A stretch of DNA of 64,000 nucleotides from a virus (IMGVR_UViG_3300021399_000127:1-64000), one strand, 5' to 3'; positions 1-64,000 are shown, counted from the first letter of the stretch. Notes: generated by a model not told the origin, from the letters alone. Numbers and translations: made by a program.

Positions 1-64
1 CTTCTTAGTCATACTAATATATAATATTATATTAAGCTTATATAGAGTTATTATTATGTCTATA

Positions 65-144
65 TAACGACATACTTAACTAAATGGTTACAAAAAAGCA
101 AAATTTTAATTTATTTGCAACCAAATTTAGATACGTTTACGTTA
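65..144. promoter_or_regulatory. Pair of inverted bipartite motifs (GYAACC-N16/17-CGTTA), candidate divergent phage promoters
   Basis: The + strand has GCAACC(117-122)-N17-CGTTA(140-144). The - strand copy reads TAACG(65-69)-N16-GGTTAC(86-91) on +. They lie in AT-rich non-coding DNA ahead of the first gene. Promoter function is inferred. Confidence 0.4.
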
Positions 145-185
145 CAGGGTTGTTATTAATCAAGGATTTTTTTGAAGACTACAAA

Positions 186-587
186 ATGAATAATACTTTA
201 AAGGTTATTAAGCCTTTCTCATTCCTCGAGAAGGGTGATGTGCTTGAGCTTAACGAGAATGGAATGTACCAGAGTGTATACAAATCTGAGTACTCTACAA
301 GTGACGAGAATTGCGATAATGCTGCGTCATTTACATCTATTTTCGAGATCTCAAAGGAAACAGCTGAGTCATTGATTCGTGAGGGCTTTCTCTCACAGGA
401 ATCTGAAAATAGCAAATTTGTCAACATCTTTGATCAGATTGACTCTCTTATCAATAGTTATACATACGAATTGAATATGATTGATGAGTCTATGAAAGAT
501 AGTCCTGCTTGTATGAAAGTAGAGAAAGAGACTGTTCTTCGCAACATGATCAAATTGTTAGACTACTTAAAATCGCTTAAAAAGTAA
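186..587 (+). CDS. hypothetical protein (133 aa)
   Basis: Part of track ORF 84..587. The ATG at 186 has an A-rich Bacteroidota-type context. The stop TAA overlaps the next ATG (TAATG). Confidence 0.75.
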   Translation: MNNTLKVIKPFSFLEKGDVLELNENGMYQSVYKSEYSTSDENCDNAASFTSIFEISKETAESLIREGFLSQESENSKFVNIFDQIDSLINSYTYELNMIDESMKDSPACMKVEKETVLRNMIKLLDYLKSLKK

Positions 588-1021
588 TGAAAGAAGAGAA
601 CAATAACTTAGACCAGAAGTTGGCAGAGACTATTGACAATAAACTGGAATATACGTTCATTGAAAAGTTTTTGGTAAAGGAACTTGAGCCTACAATGATC
701 GAAGTCAAAGTTAAGAAGCCTATTCCTTCTGAGAAACAAGAGGGTAAAGACGAAAATGGCATAGAAGCTATAGACTTTGACAAGACAGAAGAGGTTACAG
801 AAACTGTTGCTGCAAAGTACAAGAAAGGTGTTGTACTTAAAGTTCCTACTAAATATATTGACAGTTACAACACACAGGTAGAGACATCTAAGATCAGCAC
901 TCTCGCCACAGAAAAAATTAACGTAGGAGACACAATCGTTTACAAGTGGAGTGAAGACTTCGATCTCTTTAAGGATTCAAAACTCGTATCTGTATACGAT
1001 GTTGTTGCAATCTGTAAGTAA
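587..1021 (+). CDS. GroES-like co-chaperonin
   Basis: KFLVK...KGVVLKVP...INVGDTIVY...KLVSVYDVVA follows the GroES strand pattern, with a long acidic mobile-loop region. TAATG junctions on both sides. Confidence 0.6.
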   Translation: MKEENNNLDQKLAETIDNKLEYTFIEKFLVKELEPTMIEVKVKKPIPSEKQEGKDENGIEAIDFDKTEEVTETVAAKYKKGVVLKVPTKYIDSYNTQVETSKISTLATEKINVGDTIVYKWSEDFDLFKDSKLVSVYDVVAICK

Positions 1022-1230
1022 TGGATTTAAATAAAGCTTGTAGAAGAATAGCCAAAGAGAATCAGATAGATTTAGATTTGGTAAAAAAGATTGTCATGTA
1101 TGAATTCCAATATACAAAGGACATGATGCAATCTGATAATACAGAAGACATCTTGTTTAACAAGCTATTCAAATTCAAACTTAAGACCAGATATAAAGAA
1201 AACAAAAACCAAAAATATTCATCGAAATGA
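1021..1230 (+). CDS. small HU/IHF-like DNA-binding protein
   Basis: Helix-helix-beta pattern RRIAKENQIDLDLVKKIV...ILFNKLFKFKLK, basic composition, coupled to both neighbours. Confidence 0.5.
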   Translation: MDLNKACRRIAKENQIDLDLVKKIVMYEFQYTKDMMQSDNTEDILFNKLFKFKLKTRYKENKNQKYSSK

Positions 1231-1583
1231 ACACGTTAGTTATTTCAAGCCACGGAAACGCAGTTAAGGTAAATCCAGAAACACTGGACGTTACTGATGT
1301 TGTTTACGATTGGGCTTCTGTTGATAAGATGTATCTCATGGACGAAGATTGTGATGTTGTTATTCGTCAACATAATGAGGATCCGATAAAGACTACTGCC
1401 AAGAAGGGAGATATAATCGTTATATTCTATCCACGCGAAGGATACAAACCATTCGCCATCTTCTAGAGTGAGGATTATGCACATAATTTGATGCAGTATA
1501 GATTCGATAGGGAAGGACGTAAGAACGATTGTGACAAGTGTGTATGTGATGCATGTGAAGCGATTAGTTGTGGAGCTGCTTAA
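1227..1583 (+). CDS. hypothetical protein with Cys-rich C-terminus (118 aa, 1 TAG=Gln)
   Basis: The frame stays open past TAG 1464-1466 to TAA 1581-1583, which fills the gap to the next gene. Confidence 0.7.
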
Positions 1584-1599
1584 TTAAACATTGAATAAC

Positions 1600-1827
1600 A
1601 TGAATAAGAATAAAACAACGTTTAAACCAGATATTATTGTAGATCTTACTAATGCGAAGAGTGCAGCCGATGTATACGAGGCATTCGCAAACGCTAAGAT
1701 AAACAAGTACCTTACAACAGATGAGAAGAACATTCTTGCAGAGAGTCTTACAATTGTTTGTGTTGAGGTAGAAAAGAAACCAAGTCTCCTTAAAAGATTC
1801 TGGAACTGGATAACGCGTAAGAAGTAA
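1600..1827 (+). CDS. hypothetical protein (75 aa) with basic amphipathic C-terminus
   Basis: ATG at 1600 within track ORF 1591..1827. Ends KKPSLLKRFWNWITRKK-TAA. Confidence 0.75.
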   Translation: MNKNKTTFKPDIIVDLTNAKSAADVYEAFANAKINKYLTTDEKNILAESLTIVCVEVEKKPSLLKRFWNWITRKK

Positions 1828-1879
1828 ACAGTCTAAGCGTACTGTAAAACGCTTGATACAAAAACTTTTTCATACTGTT

Positions 1880-1943
1880 TGCGGGATGGTGTTAAGTAGC
1901 ATACCACAGTGGAGGTGACGGCGCGAATCAGTCTCCCGCAACA
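1880..1943 (+). ncRNA. tRNA-like element lacking an anticodon loop (initiator-tRNA-like acceptor stem)
   Basis: Perfect 7-bp acceptor stem TGCGGGA/TCCCGCA plus A. D-arm GTGT-TAAGTA-GCAT. Anticodon arm reduced to CCA-CAG-TGG. Variable loop AGGT. T-arm GACGG-CGCGAAT-CAGTC. Confidence 0.6.
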
Positions 1944-1944
1944 T

Positions 1945-2019
1945 TGCCCTTTGGTGTAACGGCTAGCACAGGAGGCTCTAACCCTCTTAGTCTGGGTTCG
2001 AATCCTAGAGGGGTAACCA
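1945..2019 (+). tRNA. amber suppressor tRNA, anticodon CUA (probably Gln-charged)
   Basis: Complete cloverleaf: acceptor TGCCCTT/AGGGGTA, D-arm GTGT/GCAC, anticodon arm GGAGG-CTCTAAC-CCTCT (CTA at 1978-1980), T-arm CTGGG-TTCGAAT-CCTAG, encoded CCA at 2017-2019. The U1-A72 pair is typical of tRNA-Gln. Confidence 0.96.
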
Positions 2020-2034
2020 AAATATTAGTGACGT

Positions 2035-2520
2035 ATGAAGTTAAATATAAAGAAATTATCTGAAAAGGCTGTAATGCCTATAAAAGCTCACAGCACAGAT
2101 GCTGGTTTTGATCTTACAGCAACAAGCATCACTACAGAAATCAACGAGTGTGGTCAATTGATCATTGTATATCACTCAGGTATAGCCGTTGATATTCCAG
2201 AAGGATATGTTGGGCTGCTGTTCTCCAGATCGAGTATTGCTAAGAAGTCTATCATACAGACAAACTGTGTTGGTGTAATTGATGCTGGATATCACGGTGA
2301 AGTAATGGCTAAGTTTAAAACTACCACAGATGTAGTTCCAGCTGTATACAAGGAGGGAGATAAGTTCGCTCAGCTTGTAATAGTACCATTGGCACAGATG
2401 GATCTCGAAGAGGTTGATGAACTTCCAGACAGTGAGCGTAATGATGGCGGTTACGGATCATCAGATAAAGCTTCTGACGTAGAAGCTCCAGCAGAGAATA
2501 CTACTGAGGAGCAGAAATAA
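2035..2520 (+). CDS. dut: trimeric dUTPase
   Basis: Motifs AGFDL, RSS, GVIDAGYHGE, AQL and R..GGYGSS are all present. Confidence 0.97.
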   Translation: MKLNIKKLSEKAVMPIKAHSTDAGFDLTATSITTEINECGQLIIVYHSGIAVDIPEGYVGLLFSRSSIAKKSIIQTNCVGVIDAGYHGEVMAKFKTTTDVVPAVYKEGDKFAQLVIVPLAQMDLEEVDELPDSERNDGGYGSSDKASDVEAPAENTTEEQK

Positions 2521-2584
2521 GAATACTGAATTTCTTCATAAATTTCAGAGTTTAGATAATTAGAAAAGTGATTTAGATAGCATT

Positions 2585-2609
2585 AGGGGACACATTAGTG
2601 CCCCCTTTT
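2585..2609 (+). terminator. intrinsic terminator-like hairpin
   Basis: AGGGGACAC-ATTA-GTGCCCCCT followed by TTT, downstream of dut. Confidence 0.6.
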
Positions 2610-2626
2610 GCCGTATACGATAATGT

Positions 2627-5600
2627 ATGAATCAATATTGTAAACATCAGTGTGCATGTCCAGAAGTGTGTATGCTGAATCATATAAAAAACCTCGGTAT
2701 ACATGTTACACCTGAAGACAAACAACGGTGGAATACTGCCGCAGAAAAATCTTCTGGAAAAGACATAGACATTGATGAGTATAGTACTACAGAAGAAGTA
2801 AAGCAGTTAATAAAAGATTATGTAGATAATCAAGGGTTTATCACAGATATACCTGAGTATTATGAGACTGAAGAAGAAGTCTTATTGCTGTTAAACACCA
2901 CTCTTGGTAACTATACTAGAAGTGAGGATTTAGATGAAACATTAGCACAGTATACAACTCTTGCTGCATTAAACGAGTTTGAGCAGGCTATATACGACTA
3001 CTTATAGTAGTTTAAACAAGATATTCTTGAAGACACTAAGTATGTTACAGCAATGTAGTTTAGTGATGTAAGTAGGGATCTTACGTTGACACAGAGTGAT
3101 GGTACAACATTGTCCGTCAATATACCTGGTGGTGGAGGTGGCAGCAGTGTATCGGCATACTTAATGATGGAAGCAATTGCGTATTGCAATGTGTCATCTG
3201 ATGTTACCCCAGTTACGCCGGAAGGTGGATCATATAACTTTAATACGTATATTTTAACTCCACCACACGACCCGACAATAGGCTCTACTGTAGTGTGGGC
3301 TAATTCACAAAACGGAATGACTGTAGACAGCACACACTCTATCTATATAAGTAAGCGTGTGTTCTCTAGTGATCCAGATGCCCCATCAACCAGTTGGTCA
3401 CAACCAATACTATACAGTGGTAGTATACAAACAGAGACTACTAATGTGAATGTTTATTCTACAGAGGTAGCAAAAGTATTTACTGTATACTGTGAAGGAA
3501 CCGTATAGAAGATAACAGACCCTGTTAGCGGAGAAATTTCATATAAATCTGTTCCTCCTAGCAATGTATCACACGCACCAGAAGGTGGTACATATGATAG
3601 AGCAAACGACGCCCTTTCATCTAACCCACATACATATGGTGTGCCAAATGAGTACTGGACACCGAACAGGCCTACTATACCTAGTACATGGACTGATCCT
3701 GATACAGAGTAGAGTGAGGATCCTGTTACGTTCAGTAAATCCTGTTATTTCTCTATAGGTACAGTTAAGAGCGATAATTCCTTAGAGTGGTCTACTCCAT
3801 CTGTATACGGTATAGATTACGTCATATAGGCTAGCAATCTAAAGTTTATAGCGATAGATTATAGTGTATTAGCCGAACATATAAGTCTAAGTACAGACGA
3901 CCTTGCTGTTGTAGCAGAGAATGTTGATTTAAAGACAGAATAGCTTGCTGTTATAGCTCAATATGTTTCTATTGATGCGCCGTTTACTAAATTTAGAGGC
4001 TCTGTGAGCGCGACTGAATTTGCAGTTGTAAAAGATAATACGTACTATACTATCGTTGACGATAATGTAGTCAAAAACACGGATATAGACCAAACACTGT
4101 TTAGTATCTCTTAGAATACCAATTAGGGGTACGATCCCACATCTCCTGCTACAGACGTTGTGTTGAATATATGGAACCCTGGACAGCTTGAAGGCCATGA
4201 GCGAGGAACAGAGGACCAGGGTAATGGTTAGAAAGGAACTCTTACTGGCAATGAAATAGAGTACACAATAAATCCTAAGAGGATTGCTTAGAGCGCGTAG
4301 ACGACATTTCAACACAGAGCAAGAACGTATGAATGTTATACGATTAATGCAACTGAGACAACTCCAGCACGAACAGAGGACGACTGGAATTATTTCAATA
4401 TCGAGGATTCACTCATTCAAGCTGCTAGGTATGCTACAGGTGCTACCACTGATAATTTTAGCAATCATGAGTGTGGAACGTTTACACTACCAGACCCTCA
4501 AAGATACGCAGGTACAACAATAAGTGTATCGGTATACCCTAGCACACGAGGCTCATCAGACGCAATGTCTACAGGTGTCGGTGATGAGATTACTGTGGCA
4601 GTTGAAAATGTGGTAACGCATAGTCGTTAGTATGACTTAAATTCTAAATTTTATAATCACAATCTGACTCTAAGCGAAGATGCAGATAAAGTGTCTGTTA
4701 TGTGGGCGTCTCTGATAACTAATGCAGCAACAAAACCATATGCAGGAAGAGACTATGACGATACTATAAATATTGATATAGACGAGTACCTTTTGCCAAG
4801 AAACATTGGTTACGATGAAACACTCTACGACGATTTGATAAATTTGTTCCCATAGATAAAAATAGACTAGAACAGTGTTTGGCAATTCGTAAAAGTTGTG
4901 CCATGTGATGAACATACTGCAGACACGATTCGGGCTACAAGTGATTCTAGTTTCTCGATAGATGGTATCGGTATAATATCATTAGATACAGATACTTATG
5001 ACAACATTCGAACATTACGAGAAAAACTAACAGCAGGAGGATTTGATAATATTAATGATTTTAAAGATCTCGTACACGGTTTGAACAATATGTCGACATA
5101 TGCTGTTGCTGGTGCAGGATAGACAGATCATATCAATAATATCATATCTAGAATAGCAGATGGTACGTCAATACATGAGAATGCTAATACACGTATTGAA
5201 AGAACCATTAACAATGCTAGCTCTCGTGTTTGTATTCTACCAACGTACTCAGGGTTCGACAGGCTGTGTGAAAACAAGCCATTGACGTTTACAGCTGTTG
5301 CAAAGAAAATTAAGAATCCGTGTGCATGGGAGGACCGTACAGTCAATAAATTCACCCCTGCTGAATTCTATTACTGGGAGATACAGTCAACGGACTTTGC
5401 TCCTGTGGTTGTATCATCTGGTATATGGTAGGCGGCATATACTCCAGCAAGTAGTGCTTCACTGGATGTGGTTGTTGGTAAAGTGTCTTATCCAGTCTTA
5501 AATAACGATCATACCATATCCGATAAAACTTTATATCAATGTGGTACCACAGCAAGAAACGCGTTTGAATAGGTTCTTGAGTAGTCAGAGGAGATGTCAA

Positions 5601-5779
5601 AACCTATAGTAGATGTATTACCGTTCACATAGGTATTAGCAACACTCGGATACATTCGTACTACGATGCTAGGCGACAACGATACTGCCTACCACAACAA
5701 CACAGGCCTTTACTACAATGATTAGATGAGCAAGGTGGCAAAAGCTTCAGTACAGAATTATATTAACATAAACAACTAA
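2627..5779 (+). CDS. large fibre/spike-like virion protein (1050 aa, many TAG=Gln)
   Basis: Track ORFs 2627, 3086 and 4898 share one frame. Read codon by codon, only TAG interrupts it until TAA 5777-5779, which overlaps the next ATG. It has the fibre motif HIKNLGIHVTPEDKQRWN, a poly-Gly linker and two PEGGxY modules. Confidence 0.8.
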
Positions 5780-6291
5780 TGTTTGATATACAAGGAAGTA
5801 AAATATCCTTAAGCACAGAAGACCTAGCAATACCTCCTTTTAAGAATCATTATAACAGTTCTAAAGATAAAACACAAGCTCTAAAAGAAATAGAGTATGT
5901 TGTGTGGTTATACAAATGGAATACACCTTATATGGCGTATCCAGAGAAAGAGAGAAGTAAGAAGATAGGTCAAGACGTGTTCGGGATAGACGATTATACA
6001 CCTTCTCCAGAAGTGATAGAGCTTGGTAAGCGTTTTATAGAGTTTCAAGATACTCCAGCAACTCGCTTACTAAGCGCGTCAGAATCTGCAGCAGAAGGAC
6101 TTATAGCAGCATTAAACGAATACTCTAGTTGTTAGATGGACATAGATACTGCTATAAAGGTTACAAGAATATTAAAAGATGTAGGAGGCATAGTTAAGTC
6201 ACTTGAAATAGCAATGACGCAAGCTAAAGCAGAACAAGCTGAAGCTGGTCGTGTTAAGGGTGGTGGAACTATAGGACTCTACGAGATATAA
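5779..6291 (+). CDS. conserved packaging-module protein, putative terminase small subunit (170 aa, 1 TAG)
   Basis: Open through TAG 6133-6135 to TAA 6289-6291. Helical, ends RVKGGGTIGLYE, and lies just upstream of TerL. The function is inferred from position. Confidence 0.6.
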
Positions 6292-6292
6292 T

Positions 6293-6508
6293 ATGGAAGA
6301 AACAAAACGTTACGTTGTATATGGCTGCGTATCTGGAACAAAAGCCTTCGATGGAGAGCGAACATGGAACCCGACAATCCATAAATTCCTAGAAACAGGA
6401 GATCATACAGATGCGTGTATTCTTTGTGGGGCACTGACCTCTGTTTTTTCTTAGTATGGCTATTACTTTTGGATACAGAGTGAGTCCATAAACGACGGTG
6501 ACAAATAA
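6293..6508 (+). CDS. hypothetical protein (71 aa, 1 TAG)
   Basis: MEETKRYVVYGCVSG...GDK-TAA fills the gap between the flanking genes. It is not in the ORF track. Confidence 0.6.
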
Positions 6509-6515
6509 TACAATT

Positions 6516-8537
6516 ATGGTAGACTTTAATAAACATGTAAAAAATACGGACAAGTTTAGACAAAGTGCAATACACTTTCAAAAACATGGCTGTTATACAT
6601 TGGCCCCTAGAGGTACTACCGATTATAAACGATTTTGGGACCAAGAAAGAGAAAGGTGTTTGAACGGTTATGTTGCTCCAGACGGAGACGAAATAACTGG
6701 ATATCACTATTTCTACTTAAACTATTCTCCCATCATGAAACTTGATGAGGTTGAATATACAGATAAACACGGAAACATAAGACGTCGAAGAGAACGTATA
6801 TTAGGTTTTCCTAGATTCTACGATTATGATTACTACTACTTCAATGCAATAGAAGAAGCAGAAATAACAGGAAAACATATGGCCGTGTTGAAAGCACGTC
6901 AACGTGGATATTCGTTCAAAGGGGCATCTATGTTGGTACGTAACTATGAGCTAATAAAAGGCTCAAAGAATTTTGCTGTAGCATCAGAACAGAAGTACTT
7001 AGTGGGAGACGGTCTCCTTACGAAAGCTTGGCAAATAATGGACTTCTGCGATAAGCATACAGCATGGGCTAAATCCAGATTGACATCTACCAGAATGGAG
7101 AGAGTATCTGGTTTTAAAGTAAAAGATGAATTCGGTAAAGAAACAGAACAAGGTTACTTATCTAGTATAGTAGGTATAACGCTTAAAAATGACCCTGAAA
7201 GAATCCGTGGTACTCGTGGTAAACTAGTACTCTGGGAGGAGGGCGGTAAATTCCCAAATCTGTTGACAGCATGGCGTATAGAACAACCTGCTGTGGAAAC
7301 AGATAATGGTGTCGCATTCGGTACGATGATAGCCTTCGGTACTGGCGGTACAGAAGGTGGTTCGTTTGATGGACTGAAAGAACTGTTCTACAAACCGGAT
7401 GCATACAATGTACTGAGTTTTCCTAATATATGGGACGACAATGCAGAAGAGACTAAATGTGGTTTCTTTGTTCCGTCGTGGAGTAATATGGACGCCGTAG
7501 ATGAGAATGGTAAACTCTTATTCATGGATGATGATGGCAACTCATATAAAGATCTTGCTATAGAGGAATTAATCAACCAAAGAAACAAGATTAAAGATGG
7601 GGGTGCTAGTTAGTCGTCAATAGACCGTTTTATATCAGAACGTCCTATAAAACCACAAGAAGCAGTACTTGAACTTGGTAAAAATATATTTCCTAGAAAG
7701 CTTCTGATGGATTAGCTTACGAGAATTCGTACAAACAAGAAATTGTAGAGTATGAAGCACATAGTGGATCTGTCTTGGTCAGATGGTAAAGTGATGGCTC
7801 ACGAAAAGAAGAGTGGAGACATTACAACATACCATCTTAAGAAAGACGATAAGCCGGAAGGTTCTGTAGTAATTTGGGAGTATCCTGTTCAAGACCCACC
7901 ATTTGGACTATACATAGCTGGATGTGACCCCTATGACCATGATGAGTCGTTCACCAATTCATTAGGATCTACTTTTATATTTAAACGTGTTCAAGCAGGA
8001 GAAGCTTGGCAAGACGTAATAGTAGCTGAATATTCTGGTAGACCAGCAACTGCGGAAGAATACTACGAAAACGTAAGAAAACTTTTAGTATTCTATAACG
8101 CAAGATTGTTGTTTGAGAATGAACGTAAAGGAATATATCCATACTTTACAAACAAACACTGTGATTATCTCTTGGCGGATTAGCCAGATAAGGTCATATC
8201 AGAAGTCATAAAAGACAGTAGAGTATAGAGACGTAAAGGCTGTCATATGACAAAACAGATTCGAGCATACGGAGAAGGATTAATACTAGAATGGATGATG
8301 GAGGAGTATGAACCAGGCCATCCGAACCTAGAACGTATATACAGCGAGCCGCTAATAGAAGAGCTCATTGAGAACGATGGTATAAAGAACGTCGATAGAG
8401 TCATAGCACTGTGTATGGTGATGATGTATCGAGAAGAGTTAGTTCAGGTTAAAGTGTCAGCTGCACAAGAAAAAAACAAACAGGTTGAACTATTTAGTAT
8501 TCCGTTATTTAGCGAACGGTACTGGAATTCATATTAA
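6516..8537 (+). CDS. terL: terminase large subunit (673 aa, 5 TAG=Gln)
   Basis: Walker A-like LKARQRGYS, Walker B LVLWEEGG, coupling motif FGTGG, nuclease GCDPY and DRVIA. Track ORFs 6498, 7752 and 8247 are in frame and separated only by TAG. Confidence 0.95.
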
Positions 8538-8564
8538 CAGTAGTTCGCCAATTAATTAAACAAT

Positions 8565-11039
8565 ATGGTAGAAGATAATTTATATAATTCACGATTTCCA
8601 CAACAGAAGTTACCGCTATCAAAGAAAACCGAGAAGTGGCAACATGATTGTGTAAATTACATAATAGGCGAAGGGAACATTGTTTCTGGAGGCCAGACAT
8701 ATACAAAGTTTGGCGAATTACAGGTATACTACGATTTATACAATAGCATATTCGACGAAAAGGATTTTAAACGTGTAACCAACCCGTTTAAGATCGAAGA
8801 AGGATTTCCAGCAGTACCGCAGGACTTTAACATAATTCGACCAAAGATAGACCTACTTATCGGTGAAGAGACAAAGAGACCTCTCAACTTTAGAGTGGTT
8901 AGAACATCGCAAGAAGCTACATCTGAACTGATGGAGACTTAGAAACAACTTGTGATGAATTATGTTCAAGCTGCGATCACATCTAAAATGAGTCCTGAGG
9001 AAGCTATGCAATTCTAGCAACAACTTCAAAGTGGTGAGATAATGCCCCCTGAAGAGATTGCTAAGTACATGGACAAGGATTACAAAGACGTTGTTGAGAA
9101 TACAGCATATCACACTCTTACATATCTCAGAGAACGTCTTAATATGGATAACGAGTTTATAAAAGGCTGGAAGGATGGTTTGATTGGTGGAATAGAGGTG
9201 TACTATGTTGGAGTACTTAACGAAGAGCCTTATATGGAGCGTGTTAACCCCATGTATTTCTCTTTTGATAAGAGTCCTGACCTAGAGTTCATAGAAGATG
9301 GCTCATGGTGTTGTCGTAGAATGAGACTACCAATAGCTGAGGTTTACGATAGATATTATGATAAGTTGTCTGACAAAGACCTCAATAAGCTTGAGGAGAT
9401 GATGAATCAAGCTTCTGCCAATAATCTCGGTGAGAAAGATCCGATAGACAATTTTAAGGGCATACAATTGCATATCTACGACAATCCAGTATTTGATGAA
9501 AAGAGTCAGCATTGCGTAAATGTATGGCACTGTTGCTGGAAGTCGTTTAAGAAGATTTTCTATGTCACTACAATGGACGAGCAAGGTGTTGCTTAGACAG
9601 ATATTGTAGATGAGACATTCAAACCATTTGGAGACGAAGTATCTGTTGAACCAGGTTGGATCATCGAGGTATGGGAAGGATATAGATGTGGTAATGATTT
9701 ATACTTTGGTATACAACCATTGGAATATCAACACGTATCTATTGACAACCCTAATTCGCAAAAACTTCCGTATACAGGAGCTGTGTATAGTAACACTAAC
9801 TCCAAACCAAGGTCTCTTGTGAGTATCCTCAAACCGTTGCAGTATATGTATATTGTATTGTGGTATAGATTGGAACTTGCATTAGCTAGAGACAAAGGTA
9901 AGATTATAACAATGGACGTTACACAGATTCCTAAGTCTATGGGTATAACTACTGAAAGATGGCTGCATTATCTATCATCTGTAGGTGTAAACTTCGTAAA
10001 CCCATATGAAGGTAATCCTGGCGATCCTAGCGGTAGCAGAGCTGCTTCATTTAATCAATTTGGTCAAGCAGATCTTACGATGAGCAATGTTATCGGTGAG
10101 TACATTCAGCTGATGGATAAGATAGAGCAGCTTGCTGGAAGTATCTCTGGTGTTACTACACAGCGCGAAGGTTCAATTAGTAGCTCAGAGCTTGTTGGTA
10201 ATGTTGAAAGATCTGTTATACAATCTTCTCATATTACAGAACCTTTGTTCTGGTTACATAATCAGTGTAAGCGTAGAGCAATGACAATGCTACTTGATAC
10301 TGCAAAAGGAGTATGGCAAGAAACAGGCAAAAGCAAGCTTAGCTACGTGTTCGATAACGGAGAACGTGCCTTTATAGATATCGTAGATAAGTTCTACTAT
10401 GAGGATGTTGATGTATTTGTAAGCGACACTTCTAAGGACGTAGAGAACATCAACAAGCTTCAACAGCTTATATAGCCTGCTATGCAGAATGGTGCTAGTC
10501 TTCTTGAAGCTGCAGAAGTTCTTACTAACGACAACTTCAACATACTTAAACAGAAGCTTAAAGATATGCAGACTCGTCAAGAACAGCTTCAACAGCAACA
10601 ACAACAAGCAGAGGCAGAACAGCAGCAAATGCTCCAGCAAATGTAGAACGAAGCTAAACAGCAAGAGCTCATGTTACAGGAAGCACAGATGGATCTGCAA
10701 AGATATCAGATAGATCAGGATAATGCTACTAGAATAGCTGTAGCTCAGATATCAGCATATCGTGGTACTGAAGATAAAGATGCTGATCAGAACGGAATAC
10801 CAGATCCTGTAGAGCTTGGTAATCAGGCTTTACAACAGCAGAAGATCGACAGTGATGCTTATACTAAACGATACGAAGCTAGACAAAAGCGTGAGATAGA
10901 GGATTAGAAGATTAAGCTCGAGCGTGAAAAGATGGAGCACGAGTCAAAGCTGCAGAAACAGAAAGATGACGCAGCTATGGAACGTGAAAAGTTGAAAGCA
11001 CGTACAGCTATACGTAATAAGACTGCGGGAGAGAAATAA
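8565..11039 (+). CDS. portal protein (824 aa, TAG=Gln)
   Basis: crAss-type N-terminus FPQQKLPLSKK, NIIRPKIDLLIGEE, LARDKGK and a Gln-rich C-terminal coiled coil. In-frame fragments 8565, 9042, 9720 and 10671 end at TAA 11037-11039. Confidence 0.92.
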
Positions 11040-11040
11040 T

Positions 11041-11808
11041 ATGAGACGTTCTTATAAAAAACCAATCAGAAAATATAAGGGAGGTAAAGCTGCTCGTGAA
11101 CGATTTAGGGATCAGCAGCTTAACGACTCTATCATGCATCTGATGAGAAACGGATGGGGTGTCAACGCAATCTCTGGAGCATTAGGAAACGCTTTACACG
11201 AATCTAGTGACTGGAGAGGACGTTTTAGAGGAGACTTAGATCCTAACATTACAGAGAAATAGTATTCGGGGCTGTTCATGAATCTCCCTAACGCACGACA
11301 AGCGATAATCGATGCTACAGGCGGATATTCTTTGGAAAATCAGCTTGATGCAGCAAACATGTTTGCAAACGGATAGCTTCCTAGAAACATATTTGTAGGA
11401 TCTGGGAGATACAGTAAGCAGGGATATAGTTCACCAATAGAAGCTGCTAGAGCGTGGGAGAAACATTATGAGCGTTCTGGTAAGCAAGGTATGGAAGACA
11501 GATTGGCAAAAGCACAAGAAGTTAGAGATTATATACTTGCAAATAAAGATATATACGGTCGTATGTTCAACCAAACAATACCTGTGCGTAACGGAAGCGG
11601 TTTCGATATGCCTTGGGTTAACGCTAATGAAAGAGAATAGATTGCTGGTATAAATCCAGATGGCACAATAAGGACATACAACCAAGATACAAATACATAT
11701 TCTTCCAGAGAACTAGAACTTCCAGAGATTATAGTCAGACCTTCTATAATCAGAAAGCCACAGACTACCATGTAGACGTTTAACAACTTAGCACCTTGGA
11801 ATGAATAA
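11041..11808 (+). CDS. phage tail-type lysozyme domain protein (255 aa, 4 TAG)
   Basis: AISGALGNALHES...GLF...ENQL...AARAWEKHYERSG...RLAKAQ matches the Phage_lysozyme2 pattern. Open to TAA 11806-11808. Confidence 0.75.
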
Positions 11809-11810
11809 TT

Positions 11811-12824
11811 ATGGAGAGTCCTAAAAGAAAAGCTTAGAAAATCAGAGACTACAGACGTCATCGTATGATGAGACTTCTAAACCGTCGTAAAGCTACTGCT
11901 CAAGAGGCTATGTCTGAAATAGCTGAGAGGGAGTTGATGCGTAAGTTACGTATCACCCCTCTTAAGAAGTTTGAGGATGGTAAAGACGCCTTGCTGTCTA
12001 GTACACCAAAGCTTAGCAATGTCCCAAAACTTAATTTTGACGCACCTGTTATAGAAGAAGAAATAAAGCCTAAAAAAGAAATTCCTGTAGAACCCATAAA
12101 GCAAAGGGAGCCTATAATTCCAGGACTTTAGCCGCAACAACTAATATCTGACTCTAGATTTTCTAGAAGCCACCCTATCTTTAAAGACGAATACGACTAT
12201 ATGAATAGCGATGCGTTTTTGACAAGAGTTAAAAAAATGACTGCCAATAACGATAAGGCGCGAATATTAGCAACTAATATGCGTAATGGGTTGTATTACA
12301 CAAAGCTTCCAAATGAAGCCTTTTATGACTATACGAGTAATTCCCAAAACAGCGGGTATAGGATGATGGAATCCGGACCGTATATTCACAATATATACTA
12401 CGGTAGGGTTAATGATGTTCCTGGATTTACAAAAAGAAGTGTTATTGCGCATGAGTTAGGACATTCTATTTATGATATGAATAAATAGGGATCACTGTTA
12501 GATTATCACCTATTGTCCCCACAATACATAAGTGTTTTGCAAAGAGGTCGTCATAAAACACCAGTCTCTGACGAAACCGTGAGACATGACCACTAGGATG
12601 GAGAACGTATTGCAGACATACGAGCTCTTCAACAACAGGCGAAAGATGCGGGCATATGGGACAAGACAACAGGAGTTGATATGACACCAGAAATGTATAA
12701 TAAGCTTAAACAAACATATCCAGATCACAGGTCTTTTGATATGTGGAACGATGAGGATTTGAGGTGGTTGATAAACACTACTGCACAAATACAGCCTGTT
12801 AAAAACAACATCTATTATGCGTGA
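11811..12824 (+). CDS. zincin-like metallopeptidase (337 aa, 4 TAG)
   Basis: VIAHELGH (HExxH at 12450-12464) with a downstream GERIAD third ligand. Fragments 11865 and 12201 are in frame with ATG 11811. Stop TGA. Confidence 0.75.
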
Positions 12825-13006
12825 TACCATGGAACGAAAAAAAATTAACGCTAAAAGCAATCGAAGATACTCTTGTGGAGATAATGGATGCATATCCATT
12901 CGAGGATTACGAGATATGGATTACTAGACAACTTACTCCTCAATAGATTAAAGAAGAACTAGATAAATGCAAAATACTAAAACTGACAAACAAACAATCT
13001 GCGTAA
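12821..13006 (+). CDS. small hypothetical protein (61 aa, GTG start, 1 TAG)
   Basis: The GTG overlaps the upstream TGA (GTGA). MIPWNEKKLTLKAIEDTLVEIMDAYPFEDYEIW... looks protein-like. Confidence 0.45.
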
Positions 13007-13095
13007 ATGGAATGTGCTACACAATGAGCTTTCAAGATTGGAACAACATACGTAGATGGCGAGATGACGCTGAAAAACATTTCCCTAAGAAATAA
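12967..13095 (+). CDS. small hypothetical peptide (42 aa)
   Basis: MQNTKTDKQTICVNGMCYTMSFQDWNNIRRWRDDAEKHFPKK-TAA fills the remaining gap. Confidence 0.35.
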   Translation: MQNTKTDKQTICVNGMCYTMSFQDWNNIRRWRDDAEKHFPKK

Positions 13096-13099
13096 ACTT

Positions 13100-13122
13100 G
13101 TGCAGGGTTCGACTCCCTGCAC
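13100..13122 (+). other. isolated T-loop (TTCGACT) hairpin upstream of the scaffold/capsid genes
   Basis: Perfect 8-bp stem GTGCAGGG-TTCGACT-CCCTGCAC in an otherwise AT-rich intergenic region. Confidence 0.6.
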
Positions 13123-13162
13123 CGAGAACTAATTAACAACATACTAATTATACATTATAATT

Positions 13163-14323
13163 ATGCCAAGAAAAAAGAAGAGTGATCTGTCACAATTCGA
13201 AGATCTCCTCAAGAGTGTTGGTTACGATAACGTAGAACAACATGAAGGTGTAACAGACGTTACCCAGGATATATTCGACGACGATGACATTGAAAACTTA
13301 GATCCAGAAAACCAGACCAGTCCTGTACAACAGACTGAGGAGGTTGACAATCAACAGGCAACAGAAGATCCACTAGAGGACCATTCTGAGATACCTGAAG
13401 ATGTATTAAACAGACAGTCCGAACAACAGACCAGTGAGGGTCTCGGCGAGTAGAACGATGATGACAATGTACAAGAAGTAGATCCTACAGAAGCTACTAA
13501 CATTGGCGCGTTCTTTGACGCATTCGCTGAGGAACTCGGTTGGGATGTTTCCGATGATGAAAAGCCTAATACTGTAGAAGGCTTAGTAGATTATATCGGG
13601 TCTGTGATAGAACAGAACAGTACACCAAAGTATGCTGATGATCGTATCGCACAACTTGACAATTATGTTAAGAACGGTGGCCGTTTCGAGGATTTCTATC
13701 AGAGACAGCAAGATGCATTGTCTTTAGACAACTTAGACATCGAGGACGAATCTAATCAGAAAGCAGCAGTTCGTGAACTCTACCGCTTGCAAGGATACAA
13801 TGACGAACAAATATCCCGCAGAATAGAGCGTTTTGAGGACGCAGACATGCTGGAAGAAGAAGCTCAGGATGCTGTTGAAAGACTGCGTACAATTCGTACA
13901 CAACAGCTTGAACAAGCAAGACAACAGCAGGAGCAAGCAAGACAAGCTCAAGAGGCACAGGCTAGACAATTTATGGAAGACCTTACAGGTAGTATAAATA
14001 ACCTCGATAACATACGTGGTATTAGTATACCTAAGCAAGATCGTAAAGCATTGTACGACTACATAACAAAGGTAGATGCAGACGGTCTTACACAATACCA
14101 GAAAGACTTTAATTCTAATATGGTAAACAACCTCATTGAGTCTGCATACTTCACAATGAAGGGTGATGCCCTCCTTGGTGAAGCAACACGCAGCGGTCGC
14201 ACATCTGCTGCAAATAAGCTTAGAACAATGTTACGACATACAAGCACGAATCACTCGCGCTACAATGTCCAAGAAGACAAACAGCGTTCAGTTGTAGATA
14301 TAGCGTCACAATTCTATAATTGA
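13163..14323 (+). CDS. acidic coiled-coil protein, probable capsid scaffolding protein (386 aa, 1 TAG)
   Basis: Very acidic disordered N-terminus and Q/E-rich helices, directly upstream of the MCP. Fragments 13163 and 13604 are in frame. Confidence 0.75.
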
Positions 14324-14340
14324 GCCTAATGTAATAATAT

Positions 14341-15864
14341 ATGAATAATACACTTTTGAATAACCTCCAACTGTATCGCGGTAAGCGTTTTAGCGATCTG
14401 GTTGATGAGAACATGATTTCTAACGCACTCCTGTCTCGTCCACACGAGGTGGCAGGTCTGCTTTCTCTTGTATTTGGTACAAAGGACGATGGTGTATCAA
14501 CAGCCATCGATTTGATTACTGGCGGTATCGGTAAGACAATGGTCATCGATAACCGTGAGTTTGAGTGGCACGTAATGATCGATTCAGATCATGCTGTGAA
14601 CATTCGTTATGCTAAATGGAATGGTCAAGAGATCACTTCTAGTGACATCGACAATTCAACTCCTGGTGTAAACGGCACACCTATCTACCTCGGTCTCGAG
14701 GAGAAGTGGTTTGGTCCAGGTGCAATCCTTTCTTTTGACAATATTAACTTCCAGGTACGTGTGAACGGTACTCCTTATCAGGACGGGTCTACTTGGGTAT
14801 ATGAGTGTTATGTTGCTGATGGTTTCGCTGGCTCTTATATTCCAGCTGAGTATCTCCTCCCTGGTCGTCAGGTAAGCCGTGTAGGCTCTGCTTATGAGGA
14901 GTACAGTGATGAAGCAGATATCATCAACTATCAGACACCGTTTAAGATGCGTAACCACCTGCAGACTCTCCGTCTGACTTACGATATAACAGGTGATGCA
15001 TATTCTACGGTGCTCGCTATTGCACTGAAGGATCCTGAGACCGGTAAGAGCTCTTATCTCTGGGCTGATTATCAGTACTGGAAGGCTCTTCGTGAGTGGA
15101 AGAAGCGTGAGGAGACAGCTCTTCTGTTCTCTAAGAGCAACCGTAATGCCGACGGTACTTACGGTCTGAAGGGTACAAATGGACGTCCTGTTCCTACGAT
15201 GTCTGGTCTGTTCGAGCAGATTTCTCCAGCTAACGTACGTTACTACACAACTCTTACGGCTGAGTTGCTCGAGGATTACCTCTTCGATCTGTGTTACAAC
15301 CTCATCGGCACTAACGAGCGTAAGTTCATGGCTCTGACTGGTGAGATGGGTATCCGTGAGTTCGATCGTATTCTCCGTGAGAAGGCTGCTAGCTTCAACC
15401 TGATCGATACTACATTCGTAAGCGGTTCTGGTCAGAACCTCACTCTCGGTGGTCAGTTCACAACTTATAAGATGACCAACGGTATCGAGCTGACAGTTAA
15501 GCACTGCCCTCTGTTCGACAACATGGAGATGTTCCGTCAGCTGCACCCGATCACAGGTAAGCCATTGATGTCTTACACATTCCTCTTCGTTGATCTCGGC
15601 CAGCGTGATGGTCAGGCTAACATTGTTAAGGTTTGTCGTAAGGGTCGTGAGTTCGTTCAGTGGACGACTGGTGGTTCTGTAATCCCAAGCGGTTACGCTA
15701 ACAACATTAACACACTACGTTCTAACAGCCGTGATGGCTACCAGGTACACTTCCTCGGTGAGGAGGGTATCATGCTCCGCAATCCTCTGTCTTGTGGTAT
15801 CCTCTACTGTGATGCTGATGACACAGAGATCAAAAACGAAGCAACTGGTATGACGATGGCGTGA
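14341..15864 (+). CDS. major capsid protein (507 aa, no TAG)
   Basis: Size, position and strong high-expression codon bias. crAss-type motifs NREFEW, YDITGDA, TGEMG and SRDGYQVHFLGEEGIMLRNP. Confidence 0.92.
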   Translation: MNNTLLNNLQLYRGKRFSDLVDENMISNALLSRPHEVAGLLSLVFGTKDDGVSTAIDLITGGIGKTMVIDNREFEWHVMIDSDHAVNIRYAKWNGQEITSSDIDNSTPGVNGTPIYLGLEEKWFGPGAILSFDNINFQVRVNGTPYQDGSTWVYECYVADGFAGSYIPAEYLLPGRQVSRVGSAYEEYSDEADIINYQTPFKMRNHLQTLRLTYDITGDAYSTVLAIALKDPETGKSSYLWADYQYWKALREWKKREETALLFSKSNRNADGTYGLKGTNGRPVPTMSGLFEQISPANVRYYTTLTAELLEDYLFDLCYNLIGTNERKFMALTGEMGIREFDRILREKAASFNLIDTTFVSGSGQNLTLGGQFTTYKMTNGIELTVKHCPLFDNMEMFRQLHPITGKPLMSYTFLFVDLGQRDGQANIVKVCRKGREFVQWTTGGSVIPSGYANNINTLRSNSRDGYQVHFLGEEGIMLRNPLSCGILYCDADDTEIKNEATGMTMA

Positions 15865-15880
15865 TAAATTAAGAAATATA

Positions 15881-15921
15881 CAATGTTCAACCTCCCTCTT
15901 CGGAGGGAGTGCTTGACATTG
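15881..15921 (+). other. extended cUUCGg hairpin after the MCP (mRNA stabiliser, attenuator or processing site)
   Basis: CAATGTTCAAC-CTCCCTC-TTCG-GAGGGAG-TGCTTGACATTG, with no U-tract. Confidence 0.6.
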
Positions 15922-15941
15922 CAACTCACTAATTTAATATT

Positions 15942-16694
15942 ATGGTAGTTGAATTAAAGATTAAAAAGAAACAACCTTGGGCAGGTTTAATTAAGTATAA
16001 GGCTTGTTTTGATTATATTTCGCCTTACTTTACTCGCTCAGGTTCTTTGTACACTGGGTTAACTCCCGAGGACGAGACAAAGTACGAGAAGGCATTAGGT
16101 CTTGCAGAAGGAACTCTTGCTAAAAGCAGTCCATATTGGACAACATTCTGTGTAAAAGTTGGCGCACGTGGTGTTATACTTGACGATAGTATTCCACGTC
16201 AGGAGATGATAATTAAGTTCCTTAGCGGACATAAACGTGTAGCGACATCACTTGAGAAGTTTACGGCTGGTAAAGACTACCTGCTGATCAACAGACAGGC
16301 CGAGGCTATTGAGCAGAATAGGATTAATAAACAACGTCGTGATGCTATCAAGGAGTTCGATAAGTTGTCATTGGATCAGATGCGTAAGGCACTCAGGATA
16401 CTTGGCGTTAAGTCTGATACGATGTCTAATGAATTAGTTGAATCAACGCTATTCAATCTTGTAGATAAGCAGCCGCAGAAGTTCTTTGAGAAGTGGGTCA
16501 ACAATAAATCAAAAGACACAGAGTTTATACTTGAGGATGCTATAGCCAAAGGGGTCATTCGTAAGACAAAGACTCAGTACTACTATGGTACAGAGTTGTT
16601 CGCAGATTCCCTTCAGGATGCAATAGCATATCTTGACAGCAAGAAGAATCAAGATCTGAAGCTTTCAATCATTAATCAGATTGAAAATAAGTAA
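15942..16694 (+). CDS. conserved crAss capsid-module protein downstream of the MCP (250 aa, no TAG)
   Basis: Intact ORF with a YTGLTPEDE motif, at the conserved post-MCP position. Confidence 0.8.
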   Translation: MVVELKIKKKQPWAGLIKYKACFDYISPYFTRSGSLYTGLTPEDETKYEKALGLAEGTLAKSSPYWTTFCVKVGARGVILDDSIPRQEMIIKFLSGHKRVATSLEKFTAGKDYLLINRQAEAIEQNRINKQRRDAIKEFDKLSLDQMRKALRILGVKSDTMSNELVESTLFNLVDKQPQKFFEKWVNNKSKDTEFILEDAIAKGVIRKTKTQYYYGTELFADSLQDAIAYLDSKKNQDLKLSIINQIENK

Positions 16695-16705
16695 TTGACA
16701 TTAAT

Positions 16706-17443
16706 ATGACGCATGACGATATATTTAAAAAATATCTGATAGAGTATGACAAGGCTAGTGTAACAACTTCCTTTCCATCTCATACAGACTACGAAATCGC
16801 TACGATTTTGGATAAAGCTTATTTAGCACTGATTGCACAGAAGTTTACTGGTAACAACGCACGCAGTGCAGCATTTGAATCAGATGCTAAAGCTGTAGAA
16901 GACGTGCGTCCATTGATAAAAAGACGTCAGTTAACAGAAGATTTATCTGTACAAGATAAAGCCTCTAATGAATTCGTATTCACACTCCCGTCAGATATGT
17001 TGTATTACGTAGACGGAAGTGTTTCATTTACGCCATCTGTTTCGTCATTAGACAATAAGGATCACTCCGTGTTCAACATGTATCCTTTATCACACGCAGC
17101 AGCTTAGCAATACAAGGCTACTGCTACGAATTTACCATGGATAAAGAACCCTGTATGTTACATGGAAGGCGACACGTTGCGTGTGTTAATAGACATGTAC
17201 TTATATAAACAAAAACATGTAGATCCTTCACCACTTACACCAGGAACACCTGTTGCTTGTAGTGTTACGTATATCTCTATACCGAATAAATTCGTAGATG
17301 ATTATGTAGCTAAAGACTCGACGTTTGAATTGAACGACAGTATGGCGGAAGAGTTGATAGATTTAGCTATTATAATGAGTCTCGAAGTTGTAGAGTCCCC
17401 ACGTTTAAACAATAAAATAAATACATCTAAGGCAGAAGCATGA
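16706..17443 (+). CDS. neck/ring (head-tail adaptor) protein (245 aa, 1 TAG)
   Basis: DYEIATILDKAY...FESDAKAVEDVRPL...LPSDMLY...EELIDLAI...ESPR pattern. Fragments 16706 and 17162 are in frame. Confidence 0.75.
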
Positions 17444-18249
17444 CACAAGAACAAACACGACAACTAGGAATTGAGTTTGAAAGGAGATTGCAATTAATCT
17501 ACCCTTAGACGGCTGTAAATAAACTGGACACAGATACGATTTATTCGTTTTTAAGCGAATATCAGACTCAATATATAAAGCAACTTATTAGTACAACGGA
17601 TCAACTTTAGAGCAACACTCAAGCGAATAGCACAATCCAAGATTATTTAAAGTCTTTGATAAAGCATAAAATCTTAGTACATCCATATCATGATGCAGGA
17701 TTGGACTTTGACTCAGACCAAGACGCATGGGGAGATGTCCAATGTAAGTCATACTTATTACCAGAAGATTACTTCAAATATATAAGATCTTCTAGTGTTG
17801 TGAGTAGGACATACAAACGTCCTTAGACAGACAATGAGGAACTGCGTCTTATACCTAACAAACTAATAAAGCAACAAGACGTTGCTAGCGTGTTACAGAA
17901 GCCATACAATGAGGGCTCTGTCATACGTAACCCATTAGTCGTATTGGAGCACAAAGATGCAGATCACATAAAAGTATTTTGTGATGTATATACATCTCTT
18001 GCTGGATTGGATGTTACATATTACGTAATGCCATACGCATTCAATGTGTTGAATTACGATGATGAAGATTTGTCTGCTGGTGCGGTACACAGTACGTGCA
18101 GTTTACCTTATACAAGTTTCGATGAGCTTGTAAACGGAGCTGTAATGTTATACACAACATACGCATCTGATGTAGATTTACAGAAGAGTGATGCATCTAG
18201 AAAAGCACTAAAGAACTTGACTGGAAACGATAAGGAGGGTAAACAATGA
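17440..18249 (+). CDS. neck/ring protein paralogue (269 aa, 3 TAG)
   Basis: ATGA overlaps at both ends. [13 protein letters not shown]...LPEDYFKY...FDELVNGAV pattern. Confidence 0.72.
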
Positions 18250-18950
18250 GAAGGATTGACATATTAACATCGTTCGAAACAGAAATAAACAAACTGAACG
18301 ACGAAGTATCAAAGCCTGCTACTGATGATTCTTTATTTTGGCTCAATCAAGGCGCTAACAAGTTTGTAAAACTTAGATTTAACGGAGATTTTGCACATAA
18401 GACTGGATATGAACAAACAGAAAAGCGTAGAGCAGATCTTATTAAATTGTTCAGATCTGTAGATTATGATCTCGCAAAAATAGACGAGAGTAAACCTTCT
18501 TACGATTTATACAAAATAAAGTATCCAGAAGATTTCATGTATGCTTTGAACGAAGATGTTGTGATAACAGACTTAAACGACGAACATGAATTAGATACAT
18601 GTGTGTTTGAGTGTACACAAGATTCGTTTATGTACAGAGTAAATAATTCTCTGACTGACTTTCACTATAGGTCACATAGAGCCAGACCTATTCGTACTAG
18701 AAACAGCGAAGGATGTTTGTTGTTGACAGACAAAAAATATAAAATAAAGAAATATACACTCGGTTATTTAAAAGCACCGAGCGAAATAACATTAGGCTCT
18801 AATCCCGCCGTTGATGCATTTGAGGAGTATGAAGATTTTGATGATGCTACAATGTACGAGATAATCAAGATAGCAGCACAGATGTATCTGGAGAACCAGA
18901 AAGATGAGCGCTATCAAACAATCACTGCAGAAGTGATGACACAAGAATAA
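18246..18950 (+). CDS. neck/ring protein paralogue (234 aa, no TAG)
   Basis: LFWLNQG...GYEQTEKRRADL...YPEDFMY...YEIIKIAAQMYLEN pattern. Confidence 0.78.
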   Translation: MRRIDILTSFETEINKLNDEVSKPATDDSLFWLNQGANKFVKLRFNGDFAHKTGYEQTEKRRADLIKLFRSVDYDLAKIDESKPSYDLYKIKYPEDFMYALNEDVVITDLNDEHELDTCVFECTQDSFMYRVNNSLTDFHYRSHRARPIRTRNSEGCLLLTDKKYKIKKYTLGYLKAPSEITLGSNPAVDAFEEYEDFDDATMYEIIKIAAQMYLENQKDERYQTITAEVMTQE

Positions 18951-18953
18951 TAA

Positions 18954-19036
18954 TTTTAACGTGGAAACCCCAGCCCTTTAGGTAGGGACTAGTGCTCCCG
19001 CAGAGTGGACACTTGCCGTATAGGGGGAGTAGAAAA
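18954..19036 (+). ncRNA. GC-rich structured intergenic leader (candidate cis-regulatory RNA)
   Basis: A closing stem CCCC/GGGG encloses the hairpins CCCT-TTAGGT-AGGG and AGTG(C)TCC-CGCAGAGT-GGACACT. Confidence 0.4.
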
Positions 19037-19049
19037 AATTAATATAAAT

Positions 19050-20108
19050 ATGATTACATACGTAAATACCGTATTAGTAGGTAAAGCTGCTGGCGTAGCT
19101 ACTATGACCGATGGCGCTGGCATAACAACGTCAGACGCTGGCAAGTTCGTTATCGTAGATAACACTAACAACAGTGTTAAATCTAGCACTGCAGGTGATG
19201 CAGAGCGCATTCGTATCGGCCTTGTAACAAACAAGACTACTACACTTGTAACTAAGAGCAATGGTGTTGTATCAACAACTCAGGTTCCTGTTATCAGGTG
19301 GTCTAACTGGATTCATCAAAACGCCATTAAGTCTTACAACGCCAAGACTTATACAGCTTCTACACAGGATTCAGTTGAGATCGACTTCACTAATGCTACT
19401 ATAACAGATCTTCAGGGTAACCGTATCGTTGTACGTCTGACATTCAAGGATCTTCCAACTCGCTTCCGTAAGTGGACCGAGTCTTATGAGATTCTCGTAG
19501 GCGCTTCTGACACAGTTGCAAACATTGCTACTAAGGTGGCTAATGTTATAAACAAGGAGTATAAGAGAGCACGTGTATCTGCTGTTGCTAGCAACGCTAA
19601 AGTTACTGTTACAGCACTTCCTTACACAGACGACGTAACTGCTGACACAATCAATGTAGCAAACTATGTTCGCTTCTCTGTTAACATGTGGTATACAAAA
19701 CCAGAAGCTGCTGGTTTCGCATCTAAGAACAAGTATTCTGTTGACGGTGCTGTTATCACTAAGACACCAGGTAAGATCTATGCAGGTGATGTTAAGCTCG
19801 TTCGTGATGCTGAGGCTCAGGCTATGGGTTACGAGGGAATCCTCAACCGTGGTGAGTGCACATGGCCTATTATCAAGCCAGACATGAACGTAGACATGAC
19901 TAAGAACTACGATACGATCACTCTTGAATTCGAGAACAAGTACGATGCTGCTGACGACATCAAGCGTAACACTAAGCAGACTGTACAGTTGTTCGACGTA
20001 ACTTCTACTGGTGCATACACGACTCTTAAGGGTATTCTTGACGCATTTGTTCAGGGTGAGCACTCTAACGTAGTACTCGGTACTGCTACTGACGAAGACA
20101 ACGCCTGA
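19050..20108 (+). CDS. abundant structural protein, probable auxiliary capsid protein (352 aa, no TAG)
   Basis: ATG 19050 in an AT-rich context. Same strong codon bias as the MCP. VRDAEAQAMGYEGILNR..WP motif. Confidence 0.7.
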   Translation: MITYVNTVLVGKAAGVATMTDGAGITTSDAGKFVIVDNTNNSVKSSTAGDAERIRIGLVTNKTTTLVTKSNGVVSTTQVPVIRWSNWIHQNAIKSYNAKTYTASTQDSVEIDFTNATITDLQGNRIVVRLTFKDLPTRFRKWTESYEILVGASDTVANIATKVANVINKEYKRARVSAVASNAKVTVTALPYTDDVTADTINVANYVRFSVNMWYTKPEAAGFASKNKYSVDGAVITKTPGKIYAGDVKLVRDAEAQAMGYEGILNRGECTWPIIKPDMNVDMTKNYDTITLEFENKYDAADDIKRNTKQTVQLFDVTSTGAYTTLKGILDAFVQGEHSNVVLGTATDEDNA

Positions 20109-20127
20109 TCGTTAAATAACAACTAAT

Positions 20128-20961
20128 ATGGACATAAGAATTGGGAATGACATCTGTATGCAGATTCATACAGATTATTTATCAGACGTCTCTAATTACG
20201 AAATAGTAGACGTTAGAGCTGAACTTATCTGCAGCTTGCATAAGCATCACAAATGTTGTTGTGATTGCAAACCTGATTTCTTTAGGTCCACAATGTATAC
20301 TTTACGTGGTATAGGCCATGTTTAGTATTACACACAACCGTTCAACTGTGTGGGTAGAAAACACCCACACTTTGAGCGCGTTATGACAAAGGACCTAGAA
20401 ATACCTAGGGATTATAGTGACAATACAGTAAAGGTGTACTTTAAAGCTAGGAGACAGCATTTCTGTGGTACATACAGTCTTGTGCTCCATATTATGGTCA
20501 AGAACTCTGGTTACGGAATTTATAACAAGAAGACATATACATTTGATTTTTGTGATATATTCAACCTAGTGAAGAATGACGCTGAAAGCGACACCTCTGA
20601 TACAACAATAGACCTTCCAAACTCGTATCGAAGTAAAACATCTTGCTACATAGGAGCAGGTAAATTTTCTGACGTGTTCACACAAGATTATGAGGATTTT
20701 AATCACACAAATAGAATCTCGTCCAAAGGTACTGTGCAAAATCCTTTATTTAAGTTGAACACTACAGGAGGACATGATGGTCTACTTATTCGTGCTCCAT
20801 TTGGGTACATTCCAACAATAGGCATGAGTGATGAAGATGGTGTTACAATATATCCTTAGATTTAGTACGTCGGTACAGACAGCATTTACGACTACTATAT
20901 AATTCCTATAATATACGATCGTATAAAAATATTATCAGTAGATTTAAATTATGACAAATAA
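20128..20961 (+). CDS. hypothetical structural protein, possibly fibre-attachment (277 aa, 3 TAG)
   Basis: N-terminus MDIRIGNDI. Fragments 20128 and 20350 are in frame. TAA 20959-20961 overlaps the next gene. Confidence 0.7.
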
Positions 20962-21931
20962 CGTAACAAGAATTACACCAGGTCTTATTGATTTTCGTGA
21001 GGTTCGATCTGTTGATCAAGACAAAAAGTACACATATTATCCAAACGTAGATTACATGTATGGCCCATATAACTCTCTTGAAGATGCTTATGCAGCACTT
21101 TCACAGCAAACGGATAATATAGGTGCTACGGCTCTCGTAAAAGGTAAAACTATTGGTGTTATAGAAGAAGGTAAAATTGTTGAATATTGGTTCGAATCAG
21201 ATCCTGTTGATGCCACAGCTGGATATCAAGTTACAGACTTGGTGAAGAAGGATAAATACGATGGCAGTATAGTTGTTGATACGTATTCTAAATAGCAAAT
21301 AGATGACAAAATACAAACTACAACAGTAGCTTTGAGTAGTAACATATCAAAAGTTTCTGTACAAGACTCTCGTAGAGCATATTTGCTGCATCTTACAGAC
21401 AACAATCTTTTGCCAGATAGCGCTTCTTTGTACACTTGGACAATAAGCGATAATGTGAATCTTTCTATAGTTGACGATACTACATATACGGATTGTAATG
21501 CAATCTCCTGTTTTGGAGGCAGTACAGGAACCCCGTTTATCAGTTGCCCACGTTTTGTGATTCCAAAAAATACTGCGGGTTATTATACATTCAGTTTTTA
21601 CTTGTCTGGAGATGATTCTGGTATAAGTATGGAATGGGGAGGTCTTGACGATTATATGACTGTTTCTGGTAGTGGTGAAGGAGAAGAAATCATCCATGCG
21701 ACAGTAGATGGAACTGACTACTCTAATCTTGGAGACTTCTTGAACGCTGCTGATAATATTAATACAATAGGAAGACACGTGCTGACAGTTTACCTAAACA
21801 TACCAACGAACTCAAATGTCGCTATAACAGAGCTTGGTATGGAAATCGATGTAAGCCAAGGTGATACTACGAAATTTTATAAACCGAATTTTAGCAGAAC
21901 TAGAGAAGTTACTCCTTGGCAACCAACGTAA
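20951..21931 (+). CDS. fibre/receptor-binding-like protein with beta-sandwich C-terminal domain (326 aa, 1 TAG)
   Basis: YGPYNS..A...GKTIGV...VEYWF N-terminal module, a YSKQQID linker, and an NLL...YTFSFY...PWQP carbohydrate-binding-like C-terminus. Confidence 0.65.
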
Positions 21932-21992
21932 TTAAGAAACATACGCCGACGGGCGATAAACGTAATATTGTTTAATTTAAAACTTAATTTTT

Positions 21993-22775
21993 ATGGACGA
22001 GAAAATTAATATTTTGCCAGCAGTAGGTGGTACCGATTCTGCTACTGCGATGGCTATGATGAACAACAACCCTTGGATGTACCTTGTAATGCTTGCGTTA
22101 TTCGGAAACGGTGGCTTTGGCAACAGAAACAACGGTATTCTTGATGTTGAGACACAGAGTAAACTTAACAGTTTGCAGACACAGATCAACGATAACAACA
22201 ACAACCAATGGGCAAGAGAGGCTATCTAGGGCAACACGTTCGCAATTAGCCAGCTTTCGCAAAATCTTAATGTTGACTACAACGCTCTTACACAGGCCAT
22301 TAATAGTGTAAATGCCGGAATAGCTCAGCTTGGAGCTGCTAACGGCATGGGTTTTGCTGGTGTAACTAACGCAATTAATCTTGGCAACCTGAATTTGATT
22401 CAGTAGTTGAAGGATTGTTGCTGCGCTACACAAAAGCAGATCCTTGAGCAGGGATATTAGGGACGTATAGAGACAATCAATCAGACGAACGATCTGTCTA
22501 CTGTAATGCGCGCCGAGAGTGGCCTTGTGCGTGCAGAAGTCGCTACATTCCGGCAAGCGTGGGAAAATGCTCGTTATCAAGACGTTGTTGCAGAGAAAGC
22601 GAGATTGCAGACCGAATTAGATCTGCTTCGTTCACAGAACACTACTGCTGCAGCATTGCAGACATATGTAAGTCCTTTGCAACAAGAATTTACTCAGCTG
22701 AAGTATCAGATGCAGAACTTCTTTAACACCTATAGTGCTTCTAAGACTGCTTCTGCTTCAACAACAAATGCTTAA
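21993..22775 (+). CDS. Gly/Asn-rich coiled-coil 'QLxDCCC' protein (260 aa, 3 TAG)
   Basis: Hydrophobic WMYLVMLALFGNGGFG segment, then AIQGN, QQLKDCCCATQ and GYQG. The TAGs fall at Gln-typical positions. Confidence 0.8.
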
Positions 22776-22792
22776 GTGAACAATTCTAAACT

Positions 22793-22819
22793 GGCGGGGA
22801 GGATACTCTCCGCCTTTTT
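22793..22819 (+). terminator. intrinsic terminator
   Basis: GGCGGGGAG-GATA-CTCTCCGCC followed by TTTTT. Confidence 0.8.
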
Positions 22820-22836
22820 AGTTTATATTAATTAAT

Positions 22837-23343
22837 ATGACGTTTAGAAATTTAACACCGGGCAGCATTGTACATGTGTTAGTAAAAGGTGAGCCCATTG
22901 AATATAAAGAAGGAACAGTAGTAAGTGTTGGTACACCTAGAATGGAAGTTCCTAGTTTTAATCCAAATTAGTTTCCAATGTAGAGTAAACCTGCAACTCA
23001 GGTAGTAGATGTCACTTATACTGTAGATGGTAAGAATATTACTGATGCAGTAGACGTTACGGCTAATGTATTTCAGACAGATAAACTCGGCTCTATTGCA
23101 TTAGTTGCTACAGATAAACAAGATATTGTTAGAGAATTACATGCTACGTTGAATGTCAGTGAGGGTTATCTTAAGGATGTTGAGAAGCATGAGAAGAGAG
23201 TTGCTGAGTGTAAGGAGTTGATAGGAGAACTTGACACTGCTTATAATGAAAAGCAGCAATTAGAGAAGCGCTTTTAGAGATTAGAAGAAGAGTCCGCTGA
23301 GACACACAAGTTGTTAAAAGAATTAATAGAAAAAATAAAATGA
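22837..23343 (+). CDS. hypothetical protein with C-terminal coiled coil (168 aa, 3 TAG)
   Basis: MTFRNLTPGSIVHVL... is open to TGA 23341-23343, with an ATGA overlap. It is not in the ORF track. Confidence 0.75.
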
Positions 23344-23837
23344 ACACGAAGGAAGAATTTCTGAAGATATACGACACGATTATATCTTCAAATGATTATA
23401 GTAAAATGCATACACTTGGTGACATAACCAAGAAGATGATGACTAAGTTTATAGAAGTGTATCCACAGCAAGCGAAAGAATATATAGAGGTACTACAATC
23501 TGTAAATTGGGATAATTATATTACGGCTAAAGAAGCTGAGGAAATTCTTTCTAAAATGGAGCCGAAGCCGACATGGTCTAAACCTGTATGGGAGAACCTT
23601 CTATAGAAATTACAGCTTACTGACGAACATTTCCCGTGCTACAATAAGTGTGCGTTGTATATAGCAATGTGTATGGTCGATTCAGATAGTGGACATACTA
23701 TTGCATACATAACAAAACAACCATACGAGGTTATTAAAAATACAGATGAATATTTTACGTACGTATATAAGTTGGCTGTAGACAAATTGACCGATAAAGA
23801 CGGTGTGTTCAATATACGTAAATATTTCAACTTATAA
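23340..23837 (+). CDS. hypothetical helical protein (165 aa, 1 TAG)
   Basis: Fragments 23340 and 23655 are in frame. Ends LAVDKLTDKDG...YF. Confidence 0.75.
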
Positions 23838-23839
23838 TT

Positions 23840-25423
23840 ATGATAGATAAAGAAATATACATAGGGACAGCTACGCCTAAGTCAAAAGAAGTTGTTTGGA
23901 TACGACCTCTGAGAGATGGTGGAGTGTCTCTTTATGCATATGCACACAATAAGTGGCAAGCATTAAAGATGGTCGACGGAAAAGGCACATTGCCTGTAGA
24001 TGACGACGATGCAATAAATCTGATGTCTAAGGAAGACATTCTCGATGCGTTAGATGCTGTAACAGGTCTTGATGCAGAAACAATAGAACAACTAAAAGAA
24101 CTCCTTGAACAGGTTGGTAGTTTAGCTGATAAAGCAGATGGAATTGCATATGATTCTACGAACAAATTAATAAAACTTACTAGCAACGGTACTACATTAG
24201 CATCCATAGACGCATCAGATTTTATTGTAGACGGAATGGTAGAATCTGCAGAGGTTAAGGATGTTGTTATATCCGGAGAGACTGTGAAGTGTTTGGTTAT
24301 AACATTCAACACAGACGCTGGGAAAAACGATGTAAATATTCCAATTACAGACTTTTTTGACGCTAGTAAGTATTATACTAAAACACAGACTGACGAGCTG
24401 ATGAGTCATTGTGTGACAGAAGGTGATAATAATTTTAATTATGTAAAGCTGTCCAACGCATTAGATTCGTCTCTATACACATAGTTTAGCCCTTCGAAAA
24501 TATCTATACGCGGTGTAAACGCTGCCGATGATTCAACTGGTATTGACATAACAACTGACAGAATTAATTTTGGATTTGTAAAAGATTCGTTGTTCTATTA
24601 GTACCCCCTGCAGCTCTCTTCTACAAGTTCGACAAGTTCACCTCGCCTCAAGTTCGACAATAAGATTCTTGCATATATAGAGGATATTCCGTAGAAATAG
24701 ATGATGCCTAGTGCAAGCTCAACATTATCAGGAAAAATCTATCAGTATATAGGCGAAACCACACAATCATTTACACATGGATATTTCTACGAATGTGTGT
24801 ACAATGGTAGTGCATATCGTTGGGAACAGCTCTATATACAACCAAGCGTAGCGTATACAGCAGGAAGCAATATTAGTATTGTAGGCAATACTATAAATGC
24901 GACGGATACCACTTATAGCGAAGCTACAACAAGCACTGCAGGCCTCATGTCAGTTTCTGACAAAGTAAAACTTAATAGCATAAACAATGGTGCGAAAGTT
25001 TCAGGGATAACAATGAATGGTTCATCTGTTACAGTTGATGCTAACGGTGTAGTAAACCTAGGCACTGTCCTAACAGCACATCAGGATATCAGCAGAAAAG
25101 AAGATAAAATAACGCTTTCGGGTATTTCTGGTTCAAGTAACATAGATTTATCACCACAAGTTAACTATTGTTATCCAATAACAAACGTTGTTAACACTCT
25201 TACAATAACGCTTAATCGTACTTCCGTTATAGGAGCTACAACAATTATCTTCACTACAGGTTCTTCACACAACATTACGTTTTAGCCTGGATCAGGTGTA
25301 ACTATAAAATATCAAAAAGGTATATCTTTTGCAGCAAACACATCCTATGAGATTAACTGTTTGTGGATTGGTGGAGAATGGATAGTTGCAGTAAACACTC
25401 TATCCGATACATTAGGAGGGTAA
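23840..25423 (+). CDS. tail fibre protein (527 aa, 5 TAG)
   Basis: Mosaic of fibre modules: DFIVDGMV, GKIYQYIG, YTAGSNISI, ATTSTAGLMS..DKVKL, AHQDIS. Stop TAA 25421-25423. Confidence 0.78.
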
Positions 25424-25426
25424 GCT

Positions 25427-26380
25427 ATGAGTACATTAACAACAAGAAGAATGGTTGTCAGACCCTCTGACAGTGGAAGTGCTGCTGGAGATATTGTGTG
25501 GATATTAAGTTATGAGGACCTTATTCCAGGTAATCGTCAACTTGTCACAGACGGAGCCTATAATTATATATCTGATGAGTATGTGTCGGGTGATGCTTTT
25601 TCTATGATAATAGGTTGCTCGGGCTCAGTTAGTGTGAGCGACTTGTCGTTTAACGGAACATACGGGGACGACATAACGGTATATGACACCACTGATTCTG
25701 TAGAAAGGGAGTGGCCAGAATGGGTAGAAGGTTATACTTGGTACACTGTAGAGTTTAGTATATACCATAATACAGATAGTTGGTACGAGATTATAAACAA
25801 CAGTACACAAACAAGGGTAAGGGTGAATTACGCTATATCAGGGATGTCTGAACCGTTACCTATGTATTTCAGACCAAATAGCACTACTGATGATTCAGTA
25901 AATCCAAGAACTGATTCTGATACTTTTTATATAGGAGATTTAGCAAATTTGGATAGTGAAGGAGGATTTGATACAACAGTTACAATCAATGGTTGGGTTA
26001 ATGGCGACGTTTTAGAACCTGCTTTCTTCTGCGATGATTTGCCAGATTATTTATTTCCTGATGGGTACACGTTAGGAGATATAATAATTAACGATTGTGA
26101 AAATGTGGATATATATGCTGTTTAGGGTAGCTCAGGTATAATTCCGATACGAAATATGTTGCTTTTAAAATGGTTGCCGTCTGACGAAATAAAAAAATCT
26201 CCTAGTAACAGGAGCTATGACCCGCATCAATACGCTATCTTGAACACGGATGATAACGAGAACGCTTTATACATGGAGGTATCTTTAAAAAACATAAATA
26301 AACCTGGTAAGATCGTATTGGTTTTTCGTGGAGAGAATTCAACATATATCCGTATTAATATAATATTAAACTCGTTATGA
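25427..26380 (+). CDS. acidic beta-rich fibre-associated or receptor-binding protein (317 aa, 1 TAG)
   Basis: Fragments 25427 and 26156 are in frame. ATGA overlap with the next gene. Confidence 0.65.
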
Positions 26381-26712
26381 AACAATACAGAAATAAAATA
26401 ACAAAAGAATACTATACAGAAGGTACGAGTATCACAAAAATGCTAGATTAGAGTACTCTATGGTCTGGTTATCCAACAGAAGAACAACTTGCTGAGTGGG
26501 GTTTTGAAGAAATCATCGTTCCTCAACTAACGCCTGCTCAAAAAAGAATGCAAGAAATTCAAAAAATACTTGCAAGCATGGATTATCTTACGTCTAAGTA
26601 TATCGATGGTGAGGACATGTCTGAATATGGTGATTGGTAGGATCAAAGAAAAGCTCTTAGAGAAGAGTATAGAAGGCTTGAATCTCAAGAACAAACATCC
26701 ACAGAAGAATGA
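26377..26712 (+). CDS. tail-fibre assembly chaperone-like protein (111 aa, 2 TAG)
   Basis: C-terminal LASMDYLTSKYIDGE...QRKALREEYRRLE pattern. ATGA overlaps on both sides. It is not in the ORF track. Confidence 0.6.
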
Positions 26713-27173
26713 ACATAACATTAAAGCGAATAGCTAAGAGAGATACATATACAATAGGTAAGTTGTATATAGATGGAAAATACTATTGTGATACAATAGA
26801 AGATAAGGATCGTGGATTAAAATAGAGTATGTCTGAGAAGGAGATATTGTCCAAGAAGATTAAGCACTAGACTGCGATCCCAACCGGAACTTACAGTGTT
26901 ACTTTAAAAGTTAAATCAGCAAAGTACTCGTAGAAGAAAGTTTTTGTTTAGTACTGCAATGCTCTGATGCCAAGGCTTCTTAACATACCAGGATATGACG
27001 GAGTGCTAATCCATACTGGAAATACAGAACAAGATTCTAGTGGTTGTATTGTTGTAGGTTACAACAAGGTTGTTGGCAAAGTTATAAACAGTATGGACGC
27101 TTTTAAAGTCATATATCCAATACTCAAAGAAGCTTCTGACAAAGGAGAGAAAATAACAATTACGATAGAGTGA
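26709..27173 (+). CDS. DUF5675-type putative endolysin (154 aa, 4 TAG)
   Basis: YTIGKLYIDG.Y.CDTIED, TAIPTGTY, MPRLLN.PGYDGVLIH.GN..DSSGCI.VG (His/Cys pair). Adjacent to the holin. Confidence 0.85.
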
Positions 27174-27700
27174 TGGATATATTAAACTCTATAGCGAGGG
27201 TTATAAACTTATGTGGAGACAATAGTTTTTATGGCAAACTGTGTGTTGGTGCTAGTGCACTAGCTACAGCATACTTTACACCAATTGTAGGACTGTTGTT
27301 CTCATGCTTTACTTTTACAATCATGGATCTTGTATTCGGTTTGTAGGTAGCAAAAAAAGCAGGTAAGAAGTTGACAAGCAGCAAAAGCTGGATGGGAACT
27401 CTTACTAAGATAAAATAGGAGTTTATAATAATCGCATTATGCCACCTTTTGGAGCATGCTGTAATGGGAGCAGGATCTATAACACTACTCAGCGGTGGTG
27501 CTACCGTTCTCATATGCCTTACTGAATTGTGGTCTATTATAGAAAATTTAAATACATTAGATCCAACAGGCCCTTGGAAGATACTCAAGAAGTATTTAAA
27601 GAAAAAGGGTGAAGATTACGTTGGAATAGAATTAGAATTTGATGAAGATGGCAAACTTGATAATGTTAGGGCTAAAAAGCGTAAAAGCGCTGATAAGTAA
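27173..27700 (+). CDS. holin (175 aa, 2 TAG)
   Basis: Three hydrophobic segments, D..FG...A and TELWSIIENL motifs of the phage holin 4 type, and a charged C-terminus. Confidence 0.85.
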
Positions 27701-28319
27701 ACATAAAAGGCTTGCCGCAGAGCTTGTTTTAAGCCTTCTGTTGGCGTTATCTGTTGGTTGTGGGATAACACTCCACAACAACAATAAGAGGCTCTCAGAG
27801 GGGCTGGAAACAGCATAGAATAACATAGAAGCCTATTAGGAGTTAGTCTCTAACTCTTAGTAGGCTTTTACTGTCTTATAGATGGACATGGACAAACTTA
27901 AGTATAGCAAAGATAGTGCTCTACTTAAACTGGATGAAGTTCGTAAACAGAACAATGTGAAAAGTTCATCTATAAAAACCGCGGCAACCCAAACTCAAAC
28001 CTTACTCGTTAATAGCGGTAAGGGGGTAAGGGGGGATTTAGTAGAGATATTAAAAGATACTATATACACCGATAGTATTAAGTATAACGACCTTACAGGC
28101 GTTAAATACACAATAGGTAGAGACACAATAAATATACAAATAGATCTACTAAATGAATAGTACCTCTTCACCTATAAAACTAGAGAATACAAAAACAAGA
28201 AGTCTTTTTTTAAGCGTCTGTTTACATTAGACTTTAAGAAGGTAGATAAATACAAATACAAAATAGTAAACAGTAACGATTTACTTAAAGGCTCAAATAT
28301 TCGTATAATAGAACAATAA
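27663..28319 (+). CDS. spanin-like membrane-anchored coiled-coil lysis protein (218 aa or more, 6 TAG)
   Basis: N-terminal transmembrane segment LVLSLLLALSVGCGITL, then a coiled coil and KKSFFKRLF. Third gene of the lysis cassette. Alternative in-frame ATGs at 27642 and 27648. Confidence 0.65.
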
Positions 28320-28323
28320 TAAC

Positions 28324-29019
28324 ATGGAACTATTTTCGCTTAGGGCTGTAATAGACGACATCCTATTACTAGTCCGCAACAACAACATTAGCGAAAGTGA
28401 AGACTTATCAAGAGCGTAGATTGCGGCATGGATTTTAGCCTACAAGGCTGCTATCATAAAGGCAAGACAAGACGCTGAAAAGAAATCTGGAGAGGATGAA
28501 GACGATACAACTCTCACAGAATTACTTGAAACAAAAGGCCCGTTGGAATTACAAGACGAGCCGTCTCTTGATGGTGTACCACTTTTCACCAAAAGAACTG
28601 TAGACCCAATCCCTGAGTTGGTAGACAAGGACCCGCGCAATCTGTTTAGTGTCCATGACCAAGAGGGTTAGCCTATACAAATGATGTCAGAGGAACGCAA
28701 GTTCTTCCATAGATTTAGAAGATATACTGGCTGTGAGATGACATATCACTATGAAAATGGATATATTTATTTACACGGCTTAGCAGATTTTAATAGACTT
28801 CGTTATATTTGGATAGAAGGTTTGTTCTCAGGAGCAGACGATGACGAGTATGATGAAGATGCTATAAAAATACCAGAGTGGATGATTCCTGACATAAAGA
28901 AAAACATACTAAGTAACGAGTTAGCATTTATGATTGCGAGAATAAGTGATGATGATAATAACTCTACGTTGGATGGAATTAAACCACAAGCACAAGCAGT
29001 AACACCTAATGAGAAATAA
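28324..29019 (+). CDS. tail ring-like structural protein (231 aa, 2 TAG)
   Basis: SLRAVIDDILLLVRNNNISESEDLSRAQIAAWI...IPEWMIPDIK...DDDNNS. In frame with track ORF 28681. Confidence 0.7.
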
Positions 29020-29461
29020 ACAATCAGCTACAATAAGAGATATGTATAAACAGTACTCCTAGTAGGACGATTCTGTTGATTATAAGACATTCAAGTTGAT
29101 ACTCGACACATTTAATAAAATGTTGATCGATAGTTTATTGGAGAGCTCAGAAGGTTTTAAAATGCCTTTTGGGCTCGGTTACGTTTGTATAGTTAAGTAT
29201 AAACCTAAATCATATACTTAGAAATCACTATCTGTAGATTATAAAGCTAGTAGAGAATATGGTAAAACAATCTATCACCTTAACGAACATTCTGACGGAT
29301 ATAAGTTTAGATTATACTGGTCTAAAACTCCAAGAACGTTCCCTGATAGATATAAATATTCTCTCAATCTTGTAAGATAGAACAAACGTAGATTAGCGTA
29401 GTTGATATTTAAAAACCACGATTATATAAACATAGATGACATACAAATATACAAAGTGTGA
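29009..29461 (+). CDS. crAss IHF-like protein (150 aa, 5 TAG)
   Basis: FKMPFGLG.V.IVK...VDYKASREYGKTIYHLNEHSDGYKFRLYWSK pattern. It is not in the ORF track. Confidence 0.75.
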
Positions 29462-30371
29462 ATCGGTTATAGCAAAGATCATGGCCGATGGTGGTATGGA
29501 AGGAACTCATTTTAGGGTTACTGACATTCGCGAATGGATCTTTGAGGCTATAGAGAAGATAGGTGCTCCAGTGTAGTACATAGAAAGAGAATCTGGTGTA
29601 GATGGATGTCCTATCTTGAAAATAGAAGATTATCAGGTGCCTATACCAGGTGACTTAGAACATCTTTCTGCTGTAGCCTATTCACCAAATGAAAAAGGAC
29701 CGTGGTATCCTGCAAGAACAAACAACTCTACATTTAAGACACCGCGTGGCAAAGAACACGATCGTCATAAACATCATATCGAAGACGGTATGTACTGTGA
29801 TGATGGTATCACTGAATTTCCACGACCAGTCGATATAAATGAGAGACCTATACCACATAAACCCATAACATCTACATGTTAGCTGTACGGAATAAACGGA
29901 ATGAAGTATGCAGAAAAAGCATACCTCAACGGAGCAGCAGAAGATGTTACATTCTTTACAAAACCAGGATGGATAGTCATAAATAGAAAAAAAGGGTTTG
30001 TAAAACTTGCATATAAAGCAATAGCTACAGATGAGCGTGGCTATCCATTGATACCAGATTCTGCAGCATATCAAGAAGCTATATACTGGTATGTTATGAT
30101 GAAACTGAACTTCAAGAAGTTCTTAAATGGAAAACTTGGAGGAGGAAAAGCAGCTGGTGCCAATATGCAAATATATCAGTACTTACAAAACCAATGGGAA
30201 TACTACAAGAAACAAGCGTATGGTGAGGCTATGATGCCAAATGAGGCTGATATGAGAGGTATTAAAAACGAATGGACCAAGTTAATCCCTGATTGGGATA
30301 GTGATGAATTCTTATTCAAGAACGAAGGTCGTAAACAATTGAATTATACAGATTACTACTATGGCTACTGA
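29436..30371 (+). CDS. tail tubular protein (311 aa, 2 TAG)
   Basis: SVIAKIMAD...IREWIFEAIEKIG...LAYKAIATDERGYPLIPD...EAIYWYV. Sits between the IHF-like and muzzle genes. Confidence 0.8.
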
Positions 30372-33300
30372 ACCAAATAACACATTTATAAACACCTTTA
30401 TAAAAGGTATGAATGGGGATATTGCGGTTGATAATGTACAGAATGGCCAATATACTTTTGCACAAAACTATAGAATACAAACACAAACAAGTATAAATCA
30501 AACACAAACAGTAAACGACGGTTCTGGAGCAATCGCTCCTGTAGAGTACGGTAAAGTTTTCGAGACACCGTTTACTAATGTTAGTCCTGAAACACTTGGT
30601 ACAGACTCTATCATACTTGCTGCAGACTCTATCAACGACAACGGCGTTGTAATAATTAAAGATTCTAAAGTAGAAAAAGTAGATCCTAATGAGGATGACG
30701 AATACACGTGGGTTGTATATCGTGTGAAGCGAGTAGACGATCATATATCGTACAACAGAGTGTTTGGTATTTATACAGAAAATGGTGTAGACAAACATGT
30801 ATCAGGTGCTACCACAAAACTTAGTAAGTTTTCTATAGCATTAGATCAACCACAAGAAAACGTACTGAATTTGTATATTGCAGATGGAATACATCATCTG
30901 ATGGTTATGAACGTATTTGATGAAGACTTTAAGACGTGTACAGATGTATAGCAAATTGAATTTTACGCTTCGTATCCGAAACAGTAGGCAATCATAGATA
31001 GTCTTATAAGCGGGTCGTTAAAAACGTCATAGGTTACATACCAATATAGGTTTTACAAAAAGTATGGTGTCATAAGTACACTGTCCCCAGAAACAAAGCC
31101 CCTGTAGATAATAGCACAAAACAGGCTTACAGAAAAAGGTTGTGCCGAAGACACAAATACACAACTTGGTGTGAGATTACGCCTCCCTAATTCTGGACAA
31201 ATAAACAGTTTATTCGATCATGTTTAGTTGTTCAGAATTCAACAGTTAAAGCCAGATGATGTAAAAGTCTTTCTCGTAGCTGATAGAAAAATAAAACCTG
31301 ATCAGACTATAACAATAGACGACATTGGTACTCCATCAGAACTGCAAGAGTACAGCATCGATGAGTTTAATGCGTTATCTTCTCTGCATGTTATACCAAT
31401 GTGTATAGAAACATCGCAAAATAGATTGTTTTGTGGAAACATAACAGACTCTACTGTATTACATGATGATAGTTTACGTACACATACTTATTCTAAATCA
31501 TCTGACAATACAATACGGTTATCGAATGACGATGGTGACATACGAAGTGTGAGTGCAATAGAAGACGTCGACCGTATTGTATAGGATGGTTATTATAAAA
31601 ACATCTATCGTGGCGTAAACGACAACTACAGCAATAATGGAAGTATTCATCCAAATGGTACTATCATAGGAGGATCTTCACAGTACGTAGACTGGAAGCT
31701 TGTTTATACATCTGTACTCTTGGATGAACAAGAAGATTTATTGAATAGTACTGAAGCAAAAGCACATACGAATAATATATCTACGAGTATATATTATTCA
31801 GACGGAAGTGTATGTGATACTCAACGCTCATATTACGAAACGATATGTAACCCAGCAACAATAACAGATGCTACTTATAATTACATCTTTGCGTCAAGTT
31901 ATATAAGGTCATTAAGACGTGGTGAAACATATAGATACGGTGTGATATTCTATACGATTAGAGGAGAACGTACATCTGTAATGTGGATAGATGATATAAA
32001 AGTCCCATCTGAGAATGAAATACCTTCTACTACGTTTGAGAATGGAAAACTATATGCACATCCTATAGGAATACAGTTTTCTATAAACTTACCACAAGAC
32101 TCTAAATACGTACAGTATTAGATAGTTCGTTGTGCAAAAATACCAGAGTATACAAGAGATTTGTATCAGGCTGTTGTAAACCCAACTATGCACAATAGTC
32201 TTCCGAATGCATCACGTCAAATGTCTCCGTGGTACGCCATGCCATTCCTGTTAACACATCCACTTGCTACAGGAGGTCCTTATTTTATAACAAACGAAGG
32301 CACTGCACGCCACGACAAGGCTTGGAAATATAGGTTACCTGATGATGTTTAGGGTAACGGACAATATGTTCACACATTGATGTCTGAAGACATAAACATA
32401 AAGAGGCAATCTACACTATAGGCATTATCGTCAGATGAATTTAGTATAAGGTTTATTAAGAACAAAACAGTCGGAAGTGCTCAAGGTTTAAATACGTAGT
32501 TGTCGGCTGTTTAGTCAAGCTCAGATCCTGCTTAGTTAGAAATCTGGTTTAAACAGATGATACCTAATTTTAGTCCTGAACTTTAGTCTGCTTTAAATGC
32601 GTTTGAAAACGGTACTATAACATTCGTAGATCATGGAATGTCTAGAACGTTTAAAAATACTTAGTATGGCAGTATACCGGTAGATAAGCACTGGTATACA
32701 TTTCATTCTTTAGATACAACATCTACGGTTGTTCCACGAACAGGAAACATAACGAGAAGTGACTTTATTACATTTAGAACCTATGCAAACGATGTACTTA
32801 GGGATATAAAACAGGGTGTTTATACAGCGTCTGAGTAGAGTACGTCTAATTTAGAGCATATTGTCATAGAATTAAACAAAATTCCTATTGACAATATGAC
32901 GGGATATGAGCTGCTTAAAGTCGGAGACGAAGGTCTTATTGCTAACAAATATTACCTTTTAACATGGTGGTATGGACTTGCTAAAAGTAGTACGGCGAAT
33001 ATTGCGAAAGGTATAAACAGTATGACGAATAAAACATCAGATGGATTTTAGTTCGCATACTACAACGACGGTAATTCTTCATTCAATACGATAACAGCAT
33101 CAGCGTTTGGTGACACAAAACAGCCGCAATGGAACGATGGTTTTGACAACAAAAAACTAAGTAGTGATAACTTAACTATAACAACGTTCTCTAAGAAGTA
33201 TCAGCAGTTTGATACAACTTTAAATAACTGTAGATACGTGAACTGGTTTGCTGGAGGAAAGTACGATCTTGGAGGAAACGACTATCAATATGGAGTAAAT

Positions 33301-34992
33301 AAGTAGCATGGCGAAGGTGACGATTACAATGGCGATAAGTCGTACCCACCAGGATCTCTTAATCGTACCTCAGACTATGATCCTACTGTAGAGATGGTTA
33401 TAAAGGGCAGATATAGATCTGTAAATGCATACGGATGGATAGGTCCTGGCCCTATATCTCTAATGATGACAACTAATAGAAATGATGTGGTGTGGCAATA
33501 GAACGCATCTGATCAGGAGGTTGGTTGTTATGTGTGTGCTATAAGCCATCCAGCTACTCAATTTGCAGGAGATACGTCTGAGTTGAGACAATACGATACG
33601 TATTACGGTCATGGAAATTATTCCAACGTAAACGAATCACTTATAGTGTTCGATGGAGAAATATACATAGCCCCTGCTGAAATAATATCGCTCTACAAGG
33701 CTTACGATTTTGAGTCATCACTCGATTCGCTAGAATCAATGTAGGTCGTTAATTATGTACCGATGGAGTCTGTAATTAATCCATATCTAGAATACGGATT
33801 GAATTACAGAAACACAGGATCTAAAAACATAATGACCGAGCCTGGGGAAATTGTAGGTGTTGCGATACAAGATAGACCAGCATACTCTTACAATGATGTG
33901 TATTCTTGTAACGACACAACATCGTTTATATATGAACCTGAAACTGTAGACTCAGACACTACTAAATTTCAAGCTAGAATTTTGTATTCCGATGAACAAC
34001 AAGCTGCCGATTTTATAAACGTAAAAGGTGTATTTAAACCATTAAACTACATAGACGCAGAAACTAAATATGGACCAATAACACACATGCTTGCAATAAA
34101 AGACACATTGTACGTGTGGTAGACTGGTGCGTTTGCTAAATTGTCAATAAACGAGCGTTCATTAGTAAAAGATGAAAACAGCAATACAATACAGTTGGGT
34201 CAAGGTGGTGTACTTCAAAGAATAGACTACTTGAGTTAGCACTACGGAATGAGAGAATACGATCACGCTGCCGTAGGTGTAGACGGATCAGTGTATTGGC
34301 TAGACATGATCAACAATGTAGTTGCATACTTTAATGGCAACGCAGATGCGTTATCTACAAAATTGCAGGTTTAGAATTACATTAATGAAAACATAAATCA
34401 TGACATACAAGTTCAGATATCGTACGACACGCAGTACAAAGAACTTCTTTGCAAGTGTCTAAACGACGGAAAGCAGCTTGTATTTAACTTATCTGGTCCA
34501 TATGCTGTTGGGGTATTTACAAGAGAATATTACGCTACAATGTATTTAACGAGCGTACTGTATGGAATATGTGAAAACGAGTTTGTACAATATACTAACA
34601 TAAAAGAATCTGAAAAGAATGTATTCTTGGCACCAACAATATTGCAGTTTGTTGTAAATGGCGTACCGACTACGACTAAAACGTTTGACAATCAGCAAAT
34701 AAATGTGTTGTAGAAGTCAACATATTTCGGTTTGGATTCGAACTTTATGGCAAATAAGACATTTGGGTTCGAGACAGACTTGCATAACAATTTTGAAACA
34801 AAGATGATGCATGGTCAAAGAATAAGCGCTAGAGAAGGCAATATTCAATATGCGATACCTAGAGCAGACAATGAAGAATATGGAAATCGTATGAGAGGAA
34901 AATGGATGAAAGTAACAATGACAGACAATAATCCAGAATATGATTATGCTATATCACACATCATAACTAAATTTAGACAATCGTTCTCATGA
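30361..34992 (+). CDS. tail stabilisation (muzzle) protein (1543 aa, many TAG)
   Basis: N-terminal NTFIKGMN.D, SLRRGETYRYGVIFY, NERSL...LGQGGVL, and C-terminal RMRGKW. All track fragments from 30361 to 34732 are in frame. Confidence 0.88.
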
Positions 34993-37469
34993 AGAAGAAT
35001 AAACTAAAAACATATAAGAAGATAAAAAATACCAGAAAATTCTCATTGGGTAAACCGATAATTAAATCTGGTTATGAATCAGCATAGGCTGTTGATACCA
35101 CACCGTTAGCTATCAACGAAGGTTATCGAGGATACGGTCAAGAAGGGTCTTCGATAAGAGGCGGAATACTGCCATCTGTATTAGGAACTGCTGGAACAAT
35201 AGGCACATCTATTTATAATTTGGCAGATAAGACAACATCTGCTGCACAAGCTGCTGCAACGAATATAGCTAATGCAGGATTTTCAGAAGCTGGTAATCTG
35301 ACGTCTGCTGGTGTTAATGCATTAAATGGAGCTGCAGAATTAGGAAGTTCTGTTGCAGGATTAAGCACTGAAGCACAGTCTGCGTTATCTGGAGCAGCTG
35401 CTAAATCGTTGTCAAGCTCCGGAAAAAGTGTAGCAAAAGCAGGTCTATCAAAATTAGGTACAGCAATGGCTATAGCTCAGATGGCAAAAGGTACATTTGA
35501 TATGGGTTCTACTTTGGCTGGTTATAGTGACAGACTTAGTGATAGTGAAATAAATTCAACGAGGACTGCTAGTACTAATATGCGAAATGGTGTTGCGTAT
35601 CAAGAGATATCAGGACCAGATATAGCTGGAATAAATGCATATACAGATGCACAAAATAAAGCTAGTACGTGGGGTATGGTTTAGTCAGGAGCTGACATAG
35701 GTGCTGGAGTTGGATCTATAGTAGGATCCTCTTTTGGCCCAATTGGAACTGCGTTGGGTGGCCTTGCTGGTACTGTGTTAGGCGGTCTCACAAACTGGGG
35801 TCTTGATGCAATATTCGGATTTGGACGTAAGCGCAAAAAAGCTATAGAAGATGCCAATAGAAGAGCAGCAATAGCAGCTCAATATACGAATATGTAGAAT
35901 GAAAGTAATGCTGCAACTCAAGGATTACGTAACCAATATAATGAAACACATAGAGCAGCTAAAGGAAAGAATCCTGGTGAGAAATGGTCAACTGGTGATT
36001 ATACTGGTATACAAACTCCATCTGGTCTTACCTATGGAGCTGTACAAGGGTTGGCTCAACCAGCAGAAGGTGAGATAGATATGTTGACAGGCGAGACACA
36101 TTACAACGGGTCTCCGGATCCGAATGTAAAGGATAGTAAAAAGGATATTGTACCAGTTGGTTCAGCAACTGGTGGTGGTGATTATTTTGATGAGTTTGTA
36201 GGTATTCCTGGTGGACCTTTCGCAGATGCAGCAAGACCTTATTTTAAGGCTAACGAACTGATTAAGATGTCATCGTAGAGCATCGATGAAGAACTACAAG
36301 CCAATGCTGATCATAAGCATAGAGATGAAGCTACAAAAAAGTACATATAGAACAGATTAGAGAAGAAACAACAGATGTTACAGCAACAATATCAGTAGAA
36401 CTCATAGTACATACAGGATCTTGTAATGAGCTAGTCAGAACAGACTGCTGGCAGACATTATAGTTGTGGTAAAACACCTAGGTTTGAAACAGGGTCTGTA
36501 CCAAATGTTGCTGATGAGTTATATGAAGAACCACTGCCAGGATATCTAGAAGATTATCTTTTACTAAAAGGTTAGCATTTTAAGTTCACAAACCCGCTAG
36601 ATCGCCCTTCAATACCAAAGGATGCTACTATACCAAACGGTCCTCTTGCGTTAAACATACGTACCACTAAGATTGGAGATACAGATGAAACAAAAGATCC
36701 GTGGTACACAAAATTGTTAGGCAGAGGCGGTAATTCAGCACAACTTGGATTGCCAGCATGGGCAGGTCTTGCTCAGGGTCTCCCATATGCACTACAGACG
36801 TAGATAGCAGCAAACAGACAACAACCTTATGCGGCTAATTCATATGTGTCAAATGCGAATCAAAGAGCAGCGTTAGATATACTTGGAAGGCTTGGGTACG
36901 ACAATACACAAGATAAGATAGCTCTTCTTAATACGGCTAGATAGAACAGGTACAACATCTTGAATACTGGAGGTTTAAGTCAAGGACAGAAGGCTATGCT
37001 TATATAGAATGGTCTTAATCAGCTTGCGTTAGGTAGAACTGCGTTGAATCAAGATGCATATAATAAGAATGCTGCTTATAAACAAGCATATGCTAGCGAA
37101 ATGGCTAAGTATGGTGAAACTAGTGCTGCTAGAGCGCAGGAAGCTCTTTATAGACAACAAGAGGCATTTAGGCAAGCTGTTGGAGCTAAACAAAAACTTC
37201 AGGAACAAGCTAGAAAGAACTGGTACACTATTGGAAGACAAGCTCTTGAGGATTATAACACTAGAGCTAATGCGGAAGCTATGCGTAATTTGTATGACCG
37301 TTAGGTTTCTACACAAGAAGCTGGAATAAAAGCAGAACGTGATAGAGACATAAAGCAAAACAGTACTAATCCTTATTCTTCGAATTACTTGAAGGCAAAA
37401 GCGTAGTACAATACGTTCATTAAGAATTATATACCGCTTACAGATTTATTTAAAACAATAATTAGGTGA
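34989..37469 (+). CDS. virion cargo/ejection protein with Gly/Ala-rich membrane-inserting segments (826 aa)
   Basis: Glycine-zipper GAGVGSIVGSSFGPIGTALGGLAGTVLGG and Gln-rich coils. Directly follows the muzzle gene. Open to TGA 37467-37469. Confidence 0.75.
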
Positions 37470-37470
37470 T

Positions 37471-38814
37471 ATGGTATTAGGATACGAACAACCTGTTGAT
37501 ATACCTGTATAGAGTATATACAACACAGATATGATGAAAACTTACCTCGGCGCCCTACAAAGAGATTATGAGTAGGGTGTTAAGGAGTTTAATGATTTTA
37601 GAGATAAATACGGAGACTTTATAAGTCCTATTGATGGTGCTTCTGAAGAGTACTATAACACCGGTGTTGGAGCTGTAATGAACGTTTATAACAACCTTCG
37701 TAATCAAGGAATAGATCCAATTCGTAGTGTAGAAGGTAGAGGTGCCTTAATGCGTGCTATAAACGGCGTTGATAGAGCTAAATTAGCTAGAATACGTCAA
37801 TCAGCAGATGCAGCTACAAAATACTTAGATGCTGTACAAAAATCAAAAGCAGCTAATACATTTGATCCAGTGTTAGAGGGTATTGCACTGAGAGCAGCAG
37901 GATTTGATCCAGAAGGAAATCTTACAGACGAGTAGCTCGGTAACAATCCTCTTGCTGGATTCGATAACAGCAAACTGTGGACAAGAACTAGTCCGGAACA
38001 AAAATTAGATGTTGTAAATTACTTTAACGACAAGTTTAGTAAAGTTCCACTTAGAACCAAAGAGTTTATAGATAGCGACGGGTTTAAACGTCAACAGTAG
38101 TATAGAGACGATAAGGCAATAGATGCAGTTGTAGATAATGCATTCGATACAAACAATCCTTCTATGAAGTTGATTGTTAACGAAAAGTTGGCAGAAATGA
38201 GACAGTTGGATCCTACTGCAACATTTGATCAAGCAGAGACTGCTGTTAAGGATCAACTCAAAGAACTAGGAAAGACAAACAAACCTTCTGAACTTGATCC
38301 TGGATCAGAACTTAAGTATAAAGAATATCAGCAAACACGACGTGCACGTATCAGTGCTTCTGGTAGTAGAGGAAGTAAGAATAGCAACTTTACCATATTC
38401 GACAACGCGTATGCCAATTATAATGAGAACGTAGGTTACGGTTCAGCTACATATGATCCAGCATACAGAATGAAAGAGGGTATAGGTCTTAAAACAGGAA
38501 TCAATGGAAACCCTATTATATAGGGGAAACAATCAGGATGGGTTATAGATAAAAAATATGCGAATCAGCTTTATGTTAGAGATCACTAGAATGGTGGTAT
38601 AGTTAGAATAGTGAGAGAATACGGAAACAATCCTAACGCCAAAGGCCGTAGTGGAAGAATGCTTAACCTGAAATCGTTAGGACGTGTTGAATGCGTCATT
38701 GTAGATGGATAGCTGCAATACTTTGATGTGTGCGAACCGAAGAACTTTAAAGCACCAGGATCTGAAATTTTGGTTCCTATCGAGAAGCAAATGTACTCGG
38801 GTACTGTAAAATAA
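37471..38814 (+). CDS. second virion cargo protein (447 aa)
   Basis: Fragments 37678 and 38164 are in frame with ATG 37471. Stop TAA 38812-38814. The function is inferred from position. Confidence 0.7.
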
Positions 38815-38826
38815 TAAACACTGACC

Positions 38827-41800
38827 ATGGCAGGTAAAAATATACGTATACAAAAACCACAGGGATTTGAATAGGATGTGGTTAAACAGGATGCGACCGC
38901 TGTGCGATTTACTCAAGCACAACGGATAAGAGAAAAACAAGCATCTGGAAATTTTAATCAAGCAGACGACGCAGTAGCTAAGAGTGAAGCGTAGTCTGCT
39001 AGATATTACAACGAAAGAGAAAGAAAACGTAGAGAGGCTGCAGAAAACGCTAGAAAGCAAAAACAAAGAGAGATAGAGTTATACGAAAAAGCAGCAAAAC
39101 GAAGACGTGCAGCAGAAAAAAGATTCTGGGAAGACAATTCTGCCGAAGAGGAGCAGAAGCGTCGACAGAAAGAAATGGACGAAGTTTCTGACTATCTTGA
39201 CTGGCTTGAGGAGCCTGAGCGCGAAAAGAAAGAAAAGGAGATAGAAGTCGAAAAAGAAGCATAGTTCATAAAGTGGAAAAATGACACTTTTGGAAAAATA
39301 GGAAGTACTGTAATAGGAGCTACACCTCTTGGATATTACAATCTTCGATCCATGTATTGGCTTAAAAACATGTTTGGAAGTGCCACAAAAAGCGGAACGG
39401 ACACTCATATGGCAGCATTGTCAGACGATTTGTCGGAATTAGAGCTGGACAAAGAAGCGTTAGCATCTCATAAAAGAAGGACAGAGCTCATACAAACCAA
39501 GAATGATCTTTAGTCTCAGTATGATGATCTTCTTCGTACTGTAAACTATAAAAAGAATGCTGGTACTAGCGCATCTTAGCAGGAGATGTAGAATCTTGAG
39601 GATCTTGGATCGCAGATAAACAACCTGCAAGCGCAAATAGACGATGAATAGCTTACTTATTTTGACAACCGGTATAAATCGTCATTTGTAGATAGGGCTG
39701 AGAAAAGCAATGGATGGTGGAGTTGGACTAAAAAGACAGCTGAGAATATAAGAGACGCTATCTTCGATGCAGCAGCTTCTATCACAGTACTCGGTGGAGA
39801 TCAAGACAGAGAACAAGCAAAAAGGGTTTAGTAGCGTAGAGCAGCAAAAAATGCTGAAAAATACGATCAAAACAGAGATTAGTATTTGTAGTCTTTAGGA
39901 TTGGATACACTAAGCCCGACGTTGCTGTACCCTGGAGTCGATGCTATGGATCACAACGAGAAATTAGCTGAAAAATGGTATAGTGATCAAATCGACACAG
40001 AAAGTAAGAAGGTTAGAGAACAGAGAATCAACACCGCTAGTCTGCAGGAAGATTTTAACAAGTGGGCACACGTTGACGATTGGTATAAAAAAGGAGAAGA
40101 GCTACATCAGAATGACAAATTATGGAGTCCTGGTTATTGGCAGTACTGCATGGCTGGAATGATAGGATCGTCAAACAGCTCGCCGTCTCAGATGATAGGG
40201 AACGCTATACAAACCGTCGGCATGCTTACAGGCCCAGAAGGAATGCTGCTTGCTGGTGCAGTATCAACTCCGTTTGATATAGCGGGAGGATTAGAAGAAA
40301 ATAAAACAGAAGCGACTGAAAAGCGTACATAGAACTTTAAAGATTCTATGGAACAGTGGGATCCTGAATTTAGGCAAGCCGTGATTGACGATATGAGAAA
40401 TCAAGCGTCTAAGTATTGGAAAAGATAGGGCATGTCTGACAAATGGATAAAGGAAAGATACTAGAGCGACGATAACTTAATACAAGATGCGTTTTCTGGC
40501 GTAGCAGATGGTGCGTTGAATGCACCTCTTGTTCGTCAGGCGCTGCTAGATTCACAACGTGGTTTACAAGCGTTAAAAGACGCAGATAACATTAGAACGT
40601 TGTGGGAAACTGGTAGAGAGAAAGCACTCCAATATGCACCACTAGGGTGGATGATGAAGAAAGGTGCCCGTGTGCTCAAAAGAGTTGGAGGTAAAGCTGG
40701 ATCTTCTTTTATAAACAACGAAGGCAGACTGACTGTTTCATTTTAGAACAGTGCTAGTGTCGCAGAACGTACTGGACAGAAATACTCAAACGGACTAATG
40801 TCGTCTATGAAAAAAGGTTATTCTGTTGCCCACGAGGCTGCAGAAACTGCTGGATTAGGAGGTCCTGCTGCAATAGCGTCTGGAATTATTGGTGCATCTG
40901 CAAACGGTGCTAGAAAGCTTGTGACAAATATGTCTCCTAGATTGGCTGAATGGAGCGACGATGTTGCAAAGACCCTTTCGTTTAAGTACCAAAAGGTGAT
41001 AGACGTCATGGAAAAGAGCGGGCCTACGAGATTCTTACGGAGGTATGGTTTACCATACATGAAGTATGATCTTGCGCAAAGGTTTGCAGAAATGGGAGAA
41101 GAAGAAGGTCAATATATAAATTCCACAAAAGACTTTTCTACAAAGTACGGATATGACGGAATGACTTTCTTTGAGGGTATTGCAAACGATATGGAAACAG
41201 GATCGAGAATAGCAGAAGCATATCTTGCATTATTAGGAATAGGTCACAGTGAATTGTTAAACGATGAGGAATATTGGAAAAATGCGCAAGGTGGATTTGC
41301 ATTAGGTGCATCTAATCCTGGATTCTCGCAAATAGTTACAGGATACAATGCCGTAATGGGTGCGAAGAACACATGGTCAGCATATGATGCAATACAACAA
41401 TATTCTGCTATAAATCGAGAGGGAGACAGACTTATTCGTAGGTCTAATGAGTAGCTGGCAAACATAATAGTTAATGGTGATCCGAGGTCTGTAGTGAATG
41501 CTTTAGAGAAACAAAAGACGGAGGATTCACGTAGAGAGAATTCTAATTATAGGCAAGAAGACTATGATTACACAATCGAGTCAGCATAGACGATTGCAGC
41601 ACTGCATAAAAATAAAAAAGTACGATCGAGATTAGAAAAGATCGGAATAAAACCTGGCACAAAAGAGTATAATGTAGCCATGGCGGATCTTGCAAACCTT
41701 AGTATGCAAGATCGAGAAAATGATGCCGAAAGACAAGAATTGAATGCGGCATTAGCAGAAGCATATTAGAACAAAGAGTTTATAGAGAACGTTGACAAGC

Positions 41801-44800
41801 TGTTTAAAGAAGCTTAGGATGCTCCTGATAATGTTGCAGAAAGAGCTAGAGCAATTGCGCAGCTTAGAAAGAACATAGAAGAGAATGAGACTAAGATTGC
41901 AAAAGAAAACGGTATAGATACGAATTCTAAAGAATTTAAAGACGCACTATAGGAAAAGCAAAAGGCAATTGAAGAAAAGTTTGTAGAACAGTCAAATGCT
42001 AATTCTCGTGAAAATATAATACAGACGATTAAAGCTGTTAGTACAGGAAAGGCTTTGCTTAGAGCAAAAGCTGAGCACAATACTGCAAACGATCTATTTG
42101 ATTTTATCAAAAATAAAACTGGTGTTCAAACAAAAAGGCCTGACGCAAAATACGTAATTGGCGTTATTGACACACAGTTAAAACAGTTAAAGCAGAATAT
42201 AAAAACAATAGATCCTGAATTCGACACAAAGATGTCGGATAGCGATTTCTTACAATATCTCGAAAGCATTGATATTCCACAGCTGAACACTGATGGATTA
42301 GCAGATTTGGAATTAGCTAACGTGATGTTAACTGCAGACAAAGCAATTACGTCTAATTATTTGCAACAGTTCTATGGTATACAAAACCCATAGGTAGACG
42401 AAAAAACAGGAAAGATTAAAGAATCAGAAGTAGTAAATGATTCTAAATATTCTAGGCGAATAAAAGCCATAATGGAAGCTGACAACACGAATGATAAGAT
42501 AAACTGGCTTGTCGCAGACGTGTTAACGGGAGATGCTGTTACAAAACTTACAGACGAAATAAACAAAGAAGAACGTGAGTTGTTCAAGCAATCTAAAATA
42601 AAACAGGAAGAGATTGCTAAACAAAAAAATTAGGATGTTAAAAGTGGTACTGCAGGAAAACCTGTACCAGAAGATACTCCTGATATAAAAACAGCAGATA
42701 TAGAGAGCAAACCCACTCTGAAGCAAAAGCTTGACAAAAACAAAGAAACGTATAGAAAGAGAAAAGAAAAGGCTAAGTAGCAATGGAGAAAACGTCGTAA
42801 CTCAAGCAGGGGAAAAGTACGTGCTTCTTTACTCGGACCACTTTAGGTTATTGTAGATATAGCTACAGATATAAGTTATCTTGCTGCCGTTGGAGCGTAT
42901 AAGTTCTCTCAATTTGTAGATGATGTTGTAGACATATACGGACAACCAATAACCAGCGAGGACATGGGTTATGCTAAACAATAGTACATGAAGGCGCTAA
43001 TTGCTGCAAGATTAAAAAATCCAGAGATCCTCGACAACTTAAGTACACTCGATGAAATACGTGACTACGGAGTAGTTGATAAAACACCATACATTACTCC
43101 AGGCTTAATAAAACTGGATCAGGAAATCGTGTTGCGAATGCAATTGTCAAATATGATGCAAAACAAGGACACTAAGTTATCTACATATTATGACACAATA
43201 GCAACCGTAGACGGGGTAACCAGAGTGTATACAAACGATGCCGAGTACCAACTACAAATAGACGAGAGTTACAAGAGAGAGGCGAAAGATATAGCTTGTG
43301 AGTTTAAGAATGCTACAAACAACGAATCTGCGTTTTTGACTGTTTTATCAAAATACAATCTTGACAAAAAGTATTTAAAGTACCGAACAGTCGATGGTAT
43401 TTCTGAAATGTTGGGTAGAACAGTTGTCACAAAAGGAATAGAGTTGAATCCTGATATAATGTTTGCAAGTGATATTAGACAATTAGCTATTGCTGTATTC
43501 ACATAGGATTATGACACTATAGACAAACTTGTAGACGCATACAAACCATCTGGTAGAAATTTAACGCCTGCTGTTGACGAGCTTCAAAAATTGTACGAAG
43601 CTATAAATGATGCTGGAATGAATCCAGTATGCACAAACAGCAACATATATGGTATAAATAAGGACGGAAAAGCCGTCTCTTCGCAGCTCGATTTGATTAT
43701 TGTAGATTCTGCAGGGTATCTACACGTTATAGATGTATTGCAATCGTACAGAGATGTACAACAGAGGTGGAATCAACCGCCTGGAATGCCAGCCAGATAT
43801 ACAATTAGTCAAAGAGAAAAAGCTATGATGACTCAATTGACTAGTATTCTTGAGACATTATAGTTTATAAATATAGCAGATGTCAGTTGCTTACCGATAG
43901 TAGGAAATGCTGAGCCACATGTAGAGAAACGTATTCCTGTATACGATTCTCCAGAAACAGAGGTTTCTCAAGATACAACAGATCTCGTATCTAAGATAAA
44001 CGACGCAATAGACGATTACAATCAGTTAAAAGACGTCTGTGCTATCTATGATATTAGTTTTGTACCAATGTAGCACATTGCTGCAACAACACACGATACA
44101 AAAGCCGAACAAGAATCTTATATCACCAGCCTTTAGAGAAAACTCGATGAGATAAATACAACAAAGTTGTACGTGTTGAAAAATATAGACGACACTGCAG
44201 AATCATATAACAAGTATGTGGAGCAGGTTGTTAATGATGGTGGAATACTGTTACCACAAAATGTTGAAGATAAAGTCTCTGTTTTAATAGACTGTTGTCG
44301 TGAACTAGATGCAAAAATGGATGAGGTAGCCAACCTTACTCCAGACGATCAAGTATCCAAAACTGTATACGACCAGTTCTTGGTATGCGTATAGGAAGCA
44401 CAATATGCGTTAAATGATGTATTGATGGATCCAGACGCAAATAAAGCGTCTATTAGATCTGAACAAGAACTTATAGCAGCAGCACTTGAAAAACTAGCTA
44501 CAAATAAAGAATATTTCGGACCATCTGCTGTAAACATAATTAGATGGTGGCTACACAAGTTTGATCCAGTAACACAAAATAACACTGCGTACAAGAGTAA
44601 CAGTGCTGCAGCAGGAATTACTGTTCAACAATACATCGATGTTATACAATCATGGCTTGAGACGTTACGAACACACATAAGACAAGACCTAGATGGTGAT
44701 GTAAAACTATAGCAATGGTATTCTACTCTCTTAAATAATCATTTCACAGAACTCATTTAGAATGCAGAAGCATTCTTGAATGATACAGAGATGGTGCCAG

Positions 44801-47800
44801 TCGACTTTAAAAATGAACTACAAGACTTAATAGTTCGAGCAAAAGGCGCCATATATTACTTTAATGATAGATACAAGGTTTAGCAGAACACTGAAGTTTT
44901 AGGTGAACCTTAGAGCGAAGATGATGCCATTAACAGAATGGCGATACAGTGGATAAGTAAGTACGGGCAATCTGTAGCTTATTCTCCAGCTTTTGATAAG
45001 ATGGTTGGTGGAGCTCAAATGGAGTAGAAGTACAGAAACTGGGCTATGATTTATCAAGAGATATCATAGAAACCAGACTTCTTAGAAAAAGCTATATTTA
45101 GCTTCTCTATATCAAAAGATAGCGACGATATAAAATTGTTTATAAAATACAATGATAAGAGTTGTTATCTTCCGTTTATCACAGATATCTCATCATATCC
45201 TGCCGGATCACTGTCACAAGAAGACATACAGTTAATAGAAACATCCAACAAGGCGAAACGTGACTTCTTTATTCCTAAAATGAAGAAGATGATTCAATAT
45301 GTCCAATCTCATCGTGGATGGAGGATTGAGTTTGGAAAATCATTGAATAAAGGTGAGATAATCTACGATACGGATCCAAATGCTCCGTTACACAATGTAC
45401 AAGAGTTTTTGTTTACAGGTGCTAACAGTAAGGATTTGTATACGGTACGCATGTCTGCAGAGGATGAAATAGGAATCCTCATCAAGCGTAACCCAGGACA
45501 AGCTAATGAGACAGAAAAAGTGTACTGTGGAAAACAGCTTAACACTCCCATTCAGTCTTTCGATATGGATAGCAGAAAAGCTAAGTTATATAGGTTTCAT
45601 GCCGGAGCTCTGTTGTTTAACTTTGATACAGGAAATGGTGATAAGATTCCTGTACTACTAGACAGGGCTACCATAGGAGACAACATGGCAGAAAAGCTAG
45701 TCGACCTTATTTATCAAAAAATGCAGGGCCAGACGTATGCTGACGGATATGGTATAGACGACCTGTTGTCTATGGTTTTATACTTAGATAATCCAAACAA
45801 GCGTGCATCACAGTATTCAAATACTAAAAACAAAATACGAATCGATGTAGCTAGTAAGTCTGTTATAATAGGATCTGAAGCTGGAATTCCTATCACCGAT
45901 AGACAAAAGCTTGCACAGAGACTTTCATCCATGCAAATTGTAGTAGATGCAGAAATGTTGAATGAGAACATGCAGTCTACTACACACAGTGTAATCTCTT
46001 CTGCGAAACAGTATCTGAGATTCTAGGATAAAGTTGAACTTCCGAATGGTATTGTTATAAACAAAGATGATATAATACATTAGAACAGTGATGGTTCTTA
46101 TGGGTCTACATGGTTCGGATTCCTATTACGAAACAACCTTATTGGAACTAATGCTAAAAAAACTGGAGGAAAACAACTTAATATAATAGACCCAAAGCTG
46201 GTTAAGGAAGGTAAGAGTAAAGCAGAGTAGGATGTGGAAGATGCAGAACGACAGAAACAAGCGACTGGTCGACTACAGGCCAATGCTGCAGATTTCTGGC
46301 AAAAATTAAGTCGCGGACCATCATTGCATATGGATGTCACCGATTACGAATCGATTTCAAGAACAGATGCTGAGATTAGTTAGTTCAAAACAGATGCTGA
46401 AAAATATTTCGATCTTGTATTTGGGTCACATGACGACTTGTAGATGGATGATAAAGTGTACCCAGGCCTTGTTCCAGGAACTGTGGCTACGGCATACTGC
46501 ACATCTCAGTATGTATATCTGGCAACGTGCGCTCCAGAATCTGCGAAGTTCCATGAGGCATTCCACAAACTAATGGAACTTGTTTTACCGAACAGTCAAA
46601 GAGAATACTTTTATAAGATATACCGAGAGAAGTACGGCAAGAAAGTAGATCTTAGTGATGACAGAGATGTAGCAGAAGGTCTTACTGAAATGTTCGTAGA
46701 TTATATTGAACATGATCTTAAAGTAAAGAGATCTAAAGGGTTTGGAAAATTATACGCATGGTTTAAAAACATGTGGTTTAATGCTGGATTAACTATGAAG
46801 CTTGGTAGGCGTAACGCGAACGCATTCTATAAACTGTATCAAGACATGAATGCCGGAAAGTACGCAAACAAGCAGGTTGCTAAAGAAAACATAGAACGTT
46901 TCGATAGTGTGTTTGGAACAGAAGAGGGCTCTAAGCTTTTCTATACCGTAGAAGATCCAAAATTAAAAGGTTCGTCTTAGGATTTCAGAGAATTGACCGG
47001 AAAAGCTGATCTGAATGATCTGGTAGAGGCTCTTGGCGTGATATATATAAACTCTGTTGGAATATCTACATCAAACATTTTATTTGCTTAGGAGGTTCTT
47101 GAAACAGCTAAAATAGACGATAGAACAGCTCAGCGAATGCTTGACTATCTAAACAATAAAGTTAAGTTAGACGGAAAGACACTTGAAGAGTTATATCCTA
47201 AGATAGCAGAAGTATTTGAGCCTGAGTATGTAGACACTGATGAAAAAGACAAGGACGGCAATCCTATAAAAAAGGCTACTTATCCTAAGTTTAGGGTGTT
47301 GCAGTCTAGATTGTCAGAATACATATCTGAAACTCTTGGAGCTGATTATCATGGAAAGTTTAAGAATGACGAAGACGACGAGGATGAAGCTGTGCAAAAA
47401 CAAAATATCGATAAGTTTGACAGAGCCTCATACGAATTCAGTAAACTGGATAGTGCATCTCAACGTGTTAAGCTATTCCTGTCTACAATAACAAGAAAAC
47501 TACCAAACGGTTTATATGACCACTCTAAGAATAGAACAGGATATGAAACATTTATACCAGCTAATGAGGTGTTCTCGAGGCTTGTGCATGATTTTGGTGA
47601 GGTTCGATCGTTAGACGAGCTACTTCGAATGATGGAGTAGGCTCAGAACAAGAGTCCTATGCATAAAGATGTCTATGAAAAGTTTAAAAAAGCAATAGAA
47701 GACATGTACACGTTTGATGACAATGATAAACTTGTTGTGGATTATGACAAAGAGCAATTCGCAATTCAGTTCTACACGTGTATAAAATCACAGGATATGA

Positions 47801-50800
47801 ACTTCGTGCTGGCTAGAACTAAAACTGACAACAACAGAAAACATACAAACATTATTAGCGCCGGATCAGAAAGAGATGCTATAGCATATCCTAAGATGTG
47901 GAATTCTCTACTTACATCTGGTTAGGTTTCTATATTTAGTAGTGTAAGAACTAAACAAGGAGACTTATAGATAGTTAAAGGACATGAAAACGACTTAAGA
48001 GACGTTGCTGCATTCTTTAGATCTGCAGAAGCAGTTTCGGCCAAAGGTGGATAGATAGAGATTGATGGCAAAATGGTGGATGCGTCTACTCCAGAAGGAT
48101 TTGAACAGTTTAAACAAGAGATTGTAAAACAATTACATCGAATCGGAATAACATTCCCTTATGATGCTCTTGTACACATGTTGGAAGAGCAATTTACAAC
48201 ACCTGAATATGGAGGAAACTCAACAGAAGGTTTGTACGCATGGTTGACCCAACGAAATACTGCGTCCATCACGCCGTTCTTACAAGTTCTTGAATCATGG
48301 GTAGACAAAAATGGAAATGTAAATTCTGAAGTATCAAAGAAAGGCTACACATAGACTGGTTTCGTAAAAGCGCTTGGAAATGCGTATAGCAGATATACAA
48401 AAAGTACAACTCAGAGTATGGTGCAGGCGTTAAATGGAAAATAGTTATATTCTGTGTCTCAGAACTCATCACTGTCACACATAATAAATGCATTAAATAC
48501 GCACGACAAGAACAACTACATCATACAGACATTGAGTAGATTCTCATACAATCTTTTAGATGAAGGTGGGCTGTTCTCTGGATCTATGATTCTTAAGGAA
48601 CTGATTACTAACAACAACTCTACGATGCATTTAAGACTTGCAACACATATTGGTTCCAGAACAGACAATAGTGGCGATTATGGTACTGAATATTCTGAGG
48701 CACCCGAAGTCGACGACTACATGGCAAAATTAGCCTTCCTTTAGAGTGGTTACATTGTACCTTGTACATTCGCAGATAAAGGAACATACCAGGTTATACA
48801 AGGTGTCACATTGCCTGGAATGCAGTTTACAGAGCATTAGGATTCAAACGGAAACACTGTTGTAGATATAGCAAATGTACCTACTATAAAGAAATACGAC
48901 GGAGAGTTTGTAATCATACCGTCCAATGCTGTTCTTGACAGGATGTTGGAGTATGCAAGAACGGAATACAGTGCTATACAGCAATGTATGGTTGATTTAG
49001 GATACAAAGACATTCCCGGATATAATGGTGTAAAAAGAGATCCAATACCAGAGCGTGCAAAGATAAAGAATTACCATACTAATAATGGTGATGTAGAACC
49101 AAATGGTACAAGATTCTTATCTCTAAAACAAATAGTAGTTCCAACCAAAGATGGGCTGAAGACGATAAACCTCAACGACCCGAATAAGTCTAGCGTTGAA
49201 TTGCTTAAAAAAGCGTATGATGAGTTCTTCTCTAAAGGTCTCGATGAACAAAGAGAAATAATGGCATTAACTCTTCACGTACAAACGAAAGAGGCTGTAG
49301 ATTTCGCATTGTCTCGTGGTATCGTGGAAAGCGATAACATTACCATGATACAGAACGGACAGACTGTTGTTGCAGTAGATTCTACAGATCCTTCGAAGAA
49401 GTTAGAGACACTTGTAACAAAACATCTGGACGAACTATAGATAGCTACGTTAACAGAGGCTATTGTTAATGCTAAAAAATGGGGAAATAATATAGCTGAC
49501 TCACAAAAAAGAGAAGCGTATAGAAATGTCGCCAAATCGTTAGCGATAGCAAGTATTCTTGAAGATGCTACTGTTAAGTAGATTATGTCTATAGAGGAGT
49601 GTTAGAGATTGTTCATAGGACATCCTGGTATGTTCAAAGTGAGATACAACAAGAGTGAAAGTAGAATAGCTGATGATACGTTCGACATACAGAAGCGTAT
49701 CGGCGGTATTGTCTCTACTGGTGACGACAACTACCTAAACGACGCACGTGGATTAAGAAGTGAATATCGTTGTGCAGAATTCAAAGACCACGAAATAGGA
49801 CTCCATGCTGATGTAATATCTCAACTCGAAGATGCGTTCGAAGAGTCTGCTACAAAAGATTTGTTGGCTTAGATTCTTTCAGAGCAGAATAAGGAAAATC
49901 ATTATTACGACGAAGAAAGCCCTTATTATGTTTTTGGTCTTAAGAGGAAAGAACTACAAAAAATAATAGACGAATTACCTGAAAAAGATCAAAAACGCAT
50001 CAAAAAGGCTTCTAAAAAAGCAAAAGAGTGGGCCTAGGCGTACTCTAAAAAAATAAACGTAGCTGATGGTGCAGCATACATAACAGACGAAATGTGTGAG
50101 CTTATGCTCAGAGAGCGAGGAGCAGACAATGAGAATGTTAAAAAAGCATTCGAGATACTAAGAAGTGAAGACTCTGAACACTCATGGACAGAAAAAGCTG
50201 AAGCATATGAACTGATATACGAGTAGGCTGCAATTGTTGCAACTAAATATACGGCATATGGTGTCAGACCACATACTGTATCAGACAAAGACGGTAATAT
50301 ACAAAAAGTTTCAGATGTAGCTGTACCATATTACAATAAGTTTGCGTTGTTCCCAATCTTCCCTTGTCTTGCAACAGGGCCTATGAAATGGGTCTACGAG
50401 AAGATGAAGAACGAAAGAGTAGACATGTTGTTTATGGATTCTGCAGTTAAGGTTGGTTCAGAAGGAGCTATCGAGTACGATCCAAAGGCGTTAGATAAAC
50501 CATTCAATGTGTATACGCAACATATGGGATTCCTACGTAGGCAGCTTAACACAGATCCTGAAGAAGGTAATCGTATTGCTATCGGAACGCAGATGGTAAA
50601 GATTGTATTATCTAACTTAAGGTTAGATAGACAATACGGAGACATTAATGGAATTGAGCTTCTCACCTATTTTATGGAAAACATAAAACTATTATCTATG
50701 ATTGGTGAAAACGAAGTTAATGAAATGTTCTTCACCGATGGAGAAATAGATAATAAGAAGCTTAGTGAGTTCTTGAAGAGAGAGCTTTCTAGTAGAGGAG

Positions 50801-53800
50801 CAAATAACGCTGTACTTTCTGCAACAGATGTTGTATACAATGAAGACACAGGTAAGTTTGAGTTTGTTATACCTATGGCTGCTACAGCTGATGCTAGGTG
50901 GATGGAATCTATAATAAGGTCTACTGTTTGTAAACGTGTTGTAGACATCACAACACCAGGAGGAAGCTTTGTTCAGAGGTCTGTATTTGCGATAGAAGCT
51001 GAAGATGGAGAGTCTTAGATCTTAGGCGACGATAGTCCTTACTATCATGGTCAAGAGTTGAAGATGATAAACGAGCACGGTTCAATGGATTCTGTAATAA
51101 GTATAGACTATTTCTAGGACATGATACCGCCTCATATAAAAGAATTTAAAGCTCGTAGACAGTGGCTTATCGACAACAGAATAATAGGACCTGATGCTGA
51201 AACAGCTACTGTTGCTTACCGTATTCCTACTCAGGCACAATCTTCGATTCATGCACTACGATTCATAGATGTCTTACCTGCTACACAAGCAGCTATCGTT
51301 CTTCCTAAGGAGTTTACAAAAATAACAGGATCTGACTTCGATATCGACCACCTGTACCTTGCAACAATGAATTATAAAAAGGTAAAGGAGGATATAATAA
51401 CCGGAGGAGACGAAAACATTACTGGTGAATGGTTATCTCGTGAACCTTATGATTTGACAGAGAAACAACAGTGCGAAAACAATATCTTAGGAGTTATGAT
51501 AAAACTGTTATGCGATATAGGCAATTCTATGTCCTCGCTGTATAGATCAATTGATAACGATACAGAGTTACCAAAAAGCATAGCAGACTAGATAAAACCA
51601 AGAAAGGAAGATAATAAGAAGCACTTGCCGTATAATTTCGGAACTCTACACGAACAAGTTAGACGTAAGAGTGACTATATGACAGGTAAAACTGGAATTG
51701 GACCGTTTGCATTGAATGTGACGTCACACGTTCTTACATATCTGTACGAGGTCGAGTTTAACAATTCTAAGTTTACAAAGAACACAGATATTAAGAGTTT
51801 GCATCATTTGTTTGACCATGATGACAATTATGTATCATCGTGGATATCAGCGTTTATTAATGCACACGTAGATATAGTAAAAGACCCATGGATAAGTAAA
51901 CTGAACGTAAATCCGTTTACATACAACCATCTTTCGTTACTAGTTCGTAGTGGCGTTGGAAATTAGGCTTGTTGGATGTGTGCACAACCGATAATAAGAG
52001 ATTTAGCTGCAGCACAACAACAAGCACAAAGTGAGATACTTTCAGATGGTGGAACGTCTAAAGCTAAGCGCAAACAAGAGTTGTTTGATGCCGTACTTAA
52101 GAAGTATGGAATAACAATGTCGTGGAAAGAGCTGCAGGCTTGGGGTAAAAACAGGAATAATGTTGATGCAAGAATCGCAGCTACAAATAGTGTTTTAAGA
52201 TATCGTACAGATGAGCTTATCGACCAAGCAATTAACCCTGACAACATAAACTACTCTTTGCAGAACGATGTTGTAAAAGCATTCGTCGCACTGGAGCCAT
52301 ATGCACAGGGTTTGAGCAATCTTCTACAGTATACGAAAGTAGATACTCGTAAGTATGGAAAGAACTTCATCCAGATGCGTTGCTATTATGAAAAGTACTT
52401 GAACGCTTTCTATGGTGATAACGATCATACAATCTACAATATCGACAGTGTTCATAGAATGCTAGAAGGTAGCTGGATAGACCAGAAAACAAGATCTGCT
52501 ATACAATTACCGTTATATATAATGAGTCAACAGACGTTTGACGCCAACAAATAGTTCTACAATACTATATATAAATTATGTTGGGCTATTACTCAAGACA
52601 GATCGTTGTTTACCGAAGATCTAATGGAGGCTGTTTCGCAGCAATACAGAACAGCGATAAAACTCAAGTATATGCACGAATATGCAACGCAAGTTCTCGG
52701 AATGACTGATAAGGATATTCGAATGCTGTTCTTTGGAAAAGATCAAGACGGATCACGTTCTATGGCGTCTAGATTAAATGGATTAAAGGCAGCCGTTAAA
52801 ACGTATCCTGAATACCAAAGACTTGCTAACAACTATCTTATAGAAAAGTTATTGCCAAAAACCAGAGAAGATGATACTATAACATCTGAAGGAAAGTTGG
52901 CAAAAAAACCTATGTTCATAACAATATCTCAAGATGTCAACAACGAAAGAATGAATGAGAACGCGTTCTCTGATGCATGGGTTGAGTTACTTAATGACGA
53001 AGATCCTTATGTTAGAAAATTTGCAGAAGATCTTGTTGTTTATGCAATGTACACATCTGGAGAATATCAGGGATTTGATAAGATTGCAAAACTTATTCCA
53101 CCAGAATGGTTGCGTGGCGATACATAGAAGACACCTGTTATAATAGACGGAGTTGCTAACAACTCATTCTCTGATTTTATAAAGCATGCTCTTACGTCAT
53201 CATATGCTCAGAGTTTAGCTAGCAATGATATGTAGAACTCTATAGTATCACACCTTCAAGACAAATTCTTTATCGTACAAACTATACCACAGCAAACAGC
53301 AGATGGAAAATAGAACTTCTTGTCTGTAGATACTGACAGGTCTGTCTTAATAGGCTCATCTGAAGTGTTGGATGAAGATGGAAACGCTCCTACGTTTATA
53401 AAGGTTAAAAAGCGTTACGCTTCTAACAAGAGACAGTCTTCGTATAATTTGTACAGATATGTTGGTAGCAATAATGGTTTTCCAATATATGTGTATTGTA
53501 AAAGTGTTGGATACAAGAACGGCACCGAGAATATATATGAGTACTGGTTCGATATGTAGTACGAGGAAAATGACAGTAAAATCTCTAAGAAGCAGAACAA
53601 GTTTGAGGATACACGACGTATAGTGCTTTAGGCGATTAACGATCTGTTTGATTATACATACAGCGGCAAGAAAGAATCGTTAGATTAGTTCTTTGAAAGA
53701 GCGTCGGTCTATGCTTCTCAGGTATATGATAAAATAGATCCTAACGGTGGTGTTCAAATGCCTAGTTTGGTTAGAAAGAAGAGCGTATGGGTTAAAGCTA

Positions 53801-56544
53801 GAAGTAAGTACTCAAGAGAGTCTGTTGAGAACGATCCTAAAACTCTATATATATTCACAGATAACACAGATAGAACATCTGGTGGTGTACAATACGGAGA
53901 CGGATGGTATAAACAGAAGTATGGTGCAGGAGGTTTCGGAAGTTATAGTAATCCGACTACAGCTCAAATTCGTGGACTCGATAATGCTGCTCCTATCAGT
54001 ACTATGAGATATATGTATTCTAAACACGGGTTTACACATCCTGGAAAAGATCCTAATAGTTTGGCTAGGTGGCATGATTCAGACTTCGAAGAGTTTAAGA
54101 AAGTGTTTGACGACGAGATAGCTCAAATAAAAGCATTGTGGGACACTGGACGATTTGAAAAGATTGTATCTCCACAAGGTGATGGTTTCTTCGGAAGTAG
54201 ACTTACTGATATAAGTAAGGCACGTACTCCTAAGATATACGAATATATGAATCAAGAGTTCGAGAAATTATATCAGTATGTAAATAGTGGTTCTAGTAGA
54301 CAGACAGAAAGTGTAGACACAAACACTACATTCGAGTATGCTAGAACGGCTGATGGAAAACCTAACTATGAGGTTTCTTCAAGAGGAGATGCTAGATTCT
54401 CTGCTATGAATGCTACATTTGCTCCTGGTACGACATTGTTTGGTCACGACGTTGGTGGTAGAACAATAGAATCTGTATATCAGCATGGTGTTAAACAAGG
54501 AGACTGGTCTACTGATAACAACAACAAGACTGGTGCTCCAAAAGACAAGACTATAATAACTGGAAATACAGAGGATGACAGCTATGTTCAAGGATATCTC
54601 CCATTGTGGGAAGAATGGGCTAAGCAAAATACACAGTTGATGTAGGAACTTAGACAAAACGCTAGTGGTAAGGTTCTCACTGATATGTTTGCATCAACAG
54701 CCGTATCACAAGCTAGAGCTTTGGCTGACATTTTAAATAACAATCAGTCTGCTACTTCATCTGCTACAAATACACTCCATGGAAGACAAGCTACTCATGA
54801 GGAAGAACTTGCTACGTTGAACAGTGGTAAGACAATATTGTCTAATGAGGAGCTTGCTGCTTGGAATAAGAATGGTGTTGGAAAGAATCCTAGAATTCTT
54901 GTGGCTACAGAGAGAACTGATCCTGCATTCCATTCAAAAGAGATAATAGACATCATAAACGGAGTAAAAGGTGTTACTAATAGAAAGTATACCCAAATAA
55001 CCAAAGAAGAATATGATGCTCTGCCTAACGGTCAACGGTGGTACAAACAAGCTACAAAACAGTATTTTAGAGTCGATGTTACAAATCTAAGCAGCAGTGA
55101 TTTTGCAGGATTGTACATCATAACAAAGCATGATGGTCTCCCTATGAGAGACATATTGGCTACGAAAATACCAAAGTTAATACATTTCAGTATTACTGGT
55201 CTCGGTGGTACTACGTATGAACCTGGTGTCATGAAACCGAATGACTTGTTGGATAGAATCGGTGACTATATAAAGCAAGGGTTAGATCCAGACATGATAA
55301 CTGTACGAATAGATCCTATAGTACCTGGTGTAACAACTCCTTCTATGATAGAAAACATAGTCAAGAGGGCTTCTGAACTAGGAATAAAGAGAATACGATT
55401 CTCAATAATGGATGCTTACGGTAACACTGTTAGAAAGATGAACGCTCTAGGATATTCGTTTGACTAGAAGTATCATTGGGATATACAAGACGGTGTCAAT
55501 CGCATGGTTGTAAACGATGATGTCAAAGACTCTATTGTCAAGTTCATGTTGTCAATGAAAGACAAGTACGGTGTTACACTCGGAACTTGCGCAGAAAACA
55601 TTCATGTTGATGGAATATCCAACGAAGGATGTTTATCTGTAGATGGTGTAAACAGAATGCTTGGATCGAACATAGAAGATCGTGGCACCGATAACAATAA
55701 TCAACGAGTAGACTGTTCTTGTTATGGTGGAAAAGTCGACGCTTTGGCGTATGATAAGTATTGTGGAAGTGCGTGTGCCTATTGTTATGGAAAGCACGAA
55801 AACGATGCTGTTCATCAATACTACAATTAGGACGGAACGCTTAAACAAGATAAATTTACAATATCTGGATATACTGACGAACAAACACTTCCACAACAGC
55901 CGCAGACTAATAAGTATGTCAATCATAGTGGTGGAGCTATTGGTTCTGATTACGAATGGGGACAGTAGGGCTAGAAGTACGGAGTAACCTCTAATCATTA
56001 CTATCACGGAGCTAAGACGCCGCACGGAAATATTGAAATAACAGAATAGGAATTCGAAGAGGGGAAACAACATGTAATGATTGCCAACAGGACGTTGCAC
56101 AGAAGACCTGAACGATATTTGAATTTGTTAGCTAGAAACTACATGCAAGTAAAAAATTCTGATGCTGTATTCGCAATAGGACATCTCGTACGAGGAATAG
56201 TTGACGGAGGTACTGGTTGGGCTGTACAGATGGCAATAGATGATGGAAAACCTGTATATGTATACGATCAACAGAGATTGCAGTGGTATAAGAATATCAA
56301 CGGTCAGTGGTCTGAATCAGAAACTCCAACATTGACTACAAATTTTGCAGGAATAGGAACTCGTCAGATAAACGAAGCTGGAAAGCAAGCAATAAAAGAC
56401 GTGTACAGAAAAACGTTCGATGAACAAAATGGTGTCGGAAACAATAATATTTAGAAACCAAGTACCGGATATGCATCGTCTATATTCTCAGAAGAAGAAA
56501 TGAGACTTGGAGAGCAGTATAAAAACATTTGTAAAAATTAGTAA
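38827..56544 (+). CDS. giant single-chain virion RNA polymerase polyprotein (5905 aa, about 76 TAG=Gln)
   Basis: All long + strand fragments from 39901 to 56077 share one frame, and the gaps between them contain only TAG. Two-barrel RNAP motifs: TFADK, NVADG.AYI, SAVKVG, YRIPTQ and catalytic GSDFDID (DFDID at 51334-51348). Also HEAFH at 46552 and C-terminal accessory domains. Confidence 0.93.
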
Positions 56545-56545
56545 T

Positions 56546-59500
56546 ATGAATATTTGTCCAAATTTACATAACAAAAAAGTTAAAGAATAGTTCGAAGAAC
56601 TAGTCTCTGTGTTTGATGAAAATTAGGCGTATTATATTTGGGACAAAACAAACGGATATGGATTAGACTTGGCTCCAAACGGAGCTGAGTCTAAACTATT
56701 CGGTGATTTATTATAGTTTTGTAACGGTAATAGGGCAGATGCTCTTAAGATGAAGGCTACTACGCTATCCAGTAAGTTTCCTAAAGCTGACTCGATCTAG
56801 AAACAAATTGTAGACCACTTAAAGAAGCTGAAGATAAAGGTGCACGGAATAGAAGATATGAAGAAGTATCTTTCTGCTCGTGGATTTAGTTCTTTACAGC
56901 AGTTTATAGGTAAGAAGGCTAGAGCTTAGTTTGAGCAGCAACTTAGAAAAGCACGTCCTGACATGTCTGATGCTGAGATTAAATCAACTCTTGACTTTCT
57001 TCATTCTTTGGAGGACAACAAGGAAAACAATGCTTACATAAAGACAGCAGTGAGGTGGGTGATGAATAGATCGCTCACATTGCCTGAGGATAATACTAAA
57101 GCTCGTTAGGTTTTCGATGAAGCACGTAAAAGACACATAGATGTATAGAAGTATCCTACACTAAGTGCTCTTATTGCTTCTGATGAAATGAAGCCTAAAG
57201 AGAAAGAGAAGCCCAAATTCGATCCAGACAAGGCTAAGACATTCAGCAACAAACGCACAATTACGACAGAAGGTGGTAGAGTATTCACTGTATACGATGT
57301 AGAGAATACTGAAGAAGGACAACGAGAAGTTTGTCATGCTCTTGCTGCTCACTACAAAACATCTCCTTGGTGTTTATCTACATTTACTGCCACAGGAGAA
57401 CCTACTGAATCTGCTAAGTATTACTGGGACCATTATAATACACTTCCAAGAAAGATTGCTTATGAAAATGGAAAGCCAGTAGCTTTTAATAGCGATTATG
57501 GATCCCCTTATAATCTTTCGTTTAGAGGTATGGATGTGGTGTACTACCCGAATTCAGAACGTGGTAAGTATGGATTTAAACTTAACCCTTATGAGCCACT
57601 GGTGCTACAATTGATCCAAGAAGGTATTGTGCGCAATATATTTGACGACCAAGATGATGTCACACCTGTATATCGATTTACAGGTAAAGGAGAACGTCTT
57701 ATTGAGAAATCAGTAAGAGAAGCTTGGTGGGACATGGAAGATAGGTTTGCACAATTGAAGTTGTCAGACAATATTGTAGCCGACCCTTCTAATGGCGGAA
57801 TTGCTCCTGATTTTGATCAAGATTAGGAGTTTGATGACGATCTTTTTCTTCCAGTGGATCCTGATTATGACCCTTATGAGGATTTATTTCAGTCAGAAAC
57901 TGAATATGAACTAATCAATATACTGCAAGACATTGTACTACTAAATTTATATCGTGTAGAGAATTAGGATTATAACTTAGATCCAGTTTGGATTGTAAAC
58001 GAGTATTCAAATATTTATTTCCAAGAATTAATAGCACAAATATCAGACTTTGACTGGGGAAACCATCGTAATCCTGTAGAAGCCGCTTAGAGTATCGTAT
58101 AGAATAACAACGTAGAGTAGCATATACGTGAAACGATAAACGAATATTATACTAGACTACCTCAGCCAGCACCACCACTACAAAACGGACTTACTGAGCC
58201 CATACCTGCTCCTGTAGCTCCTGTAGCACCAATCGACTTAGGTCCAGGTTTGCCTTTCTATCTCACATCTAGTGGTGAGATATACGGTTTTGTAACCCTT
58301 GAAGGCGATATCTATCTCGATGAAAATGTAATATCTCCAGAACATCCTATCCATGAGTATACTCACTTATGGGACAGAGCTGTAGCAAAAAAGAATCCAA
58401 AGCTTTGGAAAAAAGGTGTAGAGTTAATGAAGAAAACCGATCTGTGGGAAGAGATTCTTTTCGACAAAAACTATGGCAAAAAGTGGACGTCTAATCCAAA
58501 TATAACACCTGAAGAATTAGAGTTTCTTGTTGCATCAGAAGTGCATGCTAGAATTGTTGGAGAGAAAGGTCAGTAGGTATTAGATAGAATAGCTAAACAG
58601 AAAGGTGGAGATAGTATAGTATCAAAACTTAAGGAATGGGCATTCCAGTTCTGGAAAACTATAGCATAGACTTTTTCTCCATGGACACAAGAACAGATAG
58701 ACAGATTATCTTATGGAGATTTTGTAAATATAGTACTCAGAGATTTTTCTCAAGATAAAAATGTTTTGGAGCTTGATGAAAACGGAGAAATGTCTGCACG
58801 AAATGTAATTTGTGCCGATCCGTTCTATGGAAGATCTGTTACAAGCAGCCAACAAACAAGGTGTATAATCAGTAAGCTGTAGTAGCATTTTGGAGACCTT
58901 ATATAGTATAATGACAAAACAAAGAGCTTTTATTTATACTATTAGAACCATCCTAGTTTTAGAAAACAAAACGCACTTACAGAAGTTCAGCTCATAGATC
59001 AGGTCATACAATATTGTAAGTATTTCTTTGACAAGATACCTATAATTCGACGTGTTGGTTCAGTGTTGAATCCTAATACTGGTAAGTTTGAACCGCATCA
59101 ACAACCTGCAATTCTTGGATTTGCTCCTAATAAAAGCATATTCGACAACTGGATAGATAAAGAGATGACTCTTTATGACAACAAATGTCTTATAGAACAG
59201 TTCTTAGAGCAAAGATTCCCTGAAACACAGGTACGTTGGATTACACGAGAAGAACAGGCTAGTCACAATTCGAATGCGAACGCTTGGTATGACATTGAAA
59301 ATAATTGTGTGTGTCTTGTTATGGATGCTGTAAAGTCAGATAATATAATAGAAGAGTTCTTACATCCTATAACACTGATGATGTAGTGCTCCAGTCCGTC
59401 TGTATTTGATGACTTATACGATTAGGCTGTGGAGAAATATCCAGAAATCCGTAAGCAGGTGGATAAGTTATATGGAAACGAAGATGAATTTGTAAAACGT

Positions 59501-62500
59501 AACGAGGTTGTCACTAAAGCTCTTTCTAAAGTATTAGACAAGAAAGAGAAGAACAAAAATCGTATAAGCGTAACAGAATCCATATTTAAGGATATAATAG
59601 ATCATATATCTCGTATATCGAATGGCAAGCATCAGATTGATGTAAATAAACTTCCCGATATGACATTGGATTAGTTCGTACAACTTATATGTTGTGAAGA
59701 TGTACAGTTTCTTACAAAAGATGCCGCACAGTATATAGACGAAGTAAAACAAAAACGATTGTATAATATAGCAAATACGCTTGACCCGAATGAGATCCAT
59801 GAACGACTTACTGATGCGATGGAGTCATTACATCGATAGTTGTCTAGTAAAAAAAGAACGTCTATTACTGATACTCGTAGGAAGCAGATTCATGAAACGC
59901 TGAATAAAATAAGAACTGCAGACACTATTGTACTAATGAATGACTTTTTAGGACAAGCTATTGAGAGTCTTGGTATTCCTAATGAGACTGATAATACGAT
60001 TCCTAAAGATTATACTCCAAATGATCTAGACTCACATCCGCAATCTGTGTGGGGAGCTTTACTAAAAGCTAAAGAAAACAATTACGCAAATGTAGATCCT
60101 ATGTTTTTAATGGATGAATTTAGATTTAGTATAGGTTTCTACGAATAGACGATGAAACTTCTCGAAAGTTTTATACATAATACTGGTATCTTAGAGCAGT
60201 ATATGTCTGACCAACAAGCAGGAGAAATACGAGAACAAGCAGATAATCTAAATAAAATTCTTCGTACAGTAAAGTCCTTATGGAGAGACGCTGTGTTTAC
60301 CGTTGGAGACCAAATTGTTGACAATTCTATCGATGAGTTTGTTACAGCAGAAAAACAAGATAAAGAATCTATGAAAATTGTATATAAAGATTGGCTTCAT
60401 AGGAATCTTTATTATGGCGATATTAATCTTGCACAGAAATTGGCAGCCAACTATGGTAGACATCAGAACGGTATTGTAAAAATGGCGTTTACATTGATAG
60501 GAGAAGCTAATACCAAAACATAGTTACGTTCGTACAATGAAGCTGTAGAAATAGACAAAGCGTTCAGTAGATGCAACAATGCTATACGTAAATCTCTTCC
60601 GTTCTCATGGCAAGATATGTTTATGGAACGTGATAGAAAAGGCAGGTATACTGGAAAATTTGCAAGAAAACTCAACTTTGGATAGTATGACCAAGATTTG
60701 GACTAGTTCGTTTCTGAGCTCAATAACAAATTTGATCAGGACTACGGATACCATTATGTATACAATGCGTCTGGAGATTTAGTGCGTTCAGATAATCAGC
60801 AACTAGCAGAAGATGAACCATGGGGCGACAGCATGACTAGTGATGATTGTCCTGTATGTATAAAGTATCTCAACGAGATTAATAAGTGGAAGGGCATTCA
60901 TTGTCACAGAAGATATACTGCTAATTATTATGGAGAAATGTTATCTAGACCGATAACAGCTACTCATAAGCAAGCTGGGGAACCATATGTGGATCTTCCG
61001 CACGGTCTATCTCCAAAAACATACTTTAAGTATAACAGGTTACAAGAAGATATAAACTACATATTGAACGATTGCACGGATCAAGATACTGGTTTTGCTA
61101 GGCCTGAATCACTTGAACCAGAAGATAAACTTAGGCTAGATCGTCTTTAGAAAGAGCTAAGAGATCTAAGTAATCCATTTGAGGACGATGGTTCGTTAAA
61201 GGAAGACGAAAAATATCAGATAGCCATAGAATTATGCTCTTGGTAGACGTGGATAGGTAAAAAGTTGAACACTAAAGTTGACATATAGGCTTTTGAAGAC
61301 GAATGTTCAAAACTTTCTGGTCAAGAGTTGGAAGATTTTGTAAAATACAATTCTTATTGGGGAGTACACCCGCAATACAGTGAGCAAATACCATATGCAA
61401 ATATTCCATAGGACATAAGGGTTCATGAGATGGATCTTAGAAAGTCTGCTTTGTTACGAATGCCTAGTACGACACGTGATTTGTTTAGAGAATTATATCA
61501 ATATAGGTTTAGTGGTGAGTTTTGGAAAAATTGTAGGGACTGCGATCAATATATTGCAGATAACAAACTCAGACAAAATTTAACAACACACGATAGATTT
61601 GCGGACCGGTTTTATAGAGAATTAGTTCCGTATATAGACGAATATGGTAACTACAGAACTGTTACTGGATAGGTAATGACGCCTCAACAGTATGGTGCGC
61701 TTGTAAAGTAGTATAGGGAACATCACGATGATTCGTCTAAACCACTTGTAGTATTGCCTGAATTGTACTCTTTTAAAGATTATATAACAGATCTGTATGT
61801 ACAAGAGGCGTTACAGAACGGAACTATACCTGGATTTAATGATAATGACAACGTACCTGTATCGTTCTCTGGTATGAGCGAAAATGATATACGTATGAGA
61901 GTAGAATAGTTATTCACGTACGTATATAATTATACTGATTATGATGGAACTCCTAGATCTGAAACCAGACCATTGAGTGTATTTGTTACTAATCAACCAT
62001 CCCACAACGTATTTCTTTCAGCAGATAAGGATAATAACGTTAATGTAGACCATGTTGTTATAAATGTACCTATAGGAAGATTTAGCACAAAGGTAGATAA
62101 CGGAAATAATCTCGTAGATGGCGAGTTTGATCCACAGCTTCGTGAGTCAGAACAACCTGTTCGTTTCGATGCAGATGGTAATCTGCTATATGATAACTCT
62201 AAAGCATTTAGTAAGCTTGGTGAAATAGGAACTCCAGATAGGGATCTGTACGAACTTCTTGTCGACACGATGAGAAAGAAATACCTGCAGGCGCATCCTA
62301 ATGCAACTAGGTATGATTATAGGCTACCGTAGATAAACGCATCTAATAGTTAGATATTATCTAGAGCGCTAAGGATAGGTATTAAGGATGCGTTCTCTAG
62401 TGTTATCGAATCAATATACGCAGTACAAGAAAACGATACCGATATGAGAACGGAAGAGTCTTATATTATAAACCCAGACGGTAGTAAGTCTTTAACTCTT

Positions 62501-64000
62501 CCGAGAAGATTTGATTCTTTACTTGAAGATCCGTAGCACATATCTAAAGATGTTGTAGCAGGAGTTAAAATGTATCTGTACATGTCTAATAATTACAAAG
62601 ACATGTAGGATATTGAGGCATAGCTAAACATGTTAGAGTATAACATGAGAGATGATATTAGGCAAACTCCTTTAAATCATAGCGAATATGGTTTTAAATC
62701 TGCAGAGAGATCTGATGAAGTAATGAAACGTATGATAAACACTCATGTATACGAGGATCAGTCAGCATGGGGCGCAGATACGCCAATGAAAGTTGCCATT
62801 AGCAAAATACACAAACAAGTGAGCAAATATCTCGTTTTGCAACTCTTGGCATTTAATGTAATGTCTGTAGCTACAGGTTTTGTTGATCAGATGAGTAGGT
62901 TGTTAACAGTTGCTTTTTCCGGTAAACTATTTTCTCCTATAGATTTCATATATGGACTAGGATCAACTATATACCACACACCAGCTATGATATGGAATAT
63001 GGGCAAGTCATATAACAAATAGGGTGATAAATTGGTAGGAACAATGGCTGCACTTGGAATTGGGGCTGATTACAAAGAAATTGTTGAATATACGTCGAAG
63101 AGTCAGCTTAGAAATGTTGTTGTAAACTCTGCTCTTGGTGCATATTCTATGATGGATTACTATGGTTCTTCTACGGCTCTTGTAGCAATGATGAGACAAA
63201 GGAAGTTTTACGATGGAGGTGTTGTACCAGCTGGGTTTTACACATCATATGAACTTTAGAATAAGCTTAAAGATGCCGGAATGTCCCCAATGGAAGCTAG
63301 AATACATGCCTATCGGTCCAGACTTATGTCACACACTACAATGTGGGGTGCTGTAAAGATAGAACCAGGAGGCAAATTTGTTGTAAAACCAAAATGGTAG
63401 CAATACATAAAGACAAAAGATATATCTCAGCTACGTAAATCTGCGTTACAACAAGGTGCGTTATTTGCTGGTACCAATCCTAAAAACGATAAGCCGTTTA
63501 TAAACATAAACGCACTAGGTATGGCTTTAACCGGCATGCGCGGATGGCTTCAACAGAGTTTATAGTGGCAAGGTCTTTTAGATGGTATATAGGATGATAC
63601 ATCTGTACGGGAGTTTGAAGAAAAAGAAGAGGAAGTCATACGGCATGGTAAAACTACAAAGAAGGTTAAGCTTAAGCGTAAAGGTAGAACGCCTGAATAG
63701 AAGTATAGAAGGTTCTCTTGGAACTTTGAAATGGGAATGCCAGACGACAACGTACTGACAAATGTTGTACGTAGTATTCCTAGAGTAATACGTTCGTTTT
63801 GTGATCTTGTGACATTTAACCTTGGAAAAGCGTCAAAAAGGATATCTTATTCAGAGCGTAAGGCTTGGAGAGCTTTGATCATGTATGTAGCATCTATAGT
63901 ATTGATAGGATAGACGATAAGTCCGTTAGTAGATTGGGCCAATACAGCACCGGCTCCACCTGCATATAGTACAGCCAAAAAGCTTAAATCATACCAGACT
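56546..64000 (+). CDS. giant virion cargo protein, 3'-truncated by the window (2485 codons or more)
   Basis: N-terminal CPN...APNGAESKLF motif. Fragments 57188 to 63731 are in one frame with TAG-only interruptions. Zincin HEYTH at 58352-58366. Confidence 0.85.

Follow-up and report, generated by a model that had tools for sequence, protein, structure and literature searches.

In the gut virome of humans and animals, crAss-like phages are the dominant group, and to our knowledge little has been learned about how such phages get through their first minutes inside hosts of the Bacteroidota type. The locus analysed here, at the end of a giant RNA polymerase gene of one such gut phage, raises the question of which domains are fused to the polymerase, whether they travel into the host with it and what they might do there. 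The window is a 64,000-nucleotide stretch of viral DNA (IMGVR_UViG_3300021399_000127:1-64000), and all features given below lie on its + strand. A first-pass annotation had read Macro-like, NADAR-like, radical-SAM and SLOG domains at this position and had proposed that they form an undescribed, injected system that protects the phage genome.

The carrier is a giant TAG-recoded ORF at 38827-56544 (5,905 aa), which is open only when TAG is read as glutamine; in that translation it holds 76 in-frame TAG codons and no TAA or TGA before 56542. It sits in a TAG-recoded late block, and ARAGORN predicts a tRNA with a CUA anticodon (amber suppressor) at 1945-2019. The claim that the fusion is invisible under the standard code is borne out, with table 11 splitting the cassette stretch into four ORF fragments (53758-54645, 54685-55467, 55504-55830 and 56077-56454) and TAG = Q giving one ORF. 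Every peptide quoted in the first-pass annotation occurs in the TAG = Q translation, and the profile searches that set the domain limits recover four domains where it had placed them. Eight in-frame TAGs lie within or between these domains (D1 to D4), so D2, D3 and D4 are complete only with TAG readthrough. We rejected the separate standard-code ORFs as real genes because homology in D2, D3 and D4 crosses TAG codons. The fusion is a translational one and, judged by codon comparison, the cassette region is under purifying selection: a relative that is ~91% identical has CAG in place of the TAG at 55828, of its 38 changed codons 29 leave the amino acid as it is, and substitutions in D3 are mostly synonymous, with the amino-acid changes concentrated in the linker.

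By motif and homology, the giant ORF is a crAss-type RNA polymerase polyprotein. It carries at 51334-51348 (residue 4170) the DFDID catalytic-type motif described for crAss-like RNA polymerases, which are themselves virion-delivered (PMC7886860; bioRxiv 10.1101/2020.03.07.982082). The context of the motif is kept as TG(S/A)DFD(I/V)D in eight orthologues, and in tblastn the polymerase core matches 110 Crassvirales records, Cellulophaga phage records among them; P0129 and P0120 are full-length orthologues of the ORF. With gp66 of the crAss-like phage phi14:2 the ORF has in common its DFDID motif and a homology that runs through the giant ORFs of Crassvirales, but it is far larger than gp66 or the N4-type vRNAP and has extra N-terminal modules and a four-domain tail. 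Genome-coupled delivery is established for those two proteins, whereas here it is predicted by homology. The sequence is too diverged from known virion RNAPs for any PDB sequence match, phmmer giving none for the polymerase part and none for the tail. Pfam and PHROG scans found no match in the rest of the giant ORF or in the next giant ORF.

The last 928 aa of the ORF comprise four separately folding domains with disordered, S/T/Q-rich linkers between them. Two AlphaFold models of this part have mean pLDDT values of 87.6 and 87.3, and confidence drops at the linkers. Of the columns that are at least 85% conserved in the D1, D2 and D4 families, nearly all keep the majority residue here. The sequence matches to the domains lie well outside what chance would give, and a search with D1+D2 finds 755 library proteins at E ≤ 1e-3. 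After the fourth domain comes a C-terminal tail (56422-56544) with a disordered stretch, an amphipathic helix and then ...NICKNQ, in which the Cys lies at 56530, before the ORF closes with TAG-TAA; the second tail model places a helix at its residues 538-553. Of 150 related giant proteins, 75 have a Cys among their last 8 residues, where 2.6% would be expected.

D1 (53803-54285) is a member of DUF7831 by HMM and by structural likeness in the models. It scores 27.4 bits against the DUF7831 HMM (PF25176; Pfam cut-off 27), with relatives at 31-35 bits, and its model resembles DUF7831 members with an Atlas score of 0.95 and BFVD matches at E 3e-16 to 2e-5. The Macro-like reading survives only as an alpha/beta fold that is weakly macro-like. 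That likeness is not significant: D1 has no match to Pfam Macro (PF01661), and aligning profiles of 78 sequences of D1 and 25 of Macro with hhalign yields a probability of 0.2%. Foldseek of the D1+D2 model against the PDB gave no match at E ≤ 1e-3. A rhodanese/DUF4326-like identity, suggested by weak BFVD rows, was rejected, with no such fold among the best PDB matches.

D2 (54340-54741; phrog_9995, E 2.4e-27) is a divergent NADAR-fold domain outside Pfam family PF08719. What stands of the NADAR-type reading is the fold, which matches the NADAR alpha+beta fold; as to the E..YQ motif, Glu (54469), Tyr-Gln, Lys (54493) and Asp (54682, in LTD) are at least 90% conserved among 60 D2 homologues. 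What does not stand is membership of the canonical family. Pfam NADAR gave no match to D2 at E ≤ 1, whereas the canonical NADARs of relatives do match (P0074). The Lys of D2 lies at +8 from the Glu, against +7 in the E-x6-K pattern, in which the catalytic Glu and Lys share one helix and are joined by a third acidic or His residue (PMC11543638). The D2 segments FSA..., TIExVYQ...K and QNPxL...LTD are colinear with NADAR SNF..., SxEqxFQxxK and QNPx...L(T/V)(E/D/H). Local hhalign gives a weak match to NADAR (6.9%), and on that match depends the alignment of the D2 Asp with the catalytic Asp of DarT1-associated NADARs and with the His of phage NADARs. Global hhalign of D2 against NADAR lent the alignment no support, the D2 profile found a chance match only among PDB sequences, and the Atlas gave no usable match. 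T4 AdfN (gp30.3), a phage NADAR that defeats DarTG1 (PMC11825919), and DarG1-type NADARs (PMC11825919, PMC11543638) have the fold in common with D2, which differs from them in its missing PF08719 match, the Lys offset by one residue and the missing D..WG motif. In relatives, canonical gp30.3-type NADARs fill the slot of D2 beside DUF7831.

D3 (54883-55842) is a DUF1848 domain, as the first-pass annotation had it, with a circularly permuted radical-SAM architecture like that of spore photoproduct lyase (SPL). It scores 68.2 bits against the Pfam HMM (PF08902; cut-off 30.5, E 1.3e-18) and 70.8 bits in the whole-genome scan, and its model is an SPL/PFL-AE-like partial TIM barrel, as in the radical-SAM superfamily. 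The CxxxCxxC (CGSACAYC), the presumed radical-SAM [4Fe-4S] site, is read directly from the sequence at exactly 55762-55785, and four auxiliary, family-conserved Cys lie at 55588, 55630, 55714 and 55720. All seven (C295, C299, C302, C237, C251, C279 and C281 in model numbering) occur without exception in the homologues compared, 12 from phages and 25 from bacteria, and the other family-invariant residues (TDP, RxDP and QR) are also kept. The CxxxCxxC, which does not vary across the family and lies at the C-terminal end of 26 bacterial DUF1848 proteins, and the four further invariant Cys are common to D3 and the family. D3 also shares Pfam and PADLOC matches and the partial barrel with DUF1848/SPL-like enzymes, including the DRT (UG25)-associated DUF1848 (PMC9226505). 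Bacterial DUF1848 proteins are stand-alone and ~315 aa long, whereas D3 is embedded in a phage polyprotein and DUF1848 in phage relatives is fused to SF1B helicases. We know of no DUF1848 member with a known function. DUF1848 is present in 45 of 151 Bacillota genomes, and its bacterial gene neighbours are mixed (Cas6, GH18, NagB, RhuM, MCP and others), with no conserved neighbourhood that names a substrate.

D4 (55912-56421) is a YpsA/DprA-like SLOG domain by its Rossmannoid SLOG fold. The SLOG-type assignment made earlier holds, with the Gly-rich loops GGAIGSD (55930-55950) and GGTG (56206-56217) present, and both invariant or almost so in 138 homologues. Among family HMMs, PHROG 768 'DprA-like' (phrog_768) scores E 6.9e-11, and Pfam gave sub-threshold matches only (DUF6945, E 0.0066; Nuc_deoxyrib_tr, E 0.019). 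Because the LOG-type PGGxGTxxE catalytic motif is missing, D4 may bind ligands without catalysis. Public crAss records already label such ORFs "DprA-like".

Judging from the sequences of relatives, the four domain types, with canonical NADAR standing in for D2, shuffle as cassettes. The survey of domain swapping that the first-pass annotation had called for found different subsets and orders at the C-terminus of orthologous polymerases: NADAR+D1 in P0129, D2+D4+D3 in P0120, D1+NADAR+D4 in P0153, and in others D2+D1, D2 alone or D1 alone. Cassette modules also occur at arbitrary positions in many proteins without similarity to the polymerase core. Among 150 representative proteins carrying D1 or D2, 90 are at least 1,500 aa long; D1 adjoins D2 in 16 proteins and canonical NADAR in 20, and D2 and canonical NADAR occur together in none. 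The co-occurrence of the four domain types is recurrent, D3 and D4 being found again with D1, D2 or NADAR (for example in the order D1-D4-D3-NADAR in P0065). The 48 longer proteins with a phage-type DUF1848 include 16 with NADAR, 12 with DUF7831 and ~20 with an SF1B helicase. A D4-type SLOG homologue (51% identity) also lies inside an unrelated virion RNAP, that of the N4-like Klebsiella phage Pylas.

The cassette is a variation on the known polyvalent-protein strategy and not a new kind of system; what had been put forward as undescribed fits concepts already published, namely polyvalent proteins and virion-borne Macro/NADAR/SLOG sets. Polyvalent proteins of phages and conjugative elements (Iyer, Burroughs, Anand, de Souza and Aravind 2017, PMC5512222) are likewise giant polypeptides that string together enzymatic or effector domains reshuffled among relatives, are encoded among late or virion genes and are predicted to accompany the DNA into the host. 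Further polyvalent-like features are a zincin-type HExxH upstream in this phage and an ART-PolyVal in the neighbouring giant ORF of relatives; no ART-PolyVal was found in the phage genome studied. The carrier here, unlike those polyvalent proteins, is a virion RNA polymerase of the crAss type, presumably with two double-psi beta-barrels, and searched by term, PMC5512222 names neither radical SAM nor SLOG nor NADAR. The sets described for viral NAD+/ADP-ribose processing (Iyer et al. 2022, PMC9503650) have in common with the cassette a fused NADAR-type and SLOG pair with a third alpha/beta partner, and are proposed to be packaged in the virion for early deployment against ADP-ribose-based immunity. 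That work has the domains mainly as single-domain, stand-alone proteins from myoviruses and jumbo phages and makes no mention of crAss phages, whereas here the partner is DUF7831 and not a demonstrable Macro, the NADAR is invisible to Pfam and a DUF1848 radical-SAM domain is added.

The reading that we favour, and hold to be reasonably likely, is a polyvalent-style four-module cassette that is packaged and ejected with the DNA and acts before phage gene expression. The polyprotein would be made late in infection, because its gene sits in the TAG-recoded late block, would be packaged and, as its homology with gp66 of phi14:2 suggests, would pass into the next host along with the DNA, and its modules would act there before any phage gene is expressed. 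D2, a presumed N-glycosidase-type domain, would work with its habitual partner D1 to take ADP-ribose-type adducts off the bases of nucleic acids or to split molecules derived from ADP-ribose. The targets of D4, for binding or cleavage, would be nucleotide signals made from NAD, and D3 would use a radical reaction to deal with lesions or adducts in DNA. The four domains probably travel into the host alongside the DNA, there to serve in counter-defence or repair; what we infer is that the protein is packaged and ejected, that it refolds and regains its Fe-S cluster, which substrates the domains have and whether they counter host defences. Counting against delivery, a [4Fe-4S] domain threaded unfolded through the tail would lose its cluster and then need the host Fe-S machinery. 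That awkward passage would be avoided if the cassette worked late in the producer cell, cleaning or repairing progeny DNA before packaging or degrading NAD-derived abortive-infection signals, with the polymerase fusion only ensuring late co-expression. In a late-block ORF the folded, cluster-loaded enzyme first exists late, and the fusion partners of DUF1848 in relatives are SF1B helicases, which work on DNA. We nevertheless consider this rather unlikely, given that the domain types are typical of giant polyvalent-kind proteins predicted to be delivered with DNA (PMC5512222, PMC9503650), that the injected N4-like vRNAP also carries a SLOG domain and that ADP-ribosylating defences act early, when late proteins are absent. 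An injected role and a producer-cell role are not mutually exclusive.

There is a small chance that the cassette erases DNA adducts in step with transcription, working in cis to the injected polymerase. The tethered NADAR-type domain and DUF7831 would then strip ADP-ribose-type base adducts from the single strand opened by the polymerase, the DUF1848 radical-SAM domain (with an SF1B helicase in relatives) would remove lesions beyond the reach of hydrolases, and early transcription would proceed on DNA freshly modified by host DarT-like enzymes; if true, this would give DUF7831 and DUF1848 their first functions. The physical tether to the polymerase would also suit housekeeping of transcription or nucleotides, such as dealing with NAD-capped or damaged RNA ends, NAD/ADP-ribose salvage or RNA repair. 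NADAR, Macro and SLOG have been linked to RNA repair and NAD-cap-derived molecules in a viral survey (PMC9503650), and one NADAR, YbiA of E. coli, works in metabolism as an N-glycosidase (PMC11543638). However, orthologous polymerases differ greatly in which of these domains they carry, down to just one, which argues against a core transcription role, the modules also sit at arbitrary positions in many proteins unlike the polymerase core, and their frequent partners are DNA helicases; we regard housekeeping as very doubtful. Much of the mass of giant ejected proteins is indeed not enzymatic, no chemistry is known for D1, and D4 possibly only binds ligands, but it is highly improbable that the domains are inactive relics serving as bulk, spacers or an internal capsid or ejection scaffold: the seven Cys of D3, the Glu/Tyr-Gln/Lys/Asp of D2 and the Gly-rich loops of D4 are retained, and the relative's mostly synonymous D3 substitutions, with amino-acid changes in the linker, speak against decay.

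The cassette provides a testable context for three uncharacterised families: DUF7831, the habitual NADAR partner; a NADAR clade unseen by Pfam; and DUF1848, whose recurrent companions are NADAR, SLOG and SF1B helicases in phages and, in bacteria, a reverse transcriptase with a role in defence. It also raises the mechanistic puzzle of whether an Fe-S radical enzyme can pass through a phage tail. For crAss-like phages, a swappable cassette carried by the single protein known to come in together with the DNA would record the host defences that each lineage meets.

Under the bacterial code, region 53758–56544 reads as four short ORFs in a row. With TAG read as glutamine it becomes the end of a single plus-strand ORF that opens at 38827, is closed by a TAA at 56542, encodes 5,905 amino acids and contains 76 in-frame TAG codons and no internal TAA or TGA. 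A CUA-anticodon tRNA is encoded at 1945–2019. The 97.7-kb genome has direct terminal repeats at its ends, with a TAG-recoded plus-strand block (1–64.6 kb) and a standard-code minus-strand block. Within the C-terminal tail of the giant ORF, profile searches delimit four domains: D1 (53803–54285), D2 (54340–54741), D3 (54883–55842, with its CxxxCxxC at 55762–55785) and D4 (55912–56421). The tail has eight TAG codons and, because homology in D2, D3 and D4 runs on across TAG, these domains exist under the recoded reading only. The first-pass annotation had called the fusion invisible under the standard code, which holds; all of its quoted peptides occur in the glutamine translation, its domain coordinates agree with our limits to within a few codons and its cysteine motif is placed exactly. 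A relative from a gut-metagenome run (~91% identity over 55475–56013) carries CAG in place of the in-frame TAG at 55828–55830; 29 of the 38 changed codons are synonymous, and amino-acid changes are concentrated in the D3–D4 linker. As a direct sequence comparison, this supports glutamine insertion at TAG and purifying selection on the frame. The ORF ends with TAG followed directly by TAA (56539–56544), so that the last ‘glutamine’ codon may double as a leaky first stop.

The giant ORF is a crAss-type RNA polymerase protein, given that DFDID at residue 4170 (51334) lies in a TG(S/A)DFD(I/V)D motif kept in eight orthologues and that the surrounding 700 residues match 110 Crassvirales records, including phages of Bacteroides, Flavobacterium and Cellulophaga baltica. 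A zincin-type HExxH match, HEAFH, occurs at residue 2576 (46552–46566) as a motif match alone. A second giant recoded ORF follows (genome 56546–64582; 56546–64000 in the window; 2,678 aa, 48 TAG) and ends in DNDMNF-type acidic repeats; Pfam and PHROG searches gave no match for it. Its counterpart in two related contigs (L010 and L011) contains ART-PolyVal, a domain absent from the present genome.

D1 barely exceeds the Pfam cut-off for DUF7831 (27.4 versus 27 bits), although relatives score higher; Atlas compares it with DUF7831 clusters at a score of 0.95, and Foldseek against viral models matches it (E 3e-16 to 2e-5) with DUF7831 proteins from giant viruses and from phages, crAss phages among them. 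We file D1 under DUF7831, with the Macro likeness proposed earlier as putative. A recurrent domain, VFVFGSNxEGRHGxGAA...SYALPTKD, adjoins D2 or D3 in four related proteins (P0058, P0162, P0139 and P0003); it has no match in Pfam, and its first motifs align with those of DUF7831 in MAFFT.

For D2, the proposed NADAR likeness is supported by colinear motifs: RFSA...F corresponds to SNF...F, TIExVYQxxxK to SxEqxFQxxK, and QNPxLxxxLR...LTD to QNPxxxxxLxxTGxxxLTH. The Glu, Tyr-Gln, Lys and Asp of LTD are each kept in 93–98% of 60 homologues. NADAR catalysis uses a Glu and a Lys seven residues on, with a third position that is Glu in YbiA-type, Asp in DarT1-associated and His in phage NADARs (PMC11543638). 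In D2, by contrast, the Lys is at +8, and its Asp falls at the third position by a weak hhalign match alone (6.9%). Architecture provides independent support: among 150 representative proteins retrieved with D1 and D2, D1 has as its companion D2 (16 proteins) or a canonical gp30.3-type NADAR (20), often as a direct neighbour, and none of the 150 combines D2 with canonical NADAR. On these grounds we assign D2 to a divergent NADAR-fold type outside the Pfam family as now drawn, and predict that it is probably catalytically competent. In members of the D2 family (P0086, P0131, P0139 and ~30 others), the YQxxxK helix is separated from a SYxxGYLPLW motif by insertions of ~30 to 290 residues, some of them, as in P0139, a whole extra domain.

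The assignment of D3 to DUF1848 radical-SAM proteins stands. Every one of 12 phage and 25 bacterial homologues keeps the seven cysteines as well as TDP, K, EP, RxDP, S..D.Y and QR. Since CxxxCxxC is C-terminal in D3 and 26 bacterial DUF1848 proteins, and matched PDB chains align only past their N-terminal cluster loop, DUF1848 is a permuted radical-SAM domain. Stand-alone radical-SAM proteins in archaeal genomes (L017–L036) have an N-terminal CxxxCxxC; tblastn relates them to D3 (E 1e-10 to 1e-4) through a (V/I)T(V/I)RIDPI core motif, which fits DUF1848 being a circularly permuted SPL/COG1533-type enzyme. In bacteria, DUF1848 genes encode ~315-aa stand-alone proteins, occur in 45 of 151 Bacillota genomes and lack conserved neighbours; one clade goes with a methylase–reverse transcriptase defence candidate (PMC9226505). 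Partners of this DUF1848 type in 48 longer phage proteins include NADAR (16), DUF7831 (12), a PIF1/RecD-like SF1B helicase set (~20), cpYpsA SLOG, DprA, RNase H, and ART-PolyVal with HD, and this company points to DNA as the substrate on which D3 would act. The related 99-kb contig L011 (10001–11743) has a 580-aa ORF in which a UvrD_C/AAA_30 helicase precedes DUF1848; the ORF overlaps the polymerase ORF end in another frame and may reflect a frameshift or a separate gene.

The SLOG domain D4 belongs to a family with at least 1,464 stand-alone members, which lack a Pfam assignment and many of which lie on contigs >300 kb; phage tblastn hits to it include very large uncultured-phage records as well as known jumbo phages. 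In the N4-like Klebsiella phage Pylas (NC_049444.1; 8001–8534 of the retrieved locus), the virion RNA polymerase holds a D4-type SLOG (51% identity) ~985 residues from its N-terminus, an independent fusion of this family to an unrelated injected polymerase.

Of the 150 proteins, 90 are longer than 1,500 aa and 50 longer than 3,000 aa, with D1–D4 types in many positions and orders (P0065 is D1-D4-D3-NADAR). Domains are swapped at the polymerase C-terminus: orthologues end in NADAR+D1 (P0129, covering 4,872 of 4,977 upstream residues), D2+D4+D3 (P0120), D1+NADAR+D4 (P0153), D2+D1 (P0024), D2 alone (P0042) or D1 alone (P0062 and P0064). The giant ORF itself terminates (56480–56544) in ...EEMRLGEQYKNICKNQ. 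A Cys lies in the last eight residues of 75 of 150 related giant proteins (P0024–P0173; 2.6% expected), all orthologous polymerases among them (for example, ...KKYCKGGN, ...KKIICK and ...RKQC); among long plus-strand (late-block) ORFs of the present genome, only the polymerase has it. Such a tag may mark the protein for encapsidation or serve to anchor it.

The cassette follows the pattern of polyvalent proteins (PMC5512222) and overlaps the Macro/NADAR/SLOG guild, whose members co-occur in phages, are fused and often virion-packaged, and are predicted to act against ADP-ribose-based immunity (Iyer et al. 2022, PMC9503650); T4 AdfN is a phage NADAR able to overcome DarTG1 (PMC11825919). The system, put forward earlier as a candidate for an undescribed one, is not undescribed, because giant ORFs in crAss genomes already published include fusions of this kind, which show just as unusual product names. 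In NC_055901.1, NC_055892.1, NC_055896.1, NC_055872.1 and others, names come from an accessory domain that happened to score (‘DprA-like DNA recombination-mediator protein’, ‘DNA helicase’, ‘exonuclease V’, ‘nuclear pore complex protein-like protein’) and hide the polymerase. In the literature searched, we found no description of the crAss polymerase as cassette carrier, DUF1848 as a regular guild member, the DUF7831–NADAR pairing or the Pfam-invisible NADAR clade of D2. Overall, the original observation is confirmed and its interpretation supported in part.

In phi14:2, virions carry the crAss-type RNA polymerase protein and deliver it together with the DNA (PMC7886860; bioRxiv 10.1101/2020.03.07.982082). 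The main rival to a role after delivery, in which the tail domains would work in the producer cell late in infection, seems unlikely to us. Housekeeping roles tied to transcription are less likely still, and inert relics very improbable; both fit the variable domain content and conserved residues more poorly. We favour, as probable, a course in which the polymerase protein would be made late, packaged with its tail and ejected; we infer packaging, ejection, tail refolding, Fe–S reloading and every substrate. The tail domains would then be at work in the next host before phage gene expression.
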